DNA from: a virus | IMG/VR virus record: IMGVR_UViG_3300009104_001476 | Direction: 5' to 3' (one strand) | DNA length: 64,000 bases | In this document: piece by piece, positions 1-64,000 of the stretch | Layout: each line of letters begins with the position of its first letter | Position numbering within the stretch: the first letter of the stretch is position 1 | Translations under genes and position numbers: made by a program | Notes under the pieces: generated by a model | The model's input: the letters and a program-made list of their open reading frames with translations, nothing else | Databases searched by the model: none | Told to the model about the DNA's origin: nothing

Positions 1-104
1 GAGAACTTCTCTTGGTCTTTTATTATGATTAAAGATAGCTCTCCTATTTCTTCAAGCTTTTCTTGTATATGCTCAATCTTACTTTTTGGTAACAAATAAT
101 CCAT
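1..104 (-). CDS. Partial hypothetical protein (MDYLLPKSKIEHIQEKLEEIGEL..., runs off the window start)
   Basis: Read by hand: ATG at 104-102, open to base 1; GTGTAA motif (118-113) lies 8 nt upstream. Confidence 0.6.
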   Translation of the reverse strand, partial: MDYLLPKSKIEHIQEKLEEIGELSLIIIKDQEKF

Positions 105-121
105 ATTCTGGATTACACCTC

Positions 122-469
122 TTACTTACCTCTATATTGAGCTTTACGGCTTCTTTCAGTTTTCCTCCACCCACATTCATGATATAAAAATCTACTTATA
201 GTATTAGCAAATTTATATATTTCTTTTTCTGGCTTGTCCCAAAAGAAAGCATGAGCAAATTCATGGATGCACGTATTAAGTTCTGTTTGCTTGGTATTGT
301 AAGGATTTATACAGATTTTAGGATGTTTCTCGGTAGGATCTTCGCAAATCCCATCACATTTTTCCCCATAAAGCCTTTTATCTGGTTTTCTAAAAACAAC
401 CTCGTATTCCACCCCTTTACAGTTCCTAAACACGAAATTGCCATTTCTCGCCTTAGTCCGTCTGCGCAT
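122..469 (-). CDS. Small zincin-like metallopeptidase (HExxH)
   Basis: IHEFAHAF motif preceded by an E..NT helix; GTGTAA motif 8 nt upstream. Confidence 0.65.
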   Translation of the reverse strand: MRRRTKARNGNFVFRNCKGVEYEVVFRKPDKRLYGEKCDGICEDPTEKHPKICINPYNTKQTELNTCIHEFAHAFFWDKPEKEIYKFANTISRFLYHECGWRKTERSRKAQYRGK

Positions 470-545
470 ATCTAAATTTACACTCTATAAGAATACCGTC
501 TAATTTATATTAGATTTTAAATTTTTTTTTAATATTATAAGATAA

Positions 546-929
546 ATGAAGACTTATTGTACAAATTGTGGTTGTAAGGTAGAGCACCTAGCTCAACAAA
601 AACCCAACTTTTGCCCAAAGTGTGGATACTCTTTTACTGGGGTATCATCCTCTCAACAAAATGCTCAAATTAATGAAGAAAATGAAGAGGATGAAGAGGC
701 TTTAGGTTTAAATGTCGATAGCGATTTCGAGCTAGAATTCGAATTAGACGAAAAACCAAAACGCTCTAATAAACTGTCCGATCTAATGGGAACATCTGGA
801 GGAGCCCCCAACGATAGCGAGCAAAAGAAAAGGGGAAGAGGCAGGCCTAAAAAAATAAATAAGGAAAAAGTCTGGGAAGACTTCAAAAAGGAAGCAGGTG
901 GAAATCCTCATAAAGAAGCGAACGAATAA
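546..929 (+). CDS. Zinc-ribbon protein with an acidic middle and an AT-hook-like motif
   Basis: CTNC...CPKC pair; EENEEDEE tract; KKRGRGRPKK. Confidence 0.65.
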   Translation: MKTYCTNCGCKVEHLAQQKPNFCPKCGYSFTGVSSSQQNAQINEENEEDEEALGLNVDSDFELEFELDEKPKRSNKLSDLMGTSGGAPNDSEQKKRGRGRPKKINKEKVWEDFKKEAGGNPHKEANE

Positions 930-931
930 AT

Positions 932-1714
932 ATGCCTCGCAAGAATGCAAAAGTTCAAAAAAATCCACCAAAAAAAAGAGCAGCTAATAAAAAGATAGCG
1001 AAAAAAAAACGCGTGTCTACTCCAAAAAAGCGCGTAAAGAAGTTGAAGTTCGAAGACTGCATCCAAGAAATCGATGTAGAGATTTGCAAGAGAAAAAATA
1101 AATGGAATTTAACCGCCTTAGCTTGGATGGATTTTGATGACGTATCCCAAATTTTAAGAATCCATATATTTAAAAAATGGCACCTGTTTGACCAAACAAA
1201 AAAACTAGTCCCTTGGATTAATAGAATAATATCCAACCAAATAAAAAACTTAATAAGAAATCATTATGGTAACTACGTAAGGCCTTGCGTCAAATGCGCT
1301 GCGGCAGAAGGAGAAGATTTATGCGTCATATATGGTAAACAGTGCGCTGATTGTCCCTTGTTTAAAAATTGGTATAAAAACAAAAAAAGCGCATATGATA
1401 CTAAACTACCCATAGCTTTAGAAAACCACTCTCAAGAAGTGTTTTCTGTACAGAACCAAGACTCTTTAGATATGGACGTAGCGTCTCAAAAGCTACATGA
1501 CAGAATGCAAAAAATGTTGAAAGTTAATGAATGGTTAGTTTATAAATATTTATATATAGACCACATGTCAGAAGAACAAGCAGCCAAAAAAATGGGATAT
1601 AAAACTACGGAAAAAAATAGAAGCCCCGGCTACAAACAAATAAAAAATTTAAAAAAATCTATAATAGCTAAAGTTAAAAAATGCTTATTGAATGACGAAA
1701 TAGATATATTTTAA
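932..1714 (+). CDS. Phage RNA polymerase sigma-70/ECF-like factor (probable late sigma) with a Cys-rich insert
   Basis: Region-2-like DFDDVSQILRIHIFKKWHLFD...WINRIISNQIKNLIR; region-4 HTH-like VYKYLYIDHMSEEQAAKKMG; CVKC..C..CADC between them. Confidence 0.7.
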   Translation: MPRKNAKVQKNPPKKRAANKKIAKKKRVSTPKKRVKKLKFEDCIQEIDVEICKRKNKWNLTALAWMDFDDVSQILRIHIFKKWHLFDQTKKLVPWINRIISNQIKNLIRNHYGNYVRPCVKCAAAEGEDLCVIYGKQCADCPLFKNWYKNKKSAYDTKLPIALENHSQEVFSVQNQDSLDMDVASQKLHDRMQKMLKVNEWLVYKYLYIDHMSEEQAAKKMGYKTTEKNRSPGYKQIKNLKKSIIAKVKKCLLNDEIDIF

Positions 1715-1716
1715 TT

Positions 1717-2802
1717 ATGGAAGAAATTTTCTTATCAGAAGAACAAAAAGAAAAGGTTTTGAGCGAATGGAACTCAAAGCCTAACGACCCCCCATCACTT
1801 TTAGAGCTTATCAAGGCAGCGGGGTTTGAAGATAAAGATGGCCGAAGTAAAGAAGGTCGAGCGGTAAAACAATTTTTAGCTTCAAGGCAAATTAAAGCCC
1901 AAGGAGCCCAAAACTATCAACCTAAAAAAAGGGTCAATCTAACGGATGAAGACGTAGAGTTTATTATTAATAACATGGGGATGATGAAATCGATGGAGAT
2001 GGCTCGGGTGATATTTAAAGATGAGACTTTGACCAATCTAAACCAAGAAACTCGAGCGGTCCTTGAGGTCGTACGTTCTCACGAAGAACAAGTGCAGCCT
2101 TATGAAAATACTGATGAAGCCTCTATAGACCAATACAAGCCCCCAAAAACTTTTGATCAGTCCTTGGCAAGAATTAATAAATATATGCATAATGGCATTA
2201 ATAAAACGAAACTTAACATCAAGCAAAAGAAAGACATCCAAGCCCTAATAGGTTTCCTGCATACTTATAGATTTACGCATCAAATTAACAGTTATAATAC
2301 TACAACAGAAAGAGATTTATTTGAAAGTAGTTTTGTCAGATATGCATTTGATAAAAACGATCTGACAGAAGAAGAAGTAGATCAATACATAGTGTTATCT
2401 ACAGAGGTAGTTATAGCTTCAAACATCCAACACCGAGTAGAACACTTGCAGATGCTAATGGATGGGGTGGCAAACGACACAGAAGGCCGAAGAATTTCCA
2501 TGTCTTTAGTGGAAGCTATTAGTACGGCTCAAACAGAGTATAACCAATGTGTTAACAGACAGCATAAACTTTTAGAGAGTCTAAAAGAAAAAAGAAGTGA
2601 CAAACTCAAGAAACAACTACATGAAAATGCTAGCATACTAAATCTAGTGGAGATGTGGAAAGAGGAAGAGAGCAGGAAGCAACTTATTGAGCTGACTGAG
2701 CTTCGCAAGAAGACCTTAAAGAGTGAAATAGATAAGCTTTCCGGGATGGACGAGGTAAGGGCTAGAATCATGGGCATAACAGATGACGAAGCCTTAAATT
2801 AG
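1717..2802 (+). CDS. Helical/coiled-coil hypothetical protein (possible terminase small subunit)
   Basis: 361-aa helical ORF two genes upstream of TerL; role inferred from position only. Confidence 0.4.
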   Translation: MEEIFLSEEQKEKVLSEWNSKPNDPPSLLELIKAAGFEDKDGRSKEGRAVKQFLASRQIKAQGAQNYQPKKRVNLTDEDVEFIINNMGMMKSMEMARVIFKDETLTNLNQETRAVLEVVRSHEEQVQPYENTDEASIDQYKPPKTFDQSLARINKYMHNGINKTKLNIKQKKDIQALIGFLHTYRFTHQINSYNTTTERDLFESSFVRYAFDKNDLTEEEVDQYIVLSTEVVIASNIQHRVEHLQMLMDGVANDTEGRRISMSLVEAISTAQTEYNQCVNRQHKLLESLKEKRSDKLKKQLHENASILNLVEMWKEEESRKQLIELTELRKKTLKSEIDKLSGMDEVRARIMGITDDEALN

Positions 2803-2807
2803 TTATA

Positions 2808-3740
2808 ATGATCTGTAAAGTCTGTAATAAAGAATTCGAAACAGAACGCCAACTTCATGCTCACTTAAAAGCTCATAAGTTGACGATGATAGAATATTAT
2901 CAACAATACTACCCCCGTTACGATCTATACGATAAAAAAATAATAAAATTTAAAAATAAAACTCAATACTTAAATACTGATTTTAACTCTAGGACTAATC
3001 TACGCATGTGGATGAAAGATAAGCCAGAAAATGAAGCTAAAGAATATTGCGCTTCTCTAATGAAAAAAAGAATAGAAAAAAAGGGCATAGAGTACGCTCC
3101 AACTCAAGTAGAGCTAAGAACTATTTTAAGTCCCCCTATTCAGTATCATGATAAGCTATTCGGATCTTACAACCAGTTCTGTGAGGGTTTAGGCCTAAAG
3201 ACTAAATTTGTATCTCCGGGAGAAATAGTCGAAGGCTCAAAATGGAAAGACGCTAAATACAAAATCTACGTAGATACGAGAGAGCAAAGACCTTTAAAAT
3301 TTAAAAATCGTCAAATAGAAATCAAAACTCTAAAGTTTGGAGATTACGCTTTTAGTAACAAGGAGGCGACCTGTAACTGTTATATAGAAAGAAAAAACTT
3401 GTCGGATTTCATAGGCACGATAAGTGGCGGCTACGAACGTTTTATAAATGAAATAGAAAGAGCCAAGGAAGCGGACGCTTATTTAGTTGTCCTAGTAGAA
3501 GACACCTTAACGAACTCGTTAAGCTTCCCATTCTTAAGGCATATATCTAAAAAAATTAAAGCTACTCCTGAATTTATTTTTAATAGAGTCAGAAGTCTTA
3601 CTCAGACTTATCCGCATATCCAATTTTTATTTGTTAAAGGCCGGGTAGAGTCCTCGAGGGTTATAGAAAAAATATTTACTAGCGGGTGCGTTCATGAAAA
3701 GATCGATCTCCAACTAGCATACGATACTAAGAAGTTATAA
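2808..3740 (+). CDS. C2H2 zinc finger plus ERCC4 (XPF/Mus81-like) endonuclease
   Basis: CKVC..HAHLKAH; VDTREQ...GDY...IERKNLSDF signature; TAATG overlap with TerL. Confidence 0.85.
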   Translation: MICKVCNKEFETERQLHAHLKAHKLTMIEYYQQYYPRYDLYDKKIIKFKNKTQYLNTDFNSRTNLRMWMKDKPENEAKEYCASLMKKRIEKKGIEYAPTQVELRTILSPPIQYHDKLFGSYNQFCEGLGLKTKFVSPGEIVEGSKWKDAKYKIYVDTREQRPLKFKNRQIEIKTLKFGDYAFSNKEATCNCYIERKNLSDFIGTISGGYERFINEIERAKEADAYLVVLVEDTLTNSLSFPFLRHISKKIKATPEFIFNRVRSLTQTYPHIQFLFVKGRVESSRVIEKIFTSGCVHEKIDLQLAYDTKKL

Positions 3741-5569
3741 TGTGGTACGCTCCAGAAAAATACAAAAAAGATATACTTGATGTAAATCAAGAGCTTCTTA
3801 AGTTGAAAGGTGATCTAGGAGAAAAAGAGGCCAAGATTACTCTTGTAAAGTTTCTAAAAGCTAACATAGGTTTTACCACGGAGCTTTTATCAGGAATTAA
3901 ATTAGCGCCCTATCAAGAGGTTACTCTTAAAGGATTATTTAATAGGAACTTTAGCATGTGTGTCTGGGGCCGTGGTTGTGGCAAATCTTTTATAGCTGCT
4001 GTTTACTGTTTTTTGCAATGTATTTTTGAGCCGGGAACGAAAATAATGATCGCTGGACCAACCTTTAGGACAGCTAGGAACATATTTACCAATTTAGAAA
4101 AGATGGTAGATTCGAAAGGCGCTGAATTGTTACGGCAAGCGTTTCATATACAACCCTCTAAAAGAAACGACCAATATGAATGGCAAATTAATGGAGGAAC
4201 GATAACAGCAATTCCGTTAAGCGGAGAAAAAATTCGTGGTTTTCGTGCAAACGTTTTGCTTTTAGACGAGTTCTTACTTCTTAGTGAAGACATAGTCAAA
4301 ACTGTTCTTATGCCATTCTTGGTAGCTCCACAGAACATGAAGGAAAGAATTGAAATCAGAGAAATAGAAGACAGACTAATTAAAGAAGGAGCGATGAAAG
4401 AAGAAGACCGAATGGTGTTCGAGAACGATTCTAAAATGATAGCTCTGTCTTCCGCTAGTTACACCTTCGAAAATTTATATAAAACCTACAAAGAGTGGGT
4501 GGAAAAAATTTACTCTAAAGAAGAGTTGGATGCGAGCTATTTTATATCTCAAATGGGATACGAAGCTTTACCGGAAGAGATGATAGACACAACCATTATC
4601 GAAGAAGCTCAAAACGGAGGACAAAGTCATTCAAGTTTTCAACGAGAATATTGTGCTCAGTTCACAGATGGCAGCGATTCTTACTTTAGTGCTAAAAAAA
4701 TGTTTGAGTGCACGGTCCCTGACGGAGATAAGCCAACCACTTTACTTAAAGGTAAACGAGATAAAAAATATATATTAGGAATTGATCCATCTTTTTCTAA
4801 TAGTCCCAGTTCTGATTATTTTGCGATGTCTATTCTAGAACTTGATGATGAAAGAAAAGACGGAACCTTGGTACACAGTTATGCCGTAGCTGGTGGAGAC
4901 TTAAAAGATCATATAAGATATCTTTATTATGTTATTAAAAACTTCGATATAGAAATGATTTGTATTGATAATGCCGGTTATCAATTTATCGACTCCGCTA
5001 ACGAATCTGAGTTATTTTTAAAAGACAACATAGACCTTAAATTCTTCGACTTTAATAGTGAAAAAGATGGCGATAATTATGCTATGGAATTAAAAAGAGC
5101 TAGAAGGGCTTACAATAAACAAAATGGAGCCATATGCTTTAAACAGGTATTCACTTCTGAGTTTATTCGAAAAGCCAACGAACACTTACAAGCGTGTATA
5201 GACCATAAAAAAATATGGTTCGCTTCCAAAACCTCTGCTCATGGCGACGTCTTTACAGGAGCGACAAAACAAAAGGTGGACGTTAGGCTAGTTTCGGAAG
5301 AGAACGTGGGCACATTTATAGAAACTCAAGACGACTTAATCTATCAGACAAAAAGGCAATGTGCTCTCGTAGAGGTTAAAACTACCGCAAGAGGTACGCA
5401 AACTTTCGATTTACCTCATCATCTGAAGCGTAGCACTTCTGCCTCAAGAGCTAGAAAAGATAATTATACCACATTAATGCTTGCAAATTGGGCTTTAAAG
5501 TCTTATTATGATATGATGGAAATAAATTTAGAAGACCAAGACGCTACTTTCGTCCCGAGGATGATATAA
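3740..5569 (+). CDS. terL: Terminase large subunit
   Basis: Walker A GRGCGKS, Walker B VLLLDE, coupling motif LSSAS, RNase H-like nuclease GIDP...IDNAG...RKDNY. Confidence 0.93.
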   Translation: MWYAPEKYKKDILDVNQELLKLKGDLGEKEAKITLVKFLKANIGFTTELLSGIKLAPYQEVTLKGLFNRNFSMCVWGRGCGKSFIAAVYCFLQCIFEPGTKIMIAGPTFRTARNIFTNLEKMVDSKGAELLRQAFHIQPSKRNDQYEWQINGGTITAIPLSGEKIRGFRANVLLLDEFLLLSEDIVKTVLMPFLVAPQNMKERIEIREIEDRLIKEGAMKEEDRMVFENDSKMIALSSASYTFENLYKTYKEWVEKIYSKEELDASYFISQMGYEALPEEMIDTTIIEEAQNGGQSHSSFQREYCAQFTDGSDSYFSAKKMFECTVPDGDKPTTLLKGKRDKKYILGIDPSFSNSPSSDYFAMSILELDDERKDGTLVHSYAVAGGDLKDHIRYLYYVIKNFDIEMICIDNAGYQFIDSANESELFLKDNIDLKFFDFNSEKDGDNYAMELKRARRAYNKQNGAICFKQVFTSEFIRKANEHLQACIDHKKIWFASKTSAHGDVFTGATKQKVDVRLVSEENVGTFIETQDDLIYQTKRQCALVEVKTTARGTQTFDLPHHLKRSTSASRARKDNYTTLMLANWALKSYYDMMEINLEDQDATFVPRMI

Positions 5570-5629
5570 ATTCTCATTTAAGGTTATTTTAGCTCATTTT
5601 TTTAAATTTTAGTTTTTTTTTATTCGTCA

Positions 5630-5635
5630 GTGTAA
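5630..5635 (+). promoter_or_regulatory. GTGTAA putative late promoter (portal)
   Basis: Recurrent motif 13 nt upstream of the ATG; also at 113(-), 478(-), 8692, 11084, 13221, 16601, 26164, 39853, 42339, 43556, 45854, 60969(-). Confidence 0.7.
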
Positions 5636-5648
5636 TATTATCTAAGTT

Positions 5649-7592
5649 ATGCCAGCTAAAAAGACCCAAACTACGAACGCGAAACAAGGGAAACCTTCTA
5701 TAGAAAAAAAGGCTTCTAGGAGGAAAAAGACCTCAAACGAAAGTACCCCCTTGATGACATCCTCTGCTTCTGCTAGGCAAGACACTGGGGTAAGAAGAAA
5801 CAAATCTGGCTCTATAGTCCGAACGGACCGGTTTAGGAACATTGACGAAGGAATGGTTCCCTTTAACTATTCTCTGGGCCCGTATGGAAAATCAGCAACA
5901 AATTTAGACGTAAGAGATACAGTCATCTTATGCCAAAAAGCTTATTATAATTTTGCTGTATTTAGAAACACTATCGATCTTATGACAGAGCTTTCTGTAA
6001 GCGAAGTTTATCTTACGGGTGGAAGTAAGAAGTCTAGGGAATTTTTTAACGCTTTTTTCAAGAAAGTTAATTTGAAAAGTCTACTTGATCGATTTTTCAG
6101 AGAGTATTATAGGTCAGGGAACGTTTTTTTATATAAGTTCGAAAAAGATATTACTAAAGCGGATGCGAAAAGACTGACTCAGACTTACGCTAACACTCTA
6201 GGCAAAATTTCAATTCCTGTTAGGTATACCTTGTTGAATCCCGCAGATATACAAGTAAGCGGTAATATCTCTTTCGCTACTGGAAAATTTTATAAAGTAT
6301 TAAACTCTTATGAAATGATGAGGTTAAAGAACCCTCAGACAGAAGAAGACTACGAGGTTTTAGAAAGTCTTCCTAAAGAAACTAAAGAGCAATTAAATAA
6401 TCAGTCCAAGCAATCCAACTCTATTCTAACCTTACCTTTGGACCCGAATAAAGTTTCAGCAGTTTTTTATAAGAAGCAAGATTATGAGCCTTTCGGAGTT
6501 CCGATGGGTTACCCAGTTTTAGAAGACATAAACTGGAAAGCTGAATTAAAAAAAATGGACATGGCTCTGACTCGGACTATGCAACAAATGATTTTACTTG
6601 TCACCATGGGTACCGAGCCCGACAAAGGAGGAGTGAACCAAAAGAATTTAGCGGCCATGCAGAGCCTTTTCGAAAATGAATCAATAGGCCGGGTTCTGAT
6701 TGCAGATTATACGACAAAAGCAGAATTCGTTATCCCTAAGATTGCAGACTTACTAGACCCTAAAAAATATGAAGTGGTAGATAGAGATATACAAATGGGT
6801 TTAAATAATGTTTTAGTAGGGGGAGAAAAATTCGCTAACCAAAGCGCAAGAATCGATGTGTTTATAGCTAGACTAACCCAAGCGAGAGAAACTTTTATTA
6901 ACGACTTCTTAATGCCTGAAATTAAATCTATAGCTAAAAAATTAGGCTTAAGAAATTATCCTACTCCAATTTTTGAAGACATTAAATTGAAAGACCCTTA
7001 TAACAACAATAGAATCTATAGTCGTTTAATTGAGTTAGGTATTTTAACACCAGAAGAAGGTTTAGAGGCTTTGCAGAGCGGTAGATTACCGACTAAAGAA
7101 GAATCTCTTGAGTCTCAAAAAGAATATGTAGACTACAAAGAGGAAGGCTTGTTCGCGCCTATAGCACCAAATCAAGACGCTGAAGAAGGCTCTAGTCAAA
7201 CAGGCAGTGGTAGACCCAACGGGACGACCAGCCCTCAAAACACAAAAACTATCAAACCGATAGGTGAAGGAGTGGGAAAGGAAATTTTTTCTCTTGAGAA
7301 GGTTAAAGATAACATGATTTTAGCCCAAAAATTAAATAATAAAATTGAGACAGAGCTTAAGAAAAAACACGAGCTTAAAGAATTGTCTCGAGAGCAATTA
7401 AATATAGCTTCTCAAATAGCAGACATAATCATAGTGAACGAAGAGCCTAAGTCTTGGATAAGAAAAGCTAAGAGCTATTTAAATAAGCCCGTAGATAAAA
7501 ATTTAGATAAGGTCAAAGAGGTTCAAAAGCTTGCTGCTGACCATCAGGTTGATGAATATTTAGCGGGTATATTATATGTTAGTAAAAAGTAA
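5649..7592 (+). CDS. Portal protein
   Basis: 647 aa directly after TerL; FRNTIDLM, ...YYRSGNVFLY, GVPMGYPVLEDI helical pattern typical of portals; synteny. Confidence 0.8.
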   Translation: MPAKKTQTTNAKQGKPSIEKKASRRKKTSNESTPLMTSSASARQDTGVRRNKSGSIVRTDRFRNIDEGMVPFNYSLGPYGKSATNLDVRDTVILCQKAYYNFAVFRNTIDLMTELSVSEVYLTGGSKKSREFFNAFFKKVNLKSLLDRFFREYYRSGNVFLYKFEKDITKADAKRLTQTYANTLGKISIPVRYTLLNPADIQVSGNISFATGKFYKVLNSYEMMRLKNPQTEEDYEVLESLPKETKEQLNNQSKQSNSILTLPLDPNKVSAVFYKKQDYEPFGVPMGYPVLEDINWKAELKKMDMALTRTMQQMILLVTMGTEPDKGGVNQKNLAAMQSLFENESIGRVLIADYTTKAEFVIPKIADLLDPKKYEVVDRDIQMGLNNVLVGGEKFANQSARIDVFIARLTQARETFINDFLMPEIKSIAKKLGLRNYPTPIFEDIKLKDPYNNNRIYSRLIELGILTPEEGLEALQSGRLPTKEESLESQKEYVDYKEEGLFAPIAPNQDAEEGSSQTGSGRPNGTTSPQNTKTIKPIGEGVGKEIFSLEKVKDNMILAQKLNNKIETELKKKHELKELSREQLNIASQIADIIIVNEEPKSWIRKAKSYLNKPVDKNLDKVKEVQKLAADHQVDEYLAGILYVSKK

Positions 7593-7594
7593 TT

Positions 7595-8692
7595 ATGTTG
7601 CGAAACCGAATCATTCACCAGAATGAGCTTCTGTATGTTGGACACGCTTTAGAATCCGGTCAAACATATTCTGCCCCTATCGTTACTAATCTAGATAAAG
7701 TCCAGTCTATCTCTTACGAATTCGCTTATGGTAGGTCTGAAGTTTCTGTAGTTGGAGAATCTAGCCCCGTTGATAGGCCCGTTAATTCTAGCCCTATAAC
7801 AAATTTAAATATCGATTATTTAATTGGCTCTTTCCATAATGAAAAACACTTAGGAATGAAAATTACGCCTCAAGGTTTTAGTTCTAGTTTTGCTTTATTA
7901 AGCGGTTTAGCAGACGAAACAGATAGAAGTAACGATAGGAGAAATCTATATTTAGTTACAAGCGAACAGGGCGTAGATGTGATGGAGGGGCAAACCGGGA
8001 ACATAAGCGGGGTGCTATGTTTTCACGATTGTCAAATAAATAGTTACAATGCTAGTTTTACAGTAGGCGACTTACCTAGGGCTTCAATATCTTTGCAAGG
8101 GGTAAACGCAAGTTACTTTAGTTCGGGCTCAGGTTTAGATGTAAAAGTCTTGGATAGAAAAACTGCGGACACGGCAGATACTATAGATGTTTCCATACCC
8201 ATGTCAGGGAACCAGATTTCTTTTTCAGAGACTTTTATTCCCGGAGAGATTAATGTAGAATTCTATAACTCTGACGGTAGCCCTATAGCGACCACTGGAT
8301 TTACTCCGATCACAAACCAAAAAGTCCAATCTTTTGATTTAAGTTTTTCCATTAATAGAAATGAAATTAATTTAGTTGATCATAAGATTAATTATGACAG
8401 ATTGTTGTCTACCCCAATTATAGGAACAAGCTCTATGTCAATTATAGATCACGGAACTCAATCTGGAGACTTATCCGACGTTCTTAATAACTCTGAAGAG
8501 TATAAGATAATAACTAAAATAATGCATAACTCTGCTCATAAAATGAGCTTTACTCTCAATAAAGTAAAAATAGATAAAATAAGTTACTCTCACTCTATAG
8601 GCGACAAGAAAATGATTAACCTTGCCCTCTCTTTCCCTATTGACCCGTTCAATGAAAACAAAAGCCTTAATTTCAGTGGTGCTTATTATTAG
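7595..8692 (+). CDS. Tail-tube-like protein, full-length paralogue of 42375..43493
   Basis: Colinear matches by eye: RNRIIHQ/KNRIIYQ, NLDKVQSISY/NLQRVQNVNY, NEKHLG/NEKTLG, VGDLPRASI/VGDFPTASI, SYSHSIGDKK/SYSTSIGDNK. Confidence 0.75.
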   Translation: MLRNRIIHQNELLYVGHALESGQTYSAPIVTNLDKVQSISYEFAYGRSEVSVVGESSPVDRPVNSSPITNLNIDYLIGSFHNEKHLGMKITPQGFSSSFALLSGLADETDRSNDRRNLYLVTSEQGVDVMEGQTGNISGVLCFHDCQINSYNASFTVGDLPRASISLQGVNASYFSSGSGLDVKVLDRKTADTADTIDVSIPMSGNQISFSETFIPGEINVEFYNSDGSPIATTGFTPITNQKVQSFDLSFSINRNEINLVDHKINYDRLLSTPIIGTSSMSIIDHGTQSGDLSDVLNNSEEYKIITKIMHNSAHKMSFTLNKVKIDKISYSHSIGDKKMINLALSFPIDPFNENKSLNFSGAYY

Positions 8693-8703
8693 TGTAAAGA
8701 CTA

Positions 8704-9867
8704 ATGGTAATCACCATGAATGAAGAAAGCCAAAATAAAACAACACCTTTAAACGAATATCAATACGGCTCCCCGGACTTAATTGTGCCTGATATTCCTA
8801 TGCCTGCTCCTCCGGAACCTAAGAAAGAAGTCGTAGATAAAGTCGATGGAGCTTTTCGGTTTGCTTTTGTCGGAGCGGGACAAGGCGGCTCTAGGATTGC
8901 AGAGATTTTTCACAAACTAGGCTATCGAAAAATAGCCGTCATGAATACCGCTCAGCAAGATTTAAATTTAATAAAAGTAGAACATAAACTATGCATAGGT
9001 GACGGTGGTGCGGGCAAAGAGCCTTCTGTAGCAAGAAAAAAGTTTGATGAAAGAAAAGAAGACGTTTTTGATTTTCTGAGAGATTCTTTAGGAGAAGGCG
9101 TTGATAGATATTTTATTTGTGCGGGCGCTGGAGGGGGAACGGGCGCGGGGACGGTGATGCCTTTAATTGAAACTGCTTCAGAATTGCAAAAATCTCAAGG
9201 GTCTTCAACCGATAAAGTAGGAGTAATTTTAGCTTTACCAAAAGTCTCAGAAGGGACAAAAGTTAATGCTAATGCTTATCAGGTTTTAGAAGAAGTATAC
9301 AGCGCTGTAGAAAGCGGCTTAGTCTCTCCTTTGGTTGTTGTCGACAACGAAAAAATAAATAAACTTTACCCCGGTCTTGGCGTGGCTCCGTTTTGGCAAA
9401 CAGCTAATATGAGTATAGCTGGACTATTCCATTTGTTCAATAATACTGCTACTAAAGACAGTTCTTTTTCTACTTTTGACACAAACGACTACAAACAGGT
9501 TCTCGATTCAGGCATGATAGTTTTCGGAGCTACCCAAATAATGCAATGGGAAAATCCAAGCGATATAGCTCAAGCAGTTAGAGACAACTTAAAAACTAAT
9601 GTCCTTTCGGGAGGTGTAGACTTATCTACTGGCACTAGCGCAGGAGTAATCATGATAGGGGGGAACGAGGTCTTAAATAACGTTCCTCAGGATCACCTAG
9701 ATAAAGCATTTGAACAATTTACTAGAATACTAGCAAATGGTAGCGTGGTGCATAGAGGTATCTATAGCGGTAACAAAGATAATCTAACAGCTTATACCAT
9801 GATTGGGGGCTTAGGTAAACCTCATGAGAAGCTGGAAGAACTTAAAAAACATGGAGGGCTTTTATAA
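8704..9867 (+). CDS. Tubulin/FtsZ-superfamily GTPase (PhuZ/TubZ/CetZ-like); start may be 8716
   Basis: T1 GAGQGGSRIAE, T3 GAGKEP, T4 GAGGGTGAG, VDNEK, T7-like FDTND; Pro-rich N-terminal extension. Confidence 0.9.
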   Translation: MVITMNEESQNKTTPLNEYQYGSPDLIVPDIPMPAPPEPKKEVVDKVDGAFRFAFVGAGQGGSRIAEIFHKLGYRKIAVMNTAQQDLNLIKVEHKLCIGDGGAGKEPSVARKKFDERKEDVFDFLRDSLGEGVDRYFICAGAGGGTGAGTVMPLIETASELQKSQGSSTDKVGVILALPKVSEGTKVNANAYQVLEEVYSAVESGLVSPLVVVDNEKINKLYPGLGVAPFWQTANMSIAGLFHLFNNTATKDSSFSTFDTNDYKQVLDSGMIVFGATQIMQWENPSDIAQAVRDNLKTNVLSGGVDLSTGTSAGVIMIGGNEVLNNVPQDHLDKAFEQFTRILANGSVVHRGIYSGNKDNLTAYTMIGGLGKPHEKLEELKKHGGLL

Positions 9868-9868
9868 T

Positions 9869-10300
9869 ATGTCAATCGAATTGATAACAATGGCTGCTGG
9901 AGGAATAACCGGCTTTATCTTCAGATACTTAGCTGAACGAGCAAAAGAGAGAGCAGAGATTTATAAAATGGCCTTAGGCATTAAAAAAGCCCAAGACGAT
10001 TCTGCTGATAGAGCGGCTAAGAGGGTTCCAATAGATGCTGGTAAGTGGGTTAGAAGAGCTATAGTTTGCGCTATACTATTTGCAGTTGTTTTAGCTCCAT
10101 TCATTTTATCTTTATTAGGTCATTCTACAATCGTGCAGATAGAGACAGAAGCTCCAACTTGGTTCTTCGGTCTATTTGGGGGAGGCACGGAAGTTTTATT
10201 TGTAGAGATGAAAGGTTACTTAATGGTCCCAGAAGTGAGGCAAGCTTTGACAGCGATCATAGGATTTTATTTTGGGAACGCAGCAGCTAAAACGAGGTGA
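9869..10300 (+). CDS. Membrane protein, putative holin
   Basis: ATG 9869 just after the tubulin stop; N-terminal amphipathic helix plus 2-3 hydrophobic segments (RRAIVCAILFAVVLAPFILSLLG; ALTAIIGFYFG). Confidence 0.5.
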   Translation: MSIELITMAAGGITGFIFRYLAERAKERAEIYKMALGIKKAQDDSADRAAKRVPIDAGKWVRRAIVCAILFAVVLAPFILSLLGHSTIVQIETEAPTWFFGLFGGGTEVLFVEMKGYLMVPEVRQALTAIIGFYFGNAAAKTR

Positions 10301-10328
10301 AATTAAACTGTTATTCGGGCTTTCTATT

Positions 10329-11024
10329 ATGAAGCTATTTATTCTATCTTTACTTGTGCTCATCGGTTGTTTGTCGGGTTGTAAAACAGGAGGATCTTGG
10401 GTTAAGTCCGCCTCTCCAAATATTAAGGTTATCTCGCCAAGCGATTTAATAAAGAACCCGAACGGAACTTTCCGTTTGAAAGATGGCAATACCCTTCCCG
10501 AAAAAGAAAAAGTTACTTCGAAAGAAATACCTCCGCCTAAAAAAGTCAACAAGCCTCAGGTAATTAACGAGCCTCAAAAAACAGAAAATAAAATTGTTAG
10601 CGAAAAAGTTAAGCTTCAGGGCGCGAAATCTAAACCTACCGCTCCAGCTAACTCTAGCGTAAAACCCCAACCTTTTCCTTCTGACCAAGTCAAAGCCTCC
10701 GGAAGCGAGACTGCTTTTGAGCCAACCGTAACTGACATAAGGATGAATATTGTGCCTAAAAATACAGAGCCTAAAGGAAAAGTTGACAAATCAATCGATA
10801 CCGTTATTATAGAGGAAGAAAAAATGAAAATAGATTGGGCAGGATTATTTATGTTTTATTTCATGGCAATTATGATATTGATCATGAGTTGGATGGTTTA
10901 CGACTTAATAAAAGACTTTTTGTACAATAAGAAAAGGAATAAAGAAATAAACCCTTTTAAAAAAGAAGAAGCTAAAAAGCCCCTCTATGGCGCAAAAGGT
11001 CGCAAAAGACGTCGAAAAGAATAA
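10329..11024 (+). CDS. Lipoprotein with a C-terminal transmembrane anchor (unimolecular-spanin architecture)
   Basis: MKLFILSLLVLIGCLSG/C lipobox; Pro/Lys-rich ~150-aa middle; TM WAGLFMFYFMAIMILIMSWMVY; basic tail. Confidence 0.6.
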   Translation: MKLFILSLLVLIGCLSGCKTGGSWVKSASPNIKVISPSDLIKNPNGTFRLKDGNTLPEKEKVTSKEIPPPKKVNKPQVINEPQKTENKIVSEKVKLQGAKSKPTAPANSSVKPQPFPSDQVKASGSETAFEPTVTDIRMNIVPKNTEPKGKVDKSIDTVIIEEEKMKIDWAGLFMFYFMAIMILIMSWMVYDLIKDFLYNKKRNKEINPFKKEEAKKPLYGAKGRKRRRKE

Positions 11025-11046
11025 AAATCATTTCTTATCGTTTCCG

Positions 11047-11080
11047 AGAGTCGTAGTTTTATTTTACGGCTCTTTTTTTT
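11047..11080 (+). terminator. Rho-independent terminator
   Basis: agagtcgtag / ttacggctct hairpin followed by a T-run. Confidence 0.65.
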
Positions 11081-11111
11081 ATGGTGTAATAAAAAAATAG
11101 GATTATTTGTT

Positions 11112-11495
11112 ATGAAATATTTAAAAGAAGCGCCAAGCCACATCTGGACGTTCATACATAAACATACTAACGTAGTTGTCACCGTTTTAATTTGTTTGTG
11201 TTTTTTCTTCTTCTATAAAATATCTAACGACACGAAGCATTACGAAAAATTACATAATCTTCAAATGGAAAACGTAATGCTGTCCAATGAGTTAGGACAA
11301 GCGATTGACATGATCACTGAACAAGGAAGACATGTAAATAAAATAGAAGAGAGTCTAGAGCTGAGAACGCAGCAATTAAATGAAGCTGCAGCGTTTGTAA
11401 ATTTTCTAATCGAGAAGTTAAAGAGTTTAGGAGAATGGCCCCCTAAAGAGGACCCATCCCCAAAACCCGGTAATCCTACCAGAAGCGAAGCTTAA
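11112..11495 (+). CDS. N-terminal TM plus coiled coil, i-spanin (Rz)-like
   Basis: VVVTVLICLCFFFFY TM, heptad-rich helix, Pro-rich C-terminus. Confidence 0.5.
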   Translation: MKYLKEAPSHIWTFIHKHTNVVVTVLICLCFFFFYKISNDTKHYEKLHNLQMENVMLSNELGQAIDMITEQGRHVNKIEESLELRTQQLNEAAAFVNFLIEKLKSLGEWPPKEDPSPKPGNPTRSEA

Positions 11496-11507
11496 GGAAG
11501 GATAACC

Positions 11508-11777
11508 ATGAAAGAAAATGTACGCTTGTATACCAAGCAAAATAGGCATTGGTGGTCTCATGAGAAAAATACCAAATGGGCCATACAAGATAAAGAAGGG
11601 TATTGGTGGCTTGTCGGTGGTTCTGAATTTCCAGAAAAGAAAATAGAAGAAAAAGAAATGAAATGCGGACTTCCTCCAACCTTCGATTTAAAGACTCTTG
11701 TTTGGAGAATATTTCTAGGGGCGCTTATCGGAACTTTCATCGGTATAGTCATAGGTTTAATTATCCTTTCATTATGA
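11508..11777 (+). CDS. Small membrane protein with a C-terminal TM
   Basis: IFLGALIGTFIGIVIGLIILSL; AAGGA upstream. Confidence 0.55.
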   Translation: MKENVRLYTKQNRHWWSHEKNTKWAIQDKEGYWWLVGGSEFPEKKIEEKEMKCGLPPTFDLKTLVWRIFLGALIGTFIGIVIGLIILSL

Positions 11778-12295
11778 GTAAATACATAATATACTTCATA
11801 ATAATTTCTTATTTATCTTTATTTAATATAGGATGTTCTCTTTTTCGTCCAGACTCTTTAAGTAGAGAAGATGGCTACTACACTCAACATCTCCAATCTT
11901 GTGGCCCTAGGGCTGCTCAAAAAGCTATTCAGAATTTAAAGAAGCACGGAGTTTGGGATGAGAGATATATAACCGTTTTAGAGGTAGGCAAAAAAATACA
12001 AAATAATGGAGGTAACGCTTCTAGGCTCTTTTTATCTTTGTTCAACCATAGAACCATGCAAATAACCTTTCCTTACGAGATGGAAAGATTTTTTGAGAAG
12101 GAAGGGTTTAAAGTGTCTCGGGTTAAGTCTTTAAAAGGGTTAGACCCAGAAACAGATACAGCCTTAGTCCTAGTAAGGGGTTCTGTCCTCTCAAAATATT
12201 GGCATTGGGTGTGTTTCCCTACGGATCATTTTATTGAGGACTATTTCGGGAAAGAGACTAAAATCCATATAATTCTGCTGGTTGAAAAAAAGTAA
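11774..12295 (+). CDS. Putative lipoprotein, papain-fold C39-like peptidase
   Basis: ATGA overlap with the previous gene; signal peptide ending NIG/C; QHLQSCGPRAA (Q..CG), later HWV..D. Confidence 0.6.
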   Translation: MSKYIIYFIIISYLSLFNIGCSLFRPDSLSREDGYYTQHLQSCGPRAAQKAIQNLKKHGVWDERYITVLEVGKKIQNNGGNASRLFLSLFNHRTMQITFPYEMERFFEKEGFKVSRVKSLKGLDPETDTALVLVRGSVLSKYWHWVCFPTDHFIEDYFGKETKIHIILLVEKK

Positions 12296-12341
12296 AATTT
12301 TTCTTGTCATTTTTTCATTGGGAGCTATAATGTTCCTGAAT

Positions 12342-12554
12342 ATGAAAAGAATATATATATTAATTGCTGTGTTGTCTATCTTTACGCTAGGCACGGGCTG
12401 TAGTACAACTTGCAAGCTTCCTTCTGTAACTTTAGGAGGAGCAGCAAACCAAAAAGCGCTTATTGGCGCTTCTGCGGGAAAAAAGGGCTTAAATTTAACT
12501 GCACCGTTAGTTAATGTTGACGTCCCTTTCCCTTCTGCTTCTGTTGACAAATAA
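12342..12554 (+). CDS. Small lipoprotein (o-spanin-like candidate)
   Basis: MKRIYILIAVLSIFTLGTG/C lipobox; ~50-aa mature chain. Confidence 0.55.
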   Translation: MKRIYILIAVLSIFTLGTGCSTTCKLPSVTLGGAANQKALIGASAGKKGLNLTAPLVNVDVPFPSASVDK

Positions 12555-12581
12555 TCCAAAAGACTAGAAGCTCTATTATAT

Positions 12582-12620
12582 AACCTCGCACCTGAGACAT
12601 GGTGTGAGGTTTTTTTTATT
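12582..12620 (+). terminator. Rho-independent terminator
   Basis: aacctcgcacc / ggtgtgaggtt stem plus long T-run. Confidence 0.8.
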
Positions 12621-12669
12621 TTTTTTATAATTTTAAATATCTTACCGTATAATTGTCGTGTATTTATAG

Positions 12670-13215
12670 GTGGGGGAAACCCTAGTCTTTATGGATTGCT
12701 TAATATTTGAAAACTCAGGTTTAAATGATAATCATGAGTCTCCCGAGGCAGACGGCCGAGCTCGTCAGCAGGAGGCTATTGATTTTTCTAATTTATTGAT
12801 TGGCCTTTTTGAGGACGTTTGCGAGGACGTCGAAGAGGTCTCTATAGAAGATTTAAAAAAGGTCTATGTCAAAGCTGCTCATAACTGCGAGACTGACAAA
12901 TGCTCGAACATTAACCTTTGGGCTTTAGCTAGAATCAATATGTTTATTAGAATGAAATCTCAGAAAGAAATCAAGCAAACTTCTGAGTCTTCTTTGAAGC
13001 AACCTATATCTAAGATTACCGAGATTCAATTAGAGTCTCCTTTTTTTTATGAAGATTTACAGTCTATCGATATCACAGCAAAATGGGAGCCTTCTCCTGA
13101 AGACTTTTCTTTAGCAGAGCAGTTCATAAATAAGTATGATTTAAAGTTTACCTTCTCAAGTGTTGATGATCTGTATATCGAAGAATACAAACCTTTGGAG
13201 CTAGAGCTCGAGTAA
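12670..13215 (+). CDS. Acidic hypothetical protein of the head module
   Basis: LKKVY...WALARINMF resembles a motif seen in phage head-associated proteins; GTG start uncertain. Confidence 0.5.
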   Translation: MGETLVFMDCLIFENSGLNDNHESPEADGRARQQEAIDFSNLLIGLFEDVCEDVEEVSIEDLKKVYVKAAHNCETDKCSNINLWALARINMFIRMKSQKEIKQTSESSLKQPISKITEIQLESPFFYEDLQSIDITAKWEPSPEDFSLAEQFINKYDLKFTFSSVDDLYIEEYKPLELELE

Positions 13216-13239
13216 AAGCGGTGTAATTATTATTACGTT

Positions 13240-14757
13240 ATGAAAGATTTTAAATTTAAGACAATTTTTAGTTCTGAGGTCAAGCCTTTGGTCTCTGAGG
13301 AGAAAGATGCTTATTTGGCTTTAGCTGCATTGTCTAACATCGGAGACTTAGTCCCAGACGTAGACACTAATAAAAATATAGATTTACTACCCGTAGCATT
13401 TAACGCTTTTGTAGCTAACAGAGTTAATAAAAATCATGACGTTATCAACACTGAGGCTGCTTTATCCATAGCTCATCATTTCGTAAATAAACCTATTAAT
13501 ATTGAACACAGTAGAGAGAAGGTTATTGGTACTATCCTAACAGCAGGTTATAGTGAGTTCGGAACAGACAAGCCTCTTACCGAAGAAGAGGTCAAAGATA
13601 TGAAGGGCCCCTTCAACGTAACCTTGGGTGGGGTTATTTGGAAAACTGTTAATGAGGAGGTTGCGGCTTTGATTGAAGATTCTAGTGATCCTACTAGCGA
13701 AAATTATCTTAAGGTGTCGGCTAGTTGGGAGCTAGGTTTTTCTGATTACCAATTAGTAATGATGAGCTCCGAAGATAAGAATATAGAGAATGGCGAATTT
13801 ATAACGAATCCAAATATTATCGAAGAGTTGGAAAAAAATTTAAAGAGTTTTGGTGGCGACGGTCTGACCGAAGATGGGAAATTCATATATAGACATGTAA
13901 TTGGCGAGATTGTTCCGCTAGGTATTGGTCTAACTGAAAGCCCAGCTGCTGAAGTAAAGGGCATTGTCACCAAAAGGGCAGAAGCCAAAAATGTTGTGGA
14001 AGAGGAAAAGTCTCCCGTGGAGATCGGATCCGAAAGTATTTCACATGAAAAAGAAAAAAATGTAAAAAATAAATACATATCGAGAGATAAAATCATGAAA
14101 ATTAATAGCATTAATGACATCACGGAAGATTCCATGAAAGAAATGTCTGCTTCTGCTATATCGGATTTCATCCGAAAAGAGCTCGAGGACGCCTCCGAGA
14201 AATTTTCTGCTGAGAAGCAGGGAGTGGAAACTGCTCTTAAGGACGCCGAGGAGAAGCACGAGACTCTTTCAAAGGATCACGAAGAACTAAAAAATAATAT
14301 GAAAACTATCCAAGACGAACTAGAAGTTCTTAAAGCTGAAAAGCTTGAGAAAGAACGTCAGGAAGCTTTCAATACCCGCATGGCCTCTTTAGACGAAGAG
14401 TACGAACTTAGCGATGAAGATCGTGAAGTGATCGCTTCGGACATTAAGGACATGAATGAAGAGACTTTTGAGGCTTATTCTAACAAGATGGCCGTTTTAC
14501 TTTCTGCAAAGAATCGTAAGGCTATTGCTGAAGAAGCTTCTCAGAAAGCTGAAGAAGAAGCGAAAGCTTCCGAAGCAGAAGAAAAAAATCTAGCTGAGGC
14601 TGAAACCGCTACCGAAGAGGTAGTCGAAGAAGTTTTAGAAGAAACTGAGCTTAAAACTGAGGTGCCCGTTAGCACTGCTGCCAACGAGCCGACCGTATAC
14701 GAAAAGTATAAGGCCGCGTTCGATATGGACGGTTTTGAGTTTAAATCACATCGTTAA
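13240..14757 (+). CDS. Prohead protease fused to an acidic coiled-coil scaffold
   Basis: INIEH..KVIG and SASWEL protease-type motifs in the N-terminal half; E/K-rich coiled coil in the C-terminal half; upstream of the capsid genes. Confidence 0.75.
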   Translation: MKDFKFKTIFSSEVKPLVSEEKDAYLALAALSNIGDLVPDVDTNKNIDLLPVAFNAFVANRVNKNHDVINTEAALSIAHHFVNKPINIEHSREKVIGTILTAGYSEFGTDKPLTEEEVKDMKGPFNVTLGGVIWKTVNEEVAALIEDSSDPTSENYLKVSASWELGFSDYQLVMMSSEDKNIENGEFITNPNIIEELEKNLKSFGGDGLTEDGKFIYRHVIGEIVPLGIGLTESPAAEVKGIVTKRAEAKNVVEEEKSPVEIGSESISHEKEKNVKNKYISRDKIMKINSINDITEDSMKEMSASAISDFIRKELEDASEKFSAEKQGVETALKDAEEKHETLSKDHEELKNNMKTIQDELEVLKAEKLEKERQEAFNTRMASLDEEYELSDEDREVIASDIKDMNEETFEAYSNKMAVLLSAKNRKAIAEEASQKAEEEAKASEAEEKNLAEAETATEEVVEEVLEETELKTEVPVSTAANEPTVYEKYKAAFDMDGFEFKSHR

Positions 14758-14799
14758 AATTTTATGTTTAACTAAAATTATTAAAGGAAAAAAAATATT

Positions 14800-15363
14800 A
14801 TGGCACAATTATTACCATTTAGAGACTACGACGAGCACGACGTTATCAACCTTTTTGCGTTCGATTACGCCGGGACAACTGTCACTAAGGGCGCTCTTGT
14901 GAAGATTAAATCTAGTGCTGGGTGGAATGTCGCTCAGGAACTTGATCAGTCTAATAGCATGGTTGGCTTTAGCTTAAACAATGTAGTGAGCGATCGCTAT
15001 GCTGTGCAAGCTAGAGTGGATCTTGCTGGTTCAGGCGATAATCCTCTCGGGATGATGCTCTATGATGTAGCAGAAACTGATGAAAATGGCGAAAAGCTTA
15101 TTTATAACCCACGTAAAGCTGCCGAGATGCAGACTACCGTTAGCGGTCAAGCAGTACCAATTCTTACCAAGGGCATCGTCCTTGTTAATGGAGTTGACGG
15201 AACTGTTGCCGAAGGCGGATTAGCCTACTGCGGAACCGGTTCAGCAGACGGTGGAATCACTGCCACCGCTGGTGGAACTAAAAAGAAGATCGGTCGGTTC
15301 TTAGGAACTACCGGAGCGAATGGTGAGGTTCTGCTTCACTTAGACGTCAATATCGATCTCTAA
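14800..15363 (+). CDS. Head decoration/cement protein
   Basis: Between scaffold and MCP; Gly-rich beta pattern; AAGGA RBS. Confidence 0.6.
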   Translation: MAQLLPFRDYDEHDVINLFAFDYAGTTVTKGALVKIKSSAGWNVAQELDQSNSMVGFSLNNVVSDRYAVQARVDLAGSGDNPLGMMLYDVAETDENGEKLIYNPRKAAEMQTTVSGQAVPILTKGIVLVNGVDGTVAEGGLAYCGTGSADGGITATAGGTKKKIGRFLGTTGANGEVLLHLDVNIDL

Positions 15364-15390
15364 TATCATTATTATAAAGGAATTAATCTA

Positions 15391-16524
15391 ATGAAATTAA
15401 AATTAAAAAACACACCTGAACAGGTTGAATTAGTTAAGGCTCTTGGTTCTAAGGATGCGGCTGTGGCAAGGGAAGCTCAAGAAGCTTTCGCTGCCTTTAT
15501 CGGTCCTGTTATCCAAAAGGTTATCAAGCAGTCTGCTACCGCTGGTTTAGTCTACACAGATGTCTCTTATGATGAAGACGATAGTCCAAGCTACCCGTTA
15601 GACTTGTACTATGATCAATCCGCTGGTCATGTGACTGTATGGTCACAAAGCATGGCTGGAGGTTTACCGACCTCGCTGACTGAGGGCGTTAAAGAGCTTA
15701 AAATCTCTACTTACAGACTTGACGCAGCTATTTCTTGGCTTAAGAAGTATGCTCGCAGAGCTCGTTTGGACGTAGTTAGTAAAGCTCTTGAGCGTATGTC
15801 TCAGGAAGTTTTGTTGAAGCAAGAGCGTAACGCTTGGGCTGTCATTTTGAAAGCTCTAGGCAACTCTAGTTCAACTAACTCTGTTGCAGCTAACAATGGT
15901 CACATTCTAGCTACCAATCAAGAAAGCAAGTTCTCTGTTGCTGACATCAGTCGCCTGATGACTCACATGAAGAGAATTAGCGCTTCTTTTGCTAATGGTA
16001 CTGCTGATCCTTCTGACTCTTTTGGTCTTACTGACCTATATGTGAGTCCTGAGGTTCTTGAGCAGATCCGTGGCTTCGCTTACAATCCGCTGAACACTGA
16101 AGGTTCTTCCGTTGGTGTTATGGGTCTTCCCGATGGCGTACGTGAAGGAGTATGGCGTGGTGCAGGAATGAGCGAGATCTATGGCGTGGCTATTCATGAT
16201 CTAGTGGAGCTTGGCTCGAGCAAGAAGTATAATACCTTGTTCAGCACCTTCGCTCAGAACGGAATCGCCCACACGTCTGGTACCGCAATTGGTGCTCAAA
16301 GCACTAACTTTGCTGACGCCGCTGACGAGATCTTGATCGGTATCGACGCATCTAAGGAAGCCTTCATTCGCCCTGTGGCAATGAATGCCGACAATGGTGC
16401 AACCTTTACCGCACTTCCCGACGACCAATTCGCCCAAAGAGCCGACAAGGTTGGCTTCTATGGCGCTATGGAAGAGGGTCGTGTTTGCATCGATGCGAGA
16501 GCTTGTGCAGGCTTGGTCATGTAA
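15391..16524 (+). CDS. Major capsid protein (HK97 fold inferred)
   Basis: 377 aa, strong RBS, GCT/GGT/CGT-biased codons, strong terminator after it, synteny. Confidence 0.85.
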   Translation: MKLKLKNTPEQVELVKALGSKDAAVAREAQEAFAAFIGPVIQKVIKQSATAGLVYTDVSYDEDDSPSYPLDLYYDQSAGHVTVWSQSMAGGLPTSLTEGVKELKISTYRLDAAISWLKKYARRARLDVVSKALERMSQEVLLKQERNAWAVILKALGNSSSTNSVAANNGHILATNQESKFSVADISRLMTHMKRISASFANGTADPSDSFGLTDLYVSPEVLEQIRGFAYNPLNTEGSSVGVMGLPDGVREGVWRGAGMSEIYGVAIHDLVELGSSKKYNTLFSTFAQNGIAHTSGTAIGAQSTNFADAADEILIGIDASKEAFIRPVAMNADNGATFTALPDDQFAQRADKVGFYGAMEEGRVCIDARACAGLVM

Positions 16525-16545
16525 GTTGACAACATTCTCAAACAC

Positions 16546-16575
16546 ACTCGGGGCTTCGGCCCCGAGTTTTTTTTT
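16546..16575 (+). terminator. Rho-independent terminator with a cUUCGg loop
   Basis: ctcggggc TTCG gccccgag + T9. Confidence 0.92.
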
Positions 16576-16633
16576 ATTTTAGGGCTTGGCCCTGTATTAT
16601 GTGTAAAATATTGAGTAAGGTATAAGGTTTTTA

Positions 16634-18076
16634 ATGATGAAATATAGCGTTCCCAGTCATGACGAAGAATATCCAAAACGGCAAGAATCTAGGCAAATAG
16701 GTGTCCCCGGACAAGAGAAAGTAGAGGTTCTTGCTGATGGAACGATAAAGGCTAAAGCTTTTGTAGATAAAGACCATCAAGATCTAGACTATAATTTTGA
16801 CGAAGAAAAACAAGCTCCCTTTTTTCAAAAAAATATAAACGACTCCTTAAAAATCAAATTTGTTCCAAAATCATTTAACGTCTATTATAAGGCTACATGT
16901 AAAAAGATTTTTTCTATAATTAATAGTTTCGGAAAATTCATTAACAGGGTTAAAGAAATTCCTCTCGCTGGGATGGGGCGATACAAACACGCTCATCGTC
17001 TAATACGTAGGGGCATTAAAAAACTTCTTAAAGACAATAAAAGATATATTTTTACAAAAAACGATGTGGGGCGTGGCCCAACAGCAATCCCTTACGTAGA
17101 AAGTAAAACTTTTGGACCTTACAATTATCCAGTTAAATTAAAAGCTAGCTCTGATATAGATTTTATAAGAGACATCATATTAATTAAGACTGGAGGTTTT
17201 ACCGATAGCTCTTCTCCCAACTATGACTCCACGCAAACAGAGGTCGTTTACGTTAGCCCTCATATAGAAAAAAGTTTTTCCGGAGTTTTCCATACCAGTA
17301 CTGGTATCAATTTAAATGGAGACAATAGCATCCAAACTGGACTCGGTTTGGATGATGGCATATCTAGTGGAGTGAGCATTAATCTTTTGTCTTCCGAAGA
17401 TTTTTCAATCCCTAGCGGCTCTTATTTAAGCGGTAGTGGAGCTTACAATCATTATATTTCTAGCGATGCAAATTCTGCTCCTTCTCTACATGTAGAAACA
17501 AACGCTCCATCAAACACCTTATTTAAAGAGTATAACCTAAGTAAGAGAAATTTAAGATTTTCTTCTGATCATTGGGATGGAGTAATTCCAAGCGGAGCTT
17601 GGTTCTCTATAGAGTCTTGGTGTTATAACGATAAATACGTAGGGTTTGATGGTCAAATCGATATAGAACCCGTAGATCAATCCTTAGGGGTTACAATGAA
17701 CGAAACCGTGATAGGTAAAGCAGAAGATTCTCGAGGTTACGCAGAAGCTTATTCAACAGCTGAAAAAAAAGCAGAAAAAGTTTTCTATAAAAAGTTAAAT
17801 AAAAAACTTATGGATAACGGTTTAAAAAACAAAAAGTCAAGATACAAAAAATACGAATACATGATTTACAAAAGCGCTCAAGGTTACTTCGATAAAGAGG
17901 ACCATCAACAGACAAAAGATTACGATTTAAAAAAATCAGCAAACCCGACAGGAGAGAGCTTTGTTTACGTAACGCAAGATCAAAAAACCTCCAGTCACAC
18001 GAATACGAACCGACCAGCTGGCGGTAGCTCTAGTGGTAGCTCCAGTAGTAACTCTGGCGGCAACTCAGGTTATTAA
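16634..18076 (+). CDS. Hypothetical virion-associated protein
   Basis: 480-aa ORF after the MCP terminator with its own GTGTAA; Ser/Gly tail. Confidence 0.55.
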   Translation: MMKYSVPSHDEEYPKRQESRQIGVPGQEKVEVLADGTIKAKAFVDKDHQDLDYNFDEEKQAPFFQKNINDSLKIKFVPKSFNVYYKATCKKIFSIINSFGKFINRVKEIPLAGMGRYKHAHRLIRRGIKKLLKDNKRYIFTKNDVGRGPTAIPYVESKTFGPYNYPVKLKASSDIDFIRDIILIKTGGFTDSSSPNYDSTQTEVVYVSPHIEKSFSGVFHTSTGINLNGDNSIQTGLGLDDGISSGVSINLLSSEDFSIPSGSYLSGSGAYNHYISSDANSAPSLHVETNAPSNTLFKEYNLSKRNLRFSSDHWDGVIPSGAWFSIESWCYNDKYVGFDGQIDIEPVDQSLGVTMNETVIGKAEDSRGYAEAYSTAEKKAEKVFYKKLNKKLMDNGLKNKKSRYKKYEYMIYKSAQGYFDKEDHQQTKDYDLKKSANPTGESFVYVTQDQKTSSHTNTNRPAGGSSSGSSSSNSGGNSGY

Positions 18077-18087
18077 GAGGACTTTAG

Positions 18088-19719
18088 ATGAAGTATTATA
18101 ATAAAATCAATAGAAATTTAAAAGTGAGAGCTAGACTCTATTTTAATCAATTGTCTCACAATAGAGTTTTAGATACTACCCCAAGATATTTCGTAAAGAT
18201 AGACTCTTTAAAATCTTTAGAAAGAATCGGGTTCACTCAAAAATCTGAGAATAATCAATACGTTAGGTACGCTTCGAATTTTTATGGAGCTAAGAAAGAA
18301 GAATATTTAAGCCAAAAACAGGTTGAGAACATTTTATTAGATTTAAACTCGAAAGCTCCTTACGGTTATAATACTGGAATATCTGGAAGCTTACAAGCCT
18401 ATAATGATGAAGTAAAATTTAATTCATCTTACCAATCATTTTATAATAATTTTTGGAACGATAATTTAAGTAGGGTTACAGCAGACGCTTCTGAGCAATA
18501 TCCATATATGGAAGTAGAATTAAACGAAGTGATTAAAAGTAAATTTTTAGTAAAAGAGCCCGCTTCCTATGCTGATTATTCACCGCCAGTATCAGAAGAT
18601 GACGCTTCGTATTATAATCCTAACCTTTCAATAGGGACATATTCTTGTGACGAAAATACCAATATAGTAGTTACGACAGGGGTAAGCCCTTTCAGTTTTT
18701 ATGGTTTTGTCGTAGACGGAATACACAGAACTTCTTTAAATTTAGGAAGAAATAAACAATATACATTTACTAATACTAATTTATTTCATCAAGAATCATG
18801 TCAAACTGGAGTTTTGCCTTTTAGGATCTCAGAGGGGTCTTCTGACGGGGTTTTAAACGGCGGGAGTACTTATACCTCTGGAGTAAACGTTAGTGGCGCG
18901 GGTACCTTAACAGGGGCAGAAGTGCTGGTCCTTACTACTGATGAAAATACTCCAAATTCATTAGGTTATCATTCTCCTTTATATCCTGATATGGGAGCAA
19001 ATATAGCTATCTTAGATGGTTGTAGTGGGGTTGCAGGAAGCGTTACTCATCCTTCTTTCACTCCTTACGCAATTTGGAATAGCGGGACGGTGCCCTCAAC
19101 GGATTCTTCTAAAAGGACTGTAGCTTCAACCGGTAATCCAAATCATTGTACGCACAATAGTTCTAGAGGGTGGACTGGTTATCCAAACATGGATTCTACT
19201 CATGGGATATCAGGACAATCCTATGAATGGGAAATACCTTTAAACCCAGTCCTTCCAGCGAGCGGTCAAAATTCAAGAGTTCCGCTAGGCGCTATAGGAG
19301 TTGCGCTCAACGGCTTACCGTTACATAACGCTTACGATCTTTCTGGGAACGATTTAGTTAATTCAGAATTTAAGGATAATTGTAATGGTTTTGTTAGTTT
19401 CGGTAAGTATATGTATCGTCAAGATCCCATATGTACATATGTTGATGTTTCCGGAGAGCATTCTCCTATAGTTGGTTATGCTTTTGATGGTTATCCTATT
19501 TACGGATCGAGAGACGAAAGCGGAATACATATCGATGAAGACGATTTAGACATGTTCCATGGTCATAATCAAGAAGGTAGGGGTTACCATTATCATGTAA
19601 CAACGGGAGCTCCTTATGTTTTAGGCGCATATTATAAAGGGGTTCCAACTTCTGGTAATTTTGAGGATACGAATTCTCCTGCTATTACTGGATATCCTAT
19701 TAAATATAGAAGCCTTTAA
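18088..19719 (+). CDS. YHYH-domain protein with a cupredoxin-like beta-sandwich module
   Basis: GAIGVALNG, HSPIVGYAFDGYPIYG, DLDMFHGH, GYHYHVT...PY; LNLGRNKQYTF...TPNSLGY...MGANI module. Confidence 0.75.
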   Translation: MKYYNKINRNLKVRARLYFNQLSHNRVLDTTPRYFVKIDSLKSLERIGFTQKSENNQYVRYASNFYGAKKEEYLSQKQVENILLDLNSKAPYGYNTGISGSLQAYNDEVKFNSSYQSFYNNFWNDNLSRVTADASEQYPYMEVELNEVIKSKFLVKEPASYADYSPPVSEDDASYYNPNLSIGTYSCDENTNIVVTTGVSPFSFYGFVVDGIHRTSLNLGRNKQYTFTNTNLFHQESCQTGVLPFRISEGSSDGVLNGGSTYTSGVNVSGAGTLTGAEVLVLTTDENTPNSLGYHSPLYPDMGANIAILDGCSGVAGSVTHPSFTPYAIWNSGTVPSTDSSKRTVASTGNPNHCTHNSSRGWTGYPNMDSTHGISGQSYEWEIPLNPVLPASGQNSRVPLGAIGVALNGLPLHNAYDLSGNDLVNSEFKDNCNGFVSFGKYMYRQDPICTYVDVSGEHSPIVGYAFDGYPIYGSRDESGIHIDEDDLDMFHGHNQEGRGYHYHVTTGAPYVLGAYYKGVPTSGNFEDTNSPAITGYPIKYRSL

Positions 19720-19724
19720 CATAA

Positions 19725-22700
19725 ATGATTAGTAATGTAAACATTCAAAGTGAATCGATTACAGACATTCTTAGCGCTCCTCTGGGTGTTCATTATGTTA
19801 TATACTGTGTTTATTTTTGCAATAAATCAGACACCAAAGAAGAAACGGTTACGATCCATTTAGCTGACGGATCGACAAGCTCTTTTAATTCAGAGACAAC
19901 TATACTTAAGGAAGTAATTATCCCCCCGGGGGAGACTTTCGTTTTAGGATCTTCTAAGAAGCTTTCTAACGTTGTTCATTACATGAAAAAAAGAGGAATT
20001 GAAGAAAACAAAATATATTTAAACCCGGGTGAGACTTTGGCCGCCTCCTCTTCTGGCCTTAACGTTGTAGCTTCTCCTATTTATTATAAGTTTGGTGAGG
20101 AAGAAAGGGATAATCCGATAGAAAGCCCTACTCCCACGCCTTCTGTGACCCCTAGCTCTGGAGTAATAAGCGAGTTTTGTCCTTGTAATCGTAATCCAAA
20201 TGATCAATATCAATATTCTGATTATGCTCATGTGAATACAGGAAATAATTTTTTCCTAGTCCCTTATAATGATACTATTTCTCCTCATGCAACCTCAGGT
20301 AAAACTATATTTAAAGCAGGGGATTGTATTTGGTATAAAACCCGTCCTTTTGGAACAATTGAACATCAAACACCTACATGGATCAATAAAGTTGGAAGAG
20401 TTGAAGGCCCTGTGTATCATGGAAACGATCCTTATTATAAAATAATTTTATATGAAAGACTTCCAGAGAGATTAGTAGTCGGAACTCAAATTTATAGATG
20501 TGACTCTTCGGTTCACGGGCTTACCCCAACCCCGACAAGCTCTATTACTCCCACGCCTTCTGTAACGCCCTCAAAAGTAACCCCGAGTGCAACCCCTACA
20601 AATAGTACGACCCCGAGCGCGACTCCGAGCGTGACTCCAAGCAATACTCCTACTAATAGTAGAACCCCAACTACAACACCAACTCCTACAGCATCTGAAC
20701 CGGTTCTCGGATGCGAAATTGAAGTAAGCGGTGCTCCTATCTCAATTATTAATGGGCTATACGAGCCAGCTGGTACACATAACGTATGGGGGTCAACTAG
20801 AACCTATTATCGCCAAGTTTGGCCCGAGAACACCCCCTCCAAGGCTGGAGCGCACGAATCTCGTTACTTTAAAATGTGGCACGATTCCGTTCGGTGGATT
20901 GTCGGTCGATTTCTGGGTACACCGGGGTTGGGAAACGAATGGATCCAATCCCAAGATACGCAAGCTGTACATCCTTGGAGCGCGCCTTGGGGGCATTCAT
21001 ACCCTCTGCCTTCTTGGGGCACCTCTGTATCGCAAGTTATCTGTCCAACCCCGAGCGTGACCCCAAGCGTGACCCCGACCAATACCCCTACGAATAGCGT
21101 TACTCCGAGTAATACTCCGAGCGTTAGCCTAAGCAGTAGCCCGGGTAGTTCCCCAAGTAATACCCCGAGTAATACTCCAAGTAATACTCCAAGTAATACT
21201 CCAAGTAATACTCCAAGCAATACCCCGAGTAATACTCCAAGTAGTACCCCGAGTATAACGCCTACGTCTTCTATGACTCTTTGTTCTTGCACTACTGCTG
21301 CATGGCACCCTGACTCGTCTATAGCAGATCCAGCACCTCATGATTTGTACGAAGCCGCCTCTGGAAATTCCGGCTCCCATACGATCGAAATGCCGTGGGG
21401 CACGGTAGCAGCACCGGGGCACGTCCATCCAGTTTTAAAAGAAGGGGATTGTGTTTATTTCCGTCAGCCAAGCGGGCCGAACCCTAATGGTAGGTTTGGT
21501 AACGGTCCATTTTATTTTCGTAAAATTATTAGTCGAAGTAATCCTGATCCCCACGGCCAAGGCGGTTATCGGACTTTTACAATAGACGCTCCTCTCCCGT
21601 TTAATCTTTGGAACTCCGGGTGGGGGACTCAAGTCCATTTATGCGGTTCGTCTACACTCGTGCCCACCCCGACGCCTAGCCCGACTCCTCCTCCTACCCC
21701 GAGCACTGTTCCGCCGTCTAATTGTGACCCATTTGCTAGTTATGTTACTATCGCTATCGATAATGATCAACCTTCAACTTGGGGTCCGGGAAAACTTAAT
21801 GATCTTACAGGAAATAATACTGTCTATGATGCAAGCGTCGGTAGATGGTTTCCTGCGGGCGACACTCTGGGTAGCTTCACGCGGAAAGACTTTACTATAG
21901 AAGCGGTGGTTAAAAATCCCGCTTCGGGTAACGGGATTTTAAGTCAATGGTATAGTCGTGAACAAACTGGAAACTGTTTTATAATGTATTTCTATCCTTG
22001 GCCACGCCTATGGGTTGAAACACCTTTTGGTCTTATCCAAGGGAAAACCGACTTTTCCGGAGGGGGGGAATTCCACATAGTCCTGAACAGGTCAGGGCAA
22101 AATATTGATCTCTTTGTCAATGGGGAATTAGATACTCATCTAGAAAGGTCTCGGTCTTATCCATGGCCGGCGTGTGATAGTAATTATAGAGCGAGCATTG
22201 GTGGGTTTGGTCGTAACGAGGAAAATAACACCGTTTGGGGGAACGGTGACCCCGTGACTAAACTAAGGGTGACAAAGGGTGTCGCAAGGTATGATCTTAA
22301 TAACATCAAAGCTGGATCTTTAGAATTCTTAACAAGGCCTATATCGGTTAAGTCTTGCGATGGGACGGTAGAGGGAGTGGATTGTGGTGTTTTCGAACAT
22401 ACCGCAACAAAAACATTGTATACGTTGAGTAATAGCAGTTTTAATTATGACACTTTGTCTGAGTATAATTCACGTCGGGATGCTGATGTGCAAAGTGATA
22501 TGCCAGCGGGGTGGGAGCCTGCAGATTGGTCAGATTTTGCGAGTTTTACTAAACAAGATTTTATAAATTTGATAAACGTTATAGGCCCCTGTCATTCAAA
22601 CGACCCCATGGATTATGAAGCCGCTGTTAATACGGTCGGTAGTGACTACGAATGGAATTTGGGGTGGGTAGGAAAATGTTCTACAGCTAATAGCCAGTTC

Positions 22701-25340
22701 CCATTCTTTTTAACATTTGCTAATGGAGTTAAGCCTAGGTGGTACTCTCGGCATTGCAACTACTTAAACGACTTTATGATTACGGGAGCTTGGTACTCTA
22801 ACATGCAGCACGTAATAAAGAAGAAGGATGAGAGTACCCCTTTACCAAGCTTAACTCCCACTCCTAGCGCTTCGGAAAAAGTAAAAACTGAAATAGAATA
22901 CTGTAAGCCTCTTTTTGCTTCTTTATATAATATAATAGCTTTTTCTCCACACGCCTTACAAGCTAATGGAGTTTATTCTTTCGAAGATGGTAGTGTCTCG
23001 ACATTGCCTAACGTGAGGAATTTTGCCATCTCTCAAAACTCTAATCATAGTTGGATAAATGCATTATTTCAGCTTGAAATGATTAGCAGAAATGAACAAA
23101 CAAACTTAGAAACTTGGAGGTTAACTTTAACGAATTGGCCAAAACTAGACGGAACACTATACCCAATCGTTGCGGGCACGGATAGCGCTTATTACATTAG
23201 TGAAGAAGTTAAAGCTAAAAGTGGCAATTTATTAGACTTTAGATTTAAAGGCAACGGTTCTGTTCTGGTAGATTTCGATGAAGACCTAAAAAATACTTGC
23301 GAGGATAAACCTATTAATCTTTGCAGTAATGTTACCAAACCAGATTATTGGTACATGCATAATAACCATATTGCAGGAATTACTCATCATAGAATGAACC
23401 TTTTTAATTCTGAAACTCTCGTTGCGGATCGGGCTGGCTGGGGACAATGGATTGGTTTCAATGCAGGGGACTTTCGACCTTATTTTAACCATCTGACGCT
23501 TTTAACGCTGAAGTATACCGCTGCCGAAACAGCTAAACATAAGATGGCCAATTTAAAGACCTTCGTAGGAGGGAATAATCCTTTCCAGCTCAATAAATAT
23601 GATTTCCAAGGACCTTGGGTAAAAAATATAAGCGATACGCGACACATAAAACTAACTGTTCATATTAATGATGTTTTCCGACATAGTATAGTAATTCCTA
23701 ATGTTAAATATTCAACCAATCACAATATGGATAACGACTTGACTCTCTTACTCTCAGGTAGTTATTATGTAGTTGATCCATTATCATATGAAGTAGAACA
23801 GGGAGATGAAGTTACCATAAGCTTGACAGTTGAGAACTCTCCGGGGCTTCTTGTAAACGGGTCGGAACATTCATTAGTAATATCGAAAGGCTCATCTACT
23901 GGGTTAAGTAAATTGAGCAACGTTGTGACGTATTGGGACTCTAACGATAACCCATTTAAAGACTTTAATACTTTACAAGGGAACAATTTGGTTAAGGCGT
24001 TTTTGCCTATTTATGGTTTATCTTATGATCAGGCAGTTGATGAAGGACTTGTTCACTTGGCGGGCTTAAGCGAGCATATAACTGCGATATCGGATAATAA
24101 TGGCCAATTAGTCAATATCCTGCCGGGGGCCAGCCCCGGGGACGTGAGCGGCGTCTTGGTTATAGATACGTATGAAGACTTGTTCTTTTCCGCGTCAAAT
24201 ATGGAAGTGGGAGATACGGTAAATTTAAACGCGAACGTGTACCCGGGCCTAAAGAGACTATTTAATAACGTGTCAGGATTACAGGGGGTCGTTAAATATA
24301 AATTTGGAATTTTATATGTGATAAGTTGGACCTTGAATACGAACGGCAGTAGAGCTAAGAAAACTCTTTCCGAGATTAGACGTTTTGACAGCGCGAGGGC
24401 TCATTGGAAGTTCTTAAACTATGATAAATGCACAAGCGGTACTAATCCCGGCGTTAGCCCAAGTTTAGGAATTACTCCTACGCCTTCTCCAACACCATCT
24501 CTTAATTTAAATACGAGACCTGATCCATGCAATAATACATATTCAGCAGAAGGCGTTACGTTTACCGCAAACGACACCACCGTTTTACATGGTGGGACCT
24601 TGCCTGTTCGTAGCGGTCAGGCAATTACTGTTAGGTGGCCAGACGGTCAAACAAGTGGAGGTCTTGCCGCGTTGGGAGGTCTTGGGAGGCCAAATATTAA
24701 TCAGTTCCTTCCTAGTTGCAATCCAGACGGAACTTATCATATAAGGTTAGCTGCTAAGCCTACGGAAGTTGAAGACTACCTTAGGGATTGTATGGGACCA
24801 GACTGCACGGGCACCTATGGCACTGCTTGCCCTCATTACGTATGTATAGACGGTAAAACTGTCAGAGAGTATACTTTTTATCACGTGGCTGGTAAATCCT
24901 CATATGAATTTTGGTGTTCAATTGGGCCTGACAAAAAACTCTTTAGTAAAGCCACGCTTAACGTGGCCGAATCTTCGTCAGCAGGGTGCGAAGCAAATGA
25001 CCCTGCGACAATGACTGCAAGGCTGGCAGGACCTTGGATGGGAGATAGACCTCCGTATAAATGTCAGGGGGGCGGAGTCTACGCTGACGGTCCTTTCTCA
25101 TGGGCCGATACTGCAGCACAGGGGAGTTTCCCGAAGTGGGTTGGACCTCTATGCGAGTTGGAATGTTTATCCGGAAGGTTTTCTTCTATACAAGTTTGGC
25201 AATTAACCGTATCAGGATGGTCGTATTGTAAAGGGCCCGAATATGTCGCCATAGCTGAAAAGGCCCCAGATGAGGATTCGATAACTTTTAATATAGGATC
25301 AGGAACTATTGAGATAGGATTTCATAAAGTCTGCCCTTAA
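19725..25340 (+). CDS. 1871-aa multidomain fibre/appendage protein with Ser/Thr/Pro mucin-like linkers and a LamG-like domain
   Basis: TPTPSVTPS and SNTP tracts; DFTIEAVVK...FHIVLNRSG...LFVNG; duplicated GDC.Y...GTQ...C module; Cys-rich. Confidence 0.7.
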   Translation: MISNVNIQSESITDILSAPLGVHYVIYCVYFCNKSDTKEETVTIHLADGSTSSFNSETTILKEVIIPPGETFVLGSSKKLSNVVHYMKKRGIEENKIYLNPGETLAASSSGLNVVASPIYYKFGEEERDNPIESPTPTPSVTPSSGVISEFCPCNRNPNDQYQYSDYAHVNTGNNFFLVPYNDTISPHATSGKTIFKAGDCIWYKTRPFGTIEHQTPTWINKVGRVEGPVYHGNDPYYKIILYERLPERLVVGTQIYRCDSSVHGLTPTPTSSITPTPSVTPSKVTPSATPTNSTTPSATPSVTPSNTPTNSRTPTTTPTPTASEPVLGCEIEVSGAPISIINGLYEPAGTHNVWGSTRTYYRQVWPENTPSKAGAHESRYFKMWHDSVRWIVGRFLGTPGLGNEWIQSQDTQAVHPWSAPWGHSYPLPSWGTSVSQVICPTPSVTPSVTPTNTPTNSVTPSNTPSVSLSSSPGSSPSNTPSNTPSNTPSNTPSNTPSNTPSNTPSSTPSITPTSSMTLCSCTTAAWHPDSSIADPAPHDLYEAASGNSGSHTIEMPWGTVAAPGHVHPVLKEGDCVYFRQPSGPNPNGRFGNGPFYFRKIISRSNPDPHGQGGYRTFTIDAPLPFNLWNSGWGTQVHLCGSSTLVPTPTPSPTPPPTPSTVPPSNCDPFASYVTIAIDNDQPSTWGPGKLNDLTGNNTVYDASVGRWFPAGDTLGSFTRKDFTIEAVVKNPASGNGILSQWYSREQTGNCFIMYFYPWPRLWVETPFGLIQGKTDFSGGGEFHIVLNRSGQNIDLFVNGELDTHLERSRSYPWPACDSNYRASIGGFGRNEENNTVWGNGDPVTKLRVTKGVARYDLNNIKAGSLEFLTRPISVKSCDGTVEGVDCGVFEHTATKTLYTLSNSSFNYDTLSEYNSRRDADVQSDMPAGWEPADWSDFASFTKQDFINLINVIGPCHSNDPMDYEAAVNTVGSDYEWNLGWVGKCSTANSQFPFFLTFANGVKPRWYSRHCNYLNDFMITGAWYSNMQHVIKKKDESTPLPSLTPTPSASEKVKTEIEYCKPLFASLYNIIAFSPHALQANGVYSFEDGSVSTLPNVRNFAISQNSNHSWINALFQLEMISRNEQTNLETWRLTLTNWPKLDGTLYPIVAGTDSAYYISEEVKAKSGNLLDFRFKGNGSVLVDFDEDLKNTCEDKPINLCSNVTKPDYWYMHNNHIAGITHHRMNLFNSETLVADRAGWGQWIGFNAGDFRPYFNHLTLLTLKYTAAETAKHKMANLKTFVGGNNPFQLNKYDFQGPWVKNISDTRHIKLTVHINDVFRHSIVIPNVKYSTNHNMDNDLTLLLSGSYYVVDPLSYEVEQGDEVTISLTVENSPGLLVNGSEHSLVISKGSSTGLSKLSNVVTYWDSNDNPFKDFNTLQGNNLVKAFLPIYGLSYDQAVDEGLVHLAGLSEHITAISDNNGQLVNILPGASPGDVSGVLVIDTYEDLFFSASNMEVGDTVNLNANVYPGLKRLFNNVSGLQGVVKYKFGILYVISWTLNTNGSRAKKTLSEIRRFDSARAHWKFLNYDKCTSGTNPGVSPSLGITPTPSPTPSLNLNTRPDPCNNTYSAEGVTFTANDTTVLHGGTLPVRSGQAITVRWPDGQTSGGLAALGGLGRPNINQFLPSCNPDGTYHIRLAAKPTEVEDYLRDCMGPDCTGTYGTACPHYVCIDGKTVREYTFYHVAGKSSYEFWCSIGPDKKLFSKATLNVAESSSAGCEANDPATMTARLAGPWMGDRPPYKCQGGGVYADGPFSWADTAAQGSFPKWVGPLCELECLSGRFSSIQVWQLTVSGWSYCKGPEYVAIAEKAPDEDSITFNIGSGTIEIGFHKVCP
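21151..21256 (+). repeat. 12-nt coding tandem repeat (agtaatactcca, SNTP x~8)
   Basis: Directly visible; encodes PSNT repeats. Confidence 0.9.
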
Positions 25341-25343
25341 TTT

Positions 25344-25371
25344 TAGACTTTTAGATATTGAAGTGTATAAT
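25344..25371 (+). promoter_or_regulatory. Promoter of the ribozyme unit (TAGACT-16-TATAAT overlapping GTGTAT)
   Basis: Perfect TATAAT at 25366-25371 and a 4/6 -35; predicted +1 at ~25377-25379. Confidence 0.6.
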
Positions 25372-25379
25372 ATTTTATA

Positions 25380-25598
25380 GGTTGGCCACATTGGGTGAAT
25401 TCGGTGGAACTCTCTTTTTAGAGACAATACCGAGCCAAGCCAGAGGGGGTATTGATACTCTGGAAGGTGTAGAGACTAGGCGGTGAGACCCGACAATAAC
25501 CCGCCCACGAGCGCCCAACGCTATCTAGTGAAGATATAGTCCGAACTATACGGTGACGTATAGAAGCTGCAATTAAAAAACCAGCGATAACATAAATG
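25380..25598 (+). ncRNA. Group I ribozyme core (IA-like, with P7.1), no homing ORF, apparently permuted in L1
   Basis: P3 ttgggtg 25391-97 / cgcccaa 25512-18; P4 ttcggt / accgag; P6a ccagag / ctctgg; P7 GAGACTA 25472-78 / TAGTCC 25537-42; J8/7 AAGATA; P9 ctatacg-GTGA-cgtatag; omega-G 25598. Confidence 0.88.
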
Positions 25599-25674
25599 GA
25601 CCGTGGAGTTGAGCCAGTGTACAAATCTGTGCTAATGGCCCGTGCAGAGGTGTAACTCAAACTTCATGTCGGCT
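25599..25674 (+). ncRNA. Predicted 76-nt circular RNA (back-spliced exon)
   Basis: Lies between omega-G and U25674, which pairs with guide G25384; folds into a closed rod after ligation. Confidence 0.6.
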
Positions 25675-25685
25675 GACAATTAACG

Positions 25686-25724
25686 GTCGTTAAGGCTTGA
25701 AAGAGCTTTAACGGCTTATTTTTT
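25686..25724 (+). terminator. Rho-independent terminator of the ribozyme unit
   Basis: 13-bp stem gtcgttaaggctt-GAAA-gagctttaacggc + ttatttttt. Confidence 0.85.
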
Positions 25725-25756
25725 GGAAAAACATAAAATTAAAAATATAATATAAT

Positions 25757-26134
25757 ATGAAGAAAAAGAGCGCAAAAAAGTCTAAAAAAAACACCAAGCT
25801 AAAGTCTTTATCTCAGACTCACGGTAAACAAGAGACAGATTTTCAACCAACCACTTTGGACCAAATTTGGGGAGATGATGGGGTGGCTAAATATGGGACT
25901 TTAAACGAAGAAGAGTATAATAGGCAAATCCAAAACATGCATTTTTCGGACCTAAGAACTCATGCAGCAGATATTGGCTTAATTCCTGTGGATGATAGAG
26001 AGCTGCTTACTAAAAGAGTTTTATCTGAATTTAGAAGGCATCGTAATAATTATACGGTTCCGGCCGATGACGTCAATGGGCCAGAGCCAGAGATTAGCGA
26101 AAAAGCTAGAAAGATATTAGAAGAAGGTAAATAA
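25757..26134 (+). CDS. Hypothetical protein with a basic N-terminus
   Basis: 125-aa ORF with phage-like codon usage. Confidence 0.6.
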   Translation: MKKKSAKKSKKNTKLKSLSQTHGKQETDFQPTTLDQIWGDDGVAKYGTLNEEEYNRQIQNMHFSDLRTHAADIGLIPVDDRELLTKRVLSEFRRHRNNYTVPADDVNGPEPEISEKARKILEEGK

Positions 26135-26196
26135 TTTTTTTAAGTTAACATAGGCTAAGAAGAGTGTAATATTTAATGTTATACTCTTTTTTTATT

Positions 26197-26529
26197 ATGC
26201 CTAGTACTATAGATTTACAAATAACCCAAGGTAATGATTTTAATGCTACTTTAGTTGTCTTCAACGACTTTGGAGAAGTTGTTGATTTAACTGATTATGT
26301 TGTTAGGGGGCTAGTAAAAAATAGATATGGAGACTCTGAGGCTCTGTTCGATTTAGCTCCTACTATCATTGATGCTGCTAAGGGCGAAGTGGCCGTCTCT
26401 TTGTCTCCTAGCGTTACGAAAGATTTTCCAGTAGGCCAGTTTCATTTTGGGATCGAAGTACAAAAAGGAGATATAGCTTTTAAACCTTCAACTGGGAATA
26501 TACTAGTAATACCAGAGGTGAACTCATAA
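26197..26529 (+). CDS. Small Ig-like fibre-base/adaptor protein (BppU N-terminal-like)
   Basis: DLQITQGNDF...VDLTDY...GEVAVSLS pattern; immediately before the collagen fibre; start 26197 preferred to 26176. Confidence 0.55.
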   Translation: MPSTIDLQITQGNDFNATLVVFNDFGEVVDLTDYVVRGLVKNRYGDSEALFDLAPTIIDAAKGEVAVSLSPSVTKDFPVGQFHFGIEVQKGDIAFKPSTGNILVIPEVNS

Positions 26530-26538
26530 GGATATAAA

Positions 26539-29500
26539 ATGTCATCAGCATCATGGTTTACAAATAGATCTGGAAACGTAGCTGGGGGATCCTCTAACGA
26601 GGCGGTTGGACCTACCGGGCCTACAGGAGCTACTGGAGCTACTGGAGCTACAGGGGCCACGGGCGCGACCGGGGCTACGGGGACGGATGGGCTCGCAGGC
26701 GCAGGAGTAACTTGGAAAGGAACTTGGTCTGACGCTACATCTTATGTGGCTAATGATGTAGTTTATTATAACGGCACTGCTTACATTTCTATACTTGCTG
26801 GAACTAACAAGCAACCAAATACGGAAACGACTTATTGGGATGCTTATACCGCTGGTATAACTGGCCCAGCCGGAGCGACAGGAGCCGCTGGACCCACAGG
26901 GGCGGCTAGTACTGCTCTCGGTCCTACAGGAAGTATCGGTGCAACAGGAGCAACAGGCTCTATTGGTCGATTTGGGGGCAATAGTCAAAGATTTAAATTT
27001 AGCGACAGCATTTTAGATAGCGACCCCGGAAACGGCACATTAAGATTAAATCATGCGACTATACCTAACGTAACAAAAATTTTCTTAGACGATGCTGATG
27101 CTTCTGGGGTGGGCGTAGAAAACTGGATAGGAACCTTAGACGATAATTCAACAAATTCTAAAAGAGGAAGCTTAACTTTATTTGACGAAGTCGATCCGAA
27201 TAATTATGTAATATTCTATATTAACGGAGAAAACGAAACAGAAACAGGCTATAAGAAAATCAATGTTTCTCACGTAGCTAATTACGGATCGTTCACGAAT
27301 GATAACGTCCTCGTTTTAAGTTTCGTGGCTTTTGGAGAAAAAGGCGACGTAGGTTCCGCGGGAGACGCAGGCGTAACCGGAGCAACTGGTCCTACCGGAG
27401 CAACAGGCGGATTAGGCGCAACTGGCTCTACCGGTGAAAAGGGAGCCACGGGGGCGGCTAGTACTGTAATCGGACCAAAGGGTCCAGCAGGTCCTACTGG
27501 GGCAATTGGGCCCACAGGCTCTGTGGGAGCTACGGGAGAAGGAGATAAATATGCTACAACCTCGAGTTCTTCTTTATCTATAACTACTGGCTCAATCAGT
27601 TTAACAGTCGGAACAAGTCTTTCTTACTCTGTCGGTCAATCCGCTATCATTGCCTATAACTCCAGCAATCAAATGTCTGGAGCGGTCACTTCTTACGATT
27701 CTTCAACTGGAGTCTTAGTGGTCAATGTAACTTCTCTTACTGGGTCCGGCTCTTATGGCGTTTGGTCGGTTAACCTTAGTGGCGCAGCGGGACCCGCAGG
27801 GCCACAAGGGGAAGACGGCATTGCTGGTCCAAGCGGCCCAATAGGGCCCACTGGATTATTAGGTGGACTTACTTATCTAATAACGGTTCAATCTAAAAGC
27901 TCTGCTCACCCTCATTATGGGGAGGGTTATTCTTCGGGTTTTGTAGTAAACGGAACAGAAGGTAAACCTTTGAATTTAATAAGGGGATATACTTACTATT
28001 TTGACTTATCTCATTCCTCTAATACTAGTAGGCTATATATTTCGACAAGTTCTGAAGGTGGGGGGCTTAATCAGCCGGGCGAGGTGACTTCAGGAGTCAC
28101 GACTTCTGGAACAGCTGGAACAGATTATATTCTAACTTATACTGTCCCTATTGATGCTCCCGACACTTTATATTACTGGAGCGCTGCGGCGTCATACATG
28201 GGTGGAGCGATTTCTGTAGGAGACTTTGGGCCAACTGGGCCTACTGGCGAGGCAGGGCCTACTGGCGGGATAGGCGTTACGGGACCAACGGGTCCCGCAA
28301 GTACTGCTCTCGGTCCTACTGGAATAGCTGGGCCAATTGGTAACACCGGAGCAACAGGACCCACGGGCCCAACTGGAGCGGTTGGTGGTGCCGGAGCTAC
28401 GGGAGCCGATGGGGATGCAGGACCTACAGGAGCTACAGGAGCTACAGGAGCAGTGGGTCCCGAGGGGGATGCTGGCCCGACAGGACCAATAGGAAATACT
28501 GGTGCTGTTGGCCCTGAGGGTGCCGTCGGAGAAGCTGGCCCTACGGGTGCAGCGGGTGACGAGCCAGTAGTGGTTAACTATTCTGTTAAAATCGTAGACA
28601 GCAAGTACCTCATAACTCAAGAGGGCGAGGGTTGGACCTCTAATTCTATACTTAAAATATATAAAGGCTTCACTTATGAATTTGATTTGTCTGACAGTTC
28701 TAACTCGGGCAAAACGTTTAAGCTTTCCGCGGATCCAGATGGAACGCACTCTTCGGGTATGGAATGGACTACCGGCGTAACAGTTACGGGAACGTCAGGG
28801 TCCTCAGGAGCTAAACTAAGATTTAAAGTCCCTCACGTAGTTCCAAATATTTTATATTATTACTCTAAAGAGCTACCCGCCGCTGGAGGAACTGGATATA
28901 TAAACGTTTCTGTAATTTCTACAGGAGCTACAGGCGCAACTGGAGCTACAGGGAGCACGGGAGCTGCAGGCGCAACTGGAGCTACGGGGAGCACAGGAGC
29001 TACAGGCGCAACTGGAGCTACGGGGAGCACAGGAGCTACAGGCGCAACTGGGGCTACAGGAGCCACAGGAGTGGACGGCCTTCAGGGGGTAGCGGGAGCA
29101 GTCGAGCATGTAATTACCGTAGACAGCTCAGCCATGGTTGTAAATGGAATAATAAGAGATACATTACATTTATTAAAAGGTTATACTTATTATTTTAAAG
29201 AGACACACTCTTCTACGGCTGGGCATCAAATTTATATAGCTACCTCTCCCGGAGGAGAAGGAGCAAACCCATACAATTATGGACATAGTTATTCTGGAAC
29301 AGCTGGAACAGACGGAAACCTTACCTTCACTGTTCCTCATGATGCTCCTGCAATTTTATATTATGAATGTCTTCATCACCCCAACATGGGTGGAACTTTA
29401 ACTATATCTGACGAAGGTCCGACAGGCCCCACGGGAACGAAAGGAGAAACAGGGGCGACAGGGACAAAAGGAGAAGATGGGAAAGTGGGAAATACTGGCC

Positions 29501-30147
29501 CTGCAGGCGCAGCTAGCACTGAACCCGGTCCTACTGGGTCTACAGGACCTACAGGCGCGGTGGGCATGGGCGGATCAGGGGGGACGACCCCAACTATTTC
29601 AACAAAAGGTATAGAGGCGTATGTCGGGAATAGCCTATGTTTTAACCCGTTCGAGTCTTCCGAACAATTTCATGTTAATAACTCTCTGGGGGAAACATTA
29701 AATTCTCTTCAAATTATAAATCACGGAGGTTTTATACCAGAGCCTTGCGAAATCGGATCGTACAAAGCTTATATAGTCAGTAGTGATTTAGATAGTTCTA
29801 GCGCTTGCTCTATTACAATTTATAAAAATGGGGTTTCTACAGGTATTACGAGTGTAGTAAACGGTTCCTCATACGCAGGCCAAACAGTTCATTTAATTAA
29901 CGAAACGAGTGGCCAACCAAACAGTTTGAATTTATCGGCTGGAGATAAAATAACGGCCGTTTGTGTTTGTAGTGGAGTAGAGAACAGTAGAGGGGTTATC
30001 TTTAAACTTTCCGGAGTAACTTCAGTAGGCGTAGGTCCAACAGGCCCAGCCGGAGACGCAGGCGCAGGTGGAAATACTGGTCCCACAGGGGCTACTGGGA
30101 GTGTAAATACCAGTGATATTATAAAATATACCTTAATTTTTGGATAA
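26539..30147 (+). CDS. Collagen-like fibre protein with three cupredoxin-like inserts
   Basis: Long GAT/GPT Gly-X-Y tracts; three L..GYTY.F...VP.DAP..LYY...MGG modules; ends LIFG. Confidence 0.85.
28921..29070 (+). repeat. Collagen-coding tandem repeat including an exact 36-nt duplication (28978-29013 / 29014-29049)
   Basis: ggagctacggggagcacaggagctacaggcgcaact x2. Confidence 0.9.
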
Positions 30148-30151
30148 TTAT

Positions 30152-30475
30152 ATGATTGCTAATACTATAATTAATAATACAGCTACAGATATTCTAGAGA
30201 CCCCTGTAGATTCAGCTATAACTGCGTATGCGGGGGTTGGGATGTTTTTCTGTAATGCCGGCGCAACTAATGAAAGTATTAATATTTATGCGGTCCCTAG
30301 TGGTCAAGTAGCTTCGGAAAATAACATGGTTATTAAAGACTTAACCGTGGTCACTGGAGACACATATGAATTTAGTGCTGAAAAATTTTTATTAAATAAG
30401 GGAGAAAGTCTTGTGGCCAGTGGCCAAAATGGGGGTTTAATATCAGCAACAATTACTTATACGGATATAACATAA
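30152..30475 (+). CDS. Small beta-sandwich fibre adaptor protein
   Basis: MFFCN...INIY...L.V..GDTY resembles the N-terminus of 19725..25340; follows the collagen gene. Confidence 0.55.
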
Positions 30476-30476
30476 A

Positions 30477-30731
30477 ATGTCTAGCTTTATAAATAAACAA
30501 GGAAGCGACTTAACAGGTCCAGTAGGATCTGCAGGACCCACCGGACCTACTGGCGCTGATGGTCAGTCGGGTAACACAGGAGCTGCTGGCTCCACAGGCG
30601 CTACGGGAGCTACGGGTGCTGATGGTGCGCAAGGCAATACAGGGGCTACTGGCGCTGATGGTGCGCAAGGAGAGACTGGTCCGGCTGGAGTAGCTGCTAT
30701 CAGCGTATTAGAATTACAAATTTTTAGTTAA
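30477..30731 (+). CDS. Short collagen-like protein
   Basis: About 18 Gly-X-Y triplets; ends LQIFS like the LIFG end of 26539..30147. Confidence 0.8.
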
Positions 30732-30745
30732 AAGGAATTTAAACA

Positions 30746-31102
30746 ATGGCAACATTCACAAAACATAAATTAAGTGGATCTACAGATGGTAAAGGGGTCA
30801 AGGTGACATCTAATCTCGCAGGCTCGGGAGTAACGGTACACACTGCCGTCACAGGGACTACAGATTTCGATGAAGTATGGTTGTATGCATATAATTCAGA
30901 CTCTGCAAGCGTTAACGTAACTGTAGAGTTTGGAGGAACAACTTCTCCTGATAATACTATCACTCAGTCTGTTCCTGCTCAATCAGGACTATATTTATTG
31001 ATACCGGGTTTTCCCTTGCAAAACTCAGCTGTAATTTCAGCTTATGCTAGCAAGCAAAACGTGGTTTCTTTATATGGTTTTGTTAATAGGATTGATCAGT
31101 AA
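30746..31102 (+). CDS. Small beta-sandwich fibre adaptor protein
   Basis: EVWLYAYN...VNVTV...VPAQSGL; AAGGA RBS; follows the short collagen gene. Confidence 0.6.
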   Translation: MATFTKHKLSGSTDGKGVKVTSNLAGSGVTVHTAVTGTTDFDEVWLYAYNSDSASVNVTVEFGGTTSPDNTITQSVPAQSGLYLLIPGFPLQNSAVISAYASKQNVVSLYGFVNRIDQ

Positions 31103-31121
31103 TAGAGAGTAAACTCTTAAA

Positions 31122-34100
31122 ATGAGAAATGCAAGATCAAAGTCTACTTTTAGGCCTAGGTGGAGGCGAAGGATTGCAGGAAAAGCAGGAGGTCAGGCTT
31201 ATCCGATTTTAAAATCCGTCACGTCTTCGACCGGAGATTTCATTTATGATCCTGAGGTCTCTGCTTGGGCAAAAAGAGTTAATTCTGCAGGAGGATCCGT
31301 ATCTAATAGTTGCCTAGAGGCTTCTAGCGCTTTCATTAGGACGATCAAAAATCAGCCGGGCTTAAGACAAAAAATCAAAAGGTTAAATCTCTTTTGTGGC
31401 TCAAATCTAGACTCCTCTTTAATGCCTCTGATCATTGACGAAGGGCCTACTCAGGACATTAACCATAATTTTGCATCAACAGAATACTCAGAAAAGTCTG
31501 GGATTAAAAATTCAACAGCTTCTGGAAATAAATATTTAGATACAGGTCTCGATCTTTCGTGGTCCGCTGTTGGCCTAACTTTTAATGATGCTCATATAGC
31601 AATTAGCACCTTGGGAGCGAATACTTCTTCTTCTTACAAAGAATGGATAGGTAGGGATCACTTCTCCCTAGGATCTAACAAAGAAAACAGAAAACTTCAA
31701 TTTAGGGTGGGAGAACATACAATTTATGCTGATAATCCAAACCCTCAACAAGGAGCTTGTATGGGGTTTTATCTAGGTAATTGCTGGTGGGGGGACGTAA
31801 GTCTTCGTTTAAATAATAGATCATTAGAAAATATAAACGTCTCTAATAATTCCCCCAGCAACGCTGATTTGTCTCAAAATTTTCATATATTTAAAAGGAA
31901 TACAGCTTATTCAGCCCCTGATGATTTCGATCAAACAGTAAACTTTTATTCAATAGGCTTAGGTTTAAGCGATTCTGAAGCAACAGTTTTATACGATGCT
32001 GTTTCAGTATTTAATCAGGCAAAAAATAGAGAGTTATTCGAAGCTTTAGATATTGAGGTTTGGAAATGGGCTAACCATAGAATCCCTGAAGCAGTGGGAG
32101 ATGCTTCAGCTCACTTTAGCTCTTTACTGGTTCAAAATGCTAGCGCTTGGATGGAGTCCATTAAAAATAATAATTTAAGAGAAAAAATAAATAGAGCTAA
32201 CTTATTCTTGGGAAAAAGCTCTTCTAACTATGGTTATTTAACCTCTCTTGTTCCTTTAATCATCGACAGCGGCCACAGAACAGATATTAACAATAATTTT
32301 CTTAATTCTGACTATAATCTAAAATTTGGCCTTCATGGAGACGGAGCTACTAAATTTTTAGATACTGGGATAACGACAAGAGAATTAGTCTCTGCCTCTT
32401 CAAATTCAGGACATCTTTCTGTCGAAGCAACTTCTCCAAGTCCAACCAATACTTCGAGTTCTTCATCGAACTGTTTGATAGGCTCTAAGGAGTCAATCTC
32501 TACCGCTGGGGGCGTTGGTATGAGTATCAGTCTGTCTAAGACTAAAATGACCACTAAAGCTTGGACGGCTTTATCCAAAAGTGCTGTTCCTGCGACACAA
32601 GGTATGTTTACTTCTAGCATAGGGGCCGGAGGCTCAAACTCGAACGCTAGGACATATTTTAATGGGGCTTTTTTAAGTGATAATTCTAACGATATACAAT
32701 CAACGTCTTACGATTCTTCATTGACAGGCTCTACTATTTCGTTGTTCACTTTAAACACTGTGGAATATGGAAATTTAGGTCACTCATCTCAGTCAATTAA
32801 AAGTTATTCTATTGGCAAAGCTTTAACTGATGACGAAGTGCAAAATTTATATGCAGCGAATTCAAACGTAAAAAGAGTTGAGATTGTTTCTGATGATATG
32901 GATTCAGAAGTATACGATTGGGCAAACTATAGGGTTCCTGCTAACGGAGGTCTCGTTACGCAAAAGGAAGCTGAAGCCGTAAACGCTTGGATGTTAAAAA
33001 TCAAAACCTCTTCAGGGTTAAGAGAAAAGCTTAAAAGAGTAAATTTAATGGCCGGATCAAACCTCGCTGCAAAAATGGTTCCCCTTATCGTTGATTCTGG
33101 TTATTCTAAGGTAGATAAAAATACTAACCTATCTGAAGGCGATTCTGTGTCCACGGGCTTAAGAGCTGGCGATGAAAAAAGTATAGATACGACCGTGAAA
33201 CTTTCAGATTTTCTTACAAATAGTTCTGGACACTTTTCGGTAAAAAACTATGCGAGCTTGGACACTTTAATCATGGGGGACACTTTCGCTCATGGGGTCA
33301 TTACGAATCAGTCTTCCTATTCTAGCGAAACGAGCGCGGAGCTTTTGGTTTCCTCCGACCACGTCAATGGTTCCAATGTATTTACTGATTCGTCTGGGGC
33401 GGGGCACGCGATCACGAACCATGGCAACACGAGCCACCAAAACGCGGTTGGTAATCCGTTTGGTTCGGGTAGTGCGATTAAATTCGACGGCTCAAGTGAT
33501 TATCTAACCGTGGCTGATTCGGCATCATGGACTTTCGGCAGCGGAGATTTTACGATAGAAACATGGATAAACTTCTCAGCTTGGGAGAGTACGAACTTCA
33601 ACACAATAGCGTGGTTCGGCCCTGTTCAGATTGACTACAAACGAGACGGCGGGACTAAACAGTTGAGAATGTTCTGCTATAGCTCAGGCGGCAATACTTC
33701 AAGCATCCAGACATGGGACGCCTCACTGGATACTTGGTATCATATTGCTGCCGTCAGAGATAGCGGAAACTTACGACTGTTTGTTAATGGGACATCCCTA
33801 GGAACTCCACCTGCGCATGAGGGCAACACAACTCTTACAAATGCAACCGGAGCGAGTGCGATCATGGCAAGGGCGGCTAACTCCGTTTCGGGAGTTGGAA
33901 GCCCAGACCGAAAATCTGCTGGCTACATCTACGACTTCCGAGTGTCCAAGGAAGCTAAGTATTCAGATGATTTTTCCAAGCCCACCGCATCTTTCGGGTC
34001 CACCGGGGGCCCCAAGCCTGCCCTCGGCCTCACCATAGACTCAAACGGCGTGAAAGGCTACGTTTGGGACAACAATAGATCAAATGCTGTAAGTTACGCC

Positions 34101-37100
34101 AAGCTAAATCAAGCGACTACAGAGACGAAAAAGACTGTTGATACTTCCAGTTATTCGCATCCTACCTTGTATTCTGGTCAGCCGATGCCTTACTGGGGGT
34201 ATCTCAACACCGATCTACCGGGCGAAGAAGATAATCAAGCAGACGTTTCTTATATTGTCGAGGACAATGGTGATCATGTCATTGATATTCCTCAGTTAAA
34301 GCAGGCATCCACTTGGGGGCCCGGGCCCGCCGCTATCATTGTTTATAAAAATGGTGTCATTCAGACGCATTTGAGCGATTGGATACATCCTTACGCGTGG
34401 CCTATACCTTGGTCGCGTACGCTTACAGATCTGGCTGTTGGAGATAAAATAAAAGTTGTAATCCAATACCCAGATTGGTCCGCGCCCGGCTGGGAAGCGT
34501 GGCCAAACGTGTGGCGAATTGGAGCGATGGAGAATACTACCGTATTTTTCAAGAGAATAGTTCCCTCAACTCAAAACGCTTTAGACGGTTTGTGGACCGT
34601 AAGTAGAACTTCAGCCACTGCATCATCTTTGTACTTAGATGGATCCCCCGTGGCTTCTTCTACCGCTTCATCTAATGTGACTAATGTTAGTGACGATTAC
34701 GTAAACATCATGGGGTCTTATTCTGATGATGGATCTATACAAAATCATCATGATAACGCTTCTAGAATAGGATTTTATAGTTTGGGTTTGAGCTTAACAG
34801 ACGCAGAAGCTCTTACTTTATCTGAGGCTATAACCGCTTTCGATACCAAGATGAGAAGAGACTTAGATGAAGAAGTCTGGGATTGGGCTTATACTCGGGT
34901 TCCTTTAAATGGCGGGTCTTTGAGCGAGTCGAACATAAATAATGTAAATACATTCATGCTTGCTCTTAAAACTGAGTCTGGACTAAGAGAGTCTATTAAA
35001 AGATTAAACGTTTTCGCGGGTTCTAATTTGTCTAGTGCTATGGTGCCTTTGATTAAAGACTTCGGAGACAGTATAGAGAAAAATTATAACTTTACATCTT
35101 CAGACGTAAACCAAGGGCTAAATTCTAGCGGATCAAAATATCTAGATACTGGGATGAGTTTCAGTGAATTAGATATAATATCTTATAGTAATTTTCATGT
35201 AGCCTTATCTAGAAAAGGTAATTCAGTTAGCGGATACGCCAACTCTGACGCCATCGGTAACGGCTCGATAAGATTGAATTTAACTAATAGGCCTGTAGTT
35301 CCAGTGGAGGGGGCAGATAACTTGATTTATTCTGGAAGTACTATTACTTCAAGTACTGATGGCTCAGGCTTTCTTGTGGGAACCGCAGTTAATAATACAG
35401 AAACAAAATTATATAAAGGGTCGACAAGTTCCGACACGGGTCCTTTCGATGGTAGCTCATCCATGTCTGCGAACAATTTTATAGTTTGTGGTAATCAAAC
35501 TGAGGCCGGGGTTGTAGCACAATTCTCAGGAAGGATCTCTATCTATTCCTTGGGTATTGGGTTAACATCAGGGCAGGTATCAGCTTTTAATAGCGCTGTT
35601 TCAGCTTTAGAACTTTCATTAGAAAGAGGGGATTTTGAGGCTAGTAATTCAGACGCTTGGAAATGGGCTAATATAAATGTTCCTGCTAACGGCGGCCTCG
35701 TTAGCCAGAAACAAGTTACAGCGGTAAACAAGTTCATGGATTCAATAAGTAACATCCATAATCTAAGAGACTCTATTAAAAGAATGAATCTTTTCGTTGG
35801 GGAAAATCTTAACGCCGCCTTGGTTCCTGTCGTATCTGATTTAGGGGCCTCCGTTGAGACAAATAATAATTTTATTTCTAGTGATTACATTTCTACGGGG
35901 CCTGACGCAGGACTAACAGGCGGGTCAGGTAAAACTTTAGATTTAAAAATAAAAGCTAGAGATTTAGGGGATAATTTTGTCATGGCTCTTAGGAGTAATT
36001 CGGGATCAACTTTTGATAGCTCTTCAAATGCTCCGATAATGGGAGTGGAGGAAGGATTCAGCTCGATGACGATGGGCTCTAACTTGGGTAAATTGTCATT
36101 CTTTACTTCGATTAGCAGCGCTCAAACTATAGACACATCCCATTACATTAAAACTCCCGCCATTTTTAAAGATTTACCTCGAAATTATAATGGCTGCGAC
36201 ATAGTTGGTAATAGTATTCTTGAGCCTTCCCTAAATACGGACGTTGGCGAATCTTCTTGCGAAACTTTAGAAAACGCTGTTTCTAGTTACGATATACCAA
36301 ACCACAGTTTTATTGATAGCTCTTTAAGCCGAAAAATTCTTAACGATCGACTGTACTGCGATTATAGAAATTCGGACATCTTAAGCCGAGGTCAACAATT
36401 TTATGGTGACGCCGGAGTTAACTTTTCTATTGATCATGAGAAGGGGAGAAACTCTGAGGGCGTAGTGGCTCTGGGTGAAAATGGTGATTTTTGCAAAGGA
36501 TTTTATTCTGTTCTCTGCTCGAAAGTTGAGGATTCGAATATTAGCAAACTTAAAATGTATAAAAATGGCCAAGAGATGGTAGAGTCTCAGATGGTTAATC
36601 AAAATATTGGCCCTGCAGCAGAAATAGCTTTATTCGGTAAGCGAAATGGAAGCGTTTTTCACTCCTTCCCTAGTTCAATAAATATCGATTTTTATTGTTT
36701 GGGTTCTAACGCTGAGACTCCTGACGCATCTAAAAATCCAGACGTTTTAGGTGATGGCTTTTTACCTAACGAAGTTCATAACTTCTTAATTCAACTAGAT
36801 GTAGATTTAAACAGAAAAGACTTCCAAAAACCTGATGCTACAAACGGAATACTTGGTAATTTACAAACCTTAACTAGCGAGCTCGATCCCGAGGTCTCAA
36901 AATGGGCTAATGAAAAAGTCCCGAAAGTTGGGGGGAAATTAAATCCTGAGATAGTATTAGCTGTTAATGCTTGGATGACTAAAATTAAAGAACGAGCCGG
37001 ATTAAGGCAAAAGCTTAAAAGAGTAAATCTTTTTTCAAGCGTCAACTTGGCGGGCGCTCTCGTACCCATCATTACAGACGAAGGGTACCCTGTCGACTTA

Positions 37101-38483
37101 AATCAAGGAACCGTTCAGTTTTCAGAGGATGATTTTATTCTCGGGAGACTGGATGCGGGGACTTCTTGGAGCAGTCTAGACTCCGTGCCCGAAAAATATT
37201 TAGATACAGGACTTAATCCGTCTAAGGCTGGTATAAGTTGGAGTAATTTTCATATGGGCTTTGCTAGCTCGTCAGAGAAGCTTCACGGAAACAAATTGTT
37301 CGGGGCACAAGGTTATCCTACCCCCATATCCGTAAATTGTGGAGACGTTATCGGAGACTCTACCTCGAACGACGAAGCCAGAATAAGCACTTACATTGAA
37401 TGTACCGGAGGTGTTGATCACCGCGGTGCTGACCCTCGGGATCCTTTGACCCCGGGTCAATCTTGTCGACAATACCTTAATCCAAATTTGGCGCAAGGAA
37501 GATTTTCAAATTATATTCAACTCCCGTCCCATCATGAGGCAACTCATTCAACGCTTTACATGGTGACGAAAAACTCCCACGCACATCCCCACCATCTGAG
37601 GACTTTTCAAAATGGGATATTAAGAGGCATCAAATACAATGGATGGTATGAGAGCCTTGACCAGAAATTTAGAGAAGATAAAAATTTCCTTTTGTTTGCC
37701 GAACACGCAGATCAATTAAATTCATTTGAGCTGGTAGACGACATGATTAAGTATGGCGGTATGATTGTGCCTAGCAGGCATTCTTTAACTCCTATAAAAT
37801 TTTCAGATGGTAGATATTATATATTTGCATTAACGGATCAAAAATTTACTTTACAGAATTTAGTTTACCCATCCTCGAATACAAACAACTGTTTTAAGGA
37901 ATACGTATCGGATGTATATGGTTATGGATGGGAGCCATTAAATTATTCTGAGGTTAAAACCGAATTTTGGAATTCTGATAGACCAGAAGGAGTCTATAAC
38001 TTCGATAGGTTAATCAAAGATTTAAAACACGGACATCGTTATGACAAATCTATTGGCTGGTTAGATCCTGATAATATGGAGGGTTTTGGAACCAATCATG
38101 CAACACAATCAAGCAGGCTATTACTCTACAACGATAAGCAATCGGCTGCTACAAAAGTTTTGAACACACACAACGCTTATGATTCTGACTTAGCTAGCAA
38201 AACTATAGTAAGAAATGTAAATTCATCAGATAAGGATGTAGCTTGTGGGACTTGCGGGTTTGATTTAGTAAGTGCTCCTGTCTTAATGAAAATAGAAGTC
38301 CCTAATTCTTTAAATTATTCGGATACTGTACATAATCAAACATGGGGCTCAGATATAACTTATTATAGTGCCGGAGTTACGATAGAGGATTCTGACGTAT
38401 CACATCTCAACAGCGCATACCTCTCCTTTGTTGAAGCTCTGGATCTTAAAAATTATCATGGAACCCATCTAGGCGCATACTAA
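31122..38483 (+). CDS. 2453-aa fibre/receptor-binding-like protein with six repeated domains and LamG inserts
   Basis: D.EV..WA..VP..GG...R..IKR.NLF.G.NL....PLI.D.G repeats start at ~31248, 32049, 32901, 34866, 35646, 36885; FDGSSDYL...DFTIETW...WYHIAAVR LamG. Confidence 0.8.
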   Translation: MRNARSKSTFRPRWRRRIAGKAGGQAYPILKSVTSSTGDFIYDPEVSAWAKRVNSAGGSVSNSCLEASSAFIRTIKNQPGLRQKIKRLNLFCGSNLDSSLMPLIIDEGPTQDINHNFASTEYSEKSGIKNSTASGNKYLDTGLDLSWSAVGLTFNDAHIAISTLGANTSSSYKEWIGRDHFSLGSNKENRKLQFRVGEHTIYADNPNPQQGACMGFYLGNCWWGDVSLRLNNRSLENINVSNNSPSNADLSQNFHIFKRNTAYSAPDDFDQTVNFYSIGLGLSDSEATVLYDAVSVFNQAKNRELFEALDIEVWKWANHRIPEAVGDASAHFSSLLVQNASAWMESIKNNNLREKINRANLFLGKSSSNYGYLTSLVPLIIDSGHRTDINNNFLNSDYNLKFGLHGDGATKFLDTGITTRELVSASSNSGHLSVEATSPSPTNTSSSSSNCLIGSKESISTAGGVGMSISLSKTKMTTKAWTALSKSAVPATQGMFTSSIGAGGSNSNARTYFNGAFLSDNSNDIQSTSYDSSLTGSTISLFTLNTVEYGNLGHSSQSIKSYSIGKALTDDEVQNLYAANSNVKRVEIVSDDMDSEVYDWANYRVPANGGLVTQKEAEAVNAWMLKIKTSSGLREKLKRVNLMAGSNLAAKMVPLIVDSGYSKVDKNTNLSEGDSVSTGLRAGDEKSIDTTVKLSDFLTNSSGHFSVKNYASLDTLIMGDTFAHGVITNQSSYSSETSAELLVSSDHVNGSNVFTDSSGAGHAITNHGNTSHQNAVGNPFGSGSAIKFDGSSDYLTVADSASWTFGSGDFTIETWINFSAWESTNFNTIAWFGPVQIDYKRDGGTKQLRMFCYSSGGNTSSIQTWDASLDTWYHIAAVRDSGNLRLFVNGTSLGTPPAHEGNTTLTNATGASAIMARAANSVSGVGSPDRKSAGYIYDFRVSKEAKYSDDFSKPTASFGSTGGPKPALGLTIDSNGVKGYVWDNNRSNAVSYAKLNQATTETKKTVDTSSYSHPTLYSGQPMPYWGYLNTDLPGEEDNQADVSYIVEDNGDHVIDIPQLKQASTWGPGPAAIIVYKNGVIQTHLSDWIHPYAWPIPWSRTLTDLAVGDKIKVVIQYPDWSAPGWEAWPNVWRIGAMENTTVFFKRIVPSTQNALDGLWTVSRTSATASSLYLDGSPVASSTASSNVTNVSDDYVNIMGSYSDDGSIQNHHDNASRIGFYSLGLSLTDAEALTLSEAITAFDTKMRRDLDEEVWDWAYTRVPLNGGSLSESNINNVNTFMLALKTESGLRESIKRLNVFAGSNLSSAMVPLIKDFGDSIEKNYNFTSSDVNQGLNSSGSKYLDTGMSFSELDIISYSNFHVALSRKGNSVSGYANSDAIGNGSIRLNLTNRPVVPVEGADNLIYSGSTITSSTDGSGFLVGTAVNNTETKLYKGSTSSDTGPFDGSSSMSANNFIVCGNQTEAGVVAQFSGRISIYSLGIGLTSGQVSAFNSAVSALELSLERGDFEASNSDAWKWANINVPANGGLVSQKQVTAVNKFMDSISNIHNLRDSIKRMNLFVGENLNAALVPVVSDLGASVETNNNFISSDYISTGPDAGLTGGSGKTLDLKIKARDLGDNFVMALRSNSGSTFDSSSNAPIMGVEEGFSSMTMGSNLGKLSFFTSISSAQTIDTSHYIKTPAIFKDLPRNYNGCDIVGNSILEPSLNTDVGESSCETLENAVSSYDIPNHSFIDSSLSRKILNDRLYCDYRNSDILSRGQQFYGDAGVNFSIDHEKGRNSEGVVALGENGDFCKGFYSVLCSKVEDSNISKLKMYKNGQEMVESQMVNQNIGPAAEIALFGKRNGSVFHSFPSSINIDFYCLGSNAETPDASKNPDVLGDGFLPNEVHNFLIQLDVDLNRKDFQKPDATNGILGNLQTLTSELDPEVSKWANEKVPKVGGKLNPEIVLAVNAWMTKIKERAGLRQKLKRVNLFSSVNLAGALVPIITDEGYPVDLNQGTVQFSEDDFILGRLDAGTSWSSLDSVPEKYLDTGLNPSKAGISWSNFHMGFASSSEKLHGNKLFGAQGYPTPISVNCGDVIGDSTSNDEARISTYIECTGGVDHRGADPRDPLTPGQSCRQYLNPNLAQGRFSNYIQLPSHHEATHSTLYMVTKNSHAHPHHLRTFQNGILRGIKYNGWYESLDQKFREDKNFLLFAEHADQLNSFELVDDMIKYGGMIVPSRHSLTPIKFSDGRYYIFALTDQKFTLQNLVYPSSNTNNCFKEYVSDVYGYGWEPLNYSEVKTEFWNSDRPEGVYNFDRLIKDLKHGHRYDKSIGWLDPDNMEGFGTNHATQSSRLLLYNDKQSAATKVLNTHNAYDSDLASKTIVRNVNSSDKDVACGTCGFDLVSAPVLMKIEVPNSLNYSDTVHNQTWGSDITYYSAGVTIEDSDVSHLNSAYLSFVEALDLKNYHGTHLGAY

Positions 38484-38503
38484 AACTAAAGAAAGGAAAA
38501 AAT

Positions 38504-38752
38504 ATGAAAATGATTATTCTTAACAACGAAGAACTTTCAGAGTTAGAAAAAATTAACTCAATGAACCTCCACTTGAATAGAGCTATACAAGCTGTAGAGC
38601 TAAGTGAGGGGGAGCATGGTGTAAATTCTGACATTCTTGAAGATCGCGTAACTTGGGAAAAGTGGATTGGTTTTTTACAGGATAAACCAGTAAAAGAAAT
38701 TGACTTGGCTGATTTACAAAAAGATATCGACTCTTCTGAAGAAGAAAATTAA
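38504..38752 (+). CDS. Small acidic hypothetical protein
   Basis: AAGGA RBS; 82 aa. Confidence 0.6.
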   Translation: MKMIILNNEELSELEKINSMNLHLNRAIQAVELSEGEHGVNSDILEDRVTWEKWIGFLQDKPVKEIDLADLQKDIDSSEEEN

Positions 38753-38785
38753 TATCAAAAGTCTTTCTTTTATATATAATAATTA

Positions 38786-39865
38786 ATGAAGACTTTATGC
38801 GCGGCTTTAATCGTCAAGAACGAAAGTAATGTAATATCAAGGTGTTTGAGTAGCTTAAAACCTTATATAGATTACTGGCTTGTCTGCGACACCGGCTCTA
38901 CAGACTCAACCAAAGAGATGGTTCAGTCGGAGCTATCAGAAATCCCGGGAGAACTTCATGAAGTTCCTTGGGTTAATTTCGGTCACAACAGGAGCGAGCT
39001 TTTACGCTTAGCTAAGGGGAAAGCTGATTATTTATTATTGATAGACGCAGATGAAACCTTATCTGTCCACGATCCTGATTTTAAAAATAAGTTAAATTTA
39101 GATTCTTATTTAATAAAATTTGAAGGAGATTTAGAATGGAGGCAAAAGAAGTTAGTTGGTAATCATATTAATTGGGAATACAAAGGCGTTACTCATGAAT
39201 ATATAACTTCTAATGAGGATAAAAATTTTCAACCGGCAGACTTTATCAGTTTAAATCATTTTTGCGACGGGGCAAGAAGGCCAGAAAAGTTCGAAGACGA
39301 TATAAGTCTATTGAGAAAAGGCATAAAAGAAGAGCCTAAAAATTGTAGATATTGGTTTTATTTGGCTCAGACCCTTTTCGATCTAGGGAGATATAAAAAA
39401 GCTTTAAAAGCTTATGATTCGACAATTCAGCTATCGGAATGGGATGAAGAAATATATTATTCTTTATTTAAAAAAGCCTTATGTTTAAAACATCTTAAGG
39501 GCTTTTTTCCTTATGACCAATTCTTTAAAGCTCATCAATTTCGCCCTTCTAGGTTCGAAGCTATCCATGAGATAATCAGACATTTTAGGGAGAAGGGTTA
39601 TTACGACATGGCTTACTCTTTGTGCAAAAAGGAGATAAATAAGCCTGAAAGTCAAGATTTACTATTCATAGATAAGAGTTTAAACAACTACAAATTAAAA
39701 GACGAACTTGCCGTATGCTCATATTGGGTTGGAGAATTCGAAGAAAGCGGCAGATTAAATGAGGAATTGCTGAAAAACCCAAAAGTGCCAGAATTCGAAA
39801 AGAATCGAATAAAAACGAACCAGCAGTTTGCTGAAAATAAAATCAAAGAAAAGTGTAATTACTAG
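38786..39865 (+). CDS. GT2-family glycosyltransferase with C-terminal TPRs
   Basis: IVKNE, DTGSTDST, LLIDADE (DxD), GVTHE; RYWFYLAQTLFDLG..KKALKAY TPR. Confidence 0.88.
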   Translation: MKTLCAALIVKNESNVISRCLSSLKPYIDYWLVCDTGSTDSTKEMVQSELSEIPGELHEVPWVNFGHNRSELLRLAKGKADYLLLIDADETLSVHDPDFKNKLNLDSYLIKFEGDLEWRQKKLVGNHINWEYKGVTHEYITSNEDKNFQPADFISLNHFCDGARRPEKFEDDISLLRKGIKEEPKNCRYWFYLAQTLFDLGRYKKALKAYDSTIQLSEWDEEIYYSLFKKALCLKHLKGFFPYDQFFKAHQFRPSRFEAIHEIIRHFREKGYYDMAYSLCKKEINKPESQDLLFIDKSLNNYKLKDELAVCSYWVGEFEESGRLNEELLKNPKVPEFEKNRIKTNQQFAENKIKEKCNY

Positions 39866-39868
39866 CGT

Positions 39869-40384
39869 ATGAAAGTAGTAGACATAGCTGACGAACTGTT
39901 TAATGAGTTAGGAGGGCCCTCAACCCTATCTCTTCCAGCTATCGCTTACTGGTTAAGGACCAATATCGGGACTCTTAGTAATTATTTGAATGAAGAATTT
40001 AGTTTAAATTCTACGTCTTTAGATATAGAAAAAACAGTAGATGAGGAAAAAGTCCAAATCGATGAAGATGAAAAAGATATTTTAAAAAAGATGTATCATA
40101 TTCATTATTATGATATTTTATTAAGAAATACTTTGGCTGCAGCTGGCACCGATAGCGTTGTCGAAATCCAGTCTGACGATACAAGAGTCAGAAGAATCAA
40201 CAAAAACGAATTAACTAAAACTTATATCAGTTTGAAAAGGACCGAGCAACAAGAGCTTACCAAGTTAACAAACGGGTATAAACTTAAAAAATCTCAGCCT
40301 TTACAGATCGCTGGTGATGATACTATAAAGGGACAGTTTCCTCATAGGACTTACGAAAAAAATAAAAACAGGACTCAGGATTAA
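39869..40384 (+). CDS. Neck protein (head-tail adaptor candidate)
   Basis: Synteny: first of four small genes before the tail tube. Confidence 0.5.
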   Translation: MKVVDIADELFNELGGPSTLSLPAIAYWLRTNIGTLSNYLNEEFSLNSTSLDIEKTVDEEKVQIDEDEKDILKKMYHIHYYDILLRNTLAAAGTDSVVEIQSDDTRVRRINKNELTKTYISLKRTEQQELTKLTNGYKLKKSQPLQIAGDDTIKGQFPHRTYEKNKNRTQD

Positions 40385-40387
40385 GCC

Positions 40388-40831
40388 ATGGCTAATTTAT
40401 TAAGCACTACAGACAAGGCTTACTTTACGGGCGTTCTGGGAGATCTTTTCGATACTTTTCAAAGACCCATTAAAGTCCATAAAGAGCCTTTGAAAAAAAT
40501 CGTAAACCCTGCTGTAGATGTATACGCAGGGTATGCGGACACGTCTACTCCGGACAATATAGAATTTGTCCCTCAATCTAAAATTTTTGAAGCTATGATA
40601 TCTTACGTAGATAAAAGTCAGTCTTCTTTAGATACAGATATAAACATTCAAATACCTAGAAACGCTTCTGTAAGAATTAAAGTTAAACAGGACTGTAGAG
40701 ATTACATCAAAACAGGAAGAACTGAAAGGATAGAAATAGACGGAAAAAGCTTTAATGTTATTGGGCAAGAAAGCGTAAAATATAATTTTGGATATTACTT
40801 ATTTGTATATTACTTGGAACTTACAAAATAA
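40388..40831 (+). CDS. Head-closure/stopper candidate
   Basis: Beta-rich, ERIEIDGKSFNV pattern; synteny. Confidence 0.5.
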   Translation: MANLLSTTDKAYFTGVLGDLFDTFQRPIKVHKEPLKKIVNPAVDVYAGYADTSTPDNIEFVPQSKIFEAMISYVDKSQSSLDTDINIQIPRNASVRIKVKQDCRDYIKTGRTERIEIDGKSFNVIGQESVKYNFGYYLFVYYLELTK

Positions 40832-41442
40832 TGGGAAAAATAAATAGACAGGTTTTTAAAAAAGAGATATCGAAAGCCTTTTCGAAAAGTAAGGTTAAGC
40901 ATTTGGCCTTTGAGGAAGCTCAAAAAAAAATTGATAGAATTAGAAGAGAGGCTTTGATAGAGTTTAAGCAGCACCCTGTATCAAAAGAATTAAGATCTGG
41001 GAAAAGCGCTAACAACATTTCCAACACTTTGGGAGGCAGAGGAAACCTTTTTACGTTTATAGGGTTCCAAGAAGGAGAAGACCCCACTTTTATTGTGGAG
41101 AGAGCCATACAAGATATAAGAATAAATAGAACTCCTAGGATCAGAGAGATAGGTAGAAGCGGAAGGTATGAAATAGCTTTTACAGCAACTTTTCCAAATG
41201 TAAAAAGTCTAGAATCTGTTACACCCATGCCTTTCGAAGGCGGCAGAAGCTGGCTAACTGCGATAGAAAGAGGTATCTCTGGCTTAAGTTATTATATTTA
41301 TAGTAGAGTTAATGATATAAAAGCTAGTAGGTCTGGCAAGGGCATACAGTCCGATAGCCCTTATATACCGGGATTAAAATATAGACCAGTAGGATATATA
41401 TCTTCGATACTCGGCAAAATAAGAAACAGAATTAAGTCATGA
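40831..41442 (+). CDS. Tail-completion/neck protein candidate
   Basis: Basic 203-aa ORF, TAATG coupling; synteny. Confidence 0.45.
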   Translation: MGKINRQVFKKEISKAFSKSKVKHLAFEEAQKKIDRIRREALIEFKQHPVSKELRSGKSANNISNTLGGRGNLFTFIGFQEGEDPTFIVERAIQDIRINRTPRIREIGRSGRYEIAFTATFPNVKSLESVTPMPFEGGRSWLTAIERGISGLSYYIYSRVNDIKASRSGKGIQSDSPYIPGLKYRPVGYISSILGKIRNRIKS

Positions 41443-42305
41443 AAGCTCAATACGAAAATAAGGTAATTTCTAGCACTTTGTTGTGGATGGATCATACCGT
41501 AGCCTCTATTGGCTCAGGATATACAAATCATAGTTCTTTATTCTATGACGTAGGGAGCCAATGGTATGGATATTACGCTTACGGTTTACCTTACAAACAG
41601 GTATTGTCCGATCATTCTGTTAAGCCTAATGCTCCTACCGACCCGAAGGTAATGACTGGGATATATGTCGATGGCACGTTCACTACACCCGGACAAGGAG
41701 ACTTGGTTGACATAGATTACTCTAACGGGCATGTATATTTCTCTTCAGATCAGGCGGGGAAGACTTTAAGCGGAGATTATGCGGTAAAGGACTTTAATGT
41801 CTATTTAACGAACAAGACCGATCAAGACTTACTTTTCGAGACCAAGGTGGAAACTAGACCTAAGACCAGCACAAATCCGGCCGCTTTAGAAACTGATGTT
41901 ATTACATACCCAGCGATTTTCATTAAGAATTTAGGTGGAAAAAACGAGCCTTGGGCTTTTGGCGGAGTGGACGAGACTATCACTAATGTTAGGGCTATAG
42001 TGCTTGCGGACAGTCAATTTAATCTAGACGCATCGTGTTCTATTTTAAAAGATAGGGTCCGAACAAATATAAAGTTAATTGAAGAAAATAATTACCCATT
42101 TAATGCTCTAGGTGGGTACAAATCAAGTGTATATAATTATACGGGATTAGCGGCCGGTTCCACTAGTCACGTATGGGTAAACGATGTTTACGTTTCTCAG
42201 TTTAATGTAGACTACATAAGCGAGATAAAAAACGCTAATCCTGACGTTTATAGCGCTATTGTAGATGTAGATCTGAGAAGCGAAAACAGAATGCCCAGAG
42301 CGTAA
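41439..42305 (+). CDS. Tail terminator candidate
   Basis: ATGA overlap; YPAIFI...EP.AFGG; directly before the tail tube. Confidence 0.5.
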   Translation: MKAQYENKVISSTLLWMDHTVASIGSGYTNHSSLFYDVGSQWYGYYAYGLPYKQVLSDHSVKPNAPTDPKVMTGIYVDGTFTTPGQGDLVDIDYSNGHVYFSSDQAGKTLSGDYAVKDFNVYLTNKTDQDLLFETKVETRPKTSTNPAALETDVITYPAIFIKNLGGKNEPWAFGGVDETITNVRAIVLADSQFNLDASCSILKDRVRTNIKLIEENNYPFNALGGYKSSVYNYTGLAAGSTSHVWVNDVYVSQFNVDYISEIKNANPDVYSAIVDVDLRSENRMPRA

Positions 42306-42374
42306 AATGTTAATTATTTTAATAAATAATTAAAAAAAGTGTAAAAATAAATATCAACTAAGGATTTAAAAATT

Positions 42375-43493
42375 ATGGGAAAAAATAGAATCATTTATCA
42401 GAGTCAGGCCGTGTATGCCGGGCCCGCCGCCCCTAGTGGAACCTATCTCAATGAGACAGGTGTTGCGGCAGGCGTATCATACGCTCAACCTTCGAACCTC
42501 CAACGTGTACAGAACGTCAACTATAGCTTTGACATTTCTCGTACAGATGTTAACCAATTTGGTGAGCTAGCAAATATCGACCGGGTTATTCTCGAATCTC
42601 CTTCTGTGTCGCTGGACTTCTCTTACTACTTTGCAGATTTTGCAAACGAGAAGACGCTTGGCTTTACCATCATGAACAACTCTACTCTTAAGTCTTCCAT
42701 CTCTGGAATGCTTAACCGAGTGACCGATGAGAGAAATTATTATGTTAGGGTAGTCAACGAAGGTCAAGACGTTAACGATCTTACTGGGGCGACTACAACT
42801 GGCACGGGCGTTAATGACGTGGTTGCTATCGGTAATGCCTTTTTGGCATCTTACTCTAGTGACGCTTCTGTGGGAGACTTCCCAACTGCAAGTATCACTG
42901 TGGAAGCTTTGAATATCGCTTTCGATAAGGGTACCACAGGAAATATTATTCCTGCCATTAACCCCACTACAGGCGGAAAGAAGACGCAAACATATGCACT
43001 TCCAGATGCAAGCTCGAATGTCCAAAACGATTACTCGGTCGTAAGACCCGGAGATATCACCATGGACCTCGCTACGGGGCTTTTAGGTGCAGACGATGGC
43101 GACGTTAAGATCCAAAGCTACAGCTTAAGCTTTGACTTGGCTCGTGAGCCACTGCAGCAGCTTGGAAGTAAGTTCGCGTTTGCTCGTGAAATGACCTTCC
43201 CTGTTACGGTTTCTCTATCTGTTGACGCTCTATTGGGCGATCTGCGTACTGGCAACTTGGCTGACCTCGTTTCTGGTGACGGCACCTCGGTGCACGATCT
43301 GGTAATCCACCTTAAGAGTGGAGGAGACGACCACTGTCAATATCTCTTGAAGCAGGCTAAGCTTGACGGACACAGCTATAGCACCTCGATTGGTGACAAC
43401 AAGACTGTTACGTTGAACTTCAGCTCTCAGATTGGTTCTTCACAGCAAACTGGTGTTGGACTGTTTATGAGTGGTGTTGGACACGACGCATAA
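42375..43493 (+). CDS. Major tail (tube) protein
   Basis: Beta-rich 372 aa, highly-expressed-type codons, RBS, own terminator, upstream of chaperones and tape measure. Confidence 0.75.
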   Translation: MGKNRIIYQSQAVYAGPAAPSGTYLNETGVAAGVSYAQPSNLQRVQNVNYSFDISRTDVNQFGELANIDRVILESPSVSLDFSYYFADFANEKTLGFTIMNNSTLKSSISGMLNRVTDERNYYVRVVNEGQDVNDLTGATTTGTGVNDVVAIGNAFLASYSSDASVGDFPTASITVEALNIAFDKGTTGNIIPAINPTTGGKKTQTYALPDASSNVQNDYSVVRPGDITMDLATGLLGADDGDVKIQSYSLSFDLAREPLQQLGSKFAFAREMTFPVTVSLSVDALLGDLRTGNLADLVSGDGTSVHDLVIHLKSGGDDHCQYLLKQAKLDGHSYSTSIGDNKTVTLNFSSQIGSSQQTGVGLFMSGVGHDA

Positions 43494-43516
43494 TAAATCT
43501 TAAAAGATTAAAACAT

Positions 43517-43547
43517 GGGCCCCTCTTTTAGAGGGGTCCTTTTTTTT
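43517..43547 (+). terminator. Rho-independent terminator
   Basis: gggcccctc / gaggggtcc + T8. Confidence 0.85.
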
Positions 43548-43584
43548 GTATTGGAGTGTAAAAACTAGTAAGGAAAAAGGGAAA

Positions 43585-43818
43585 ATGTCTGGCTTTAATC
43601 AGGACGGAAAAGCTAAGGAATTCATATTCTTTCATAATCGTCGTAAGATAATTAATCTCTACAAACAGTATTTATTTTTACTGGAAGATTTAAAAGAAGA
43701 CTACGATATACCAGATGAAATTTATGAAAGAAATAGGAAGAGAGTGCTTGATTTCGGCAACGACACTATTCGTGAGTTAGAAGAAAATCTGGAAAAATTT
43801 GAGATTTATTTGAAATAA
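43585..43818 (+). CDS. Small hypothetical protein
   Basis: ATG 43585 after AAGG and a GTGTAA motif (the track start 43546 overlaps the terminator). Confidence 0.6.
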   Translation: MSGFNQDGKAKEFIFFHNRRKIINLYKQYLFLLEDLKEDYDIPDEIYERNRKRVLDFGNDTIRELEENLEKFEIYLK

Positions 43819-43847
43819 ATTATAATATTTAGGCAAAAGGAAAAGTT

Positions 43848-44759
43848 ATGAGGATATTAAACGAGTTCTTTCTCGAGAAAGAGGAAAACGTTGAGGAAGT
43901 AGAGACATCTACCAACGAAAAAGGCGAAGAGATAAAAACTACTAAGTCTGTAAAAAAGCCTGTAAAAAAAACCTTCGTAGTTAAAAAACCAAATCGTTCT
44001 CTATACGATGAGGCAGAATTATTTTATGGCGTCAAGCTTTCTGAAGGTATCAAAGCGGGTCTTTTAACCCGAGCTCTCTTAGCTAAAAGGTTTAATAACG
44101 ATGGCGGGATTCTTAGCGAAAACGAAAAAGATAAATTTGCTACTCTTTACATGGGTCTTTTTGAAAAACAAGCCAAGCTTCAAAAATTGGAAATGAAAGT
44201 AGCTAAGGATTTAACAGATAAAGAAAAGAAAGAAAAAGAAAAAATCATTGAAGAGTTAGGCGCGTCTAGGGAAGAAATACAAGAGTTTGAGATGGCTCAA
44301 GCGAGCTTATTTGATCAAACGGCAGAAAATAGAGCCCGTAATAAAACTATTCTTTGGTGGGTATTACAATTGTCTTATGAAAAAGATGGGGATAATTACA
44401 TAGAGGTCTTTTCCGGAGACAGTTACGAAGATAAAGTAGCTGAATATGATCGCTATGAAGATCAGGAAGACGACTTCCTAGATGAAATGCTAAAGAAGCT
44501 TTCTTATGTTGTTAGTTTTTGGTTTGTAACCAAGGCTGATACAAAAGAAGAGTTAGACGTTTTATTAAATACTGCTGACGAAGAAGAGATCACAGGGGAG
44601 CCTTCTCAAGAAAAACCTGAAGAAAAACCTGAAGAAAAACCTAAAGAAAAACCTAAAGAAGAGCTTGAAGAAAAGACTAAAGAAAAACCCGTAAAAAAAA
44701 CAAATCGGACAAAAAAAGTTGATAACGATAAGTCCAAAGTTGAAAAAGAAGAAAAATAA
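43848..44759 (+). CDS. Tail assembly chaperone-like protein 1
   Basis: Between tube and tape measure; coiled coil; EEKP/KEKP repeats at the C-terminus. Confidence 0.55.
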   Translation: MRILNEFFLEKEENVEEVETSTNEKGEEIKTTKSVKKPVKKTFVVKKPNRSLYDEAELFYGVKLSEGIKAGLLTRALLAKRFNNDGGILSENEKDKFATLYMGLFEKQAKLQKLEMKVAKDLTDKEKKEKEKIIEELGASREEIQEFEMAQASLFDQTAENRARNKTILWWVLQLSYEKDGDNYIEVFSGDSYEDKVAEYDRYEDQEDDFLDEMLKKLSYVVSFWFVTKADTKEELDVLLNTADEEEITGEPSQEKPEEKPEEKPKEKPKEELEEKTKEKPVKKTNRTKKVDNDKSKVEKEEK

Positions 44760-44773
44760 AAATTGATCTTCTT

Positions 44774-44805
44774 AGCCCCACCCGAAAGGTGGGGCTTATT
44801 TTTTT
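44774..44805 (+). terminator. Rho-independent terminator
   Basis: agccccacc-cgaaa-ggtggggct + tattttttt. Confidence 0.85.
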
Positions 44806-44809
44806 ATAA

Positions 44810-45853
44810 ATGAAGAAGCCTGTAAAGAAATTAACCAAGAATAAGCTAAAAGGTTTATATTTAAACGTATTAAAAGGATATACTGTTTGTGAGAAAACGG
44901 AGAATCTTAATGAGTTTTATATTAAACATTTAGATATTCATTCTTCTACGGACATTGATGAAGCTCACGATTCTCATTTCGACAGAGCTAAAAAAAAGGG
45001 CTTACCCACGGAGGAAGACCAGCTCAAGTATTTAGACAAAGAAGAGCTATGGACAAACAAAGAAGAAATGGAGCTGCAAAATCAAGAGGAAATGATCAAG
45101 AGGCTTCGACTTTCTAAAAGCAAAGTCATTCTTCAAGCTCAAATTAATTATTTCAATGAGGAGATAGAAAAAGAAACGATTATTCTTCACGAAAAGATAG
45201 ATAAAAAAAACGATCTCATGGGGTTCACTGCTGAAGCTTATGCTAACAAAAAGATTAATGAGTTTTATATTTATAATACCTTATATAAGGACCCTGATCT
45301 AAAGCAATTGTATTTCGAAAAAGAAGAGTTTGACTATATAAATTTTGAAAATTTCTCGAAGTTAATAGCTGCTTACAATGAAAATACAAAACATTATAAT
45401 GCTTTAAACCTGAAGAGAGTAGCTTTAAGCACGTTTTTTTTAAATTATTTTTACCTATGCGACGACAACCCTCAAATATTTTTTGGTAAACCTGTAATTG
45501 ATTTAACTTATCATCAGGTAGAATTATTCGGATACGCTAGGCATTTCAAACATATGATGTCTGAAGCTAAGTCTAAACCGCCAGATGAATTTTATGACGA
45601 CCCAGACAAGCTTATAGAATACGTAGAAGCGGGTAAAAATGCTGAATCTATAATCGAGAAAGCTCAATCACAAGGTAAGGACAATGCTGCAACCTCTATT
45701 GTTGGGGCGACCAAGGAAGATCTGAAAAGAATGGGTTTATCTGCCGGAAATCATGATGTGGGAGATGTAAATCTAAGCAAAGTGGCGTCTCAAAAAGACG
45801 GATCTTTAGACATGGATGACTTGATAAAAATCCACGAAAAGGGAAGTCTGTAA
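44810..45853 (+). CDS. Tail assembly chaperone-like protein 2
   Basis: Immediately upstream of the tape measure; synteny. Confidence 0.5.
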   Translation: MKKPVKKLTKNKLKGLYLNVLKGYTVCEKTENLNEFYIKHLDIHSSTDIDEAHDSHFDRAKKKGLPTEEDQLKYLDKEELWTNKEEMELQNQEEMIKRLRLSKSKVILQAQINYFNEEIEKETIILHEKIDKKNDLMGFTAEAYANKKINEFYIYNTLYKDPDLKQLYFEKEEFDYINFENFSKLIAAYNENTKHYNALNLKRVALSTFFLNYFYLCDDNPQIFFGKPVIDLTYHQVELFGYARHFKHMMSEAKSKPPDEFYDDPDKLIEYVEAGKNAESIIEKAQSQGKDNAATSIVGATKEDLKRMGLSAGNHDVGDVNLSKVASQKDGSLDMDDLIKIHEKGSL

Positions 45854-45902
45854 GTGTAATTACAGATAATATCCCTCGGGTATGTTTATCAAGGAATAAG
45901 GA

Positions 45903-48900
45903 ATGGCAGAATCCGCATCAGTAAGAGTAAGGGCAGAGTTAGACTCGCGCCCCGCAGAGAAAACCTTGGCCCGCTTTGTAAAAAAAGCGGAAAGTGTTGA
46001 TGTAAGGCTGTCTTTAAAAGACAAGAACTTTACTCAGCCTCTCGGAAGAATTACCGGAGCCGCTGACGAGTTCAATAAATCTCTCGCTGCTTCGAACGCT
46101 CGCGTCGTAGCTTTCGCGGCCTCAGCTGGGTTAATGTATTCCGTCCAAAGAGCTTTAGTCTCTGTTACTAAATCAGCCATTGAGGTGGAGGCAGCCTTGG
46201 CTGATATCAATGTTATCCTTGGAGCTTCCTCTACAAATCTTGCTAAATTTGGAGATCAATTATTTAAAATAGCAGGGCAAACTGGTCAAGCTTTTCAAAC
46301 AGTTACCGTGGCCGCTACTGAATTGGCTCGTCAGGGTTTATCGATGGAGGAAACCCTCAGGCGAACTAAAGATGCCATGATCCTGACTAGATTGGCCGGT
46401 ATGGATGCGGCTTCAGCCGTAGACGCCTTAACGGCCTCAATCAACTCATTCAACAAAGCGGCTATCACGTCTACCGAAATAGTAAACAAAATGGCTACAG
46501 TCGATGCGGCCTTTGCGGTAAGTACAAACGATTTAGCGGACGCCTTAAAACGCGTAGGTAGTAGCGCTATTGACGCGGGAGTTAGTTTCGACCAGTTGAT
46601 GGCTATGACTACATCAGTGCAACAGATTACTGCTCGTGGTGGCGCAGTTATCGGTAACTCATTAAAGTCTATCTTCACCCGCATTCAAAGAACCGAGGTT
46701 TTGGATCAACTGCAAATGTTGGGCGTGGCAGTAAGAGACATGAAAGGAAATACTTTACCAGCTATCCAAATCATGACCCAATTGGCTAAAACTATAGATA
46801 GTTTAAGCTCTGCTCAAAAAGCTAACATTACAGAATTAATGGGTGGCGTCTTCCAAATCAACGTAGTTAAAGCTGCTCTCGGTGATTTAGGTAAGGAATA
46901 TTCTATTTATCAAAACGCTTTAAAAGTTTCTACAGACGCAACCGACGCAGCGACTAAAAGAAATGAAAAGTTAAATGAAACTCTATCTGCTTTAGTAAAT
47001 AAAACTTTCCAGAACGTTAAGAAAGCAGGCGCGGAGATCGGCAAATTAACTATCGCTCCAGCCTTGGAGGGGGTGCTAGATAAAGTAAATAGTGCGCTGG
47101 AAAAATTCGACCCGAAAGATTCAGAAAGCACTGGTAATAAAATTGCTCGAGGAATTCTGGAAGGCATAGGTAACTTCATTAAGGGACCCGGGTTAATTAT
47201 TGGTTTAGCTGTCATAGGAAAACTTCTTCAACAATTCGGTAAATTTGCTAGCGACTCATTCAAAGAGTTCTTTAATATCAACGAAGCAGCGAAAAAAAGA
47301 CTCGCTATGGAGAAGTTTATTAATCAAGAACTATCTCACAACGAAGATTTAACACAAGCTATATTATCGGGAGAACTGAAAGTTGCTGATGCAGAAAAAA
47401 TTATATTAAAAGGTTTAGAAGCTCGAGTTCTCCAGCAGGAGAAATTAAATAGGTTGATCAAGGAGGCTTCTTACGGGCTGAGCCGTAGAGGGGCTCATGC
47501 GGCATTGGTTGATCCGACAGAAGGAACTTACGCAGTTAAGCCTCCTAAAAGGTCTGGTGGCCATGTCCCGAATTTTTCTCAGATAGATATTCAGGCTTTA
47601 GTTAAAGAAGAGTTAACGTCTGCAAGCTATGCAAAATCAGGCACGAAAGCTGTAATTGATACCTTACCCGGTTTAGGACTCCATGTAAGAAATACCGAAG
47701 AGAGCATATCTTACGCTCCGGGTATGAGGTCTCCTTTTATCAATCCCCCAATTGATAGTCCCGAAGGAAGAACTCATAGAGAAAAATCAATACGGCAGAC
47801 TGGTATAGACCCTTATCAATTATCATCGAGTTCAGGGCTTCCGGGTTTTGCCAAGGCTAACAAAAAAAAGCCTACCCCAAAAATAAAAGACTTAAGATCT
47901 AGTAATAAATCAAAAGGCGTACTTCTCCCAGAGTTTGGCAGGAACGACACGAACTTAACGTTTCAATCAAGTCTAGCTCAAGTCTTTCCTGACACTAAGA
48001 GCCTAGAGAGGCAGAAATGGGCAGAAAAGGGCTTTACCGGTTTTAAGATGACTGGTGTAAAAGCTGCTAGATTAAGAGAAAAATCTTCAGCCTCTTTCGA
48101 CACCTTGTTAGATTCCAATTTCGACCCCGCGATACAAGGCTTGGGTTCATCTATAGTAGGAACCAATAAGGGTAAACTTCCTAAAAAGACCACCGGAAAA
48201 TTTTCTGATTACTTTGATAAAAAAGCTTGGCCTCAAACTAAAGGTCGAATCTTCGAAGCGGCTTTAAATTATGTTGCAGTTAACATGTCTGCAAAAGCTC
48301 AAATGAACAACAGGCTTGCAGAGATTAAAAATCTTACTGGAGGAGAAACTTGGGATTTCCCAGATATAAAAAATCAATTGGCGTCTTTATATAAGATTCA
48401 GCCGGCGGGGAACTGGGACGCTAAGTCGAACATTGACCAAGGGACTCAAGCCTCTATTATCAAGAAAACTTTGAATACTAAATATCAAGGTAAAACTATT
48501 CCAAATAAATCTGCCGGATCTATTCCTAACTTCAGCCTAGGCCAAAAAGTTATGGGCATAAATACTATTCAGGCAAAAAACGCGATAGAAAGATTTAGAT
48601 CTGGAGAAATTTCGCAAGCGCAAGGATTAGTTACTCAGATTAATTCTTCCAGAAGTTTATCTTCAGCAGAAAAGAGCACATTGAAAGAGGAGATCAATGC
48701 TATTAGACGTCAAAAGAAAAACGCAAAGAATCCTAAAGGCCTAACTATCGATGGGACTAATTTAGGGAGCATGCTAGTTCCAAGAGTCGGCTCTTCTCAG
48801 GGAACCGGTTTAGCTAAGCCTAAAATAGATAAAGACAATACCTTGCTCCGTCAATATCTTTCGAAAAATTACCAAGCGAAAACTGGATTAAATTTTGACA

Positions 48901-51900
48901 AGCTCCCTGAAGAAGCGAAAAAGAAAGTCATAAGCTCAACGAAAGCTTCATTTCCTGTTTTGGCTCCTTCTCGAGGCAACAACGTCAACATTGTCGATGA
49001 TGTAGCCACCGCGATAGAAAAAGAAACTAGAAGCTTCGTAGCAAGCATGAAAGGCGGGAGTGAAGCCAAAAAAGCAAACGTACTAAACAACTTAAGCACT
49101 CATCAGAGTAGTATCAGCTCCGCTGCTGGAGCAGTATTTGAGTCAGGAATTAAATCAGCTTTTGATTTAGAAATTGGGAAAACAAATGATAGGTTCGATG
49201 TCTCGACCTCTGCAGGTCTTAAGGAGGCTTTTCCAATTGAAACCCCTTATGGAGAATTTAAAATAGATGATAATAGCCCATTGAGACAAGACATGGCCGC
49301 AAAGATTTTGAGGCAAAAAATACAAATGGGTATAGCTTCCGGGGGGCATGTGCCAAACTTCGCATCTCCCCAATCTTTGACAACGCCGCCTCCGCCGTAC
49401 ACACGTGAAGAGACCGAGAGATTAATCAAGCTCTGGACCAGCGGCAAAGCAAATCGTTTTGATCCAAACGATTTGTGGGAATCCATGCCTAGGAACAGAA
49501 GAGGCCCCGAGGTAGACCCAATTACGGGGTTACCTGTAAGCCTCAAAAGTCCTACTCACTCAGCCCGTTTGCAAAGGGGCTATCAGGGGAATCCCGCCTT
49601 TGGGTTTGGACTCAGCCCTTGGTCCGGGGGGGCTGTCGAACCAAGAGTAAATCCGAGAACGGGCTTGCCTTATGCTGGGGGTTTTATTCCTAGTTTTAGC
49701 AAAAAAGATACAAACAGAATGAGAGAGTCTAAACAGGCGGGAGTGCCTTATTCTCAGACTTACCTCAGCTTCGTTGATACGTCGAAATACGCTGGCCCTG
49801 TGATAGGGAACAGAAAGGATGAACCAACCTACCAAGCCCTGATAAAAGCCGTTAGAAGCCATCCTGACCCCAAGAATGCAGGTATGGCAGCGGGTGGATA
49901 CATCCCGAGTTTTGCTGATGCTGCAGATGCCCCCGCCCCTCTACCGATAAAGAAGATGAATCTAGATGATCTTGGTTCTGAACCTCTGAAAAGGGTTAAA
50001 ACGCTAGAGTCTAAATTGAAAGGCTTTGTAGCGAGGTTAGAAAAAATGAACGAAACTACGGGCGGCTTAAGCCCAGAAGTAAATGAAGCTGTAGAAGAAG
50101 CAAAAGGAGCCCTTTCATTTGTTCAGAAGACTGGGAAAAAGTTAGGAGAGCTTGGTGGTAAAATTCAAGAGCTAGAAGATGAACTGAAGCCGTTGGAAAC
50201 TGATCTTGACGAAGCTAACCTGTCAATTCAGGGAAGCAATACTCATCTTGAGGGCTTACGCGGCGAGCTTGAACAATTTAAAGCCGAGTTGGGTCAAACG
50301 GAAGACGGAGTAACTCTCGCGAGAGAAGATTTGAAAGCATCTAATAATGCTATATCAAGCTTACCCAATCTGGAGGATGGGTATAAAAATTTAAAAACAA
50401 AGGAAGAGGAAAAGCTCCAAGAACTAAGAGCCGCAGAACAAGCTGCTGGAAAACAAGAAAGAAAAAATCTGGTTAATAAGAGAGCTGTGATCCAAGGGGA
50501 CTTTGACGAAGAGGGAATGCGCCACGGTCAACCTGATAGAGTGGGGTACACAAAAAGCGTTTTAGGAGAATTAGGAGCAAACGCTGGCCAAGCAGGAGGT
50601 AGGAGTTCGATAAAGACCTTAACGGAGGGGGTTGGAGCTAGCAAGACGGGTCAACTAGATTTAAAGGCTCAAGATGCTCTTGCGATAACTTTACAAAAGC
50701 AAAGAAACGCCGCAATCATGGGGCAACATGACGAAGCACAGAAGATAGAAGATGAATTCAGGCTTACTCATAAAATCTCAGAAAAACATACGCATACCCA
50801 AGATGCTTTAGATAAAGTTTTTCAGAAAAATTTAGACGCCGGCACAACCATAGGTAACAAGGCCGAGGAAGAAGCAGCCCTGTGGGATAAAACAACACAA
50901 GCCAAGAAGGCTGAGTATGAGACTGCCAAAGACAAGACAAAATTAGCTGAAGGTGAATATAAAGAAGCGAAGAGGCTGAAGGGCTTGCGCGGTAAAAGAG
51001 AAAAAGCTTTAGATAAAGCAACAAGAGCGGAAGAGAAAGCGGCTGATCAGGTAACATTGACTAATCGTAAGATATCAGAAGGAAATCAAGAGCGGGATAA
51101 GCAAAAACGTAAACAAAAAGATATAAATAATAAAATTGATAAAGTCAACAAGGAGTTGGATGATGAGGTAAAAGCACAGGCGGCAAAAACAAAAGAAGTT
51201 GAGGAAGGCGTAGATAAGGCAAAAAAAGTTAACGATTCCACGGGCAAAGTTGAGAAAGGACTACAAAAAGAAGCTGAGGGTCGTAAAAATCAAAGCTTCG
51301 GAGCAGGATCATACAATCCGTGGTCTCAGCAAGGGAAAAGATATAAATCTCTAAAGGTTGCTGCTGGTGGAGATACGGATGCACTTGCCGCTCTTGGACT
51401 GACTCAAGGGCAAGCTCAGGGTGAATTAGCTGGAGCTAAAGAACAAAGACAACAAGCCATACAAGGTAAAGCTATGTTGGCTTCAATGGCGTTGCCGATG
51501 GTAACGAGCATGGCTGCTCAACATTTTGAAGAAGGTACTGAAGAAGGCGCGCGCGGCAAGGCGGGGGCGGAGGCAATCGGACAGGCAGGCTCTATGGCTG
51601 CTATGGGTGCGATGTTTGGACCTTGGGGTGCAGCTGCAGGTGCCGTTGTCGGAGCAACAATGGGGATTATAGACGTTTTAGGCAAGTGGGAAGATAAAAC
51701 TTATGAATTTAATACCGCTGCGGAAACAGCAGAGGAGAAATTGACTAAATTCAATAACGCTTCACAAACTTATTTAAAGTCTCTTACTGAATTCAACGAA
51801 GTAATGACTTCTACATCTGGTGAAATTGACGGAAATAAAGCTGACAAATTTAGAAAAAATCTTAGCGAAGCTTTACTAAGTATTCCAAGTGAATACAGAT

Positions 51901-54900
51901 TCCAACTTAGCAAGGCTCAAGGTAATGTAGAAAGGATTCAAGAGATCTTTGCAGAAATTCAAGCAGACTTGCAAAGAGACGCGAATACCAGAAGAGCTCA
52001 AGCGGACTTAGCCACAGAGATAGAAGAAAGAATACCTAGAGGCAAAGGGAAGATGTTTAAAGGAAAGGAGAGTGATAGCGATCAGAAAAAAGTTTTCGAA
52101 ATGATCAAGAGTACTTTAGACATGAGTAGGTTTTACGGAGAGGAAGGGGAAAAGCTCGGAGCTAAATTAAGAAACGCTTCTAAAAAAATAGCTAGCGATT
52201 TTAGTGGCTTTAAGGCCGTTTTAAAAGAGGCTGGCGCAGACGCAAAAACCTTAGAATTGCTAGACGATATGCTTGAAGGTGGCGCGTCGAATATAACGCT
52301 GTTAGGTGATGAATTTGAAAACTTTGGTTCAGACGCCGCTCTCGCTTCTAGAGCAGGAGATAATTTAACCTCTTCAATACTCGCTTATAGAAGAAGAATG
52401 GAGGCGGTCAAAGAAGAACAGGATAGATGGAACTCTATAATGGACGAATCTAAAGAACGAGTTAAAAGACTCGCGTCTGTATTGCTCGACAGATTAAAAT
52501 TCATAGACAACATGAGGAATCAGCGGGCCGCCCATGCTAGAGGCATGGCCATGACCGAAATAAAAGGCAGACAACAGGTAGCTCAACCGTTTATAGATAA
52601 TATACAAAAGGTAGACTTAGGAGCTTCGGTTCAACGAGCCGATATGCAAAATAAACAGGTGAACTCTTTAGAAAAACTTAATAGCTCTATTAAGATAGGT
52701 TTAATCGGCACTATAAATGATAAATTTGAAAAACTAACGACTTCTACTGAAAGGATAACTGAAAACGCAAGTGAAGACCAGAACCTTACAAATAACGAGC
52801 TACAAAAACAAAATAAAACTTTAACAGGATACAGAGACGCTTTAATTAAAGCTGTAACGTCAGCTTCAGGTGGCGGGGACACGTTTCACGAAATAGCCGC
52901 CTCAATGAAAGAAATCATAAAGAAAGCAGAAGTAACGGGTTCTGCGCGCGCCGCATTGGAAAGCGATTTATTAGCCGTCGTAGAAAAAGGAAATCATGAC
53001 TTGGCGTTAATGAGTGATGCTCACAAGAATGAACTAGAAACACAAAGACTAAGCGCTCAGTACCAAAAAGAGACTGCTATAAACACAAAGCAAATGGCCC
53101 AATTAGGAACTATTGGAGGAATGATGGCCGGGCCAGACTTTTCAAAGATTAATAAAGTGTTTGAAGATGCAGCTTTAAGCTCTTTTAGAGCAAACTCTGA
53201 TCAAGAAGGAAGCAGGAGCTCTCTAAATATCTTAGATTTATTAAGAAATTTTGCTGGAACATCAGGAGCAGCTTTACCGGCTTCAATGAGAGCAAACGCT
53301 GTGGAGGGGGTAAAAAGTAACCTTTCCACTAAAGTAGCTAGAATCCGATCAGGTATGGAAAGTACCGGGCAAATGACTCCGGAGCTACAAGAAGAACTTG
53401 ACCAGTTAAATAATAACCTAGACGAAATAGCAGAAACTAAAGTCGCCGCCCAGCTAAAAGATGTTCCGACTCACTTGCAAACCATTGCGGACAAAATTAG
53501 CAGTCTAACAGATAAAACCGTAAATGAAGCCTCTATGGAGCAAGCTGTTGCGGCGGCACTAACATCGGTCATGGGCGGTTCTTCTAAGCATATAGTTGAT
53601 CCTTTAGTAAGAATAGAATCTATACTTAACTTCCAGAGGGGAATTAACGAAATTAAACAAGTACAGAACAACGTAGCTGATGCGTTAAAGGCTCAACAAC
53701 AACTAGCTGGAAATATAGAAACGAGTATGAGTGAAGTGGGAAGTATGGCGATAGACTTGGCTAAGAATGTACCCGACTCTATTTTAGACGCCACTGTAGG
53801 AATGAATATTAAACAAATTCGAGGTCTTATAGATAACGAAGGACAAGGTTTTACGCAAGATGCGGAGGGGCTTGCTAAACAGAAAGGTGCCCTTCAGAAG
53901 TTAATGAACGTGGTGATCAAGTTAGACGGCACAATAACGAGGGGTAAGGTTTTCGATACTGACTGGGGGCTAAATTCGCCCGATCTTGTCGCTGAAAGGG
54001 AGGACGCTAAAATTATAGGTGGAAATACAAGTGCGATAAGTAGAACGGGGCAAGGGTCGATGCTTCATAAACAGATAGTAGATTTAAAGGCGAATCAAGA
54101 GAAGTTTGAAAGTGACACGCGTTCAGGTAAGTATGACGAAGCCTTTAATGAGGGGATGAACCTTACAAAAATATCAGCTCTGAAACGGCACATGTACGGC
54201 GCGGGCCCCATATCGGATGTCATCAGGATTACGAAGGAGCATTTAAGGATGAACAAAGAGTTCGGGTTTAAAGGGCCGGGAGAGGGACCCCGAGTCGATC
54301 ATCAGCTTATCGAGAAATTTATTAATAAACTTGTAACATCCTCGGCTTCACTAAAGGGCGATGAGAAACTCGATTTCGGTGCCGTATGGGGTTTACTAAG
54401 GGAAGCAGATCAGGAATGGGTAAATCAAAAAGGTCCAAGATACGGGATGGCTTTTAATCAGAGTGACGGAGGGAACCTCACTAATCAAAAGAAGGTTGTA
54501 AATGCTGCGCTGCTGGCTTTAGCTACGTATGCTGAGAATCAGAAGTCTGGAGCTAGCATAGATCACTCTGGGTCGTGGTCAGATCAATCTGGGCGAAGGA
54601 AGACGGTAAGGGAAGAAGTAAGAAATCAAATGAACGCGACCATGCAAGGACTTCAGCAGAGAGCCGATGATCCGCTACAAACGGGTAGAAAACATCAAGT
54701 GCTACCCACTTTCGATCAATTAACGGGAGAGGGGGGGTTGCTAGATAAGCAACTAGTTAAGAACCAAGAAGTGGAAAGTGCTCAAGCGGAAATGCGCAGA
54801 TTAATGGCCCAGTTGACAAAACGCTCAACGGCTGAGCAAGTCAATATGATGAGGGACCGTTATGCTGGAGAGATGAGACAGAGAGAAGGTAAAATGGGCG

Positions 54901-57900
54901 CTATAGTTACTGGACTAGGCATAGGACCGGGCGCAAAGGATGAGGTGATGGACAAATTAAAGAAGGCGAGCTCGGTTGAAGAGGTGACAAAAATCATAAA
55001 AGACGCGGATGGAGAAGTCTCAGATAAACAAAAAGTCACTCTAGAGCAACTTGAAGGCGAAATACAAGAACATAAAGCTCAGAAAAAAGTCTTAGAAGAA
55101 ATTACGGCCATTTATAATCGGAAAAAGGCTACCGCTGCCGCCGCCGCGGCTGAAGAAGAAGAAAAACTGAAAGTAGAAAGAAAAGCTCTAGAAAAGGAAG
55201 CAAGCGGTAAGATCGGCCAAGCTCTAGAGCTAAAAACTCCCGAAGCGAAAAGAGCATTCAATAAAGAGATTAGAAATATGGATTGGAAAAAGCTTTCTGA
55301 GCTAAATACATATTTCGATGAACAGGAAGCAGGCGTTTTACACGCACTGTATCCGGGCTCGAAGGACCTAGAGGAAGCTTTATCTCCTACAGGAGGCTTA
55401 CTCGGAGAAGGGAGTGCGGCTAAGAGGAAAACAGTCAAAGAGATGATGGCGGAGAGAACAAGGCAAGCCGCAGGAAGAACTGCGAATTTATTTGGAGATA
55501 ATATATTTAGTTACGATGCAGAACTTCAAAAGGCTGGCTTTAAGGAAAGATATACAAATCCAATGCTTCCCGGACAGAATAATGCTTTTAAAAATGCAAA
55601 AATAGATGACCCGTTTCAAATCCGCGCTGGAGCAGAAGTCACTTTCATGGATGACAAGGGTATTATAGAAAGCATTAGAGACAGATACGCTACAATTGGA
55701 GTTGGCGCTCAAGAGGCTAAAGCCCTTACGCAAGACGTGGCCAAGAAAGTTATTAAGGGGAGATTGGAAGCCTTCAAACTATTTAAAAATTCAGACTTAA
55801 GTTATAGTCAATATATAGTTAAGTTAGCGGGAGCTGAACTGGAAATGTTTAGAACAGATGCTGCATCCGGGAAAATAAGCCAAGCAGACTTAGCCGGTAA
55901 GTTAAAGGCTCAAGTAGATAAAGAGTTAGGAGAAGGGTTAAATGTCGATCATTTATTCGCTCAGTACTTGCACGCCAACATGTCCATGAATAAGAAAGAC
56001 TATGATAATTTAGCTCGCACAGTTGCAGAGTCAATGGCTTCAGGATTGATGGGACATAAAGGCGGTGGAATTCATTCTGCTCAATTAGTTCAAGATAAGA
56101 GTAAAAAAATCGTAGACCGTGTGAAGGGCCTTGAATTAGGTAAAAGTCAAACAACGGCTTATACTAATGCTCTAGGAACATTCGAAACATTCCAAATGAA
56201 TTTTAACCTAGGCTTAGGGGGCAGAGCACAGATGCTTGCTGCTTTAAATACGAAACTTCAATCTGCTCTTCAGAACACTAGGGGAACAGATGGCGAGATA
56301 GAAAAAGCTTACGATGAATACATAGAAGCTTTAACTACTGGCTTAAGGCCTCAAGATAAAATTATGGAACGTAAGGGCATAATGGATTCTACGGGTAAGA
56401 AGGTGGGGAGAGATCAGATAAAAACTTTAGATTCGAAAGTTGAAAGTATAGTAAACAAATACGAAGGTCAGGCCGCGGCTGGCCTGATAACAGAGGAAGG
56501 CCGGACAACTCTACAAAATGCTGAAAGCATACTTGAGGCTACAAAGCTAGCTAACGAAAAAGACTTAGTCTCTACGGCCGCTATGACCACCGCAAGAAAG
56601 AATTTTTTAGACGCCTTACTTAAGCATGGATCAGATCAGACGGCGGTTGCTGATGCTTATAGGAATTACGCCGCGTCTGTGGCCGCTAAATTTAAACCGC
56701 AAGATTTAACCGGTATTAGCGCACAAGTTACGGGGCAATTTGGTCAAGAAATGATGGGACCAGACGCAGGCACTTTTGGCGCAACCTCGCAAGCTATAAC
56801 CGAGAAGTATAATAAGGCGTTCGGGAAGGGACAAATATCGAAAGCAGCAGTACCAAGATTAGCAAAAGCCGAAGGGGCGCTCAAAGCTGCTGAAAGTAAA
56901 GCTAAAGCAGGAGTCTTAACTGCGGAACAATTAACGGGCGCTTATTTGAAATTTCTAAATACTCTCAATTCTGAAACTAATAAGCTTACTGAGGTTCAAG
57001 CGGCTTATGAGAAATATACAGCGAGCTTAGGTGAGAAAAAGGGCGGGAAGGATTTGGTCACAAGCAGAACCAAAGTCCTTGAGGCTACGAGAAAAGGCGC
57101 CACAAGAGGCGGTCAAGCTGGATTAGTTGAGGAAGTCGAGTCAATAACCAAAGCCAATCAGAGACTTTTCAATAGAGGAAAATTAACCGGTGAAAGCTTA
57201 GAAGCTTTAAATAAAGCAGAAAGTCAGTATCATAATGCTCAAACCAATTGGGCAAACGGTTTATCGAGCACTGCGGCGTTGATGGCTGCAGCATCTAAGA
57301 ATCTTCAAGCGGCTGTCGCTTCCGGCAACACTGGTAAAATAAAAAAAGCATTAAATGAATACATATCGAAATTAGATACAGAGCTTAAGCCTCAAGACTA
57401 TCTTGAAAAAGCTGGTAAATTCATTCAAAAAAATCAAAACAAAGTAGGAAAAGGTAATAGAGAAGACTTCGCTAAGGATTTGAAAAAAACATCAGACAAG
57501 TACGAAAAGTTAGTTGATGAAGGGTTATTGACCGAGCAGGATGGTCAAATTATTTCTCAAGCTTTAGCAGACTTTGGCGCAGCTCAACAAAACTTCAAAG
57601 ACGGTTTGATTTCTCAATCGCAACTTTTGAAAAGTGCTGAAAATCAATTATCAAAAATCTCTGGCACAAGCGGAAGCGCTGAAATCAAAAAAGCCATGAA
57701 AGACTATATGAAGGCGTCAACTGAGCCTATCGACGCCTTGTCCACCTTACAAGAGACCGGCAAAGATCTGGGGTCCTTGGGCGGGGGGATACTGGGTAAA
57801 GATCTGGGCAAATTCAAAAAGCAACTTCAAGGCATAAACCAGTCTTACAACGACTCGGTCAATGATGGTACCCTTACTAGACAAAACGCTAAGACTTTAA

Positions 57901-60113
57901 AGAAGGCAGCTAAAGACTTCGCTCTCTCTGAATATGAATTTGGTAAAGAGATGAGAGGTTCAGCGGATCACATTAGCGCAGCTAAATCTCTGCTTGAGAA
58001 GCATTTAAAAGTAGGCAGCAAAAAAACAGAGCAGTCTTTGAAAAAGTATTTAAAAGCTATTGATGGAGCCACGACCCCTTTAGATGTAAAGCAGTTTAAT
58101 ATAGGTCAAATCACAAAATTTGCAGAACAATTAACTAAGGCGGAAAGAAGAAAATTCCGCAGAAGCTTAAATGGAAAAGATTTCAAAGAGATAAGAGCTT
58201 CTAGGGAGCGTGGAGAAATATCAAGAAAGGAAGAGAAAGATATATCAAGTAAGCTGGGTGAAATCAAAAAGTTAGAAGCCGAGGGCGCCCCTCTTGAAGA
58301 AATAAGAAAAGCTTGGGACGATTACTACAAATTGAGAGGAAGGGCATATGATTCAGAGACTGAATTTATAAAAGGTCTGGCAAATTTTTATAGATTGAGC
58401 GGTCAAGGCGACATTAAAGAGGTAATGGACACCACTAGAAGGGGTATTGTGAATCAATCTAGAGGAGACTTCTCTGACCTTGATGAGGCCCAAGGGTTCA
58501 ATCAGAACTTAATCGACTATCAAAACGAATTAAGGACTATAGCTGCAGAAAGAGGAGCAACCGAAAACGATCTTAAAGATGCCCTTAAGGCTGAAGCCGA
58601 ATATCAAAAAATGATTATTGACTTTAACAAAGGCAAGATCCAGTCTAAAGATAGGATAGCTGGTGCTGACGCAGCACTAAAGGCTAAGAGAGCAGCAGGG
58701 AAGGACACGGCGGACGATTTCCTTGACGCTATGCAGGCAAGATTTTCATACGGCAAAAGAGAGGCGATTCAAGCTATACAAGACACTGTGTTAAATATGA
58801 TCGATACTTTTGAAAGCGAATTAAATGACGCTTTATTTAACGCTATTTCGGGAGCTAAAGACGCCAAAGAAGCCTTTAAAGACATGGCTGACGCCATGCT
58901 TGATGAAATAACTAGAATGAGTATAGAAGCGACCACTAGGGCTGTTATAGGAAGCTTAGGGATACCGGGTATGGCAAGGGGTGGATTGGTAACGGGTGGA
59001 TCAGGAGTTAAAGATGATGTTCCTAGGCTGTTACAGGGGGGAGAATTCGTAATAAAGAAAGATTCTGTGGATAAGTTTGGACCGGGATTATTTAAAGCTC
59101 TAAATGAACAAAATGTTGCCCAGTTTAGTGAGGGGGGGGTTGCTAGCTCTTTAGAGACCCCTTTGCAACGAAGTATGAGGAGTAAGGGTATTGGAATAGG
59201 GATGGAGAAGGTGGAGCATGTCCCTGATCCTCAAGGAGGACTAAGTAGTATTTCTGACACTAAAGGCGGAGGCTCTGGATTTACCTTGAGAAACGCTTTT
59301 GTTTTCGATGACGATAAAAGGCCTACGGGTGGGGTTCTTGAAGTAGATTCAAGGTTAAGTAGAAGAGCTTTAATGGATCCAGATAACCCGAGGAATAAAG
59401 TAAGGATGGATAAAGAAAAAGCTTTGGTAGATTATACGGAACAAAGAATGCAAGACTGGGAAGATTATCAAGAGGCTATGCAAGATTATTATGATAAAAG
59501 AAAAAATCGGTGGAGAATGGCTGGGTGGAATATAGCTATGCAATTAGGCTTAAATTATATGAAAGGCGATAGGGGTGGTGCTAAAAATAAGGGAGAGGGT
59601 CGCTTGCATGGAGCATGGGACTGGGTTAATGATAAAATAAATAAAAAGGACAATGAACCTTTCCCGGGTGGACAACAGCCGCAAAGAAGAGCTCAAGGAG
59701 GCTTTATTCCGTTTGCAAACGGAGGTCTTAGCTCTGATAAAATACCAGCTATGTTAACCGCTGGTGAATATATAATGAGTAGAGAGTCCGTAGAGAAATA
59801 TGGTATCGACACAATGCGTAAGTTAAACCAAGGACAAGTAGGGGGGTATGCTAAAGGAGGTTTAGTAAATGAAGGAGGTCCGTCTAGTAGTGGAGCGAGT
59901 GGTTTATCTGGCTCTGTAGCAGGAACTAATAACGTTAACATTACAGTAAATGTTGATAGCACGGGCAAGGCTGATAGTCAGTTATCTTCTCAGGGGAGTG
60001 CGGCTTCCGAATCCGAGCAATCTAAGAATATGGCTAGGCAAATAGAAACAGCAGTTGTGGGGGTGTTGTTACAACAGCAGAAACAAGGCGGTATGCTTAG
60101 AAAAACTAGGTAA
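45903..60113 (+). CDS. Giant tape-measure protein (4736 aa) with embedded modules
   Basis: N-terminal TP901/PhageMin_Tail-like core (ATELARQG..., VDAAFAVSTNDLADAL, TARGGAVIGNSLKSIFTRI); long coiled coils; C-terminal GG..D.VP..L..GE.V motifs. Confidence 0.88.
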   Translation: MAESASVRVRAELDSRPAEKTLARFVKKAESVDVRLSLKDKNFTQPLGRITGAADEFNKSLAASNARVVAFAASAGLMYSVQRALVSVTKSAIEVEAALADINVILGASSTNLAKFGDQLFKIAGQTGQAFQTVTVAATELARQGLSMEETLRRTKDAMILTRLAGMDAASAVDALTASINSFNKAAITSTEIVNKMATVDAAFAVSTNDLADALKRVGSSAIDAGVSFDQLMAMTTSVQQITARGGAVIGNSLKSIFTRIQRTEVLDQLQMLGVAVRDMKGNTLPAIQIMTQLAKTIDSLSSAQKANITELMGGVFQINVVKAALGDLGKEYSIYQNALKVSTDATDAATKRNEKLNETLSALVNKTFQNVKKAGAEIGKLTIAPALEGVLDKVNSALEKFDPKDSESTGNKIARGILEGIGNFIKGPGLIIGLAVIGKLLQQFGKFASDSFKEFFNINEAAKKRLAMEKFINQELSHNEDLTQAILSGELKVADAEKIILKGLEARVLQQEKLNRLIKEASYGLSRRGAHAALVDPTEGTYAVKPPKRSGGHVPNFSQIDIQALVKEELTSASYAKSGTKAVIDTLPGLGLHVRNTEESISYAPGMRSPFINPPIDSPEGRTHREKSIRQTGIDPYQLSSSSGLPGFAKANKKKPTPKIKDLRSSNKSKGVLLPEFGRNDTNLTFQSSLAQVFPDTKSLERQKWAEKGFTGFKMTGVKAARLREKSSASFDTLLDSNFDPAIQGLGSSIVGTNKGKLPKKTTGKFSDYFDKKAWPQTKGRIFEAALNYVAVNMSAKAQMNNRLAEIKNLTGGETWDFPDIKNQLASLYKIQPAGNWDAKSNIDQGTQASIIKKTLNTKYQGKTIPNKSAGSIPNFSLGQKVMGINTIQAKNAIERFRSGEISQAQGLVTQINSSRSLSSAEKSTLKEEINAIRRQKKNAKNPKGLTIDGTNLGSMLVPRVGSSQGTGLAKPKIDKDNTLLRQYLSKNYQAKTGLNFDKLPEEAKKKVISSTKASFPVLAPSRGNNVNIVDDVATAIEKETRSFVASMKGGSEAKKANVLNNLSTHQSSISSAAGAVFESGIKSAFDLEIGKTNDRFDVSTSAGLKEAFPIETPYGEFKIDDNSPLRQDMAAKILRQKIQMGIASGGHVPNFASPQSLTTPPPPYTREETERLIKLWTSGKANRFDPNDLWESMPRNRRGPEVDPITGLPVSLKSPTHSARLQRGYQGNPAFGFGLSPWSGGAVEPRVNPRTGLPYAGGFIPSFSKKDTNRMRESKQAGVPYSQTYLSFVDTSKYAGPVIGNRKDEPTYQALIKAVRSHPDPKNAGMAAGGYIPSFADAADAPAPLPIKKMNLDDLGSEPLKRVKTLESKLKGFVARLEKMNETTGGLSPEVNEAVEEAKGALSFVQKTGKKLGELGGKIQELEDELKPLETDLDEANLSIQGSNTHLEGLRGELEQFKAELGQTEDGVTLAREDLKASNNAISSLPNLEDGYKNLKTKEEEKLQELRAAEQAAGKQERKNLVNKRAVIQGDFDEEGMRHGQPDRVGYTKSVLGELGANAGQAGGRSSIKTLTEGVGASKTGQLDLKAQDALAITLQKQRNAAIMGQHDEAQKIEDEFRLTHKISEKHTHTQDALDKVFQKNLDAGTTIGNKAEEEAALWDKTTQAKKAEYETAKDKTKLAEGEYKEAKRLKGLRGKREKALDKATRAEEKAADQVTLTNRKISEGNQERDKQKRKQKDINNKIDKVNKELDDEVKAQAAKTKEVEEGVDKAKKVNDSTGKVEKGLQKEAEGRKNQSFGAGSYNPWSQQGKRYKSLKVAAGGDTDALAALGLTQGQAQGELAGAKEQRQQAIQGKAMLASMALPMVTSMAAQHFEEGTEEGARGKAGAEAIGQAGSMAAMGAMFGPWGAAAGAVVGATMGIIDVLGKWEDKTYEFNTAAETAEEKLTKFNNASQTYLKSLTEFNEVMTSTSGEIDGNKADKFRKNLSEALLSIPSEYRFQLSKAQGNVERIQEIFAEIQADLQRDANTRRAQADLATEIEERIPRGKGKMFKGKESDSDQKKVFEMIKSTLDMSRFYGEEGEKLGAKLRNASKKIASDFSGFKAVLKEAGADAKTLELLDDMLEGGASNITLLGDEFENFGSDAALASRAGDNLTSSILAYRRRMEAVKEEQDRWNSIMDESKERVKRLASVLLDRLKFIDNMRNQRAAHARGMAMTEIKGRQQVAQPFIDNIQKVDLGASVQRADMQNKQVNSLEKLNSSIKIGLIGTINDKFEKLTTSTERITENASEDQNLTNNELQKQNKTLTGYRDALIKAVTSASGGGDTFHEIAASMKEIIKKAEVTGSARAALESDLLAVVEKGNHDLALMSDAHKNELETQRLSAQYQKETAINTKQMAQLGTIGGMMAGPDFSKINKVFEDAALSSFRANSDQEGSRSSLNILDLLRNFAGTSGAALPASMRANAVEGVKSNLSTKVARIRSGMESTGQMTPELQEELDQLNNNLDEIAETKVAAQLKDVPTHLQTIADKISSLTDKTVNEASMEQAVAAALTSVMGGSSKHIVDPLVRIESILNFQRGINEIKQVQNNVADALKAQQQLAGNIETSMSEVGSMAIDLAKNVPDSILDATVGMNIKQIRGLIDNEGQGFTQDAEGLAKQKGALQKLMNVVIKLDGTITRGKVFDTDWGLNSPDLVAEREDAKIIGGNTSAISRTGQGSMLHKQIVDLKANQEKFESDTRSGKYDEAFNEGMNLTKISALKRHMYGAGPISDVIRITKEHLRMNKEFGFKGPGEGPRVDHQLIEKFINKLVTSSASLKGDEKLDFGAVWGLLREADQEWVNQKGPRYGMAFNQSDGGNLTNQKKVVNAALLALATYAENQKSGASIDHSGSWSDQSGRRKTVREEVRNQMNATMQGLQQRADDPLQTGRKHQVLPTFDQLTGEGGLLDKQLVKNQEVESAQAEMRRLMAQLTKRSTAEQVNMMRDRYAGEMRQREGKMGAIVTGLGIGPGAKDEVMDKLKKASSVEEVTKIIKDADGEVSDKQKVTLEQLEGEIQEHKAQKKVLEEITAIYNRKKATAAAAAAEEEEKLKVERKALEKEASGKIGQALELKTPEAKRAFNKEIRNMDWKKLSELNTYFDEQEAGVLHALYPGSKDLEEALSPTGGLLGEGSAAKRKTVKEMMAERTRQAAGRTANLFGDNIFSYDAELQKAGFKERYTNPMLPGQNNAFKNAKIDDPFQIRAGAEVTFMDDKGIIESIRDRYATIGVGAQEAKALTQDVAKKVIKGRLEAFKLFKNSDLSYSQYIVKLAGAELEMFRTDAASGKISQADLAGKLKAQVDKELGEGLNVDHLFAQYLHANMSMNKKDYDNLARTVAESMASGLMGHKGGGIHSAQLVQDKSKKIVDRVKGLELGKSQTTAYTNALGTFETFQMNFNLGLGGRAQMLAALNTKLQSALQNTRGTDGEIEKAYDEYIEALTTGLRPQDKIMERKGIMDSTGKKVGRDQIKTLDSKVESIVNKYEGQAAAGLITEEGRTTLQNAESILEATKLANEKDLVSTAAMTTARKNFLDALLKHGSDQTAVADAYRNYAASVAAKFKPQDLTGISAQVTGQFGQEMMGPDAGTFGATSQAITEKYNKAFGKGQISKAAVPRLAKAEGALKAAESKAKAGVLTAEQLTGAYLKFLNTLNSETNKLTEVQAAYEKYTASLGEKKGGKDLVTSRTKVLEATRKGATRGGQAGLVEEVESITKANQRLFNRGKLTGESLEALNKAESQYHNAQTNWANGLSSTAALMAAASKNLQAAVASGNTGKIKKALNEYISKLDTELKPQDYLEKAGKFIQKNQNKVGKGNREDFAKDLKKTSDKYEKLVDEGLLTEQDGQIISQALADFGAAQQNFKDGLISQSQLLKSAENQLSKISGTSGSAEIKKAMKDYMKASTEPIDALSTLQETGKDLGSLGGGILGKDLGKFKKQLQGINQSYNDSVNDGTLTRQNAKTLKKAAKDFALSEYEFGKEMRGSADHISAAKSLLEKHLKVGSKKTEQSLKKYLKAIDGATTPLDVKQFNIGQITKFAEQLTKAERRKFRRSLNGKDFKEIRASRERGEISRKEEKDISSKLGEIKKLEAEGAPLEEIRKAWDDYYKLRGRAYDSETEFIKGLANFYRLSGQGDIKEVMDTTRRGIVNQSRGDFSDLDEAQGFNQNLIDYQNELRTIAAERGATENDLKDALKAEAEYQKMIIDFNKGKIQSKDRIAGADAALKAKRAAGKDTADDFLDAMQARFSYGKREAIQAIQDTVLNMIDTFESELNDALFNAISGAKDAKEAFKDMADAMLDEITRMSIEATTRAVIGSLGIPGMARGGLVTGGSGVKDDVPRLLQGGEFVIKKDSVDKFGPGLFKALNEQNVAQFSEGGVASSLETPLQRSMRSKGIGIGMEKVEHVPDPQGGLSSISDTKGGGSGFTLRNAFVFDDDKRPTGGVLEVDSRLSRRALMDPDNPRNKVRMDKEKALVDYTEQRMQDWEDYQEAMQDYYDKRKNRWRMAGWNIAMQLGLNYMKGDRGGAKNKGEGRLHGAWDWVNDKINKKDNEPFPGGQQPQRRAQGGFIPFANGGLSSDKIPAMLTAGEYIMSRESVEKYGIDTMRKLNQGQVGGYAKGGLVNEGGPSSSGASGLSGSVAGTNNVNITVNVDSTGKADSQLSSQGSAASESEQSKNMARQIETAVVGVLLQQQKQGGMLRKTR

Positions 60114-60951
60114 GTTTATTCTTTAATTCTTGAAGCTCTTTATCTATAGTCATCAAAGCTTGATTAAGTATAGCTTCATTTTTATTTATATCATCTCTAA
60201 GTAAGGGTAAATTTAGATTAGGAGTAAAGTCTGTTAAAATTCTATATTGTGCATTAATTTTATTATCTTTAAGGTAATTTGTTTCAAGTATTAATTCCCA
60301 CTTAGTCGTTGAGACTTTTCCATTCTGAGTGTTAGGGGGTAGTGGGTGATTTAAAACTATAACAGTGCCTTTTTCAGAATATAATAAATTAGCTATGGAC
60401 CTATCTTCGATTGTCCTTTTGTCAAGCATGTTGAAATTCACCTCTACTTCGGCTTTTCCAAAGACTTGTTTAGTTTCCGGAGCTTCTATATATATTCCAT
60501 GGGTATCCACTTCTATATTAAGGATTCCTCCATTCTTATCAACTTCTGTGACTTTAAGTTGAGTGGGGATGTCTACGTCATTGACTAAATCTTTTTTAGA
60601 GAGTCCTCCTTGAAGGGTAAGGATTTCCCCCTTTTTGAAGTCGGCGCCCTTTTTCTTGATAGATATTTCTGAGACTTCGTACTCTTTGAATGTAAGCCTG
60701 ATAGAGTCGTTCAAGCCGAGCTTAAGCCCTGTATTCTCGTGAATAAAGATTTTATCATTTTCGACCCTCTCGAAGTCTTTGATATAAAAGAAGTTTTCTT
60801 TATTTACTATTTTGTAAAAATTATCATCCTCGTCAAAAACAATAAAGCTTCCCTCTATTAAAGCCCCCCAATCCGCTTGGGAAGAAGCAATAACTTTATT
60901 AGTGTCTTTTAAAATAGAAGCCGTATATCCGAAATGTTTCCTTGTTGCCAT
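60106..60951 (-). CDS. Hypothetical tail/baseplate-associated protein
   Basis: 281 aa, convergent with the tape measure (8-nt overlap); GTGTAA upstream at 60974-60969. Confidence 0.55.
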   Translation of the reverse strand: MATRKHFGYTASILKDTNKVIASSQADWGALIEGSFIVFDEDDNFYKIVNKENFFYIKDFERVENDKIFIHENTGLKLGLNDSIRLTFKEYEVSEISIKKKGADFKKGEILTLQGGLSKKDLVNDVDIPTQLKVTEVDKNGGILNIEVDTHGIYIEAPETKQVFGKAEVEVNFNMLDKRTIEDRSIANLLYSEKGTVIVLNHPLPPNTQNGKVSTTKWELILETNYLKDNKINAQYRILTDFTPNLNLPLLRDDINKNEAILNQALMTIDKELQELKNKLT

Positions 60952-60963
60952 AACCTTGTATAT

Positions 60964-61716
60964 TTAATTTACACTATTTGGTGGTAGATTTATGTTATTT
61001 TCGGGCAAAGCTGCGATAAGAATTGCCTGTTCCCCGCCTTCTTCATCTGGCGCCGAAACCGTAATTTTGGGTCGAAATACGTAAGAACTCCCCACTTGGG
61101 TAACTTTTACACTTTTTATAGATCCATCTTCTACCTCTGCTTCTGCTTCCATATTGAACCCTTTCTTTAAGGGGTGTCCGTTTGGCCCCTCTATTTCTAT
61201 TGTCGGTGGGGAACTGTATCCTTTTCCGGGGTTGTCTATATAAACTTCAAATACGTTATCATAAACATTAAAATTATTTATATCTTTAGTTTTTTTGAAC
61301 TCGAAGTTCCTGACAAGATCTGGAATATCTCTTAAGTATTGTTTAATTTTTGCTATTCTTTTCTTACATAAAGAACAATCTTCCTGCTCTAACAACTTAA
61401 TTATCTCTATATCTAGTTTTTGTAAAAGTTTTAATCGAGAGCTTTTTAGTTTTTGTATTTTTTGCTCTATGAGGTGGGATTCTATTTTCACTTTACCTGT
61501 TTCTGGGTTATAGTAATCACCGAACGTCGCCAAGTCATCTTCCGTGTCGTTAAACCATAGGGTCTTGTGAACTGACTCTTGAGAAAATTCTTTAAAGGAT
61601 AGGCATTGTCTTACCGCTTCCTCTCTCTGAGTGCTAAAAGGAAAAGAGTAAGTAAGCTTCTCTCCAGATTTTAATACAAAAATTAATATATTATGATTGT
61701 CTCTATTTTCGTTCAT
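60964..61716 (-). CDS. Tail-associated protein (fibre-assembly-like helix plus NPGKGY/QVGSSY beta repeats)
   Basis: KQYLRDIPD helix; VYIDNPGKGYSSPPTIEI...VKVTQVGSSY motif typical of phage baseplate/fibre proteins. Confidence 0.5.
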   Translation of the reverse strand: MNENRDNHNILIFVLKSGEKLTYSFPFSTQREEAVRQCLSFKEFSQESVHKTLWFNDTEDDLATFGDYYNPETGKVKIESHLIEQKIQKLKSSRLKLLQKLDIEIIKLLEQEDCSLCKKRIAKIKQYLRDIPDLVRNFEFKKTKDINNFNVYDNVFEVYIDNPGKGYSSPPTIEIEGPNGHPLKKGFNMEAEAEVEDGSIKSVKVTQVGSSYVFRPKITVSAPDEEGGEQAILIAALPENNINLPPNSVN

Positions 61717-61718
61717 AA

Positions 61719-64000
61719 TTAATACCCAGTCTTATACCAGCCTGACACATCCCCTGTCCAGCCTATTCCGTCATAGCTTTGAGAAGATACAAACGCATAG
61801 TCAATTCCTAAAGCATCATCGTAACGGCTCCATCCTCCTACCGACCCCCACTGAGCAGTTTTTAGGGCAGTAGTATAATCGTTAGTGGTCACTACCCCAA
61901 AGAACGCCTCTTCTAAATAAGAGTCATCAATTAGTCGACCTAGGTGCACGTCAAAATATCTTCTATTTTTAATTAACCCGCCGTAACCTTGACCAAAGCC
62001 CGCAGGGTGATGGTTCCATACCCCGGGTATGTTTTCTACAATGTCTCCGGGATCAAGCCAAGTCTGTACTGTCCCTGTCGAAAAGATATCTGTCCCTTCT
62101 CTAGCAAACAGCATAGAGGTTTTAGAGGTCACTGAGCCTGCTGGCCAAGCAGTATACTTACCATTCCAAGCGTTCAAACCTAGAACTGTATACGATGCCA
62201 ATCGGCCCGGTAAGTTGGGGGCGGGTAAATTATGTTCATCAAAATAGACTCTGAATCTTCTAAATCCATGTAGCGGTTTGGTGGCATCTATAGTGGGGTC
62301 GTCAGGAAGATAAACTTGTGCTCCTGTTTCATTATAGGAAGGGATGTTGTCGTCATCAATACCACCTGCGTAACCTAGCACTCCTGAAACATACGCTGAC
62401 CCAACATACGGCTCTCCTGAATAAATATCTCTATGCCAAAATTGGGGTACACCGACTCGTAAACCTGTAGCTGTATGCGTGGCGCTTACCTGAACTGATT
62501 GTCCTCCCCAGTCTCCGTATTTAGCTGAACCAGCATCGTACTGTCCTTGGGTAAACCTGCATGAATAACTGTCAGAATAGTTAGGGTAATATCTAATCGG
62601 ATTTTGATATTCGGTTTCATCTTGCCTGCACCCATAATCAAAAAAGCCATTATATCCGTAAAAATTTTCCACGTCTTTTTTCGATAAGATCCTTACGTTT
62701 TGAACCCCGTTCCCTTCCCAGATTCCGTTTACGTTTATCCTTATCCAAGCATGATAAGGGCTCATGCCTTTAGAGCTCGTAAATTTAGTGGGGTAAATTG
62801 GGCAGCCAGTAAAGCCTTGGTAAGGCGTCCTTGCCCCGCCACTAAACCAAGGGGCACTTCTCACGTATTTTGATCCTAGAACTGGGGTTTCTCCATCTCT
62901 TAAGCCGTAAGCTAGGAAGTCTTCTTCGCTCAGTATATAATTAGAAGTCGACGGATTTCCGACTTGGACTGGGCTTCCCGTAGTATATAAGCCGGTGTTT
63001 GCGTGGGTCGCGCCTAAGGTATCATTGAATTGACTAATGTAAGGTCTAGCAAAACCAACCCAAAGGCCCTCGTTCCAACCTCCACCCCCTGCCGCTTTCC
63101 CAGAAACCGCATAATCAAAAGAGTCGAAAAGGCTCATCGCTACGTAATAAGCTTTATCGAAATTAAAATGATTAGGAGCGTCATAGGTGTTCGTAGCGCT
63201 ACTGAAGCCTGCGCCCCAATCGGGTGAAACGATTATCGTATTATTCCTCCTTATAGTCCCGTCGCATGCACAATCAGAATATATAGTGGGCTCTGTAAAT
63301 GGTATTGAAATTATCTTATTTTCTGCCCTTGCGTCTGCGTCATTCGTAATGCCTAGCCTGCTGTATCTGGATACTCCTAGTAAGGTGTCAGACCTATCGT
63401 TTGCTGGTATTCCGGTTAGTCCGCCTAAGGGGGAACTAGGGGCAGACGTGAAGTCTTCGTAAGCGCTAAACGGTGTCGCACTAAGATAAACGTAACCCCC
63501 TGCTATATCATCTAAGTCGTAACCCATTTGCCTAAAGTTTATATATATTTTCCCGTCGGAAGTAATCATTTGTTCTGTGCATAAGTCTTCATCTCCTTGG
63601 CATAAACCCGGCCTAGCTCCTTGGTTTATAGAATCTCTAGGAGTCATCCAAAAACCAGAGGGTCTTACGTTATTAACTTCCGCTATATCATAACCTGACT
63701 GAGGCGGATTAAATGCGTCTGTTGAGAACCCTCCATTTATTCTGTCTCTAGCAACCACAGCAATATCGTAATGGCGAAACGGTCCGTTAGGTAACGCATA
63801 GTTTTGTTCAAAAGGAAACTGGAACAAGTTCCGACTACCAGTGTAAGGGCCCCCTATAATATTACCTGTCAAAGCGTTACTACCCGGTAGGGGTTCCCTT
63901 ATTGTCACAACGTACTCTAGCTCGATAGGCGGAGTTTGACCTAAAAAGCTAGCGTCCCAAGTAAAGGCTTGATCTTTACTCTTAGGTTTTATCACAGCTC
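61719..64000 (-). CDS. Large virion (tail-tip/baseplate-like) protein, N-terminus outside the window
   Basis: Frame remains open past 63995 to the window edge; Gly/Tyr/Asp-rich beta composition. Confidence 0.6.
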   Translation of the reverse strand, partial: AVIKPKSKDQAFTWDASFLGQTPPIELEYVVTIREPLPGSNALTGNIIGGPYTGSRNLFQFPFEQNYALPNGPFRHYDIAVVARDRINGGFSTDAFNPPQSGYDIAEVNNVRPSGFWMTPRDSINQGARPGLCQGDEDLCTEQMITSDGKIYINFRQMGYDLDDIAGGYVYLSATPFSAYEDFTSAPSSPLGGLTGIPANDRSDTLLGVSRYSRLGITNDADARAENKIISIPFTEPTIYSDCACDGTIRRNNTIIVSPDWGAGFSSATNTYDAPNHFNFDKAYYVAMSLFDSFDYAVSGKAAGGGGWNEGLWVGFARPYISQFNDTLGATHANTGLYTTGSPVQVGNPSTSNYILSEEDFLAYGLRDGETPVLGSKYVRSAPWFSGGARTPYQGFTGCPIYPTKFTSSKGMSPYHAWIRINVNGIWEGNGVQNVRILSKKDVENFYGYNGFFDYGCRQDETEYQNPIRYYPNYSDSYSCRFTQGQYDAGSAKYGDWGGQSVQVSATHTATGLRVGVPQFWHRDIYSGEPYVGSAYVSGVLGYAGGIDDDNIPSYNETGAQVYLPDDPTIDATKPLHGFRRFRVYFDEHNLPAPNLPGRLASYTVLGLNAWNGKYTAWPAGSVTSKTSMLFAREGTDIFSTGTVQTWLDPGDIVENIPGVWNHHPAGFGQGYGGLIKNRRYFDVHLGRLIDDSYLEEAFFGVVTTNDYTTALKTAQWGSVGGWSRYDDALGIDYAFVSSQSYDGIGWTGDVSGWYKTGY

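Follow-up and report, generated by a model that had tools for sequence, protein, structure and literature searches.

A free-standing class IA group I ribozyme in phage late-gene leaders, with its guide first, its 5' splice site downstream of omega-G and a small circular RNA as predicted product

Background

Two complete genes of an uncultured aquatic phage, an ORF of 1871 aa that ends at 25340 and one of 125 aa that starts at 25757, are separated by a gap of 416 nt, and this gap is occupied by a unit that carries the core of a group I intron. The question that the locus raises is what such a core can splice when the genes on both sides of it are whole. The original prediction had proposed a rewired order (guide, core, omega-G, exon and, at the end, the 5' splice site), in which the RNA would splice backwards and close a circle. 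The window, by which we mean the whole stretch of 64 kb that was analysed, belongs to the virion-gene region of a 142-kb virus record. Table 1 collects the features; all the positions given in the original prediction agree with the sequence.

Table 1. Features of the ribozyme unit and of the genes around it (positions in the window)
Feature	Position	Strand	Remarks
Terminase	3740-5569
Portal-like gene	5649-7592
Capsid-like gene	15391-16524
Upstream 1871-aa ORF	19725-25340	+	stops 43 nt ahead of the guide G; complete, and no exon of the element
Promoter-like site	25363-25371	+	predicted; recurrent GTGTA(A) motif of the phage overlapping TATAAT (25366-71)
Internal guide	25380-25387	+	wobble G25384; P1 25385-87; P1 extension 25381-83; P10 25380-83
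Linker from guide to P3	25388-25390	+	3 nt; no P2
Catalytic core	25391-25542	+	P3, P4-P6a, P7, P7.1 and minimal P8
P3	25391-96/25513-18	+	assigned by hand
P4	25400-05/25429-34	+	assigned by hand
P4-P6a	25400-25468	+
P7	25472-78/25537-42	+	G25474-C25541 guanosine site; bulged A25473
P7.1	25479-83/25501-05	+	single extra hairpin between P7 and P3 (class IA)
Minimal P8	25520-29	+
P9	25546-63	+	GUGA (GNRA) loop 25553-56
Second hairpin past P9	25566-85	+	conserved 3' tail runs on to 25597
Omega-G	25598	+	putative 3' splice site after it; position and context conserved in 36 curated members
Exon, predicted 76-nt circle	25599-25674	+	closing stem, internal loop and distal hairpin; non-coding
Downstream 5' splice site	25671-25677	+	predicted cut U25674/G25675, based on covariation with the guide
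Terminator-like hairpin and U-run	25685-25724	+	hairpin 25685-25716; closes the unit here
Downstream 125-aa gene	25757-26134	+	basic N-tail and small helical domain

Results and discussion

An intact core without an interrupted gene

The Rfam model RF00028 matched at 25341-25563 with 76.5 bits (E 1e-17), well above its cut-off of 50, which was the check proposed for the group I core, and P3-P9, the G-binding P7 and the GNRA-capped P9 could each be located in the sequence. The same cut-off was passed by 4 of the 8 loci of relatives that were tested. RF00028 was the sole match in Rfam, with neither group II domains D1-D6 nor a riboswitch aptamer; a match to GIR1 is absent there, and an endonuclease gene is absent from the unit too. 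An intact class IA core occupies 25380-25598, and the 142-kb record has no other group I core; its placement is at the level of class IA. The core motifs are invariant among the family members described below, and omega-G was placed by its pattern and by analogy. The spacing between guide and P3 is similar in two other introns that lack P2 (L076 and L114), both of which have an upstream P1 hairpin, and in L114 the frame ahead of it looks like coding sequence as far as the splice site.

Regarding the surroundings, the absence of a host gene or tRNA held, as the flanking ORFs are complete and ARAGORN found no tRNA in the window. Thus, the element has the core P3-P9, the guanosine site in P7, the omega-G, the class IA hairpin and the U.G pair in P1, and judged by this core it is a group I ribozyme; the usual definition of an intron does not apply to it, because no host gene with an upstream 5' exon and a downstream 3' exon is interrupted. 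The 1871-aa ORF is not an exon since the homologues have differing upstream genes.

The setting of the unit

The TATAAT box is present where it had been noticed, and it overlaps a GTGTA(A) motif which is found 8-30 nt ahead of many start codons throughout the genome (for instance at 5620-5650, 8680-8704 and 26160-26176). This motif is probably the late promoter of the phage, and if so the mRNA leaders would be very short. The terminator (25686-25724 in the original prediction) is real in this genome, with a z-score of -5.8 for its hairpin, but it is found in only 3 of the 39 members of the family (the window, L284 and L143). A close relative in one public run (X20) retains both the distal exon stem and the terminator despite substitutions.

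The 125-aa protein has 178 relatives in viral contigs, usually encoded right after the capsid gene; they were retrieved by an alignment-based search, a single-sequence search having found none, and no relative was found in cultured phages. Fold searches gave weak SAP/HeH-like and SAP/Rho-N-like matches (best E 0.56), and we consider its product a candidate nucleic-acid-binding virion protein. The virion-gene region of the window also holds collagen fibre genes, and a tubulin/TubZ-like phage GTPase lies within the head-gene cluster at 8704-9867 (Pfam Tubulin, E 1e-11).

A family of homologues in front of late genes

We found 39 phage homologues: 36 distinct members when viral and metagenome contigs were scanned for the pattern, and 3 more in a search that used the downstream protein alone as anchor. 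The order of promoter, guide, core, omega-G, hairpin exon and downstream G.U site is kept across them. According to the downstream gene they split into sub-family A (the 125-aa gene; exon of 75-80 nt), sub-family B (a gene of 500-800 aa; exon of 60-71 nt, in one case 135) and sub-family C (a gene of 560-1020 aa; exon of 119-138 nt), and one member (L126) has a fourth type of downstream gene and an exon of 179 nt. All members have an AT-rich promoter region, with a GTGTA(A)-type motif or a TATAAT-like box shortly before the guide. The upstream genes are complete and unrelated, or even divergent in sub-family B. A scan of bacterial and archaeal genomes returned chance matches only, none of them with a core, and in cultured phages we found only distant conventional cores. 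A tree that included conventional introns is compatible with one origin of the family or with several.

The ribozyme is an optional element ahead of late genes: among 80 relatives of the 125-aa gene, 74 lack it. The loci free of it consist of a terminator, a promoter and the start codon, mostly directly after a capsid-like gene. In five members (the window, L284, L143, L126 and L153) a separate promoter-like site serves the next gene and the exon and its site are retained, so the unit would persist there without a role as mRNA leader.

Several observations were made alongside. A motif 13-25 nt before the guide G in 16 members (L127, L131, L037 and L140 among them) resembles the boxA of stable-RNA operons; one similar site occurs in this genome, 15.5 kb ahead of the window. 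Cores of related type that also stand free and have a boxA-like leader lie near 8823 in L185 and near 4897 (- strand) in L051, and in L185 a stretch of 14 nt upstream of the guide complements another some 120 nt beyond the core, an arrangement that recalls engineered extended guides. A minimal free-standing variant (L175:5360-5600, - strand, and L178 near 4414) has promoter, guide and core, a very short predicted exon (about 20 nt), a G.U site and a P1 of 7 bp, with no gene directly after. Conventional-looking group I introns occur in tandem within single phage loci (L243 near 12857-13400, L114 and L105), and a phage tmRNA (L037:8096-8486; Rfam, 109 bits) lies about 4 kb from a family member.

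The guide changes together with the downstream site

The pairing of 25381-87 with 25671-77, in which G25384.U25674 is the fourth pair from the base of P1, was found as described. There is no GGCU within 350 nt upstream of the guide, which agrees with the reported lack of an upstream site; the nearest one is about 360 nt away, inside the large ORF. Nevertheless, a match of 7 bp is by itself within chance for a window of 64 kb, where better duplexes exist elsewhere, and therefore the case rests on the relatives. One of those duplexes, a perfect complement of the guide over 10 nt near 29907, was rejected as a splice site because a C faces the wobble G.

In the relatives the complementarity between guide and downstream site is retained with compensatory changes, as the original prediction expected of homologues. 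Four types of guide and site change together (GGCC with GGCU, GACC with GGUU, GUCC with GGAU, and GGUC with GACU). The splice sites were curated after the guides had been seen, and a blind scan from omega-G to the start codon gives the same sites: 33 of 36 guides meet a strict site within the tail that belongs to them, whereas tails of members with another guide contain one in 69 of 640 cases (11%), so that the matrix of guide type by tail is nearly diagonal. After shuffling, on average 2.6 of the 36 guides had such a site, and the value of 33 was reached in none of 20,000 permutations. The remaining three guides form variants of the pairing with a wobble or a G-C; the window has a U.G at the first extension pair. 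The three members recovered solely through the neighbouring protein (L284, L297 and L336) follow the same rule.

Pair by pair, the G.U at the predicted splice site is present in 35 of the 36 members. The G+1 pair of P1 is G-C in 29, A-U in 4 and U-A in 3; G+2 is C-G in 33, U-A in 2 and U.G in 1; G+3 is C-G in all 36; and the first extension pair beyond the cut is U-A in 32, A-U in 2, C-G in 1 and U.G in 1. The guide G lies at -7 from P3, except for one member where it lies at -8. On a tree of the core, built without the columns of guide and site, G+1 and U-1 change 7 times each, and 7 times they change together as a pair; the independent pairs on well-supported branches are 3, all concordant, a number at which a sign test stays without significance (p 0.25). 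In one member (L143 near 6664, - strand) a G-C replaces the G.U, and it is possibly degenerate or uses another site.

Other details of the proposed pairing fared less well. The extension of P1 by acat/atgt (25388-91/25666-69) is doubtful, because U25391 is the first base of P3 (a first pair that is U-A in 28 members and C-G in 8) and 25666-69 are taken up by pairing within the exon stem; only 8 of 18 close relatives keep the first pair of the extension, and the other two sub-families lack it altogether. P10 (25380-83/25599-602) can pair, but only 2 bp of it are conserved in sub-family A (18/18 and 18/18) and it is poor in B and C. The trinucleotide gac does follow both splice sites in this genome and in two relatives, whereas most members have AA after the 5' site.

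The ends of the exon are held together

The exon can close on itself through a stem of 14 bp (exon positions 1-3 with 70-72 and 5-15 with 58-69), which leaves the junction in a GGCU tetraloop. Across sub-family A this stem is 98.9% paired, with two-sided changes in 11 of 12 pairs, and the slid controls reach 33-43%. The exon ends of A keep the register 1:-4 (54/54), in which the first base after omega-G is paired with the base four before the cut in all 18 members, and those of B keep 2:-3 (34/36 over four pairs, 10-22 when slid), from the second base to the one three before the cut. Both registers leave the predicted junction in a loop of 4 nt and both compete with P10 or P1. Such a fixed register at the junction is the strongest ground for proposing the second, circle-forming step, because cleavage alone would not need it. 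The exon ends of sub-family C showed no fixed register.

The distal hairpin has no single aligned register (46% paired), RNAalifold on the exons of sub-family B gave no structure from what is a poor alignment, and the exon had no match in Rfam. The exon sequence is also poorly conserved across the sub-families, so a circle function common to the whole family would be conjectural. As for what the circle might be, a circular mRNA was rejected, as 76 nt is not divisible by 3, there are stops in the rolling frame and the lengths in the family cover all residues modulo 3. A tRNA mimic, suggested by the 76 nt, the 1:72 pairing and an invariant A37, was also discarded: the other landmarks are missing, with no T-loop or CCA in the alignment. 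The genome contains no antisense target of the circle of 12 nt or more.

Twenty public runs, mostly marine metatranscriptomes, share a small part of the stretch, and four were compared. In X1 an identical contig of 153 nt (25493-25645, depth 2.5) and in X2 one of 219 nt with 7 differences cross omega-G unspliced. The predicted junction was not among the assembled contigs of the four RNA runs, which have low depth and come mostly from diverged relatives; contigs assembled in this way can contain DNA, and library preparation usually loses circles as short as 76 nt. An exact match of 18 nt to the junction in a viral contig (L348) is a chance match inside an unrelated GC-rich coding region.

Proposed reaction and its alternatives

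Taken together, the covariation in the family supports the rewired order, and the catalysis is proposed from the established chemistry of group I introns and from engineered RNAs of the same topology. Transcription from the phage promoter would start a few bases before the guide, and because the transcript begins there it would have no 5' exon. The core would then fold, and the exon would fold back through its covarying stem, bringing its far end beside omega-G, and the guide would pair with GGCU 25671-74, as their covariation shows. In the first step, GTP bound in P7 is expected to attack after U25674 and to stay on the 3' piece; in the second, the 3'-OH of U25674 would attack after omega-G 25598, giving the 76-nt circle and a linear ribozyme. 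The end stem of the circle would then compete with P10 and P1, which should aid release. In this genome the 3' piece would be the terminator only, so the product would be the circle and the free ribozyme, and in most relatives the same cut would also free the mRNA of the next gene, with a short leader and an added G. We estimate a probability of about 0.75 that the RNA is cleaved by GTP at U25674, ligated to G25599 and releases this non-coding circle.

The main rival function is the processing of mRNA 5'-ends. Here the first step, by GTP attack or by hydrolysis, would only cut the ribozyme off the next mRNA, providing a short 5' end that resembles a G cap or setting the timing of translation; the exon stem would be a tether and little or no circle would be made. 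In 33 of the 36 members the predicted cut indeed precedes a start codon by 2-50 nt, the genes that follow are of at least three unrelated kinds, the ordinary mRNAs of the phage have similarly short leaders, judging from the distance of its promoter motif to the ATG, and P10 is weak. There are also precedents, namely the riboswitch-intron for c-di-GMP of C. difficile (PMC3984707) and the lariat-capping ribozyme (discussed in PMC8637638). However, the omega-G and the exact 4-nt register of the junction are kept in two sub-families, although the first step has no need of them, and the five members mentioned above, including the window, uncouple the next gene and yet keep everything. Therefore, we regard cleavage without circle formation as unlikely.

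A conventional or decaying intron, whose true 5' exon would lie upstream in a longer transcript and whose downstream match would be due to chance, can draw on the weakness of a lone 7-bp match and on possible read-through from the 1871-aa gene, as no terminator was detected between it and the unit. This reading is largely refuted by the sequence comparison and we give it hardly any weight: the upstream ORFs vary among the members as described, strict upstream sites appear in only 3 of 36 members and at scattered distances, no conserved upstream exon or P1 exists, and it is the downstream site that covaries with the guide while the core motifs stay invariant. We consider a selfish or trans-acting element somewhat less improbable than that, but still very unlikely. 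In such a case the released linear ribozyme would be the agent and the cis site would serve to mature it; the ribozyme could then reverse splice, or it could cleave or trans-splice other RNAs at GGCU sites. Its patchy presence (6 of 80 loci of the 125-aa gene, four gene contexts overall) would fit, and so would a contig on which the element occurs in two copies whose guides differ (L015 and L036). Nevertheless, the unit encodes neither a homing endonuclease nor a reverse transcriptase, a guide of 4-7 nt would be unspecific in trans, with dozens of such sites in the genome, and the length and stem of the exon are under selection. As an observation apart, those two copies precede paralogous genes, and their guides, GACC and GUCC, each have their own matching site.

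Returning to circle formation as the preferred reading, and provided that its chemistry is right, there is about an even chance that selection in this sub-family acts on the circle, a small, stable and structured non-coding RNA, which would most likely serve as a protein-binding decoy or scaffold late in infection. Alternatively, the element would excise itself from a 5' leader and leave the ring as a by-product. More tentatively, and at slightly worse than even odds, we suggest a widespread family of genes in aquatic phages that use a domesticated group I ribozyme to make small, stable, structured and functional non-coding circular RNAs, for example protein decoys, and of which many members also mature the mRNA of a virion gene.

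If the element works as proposed, a natural group I ribozyme would be a gene of its own, and a unit of 350 nt would offer a directly testable source of circular RNA in phages, where circles are hardly known. It would also be an evolved and compact scaffold for RNA circularisation, having no P2, a minimal P8 and a P1 of 4 bp. The questions then raised are how an element without ORF spreads between the leaders of late genes, and whether GTP-dependent self-cleavage serves as 5'-end maturation of phage mRNAs.

Comparison with known systems

The class IA introns of phages (T4 td, nrdB and nrdD, the RF00028 family, and L076 and L114, which lack P2) share with the element the core P3-P9, P7.1 and the G-binding site, as well as the G.U in P1 four pairs from the base, the short linker between P1 and P3, the 3' tail and omega-G. 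In contrast, here there is no interrupted gene, no upstream exon and no homing endonuclease, and because the 5' splice site comes after omega-G, a circle is predicted instead of a ligated mRNA.

The original prediction knew of no described phage case. Natural back-splicing by a group I intron is known from the coral mitochondrial ND5-717 intron, which yields an exon circle (PMC6545197), although in another layout: that intron interrupts ND5 and is opened in P8 by the transcript boundaries, and its 2.1-kb circle is an mRNA intermediate, whereas the phage core is continuous, its break lies in the loop of P1 and the unit is free-standing. A 2023 survey of natural RNA permutations has no group I entry (PMC10085705), and in the literature searched, which included few subscription journals, neither this phage family nor the same layout in a natural group I ribozyme of phages or bacteria was described.

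The C. difficile c-di-GMP-II riboswitch-intron and the lariat-capping ribozyme are likewise of group I type, sit in 5' leaders and reshape mRNAs, but they have the normal order of splice sites or a branching chemistry, and the phage unit has no aptamer. The circularly permuted (CP) group II ribozymes are natural, stand-alone and without ORF, with reversed splice sites and small circles of unknown function (PMC8637638). The phage unit would be their group I counterpart, with the difference that they belong to another class, use branching in place of an exogenous guanosine and have scrambled domains, which are unchanged here.

The guide-first engineered designs, to which the locus had been likened, have an identical topology. 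Engineered RNAs of this kind circularise; TRIC needs a stem around the junction (PMC12270912) and STS needs only P1 (PMC10457212). As in these constructs, the intact ribozyme comes first, the cargo follows omega-G, the target of P1 is at the 3' end of the cargo and a stem of at least 5 bp encloses the junction. The junction loop has 4 nt here (more if the outer 3 bp open) and 7 nt in TRIC, and the phage unit differs from both designs in being natural and under selection, in having no extended guide and in carrying a tiny non-coding cargo. On the more tentative reading of a domesticated family, this would be the first natural counterpart, in a prokaryotic virus, of engineered guide-first circularisation.
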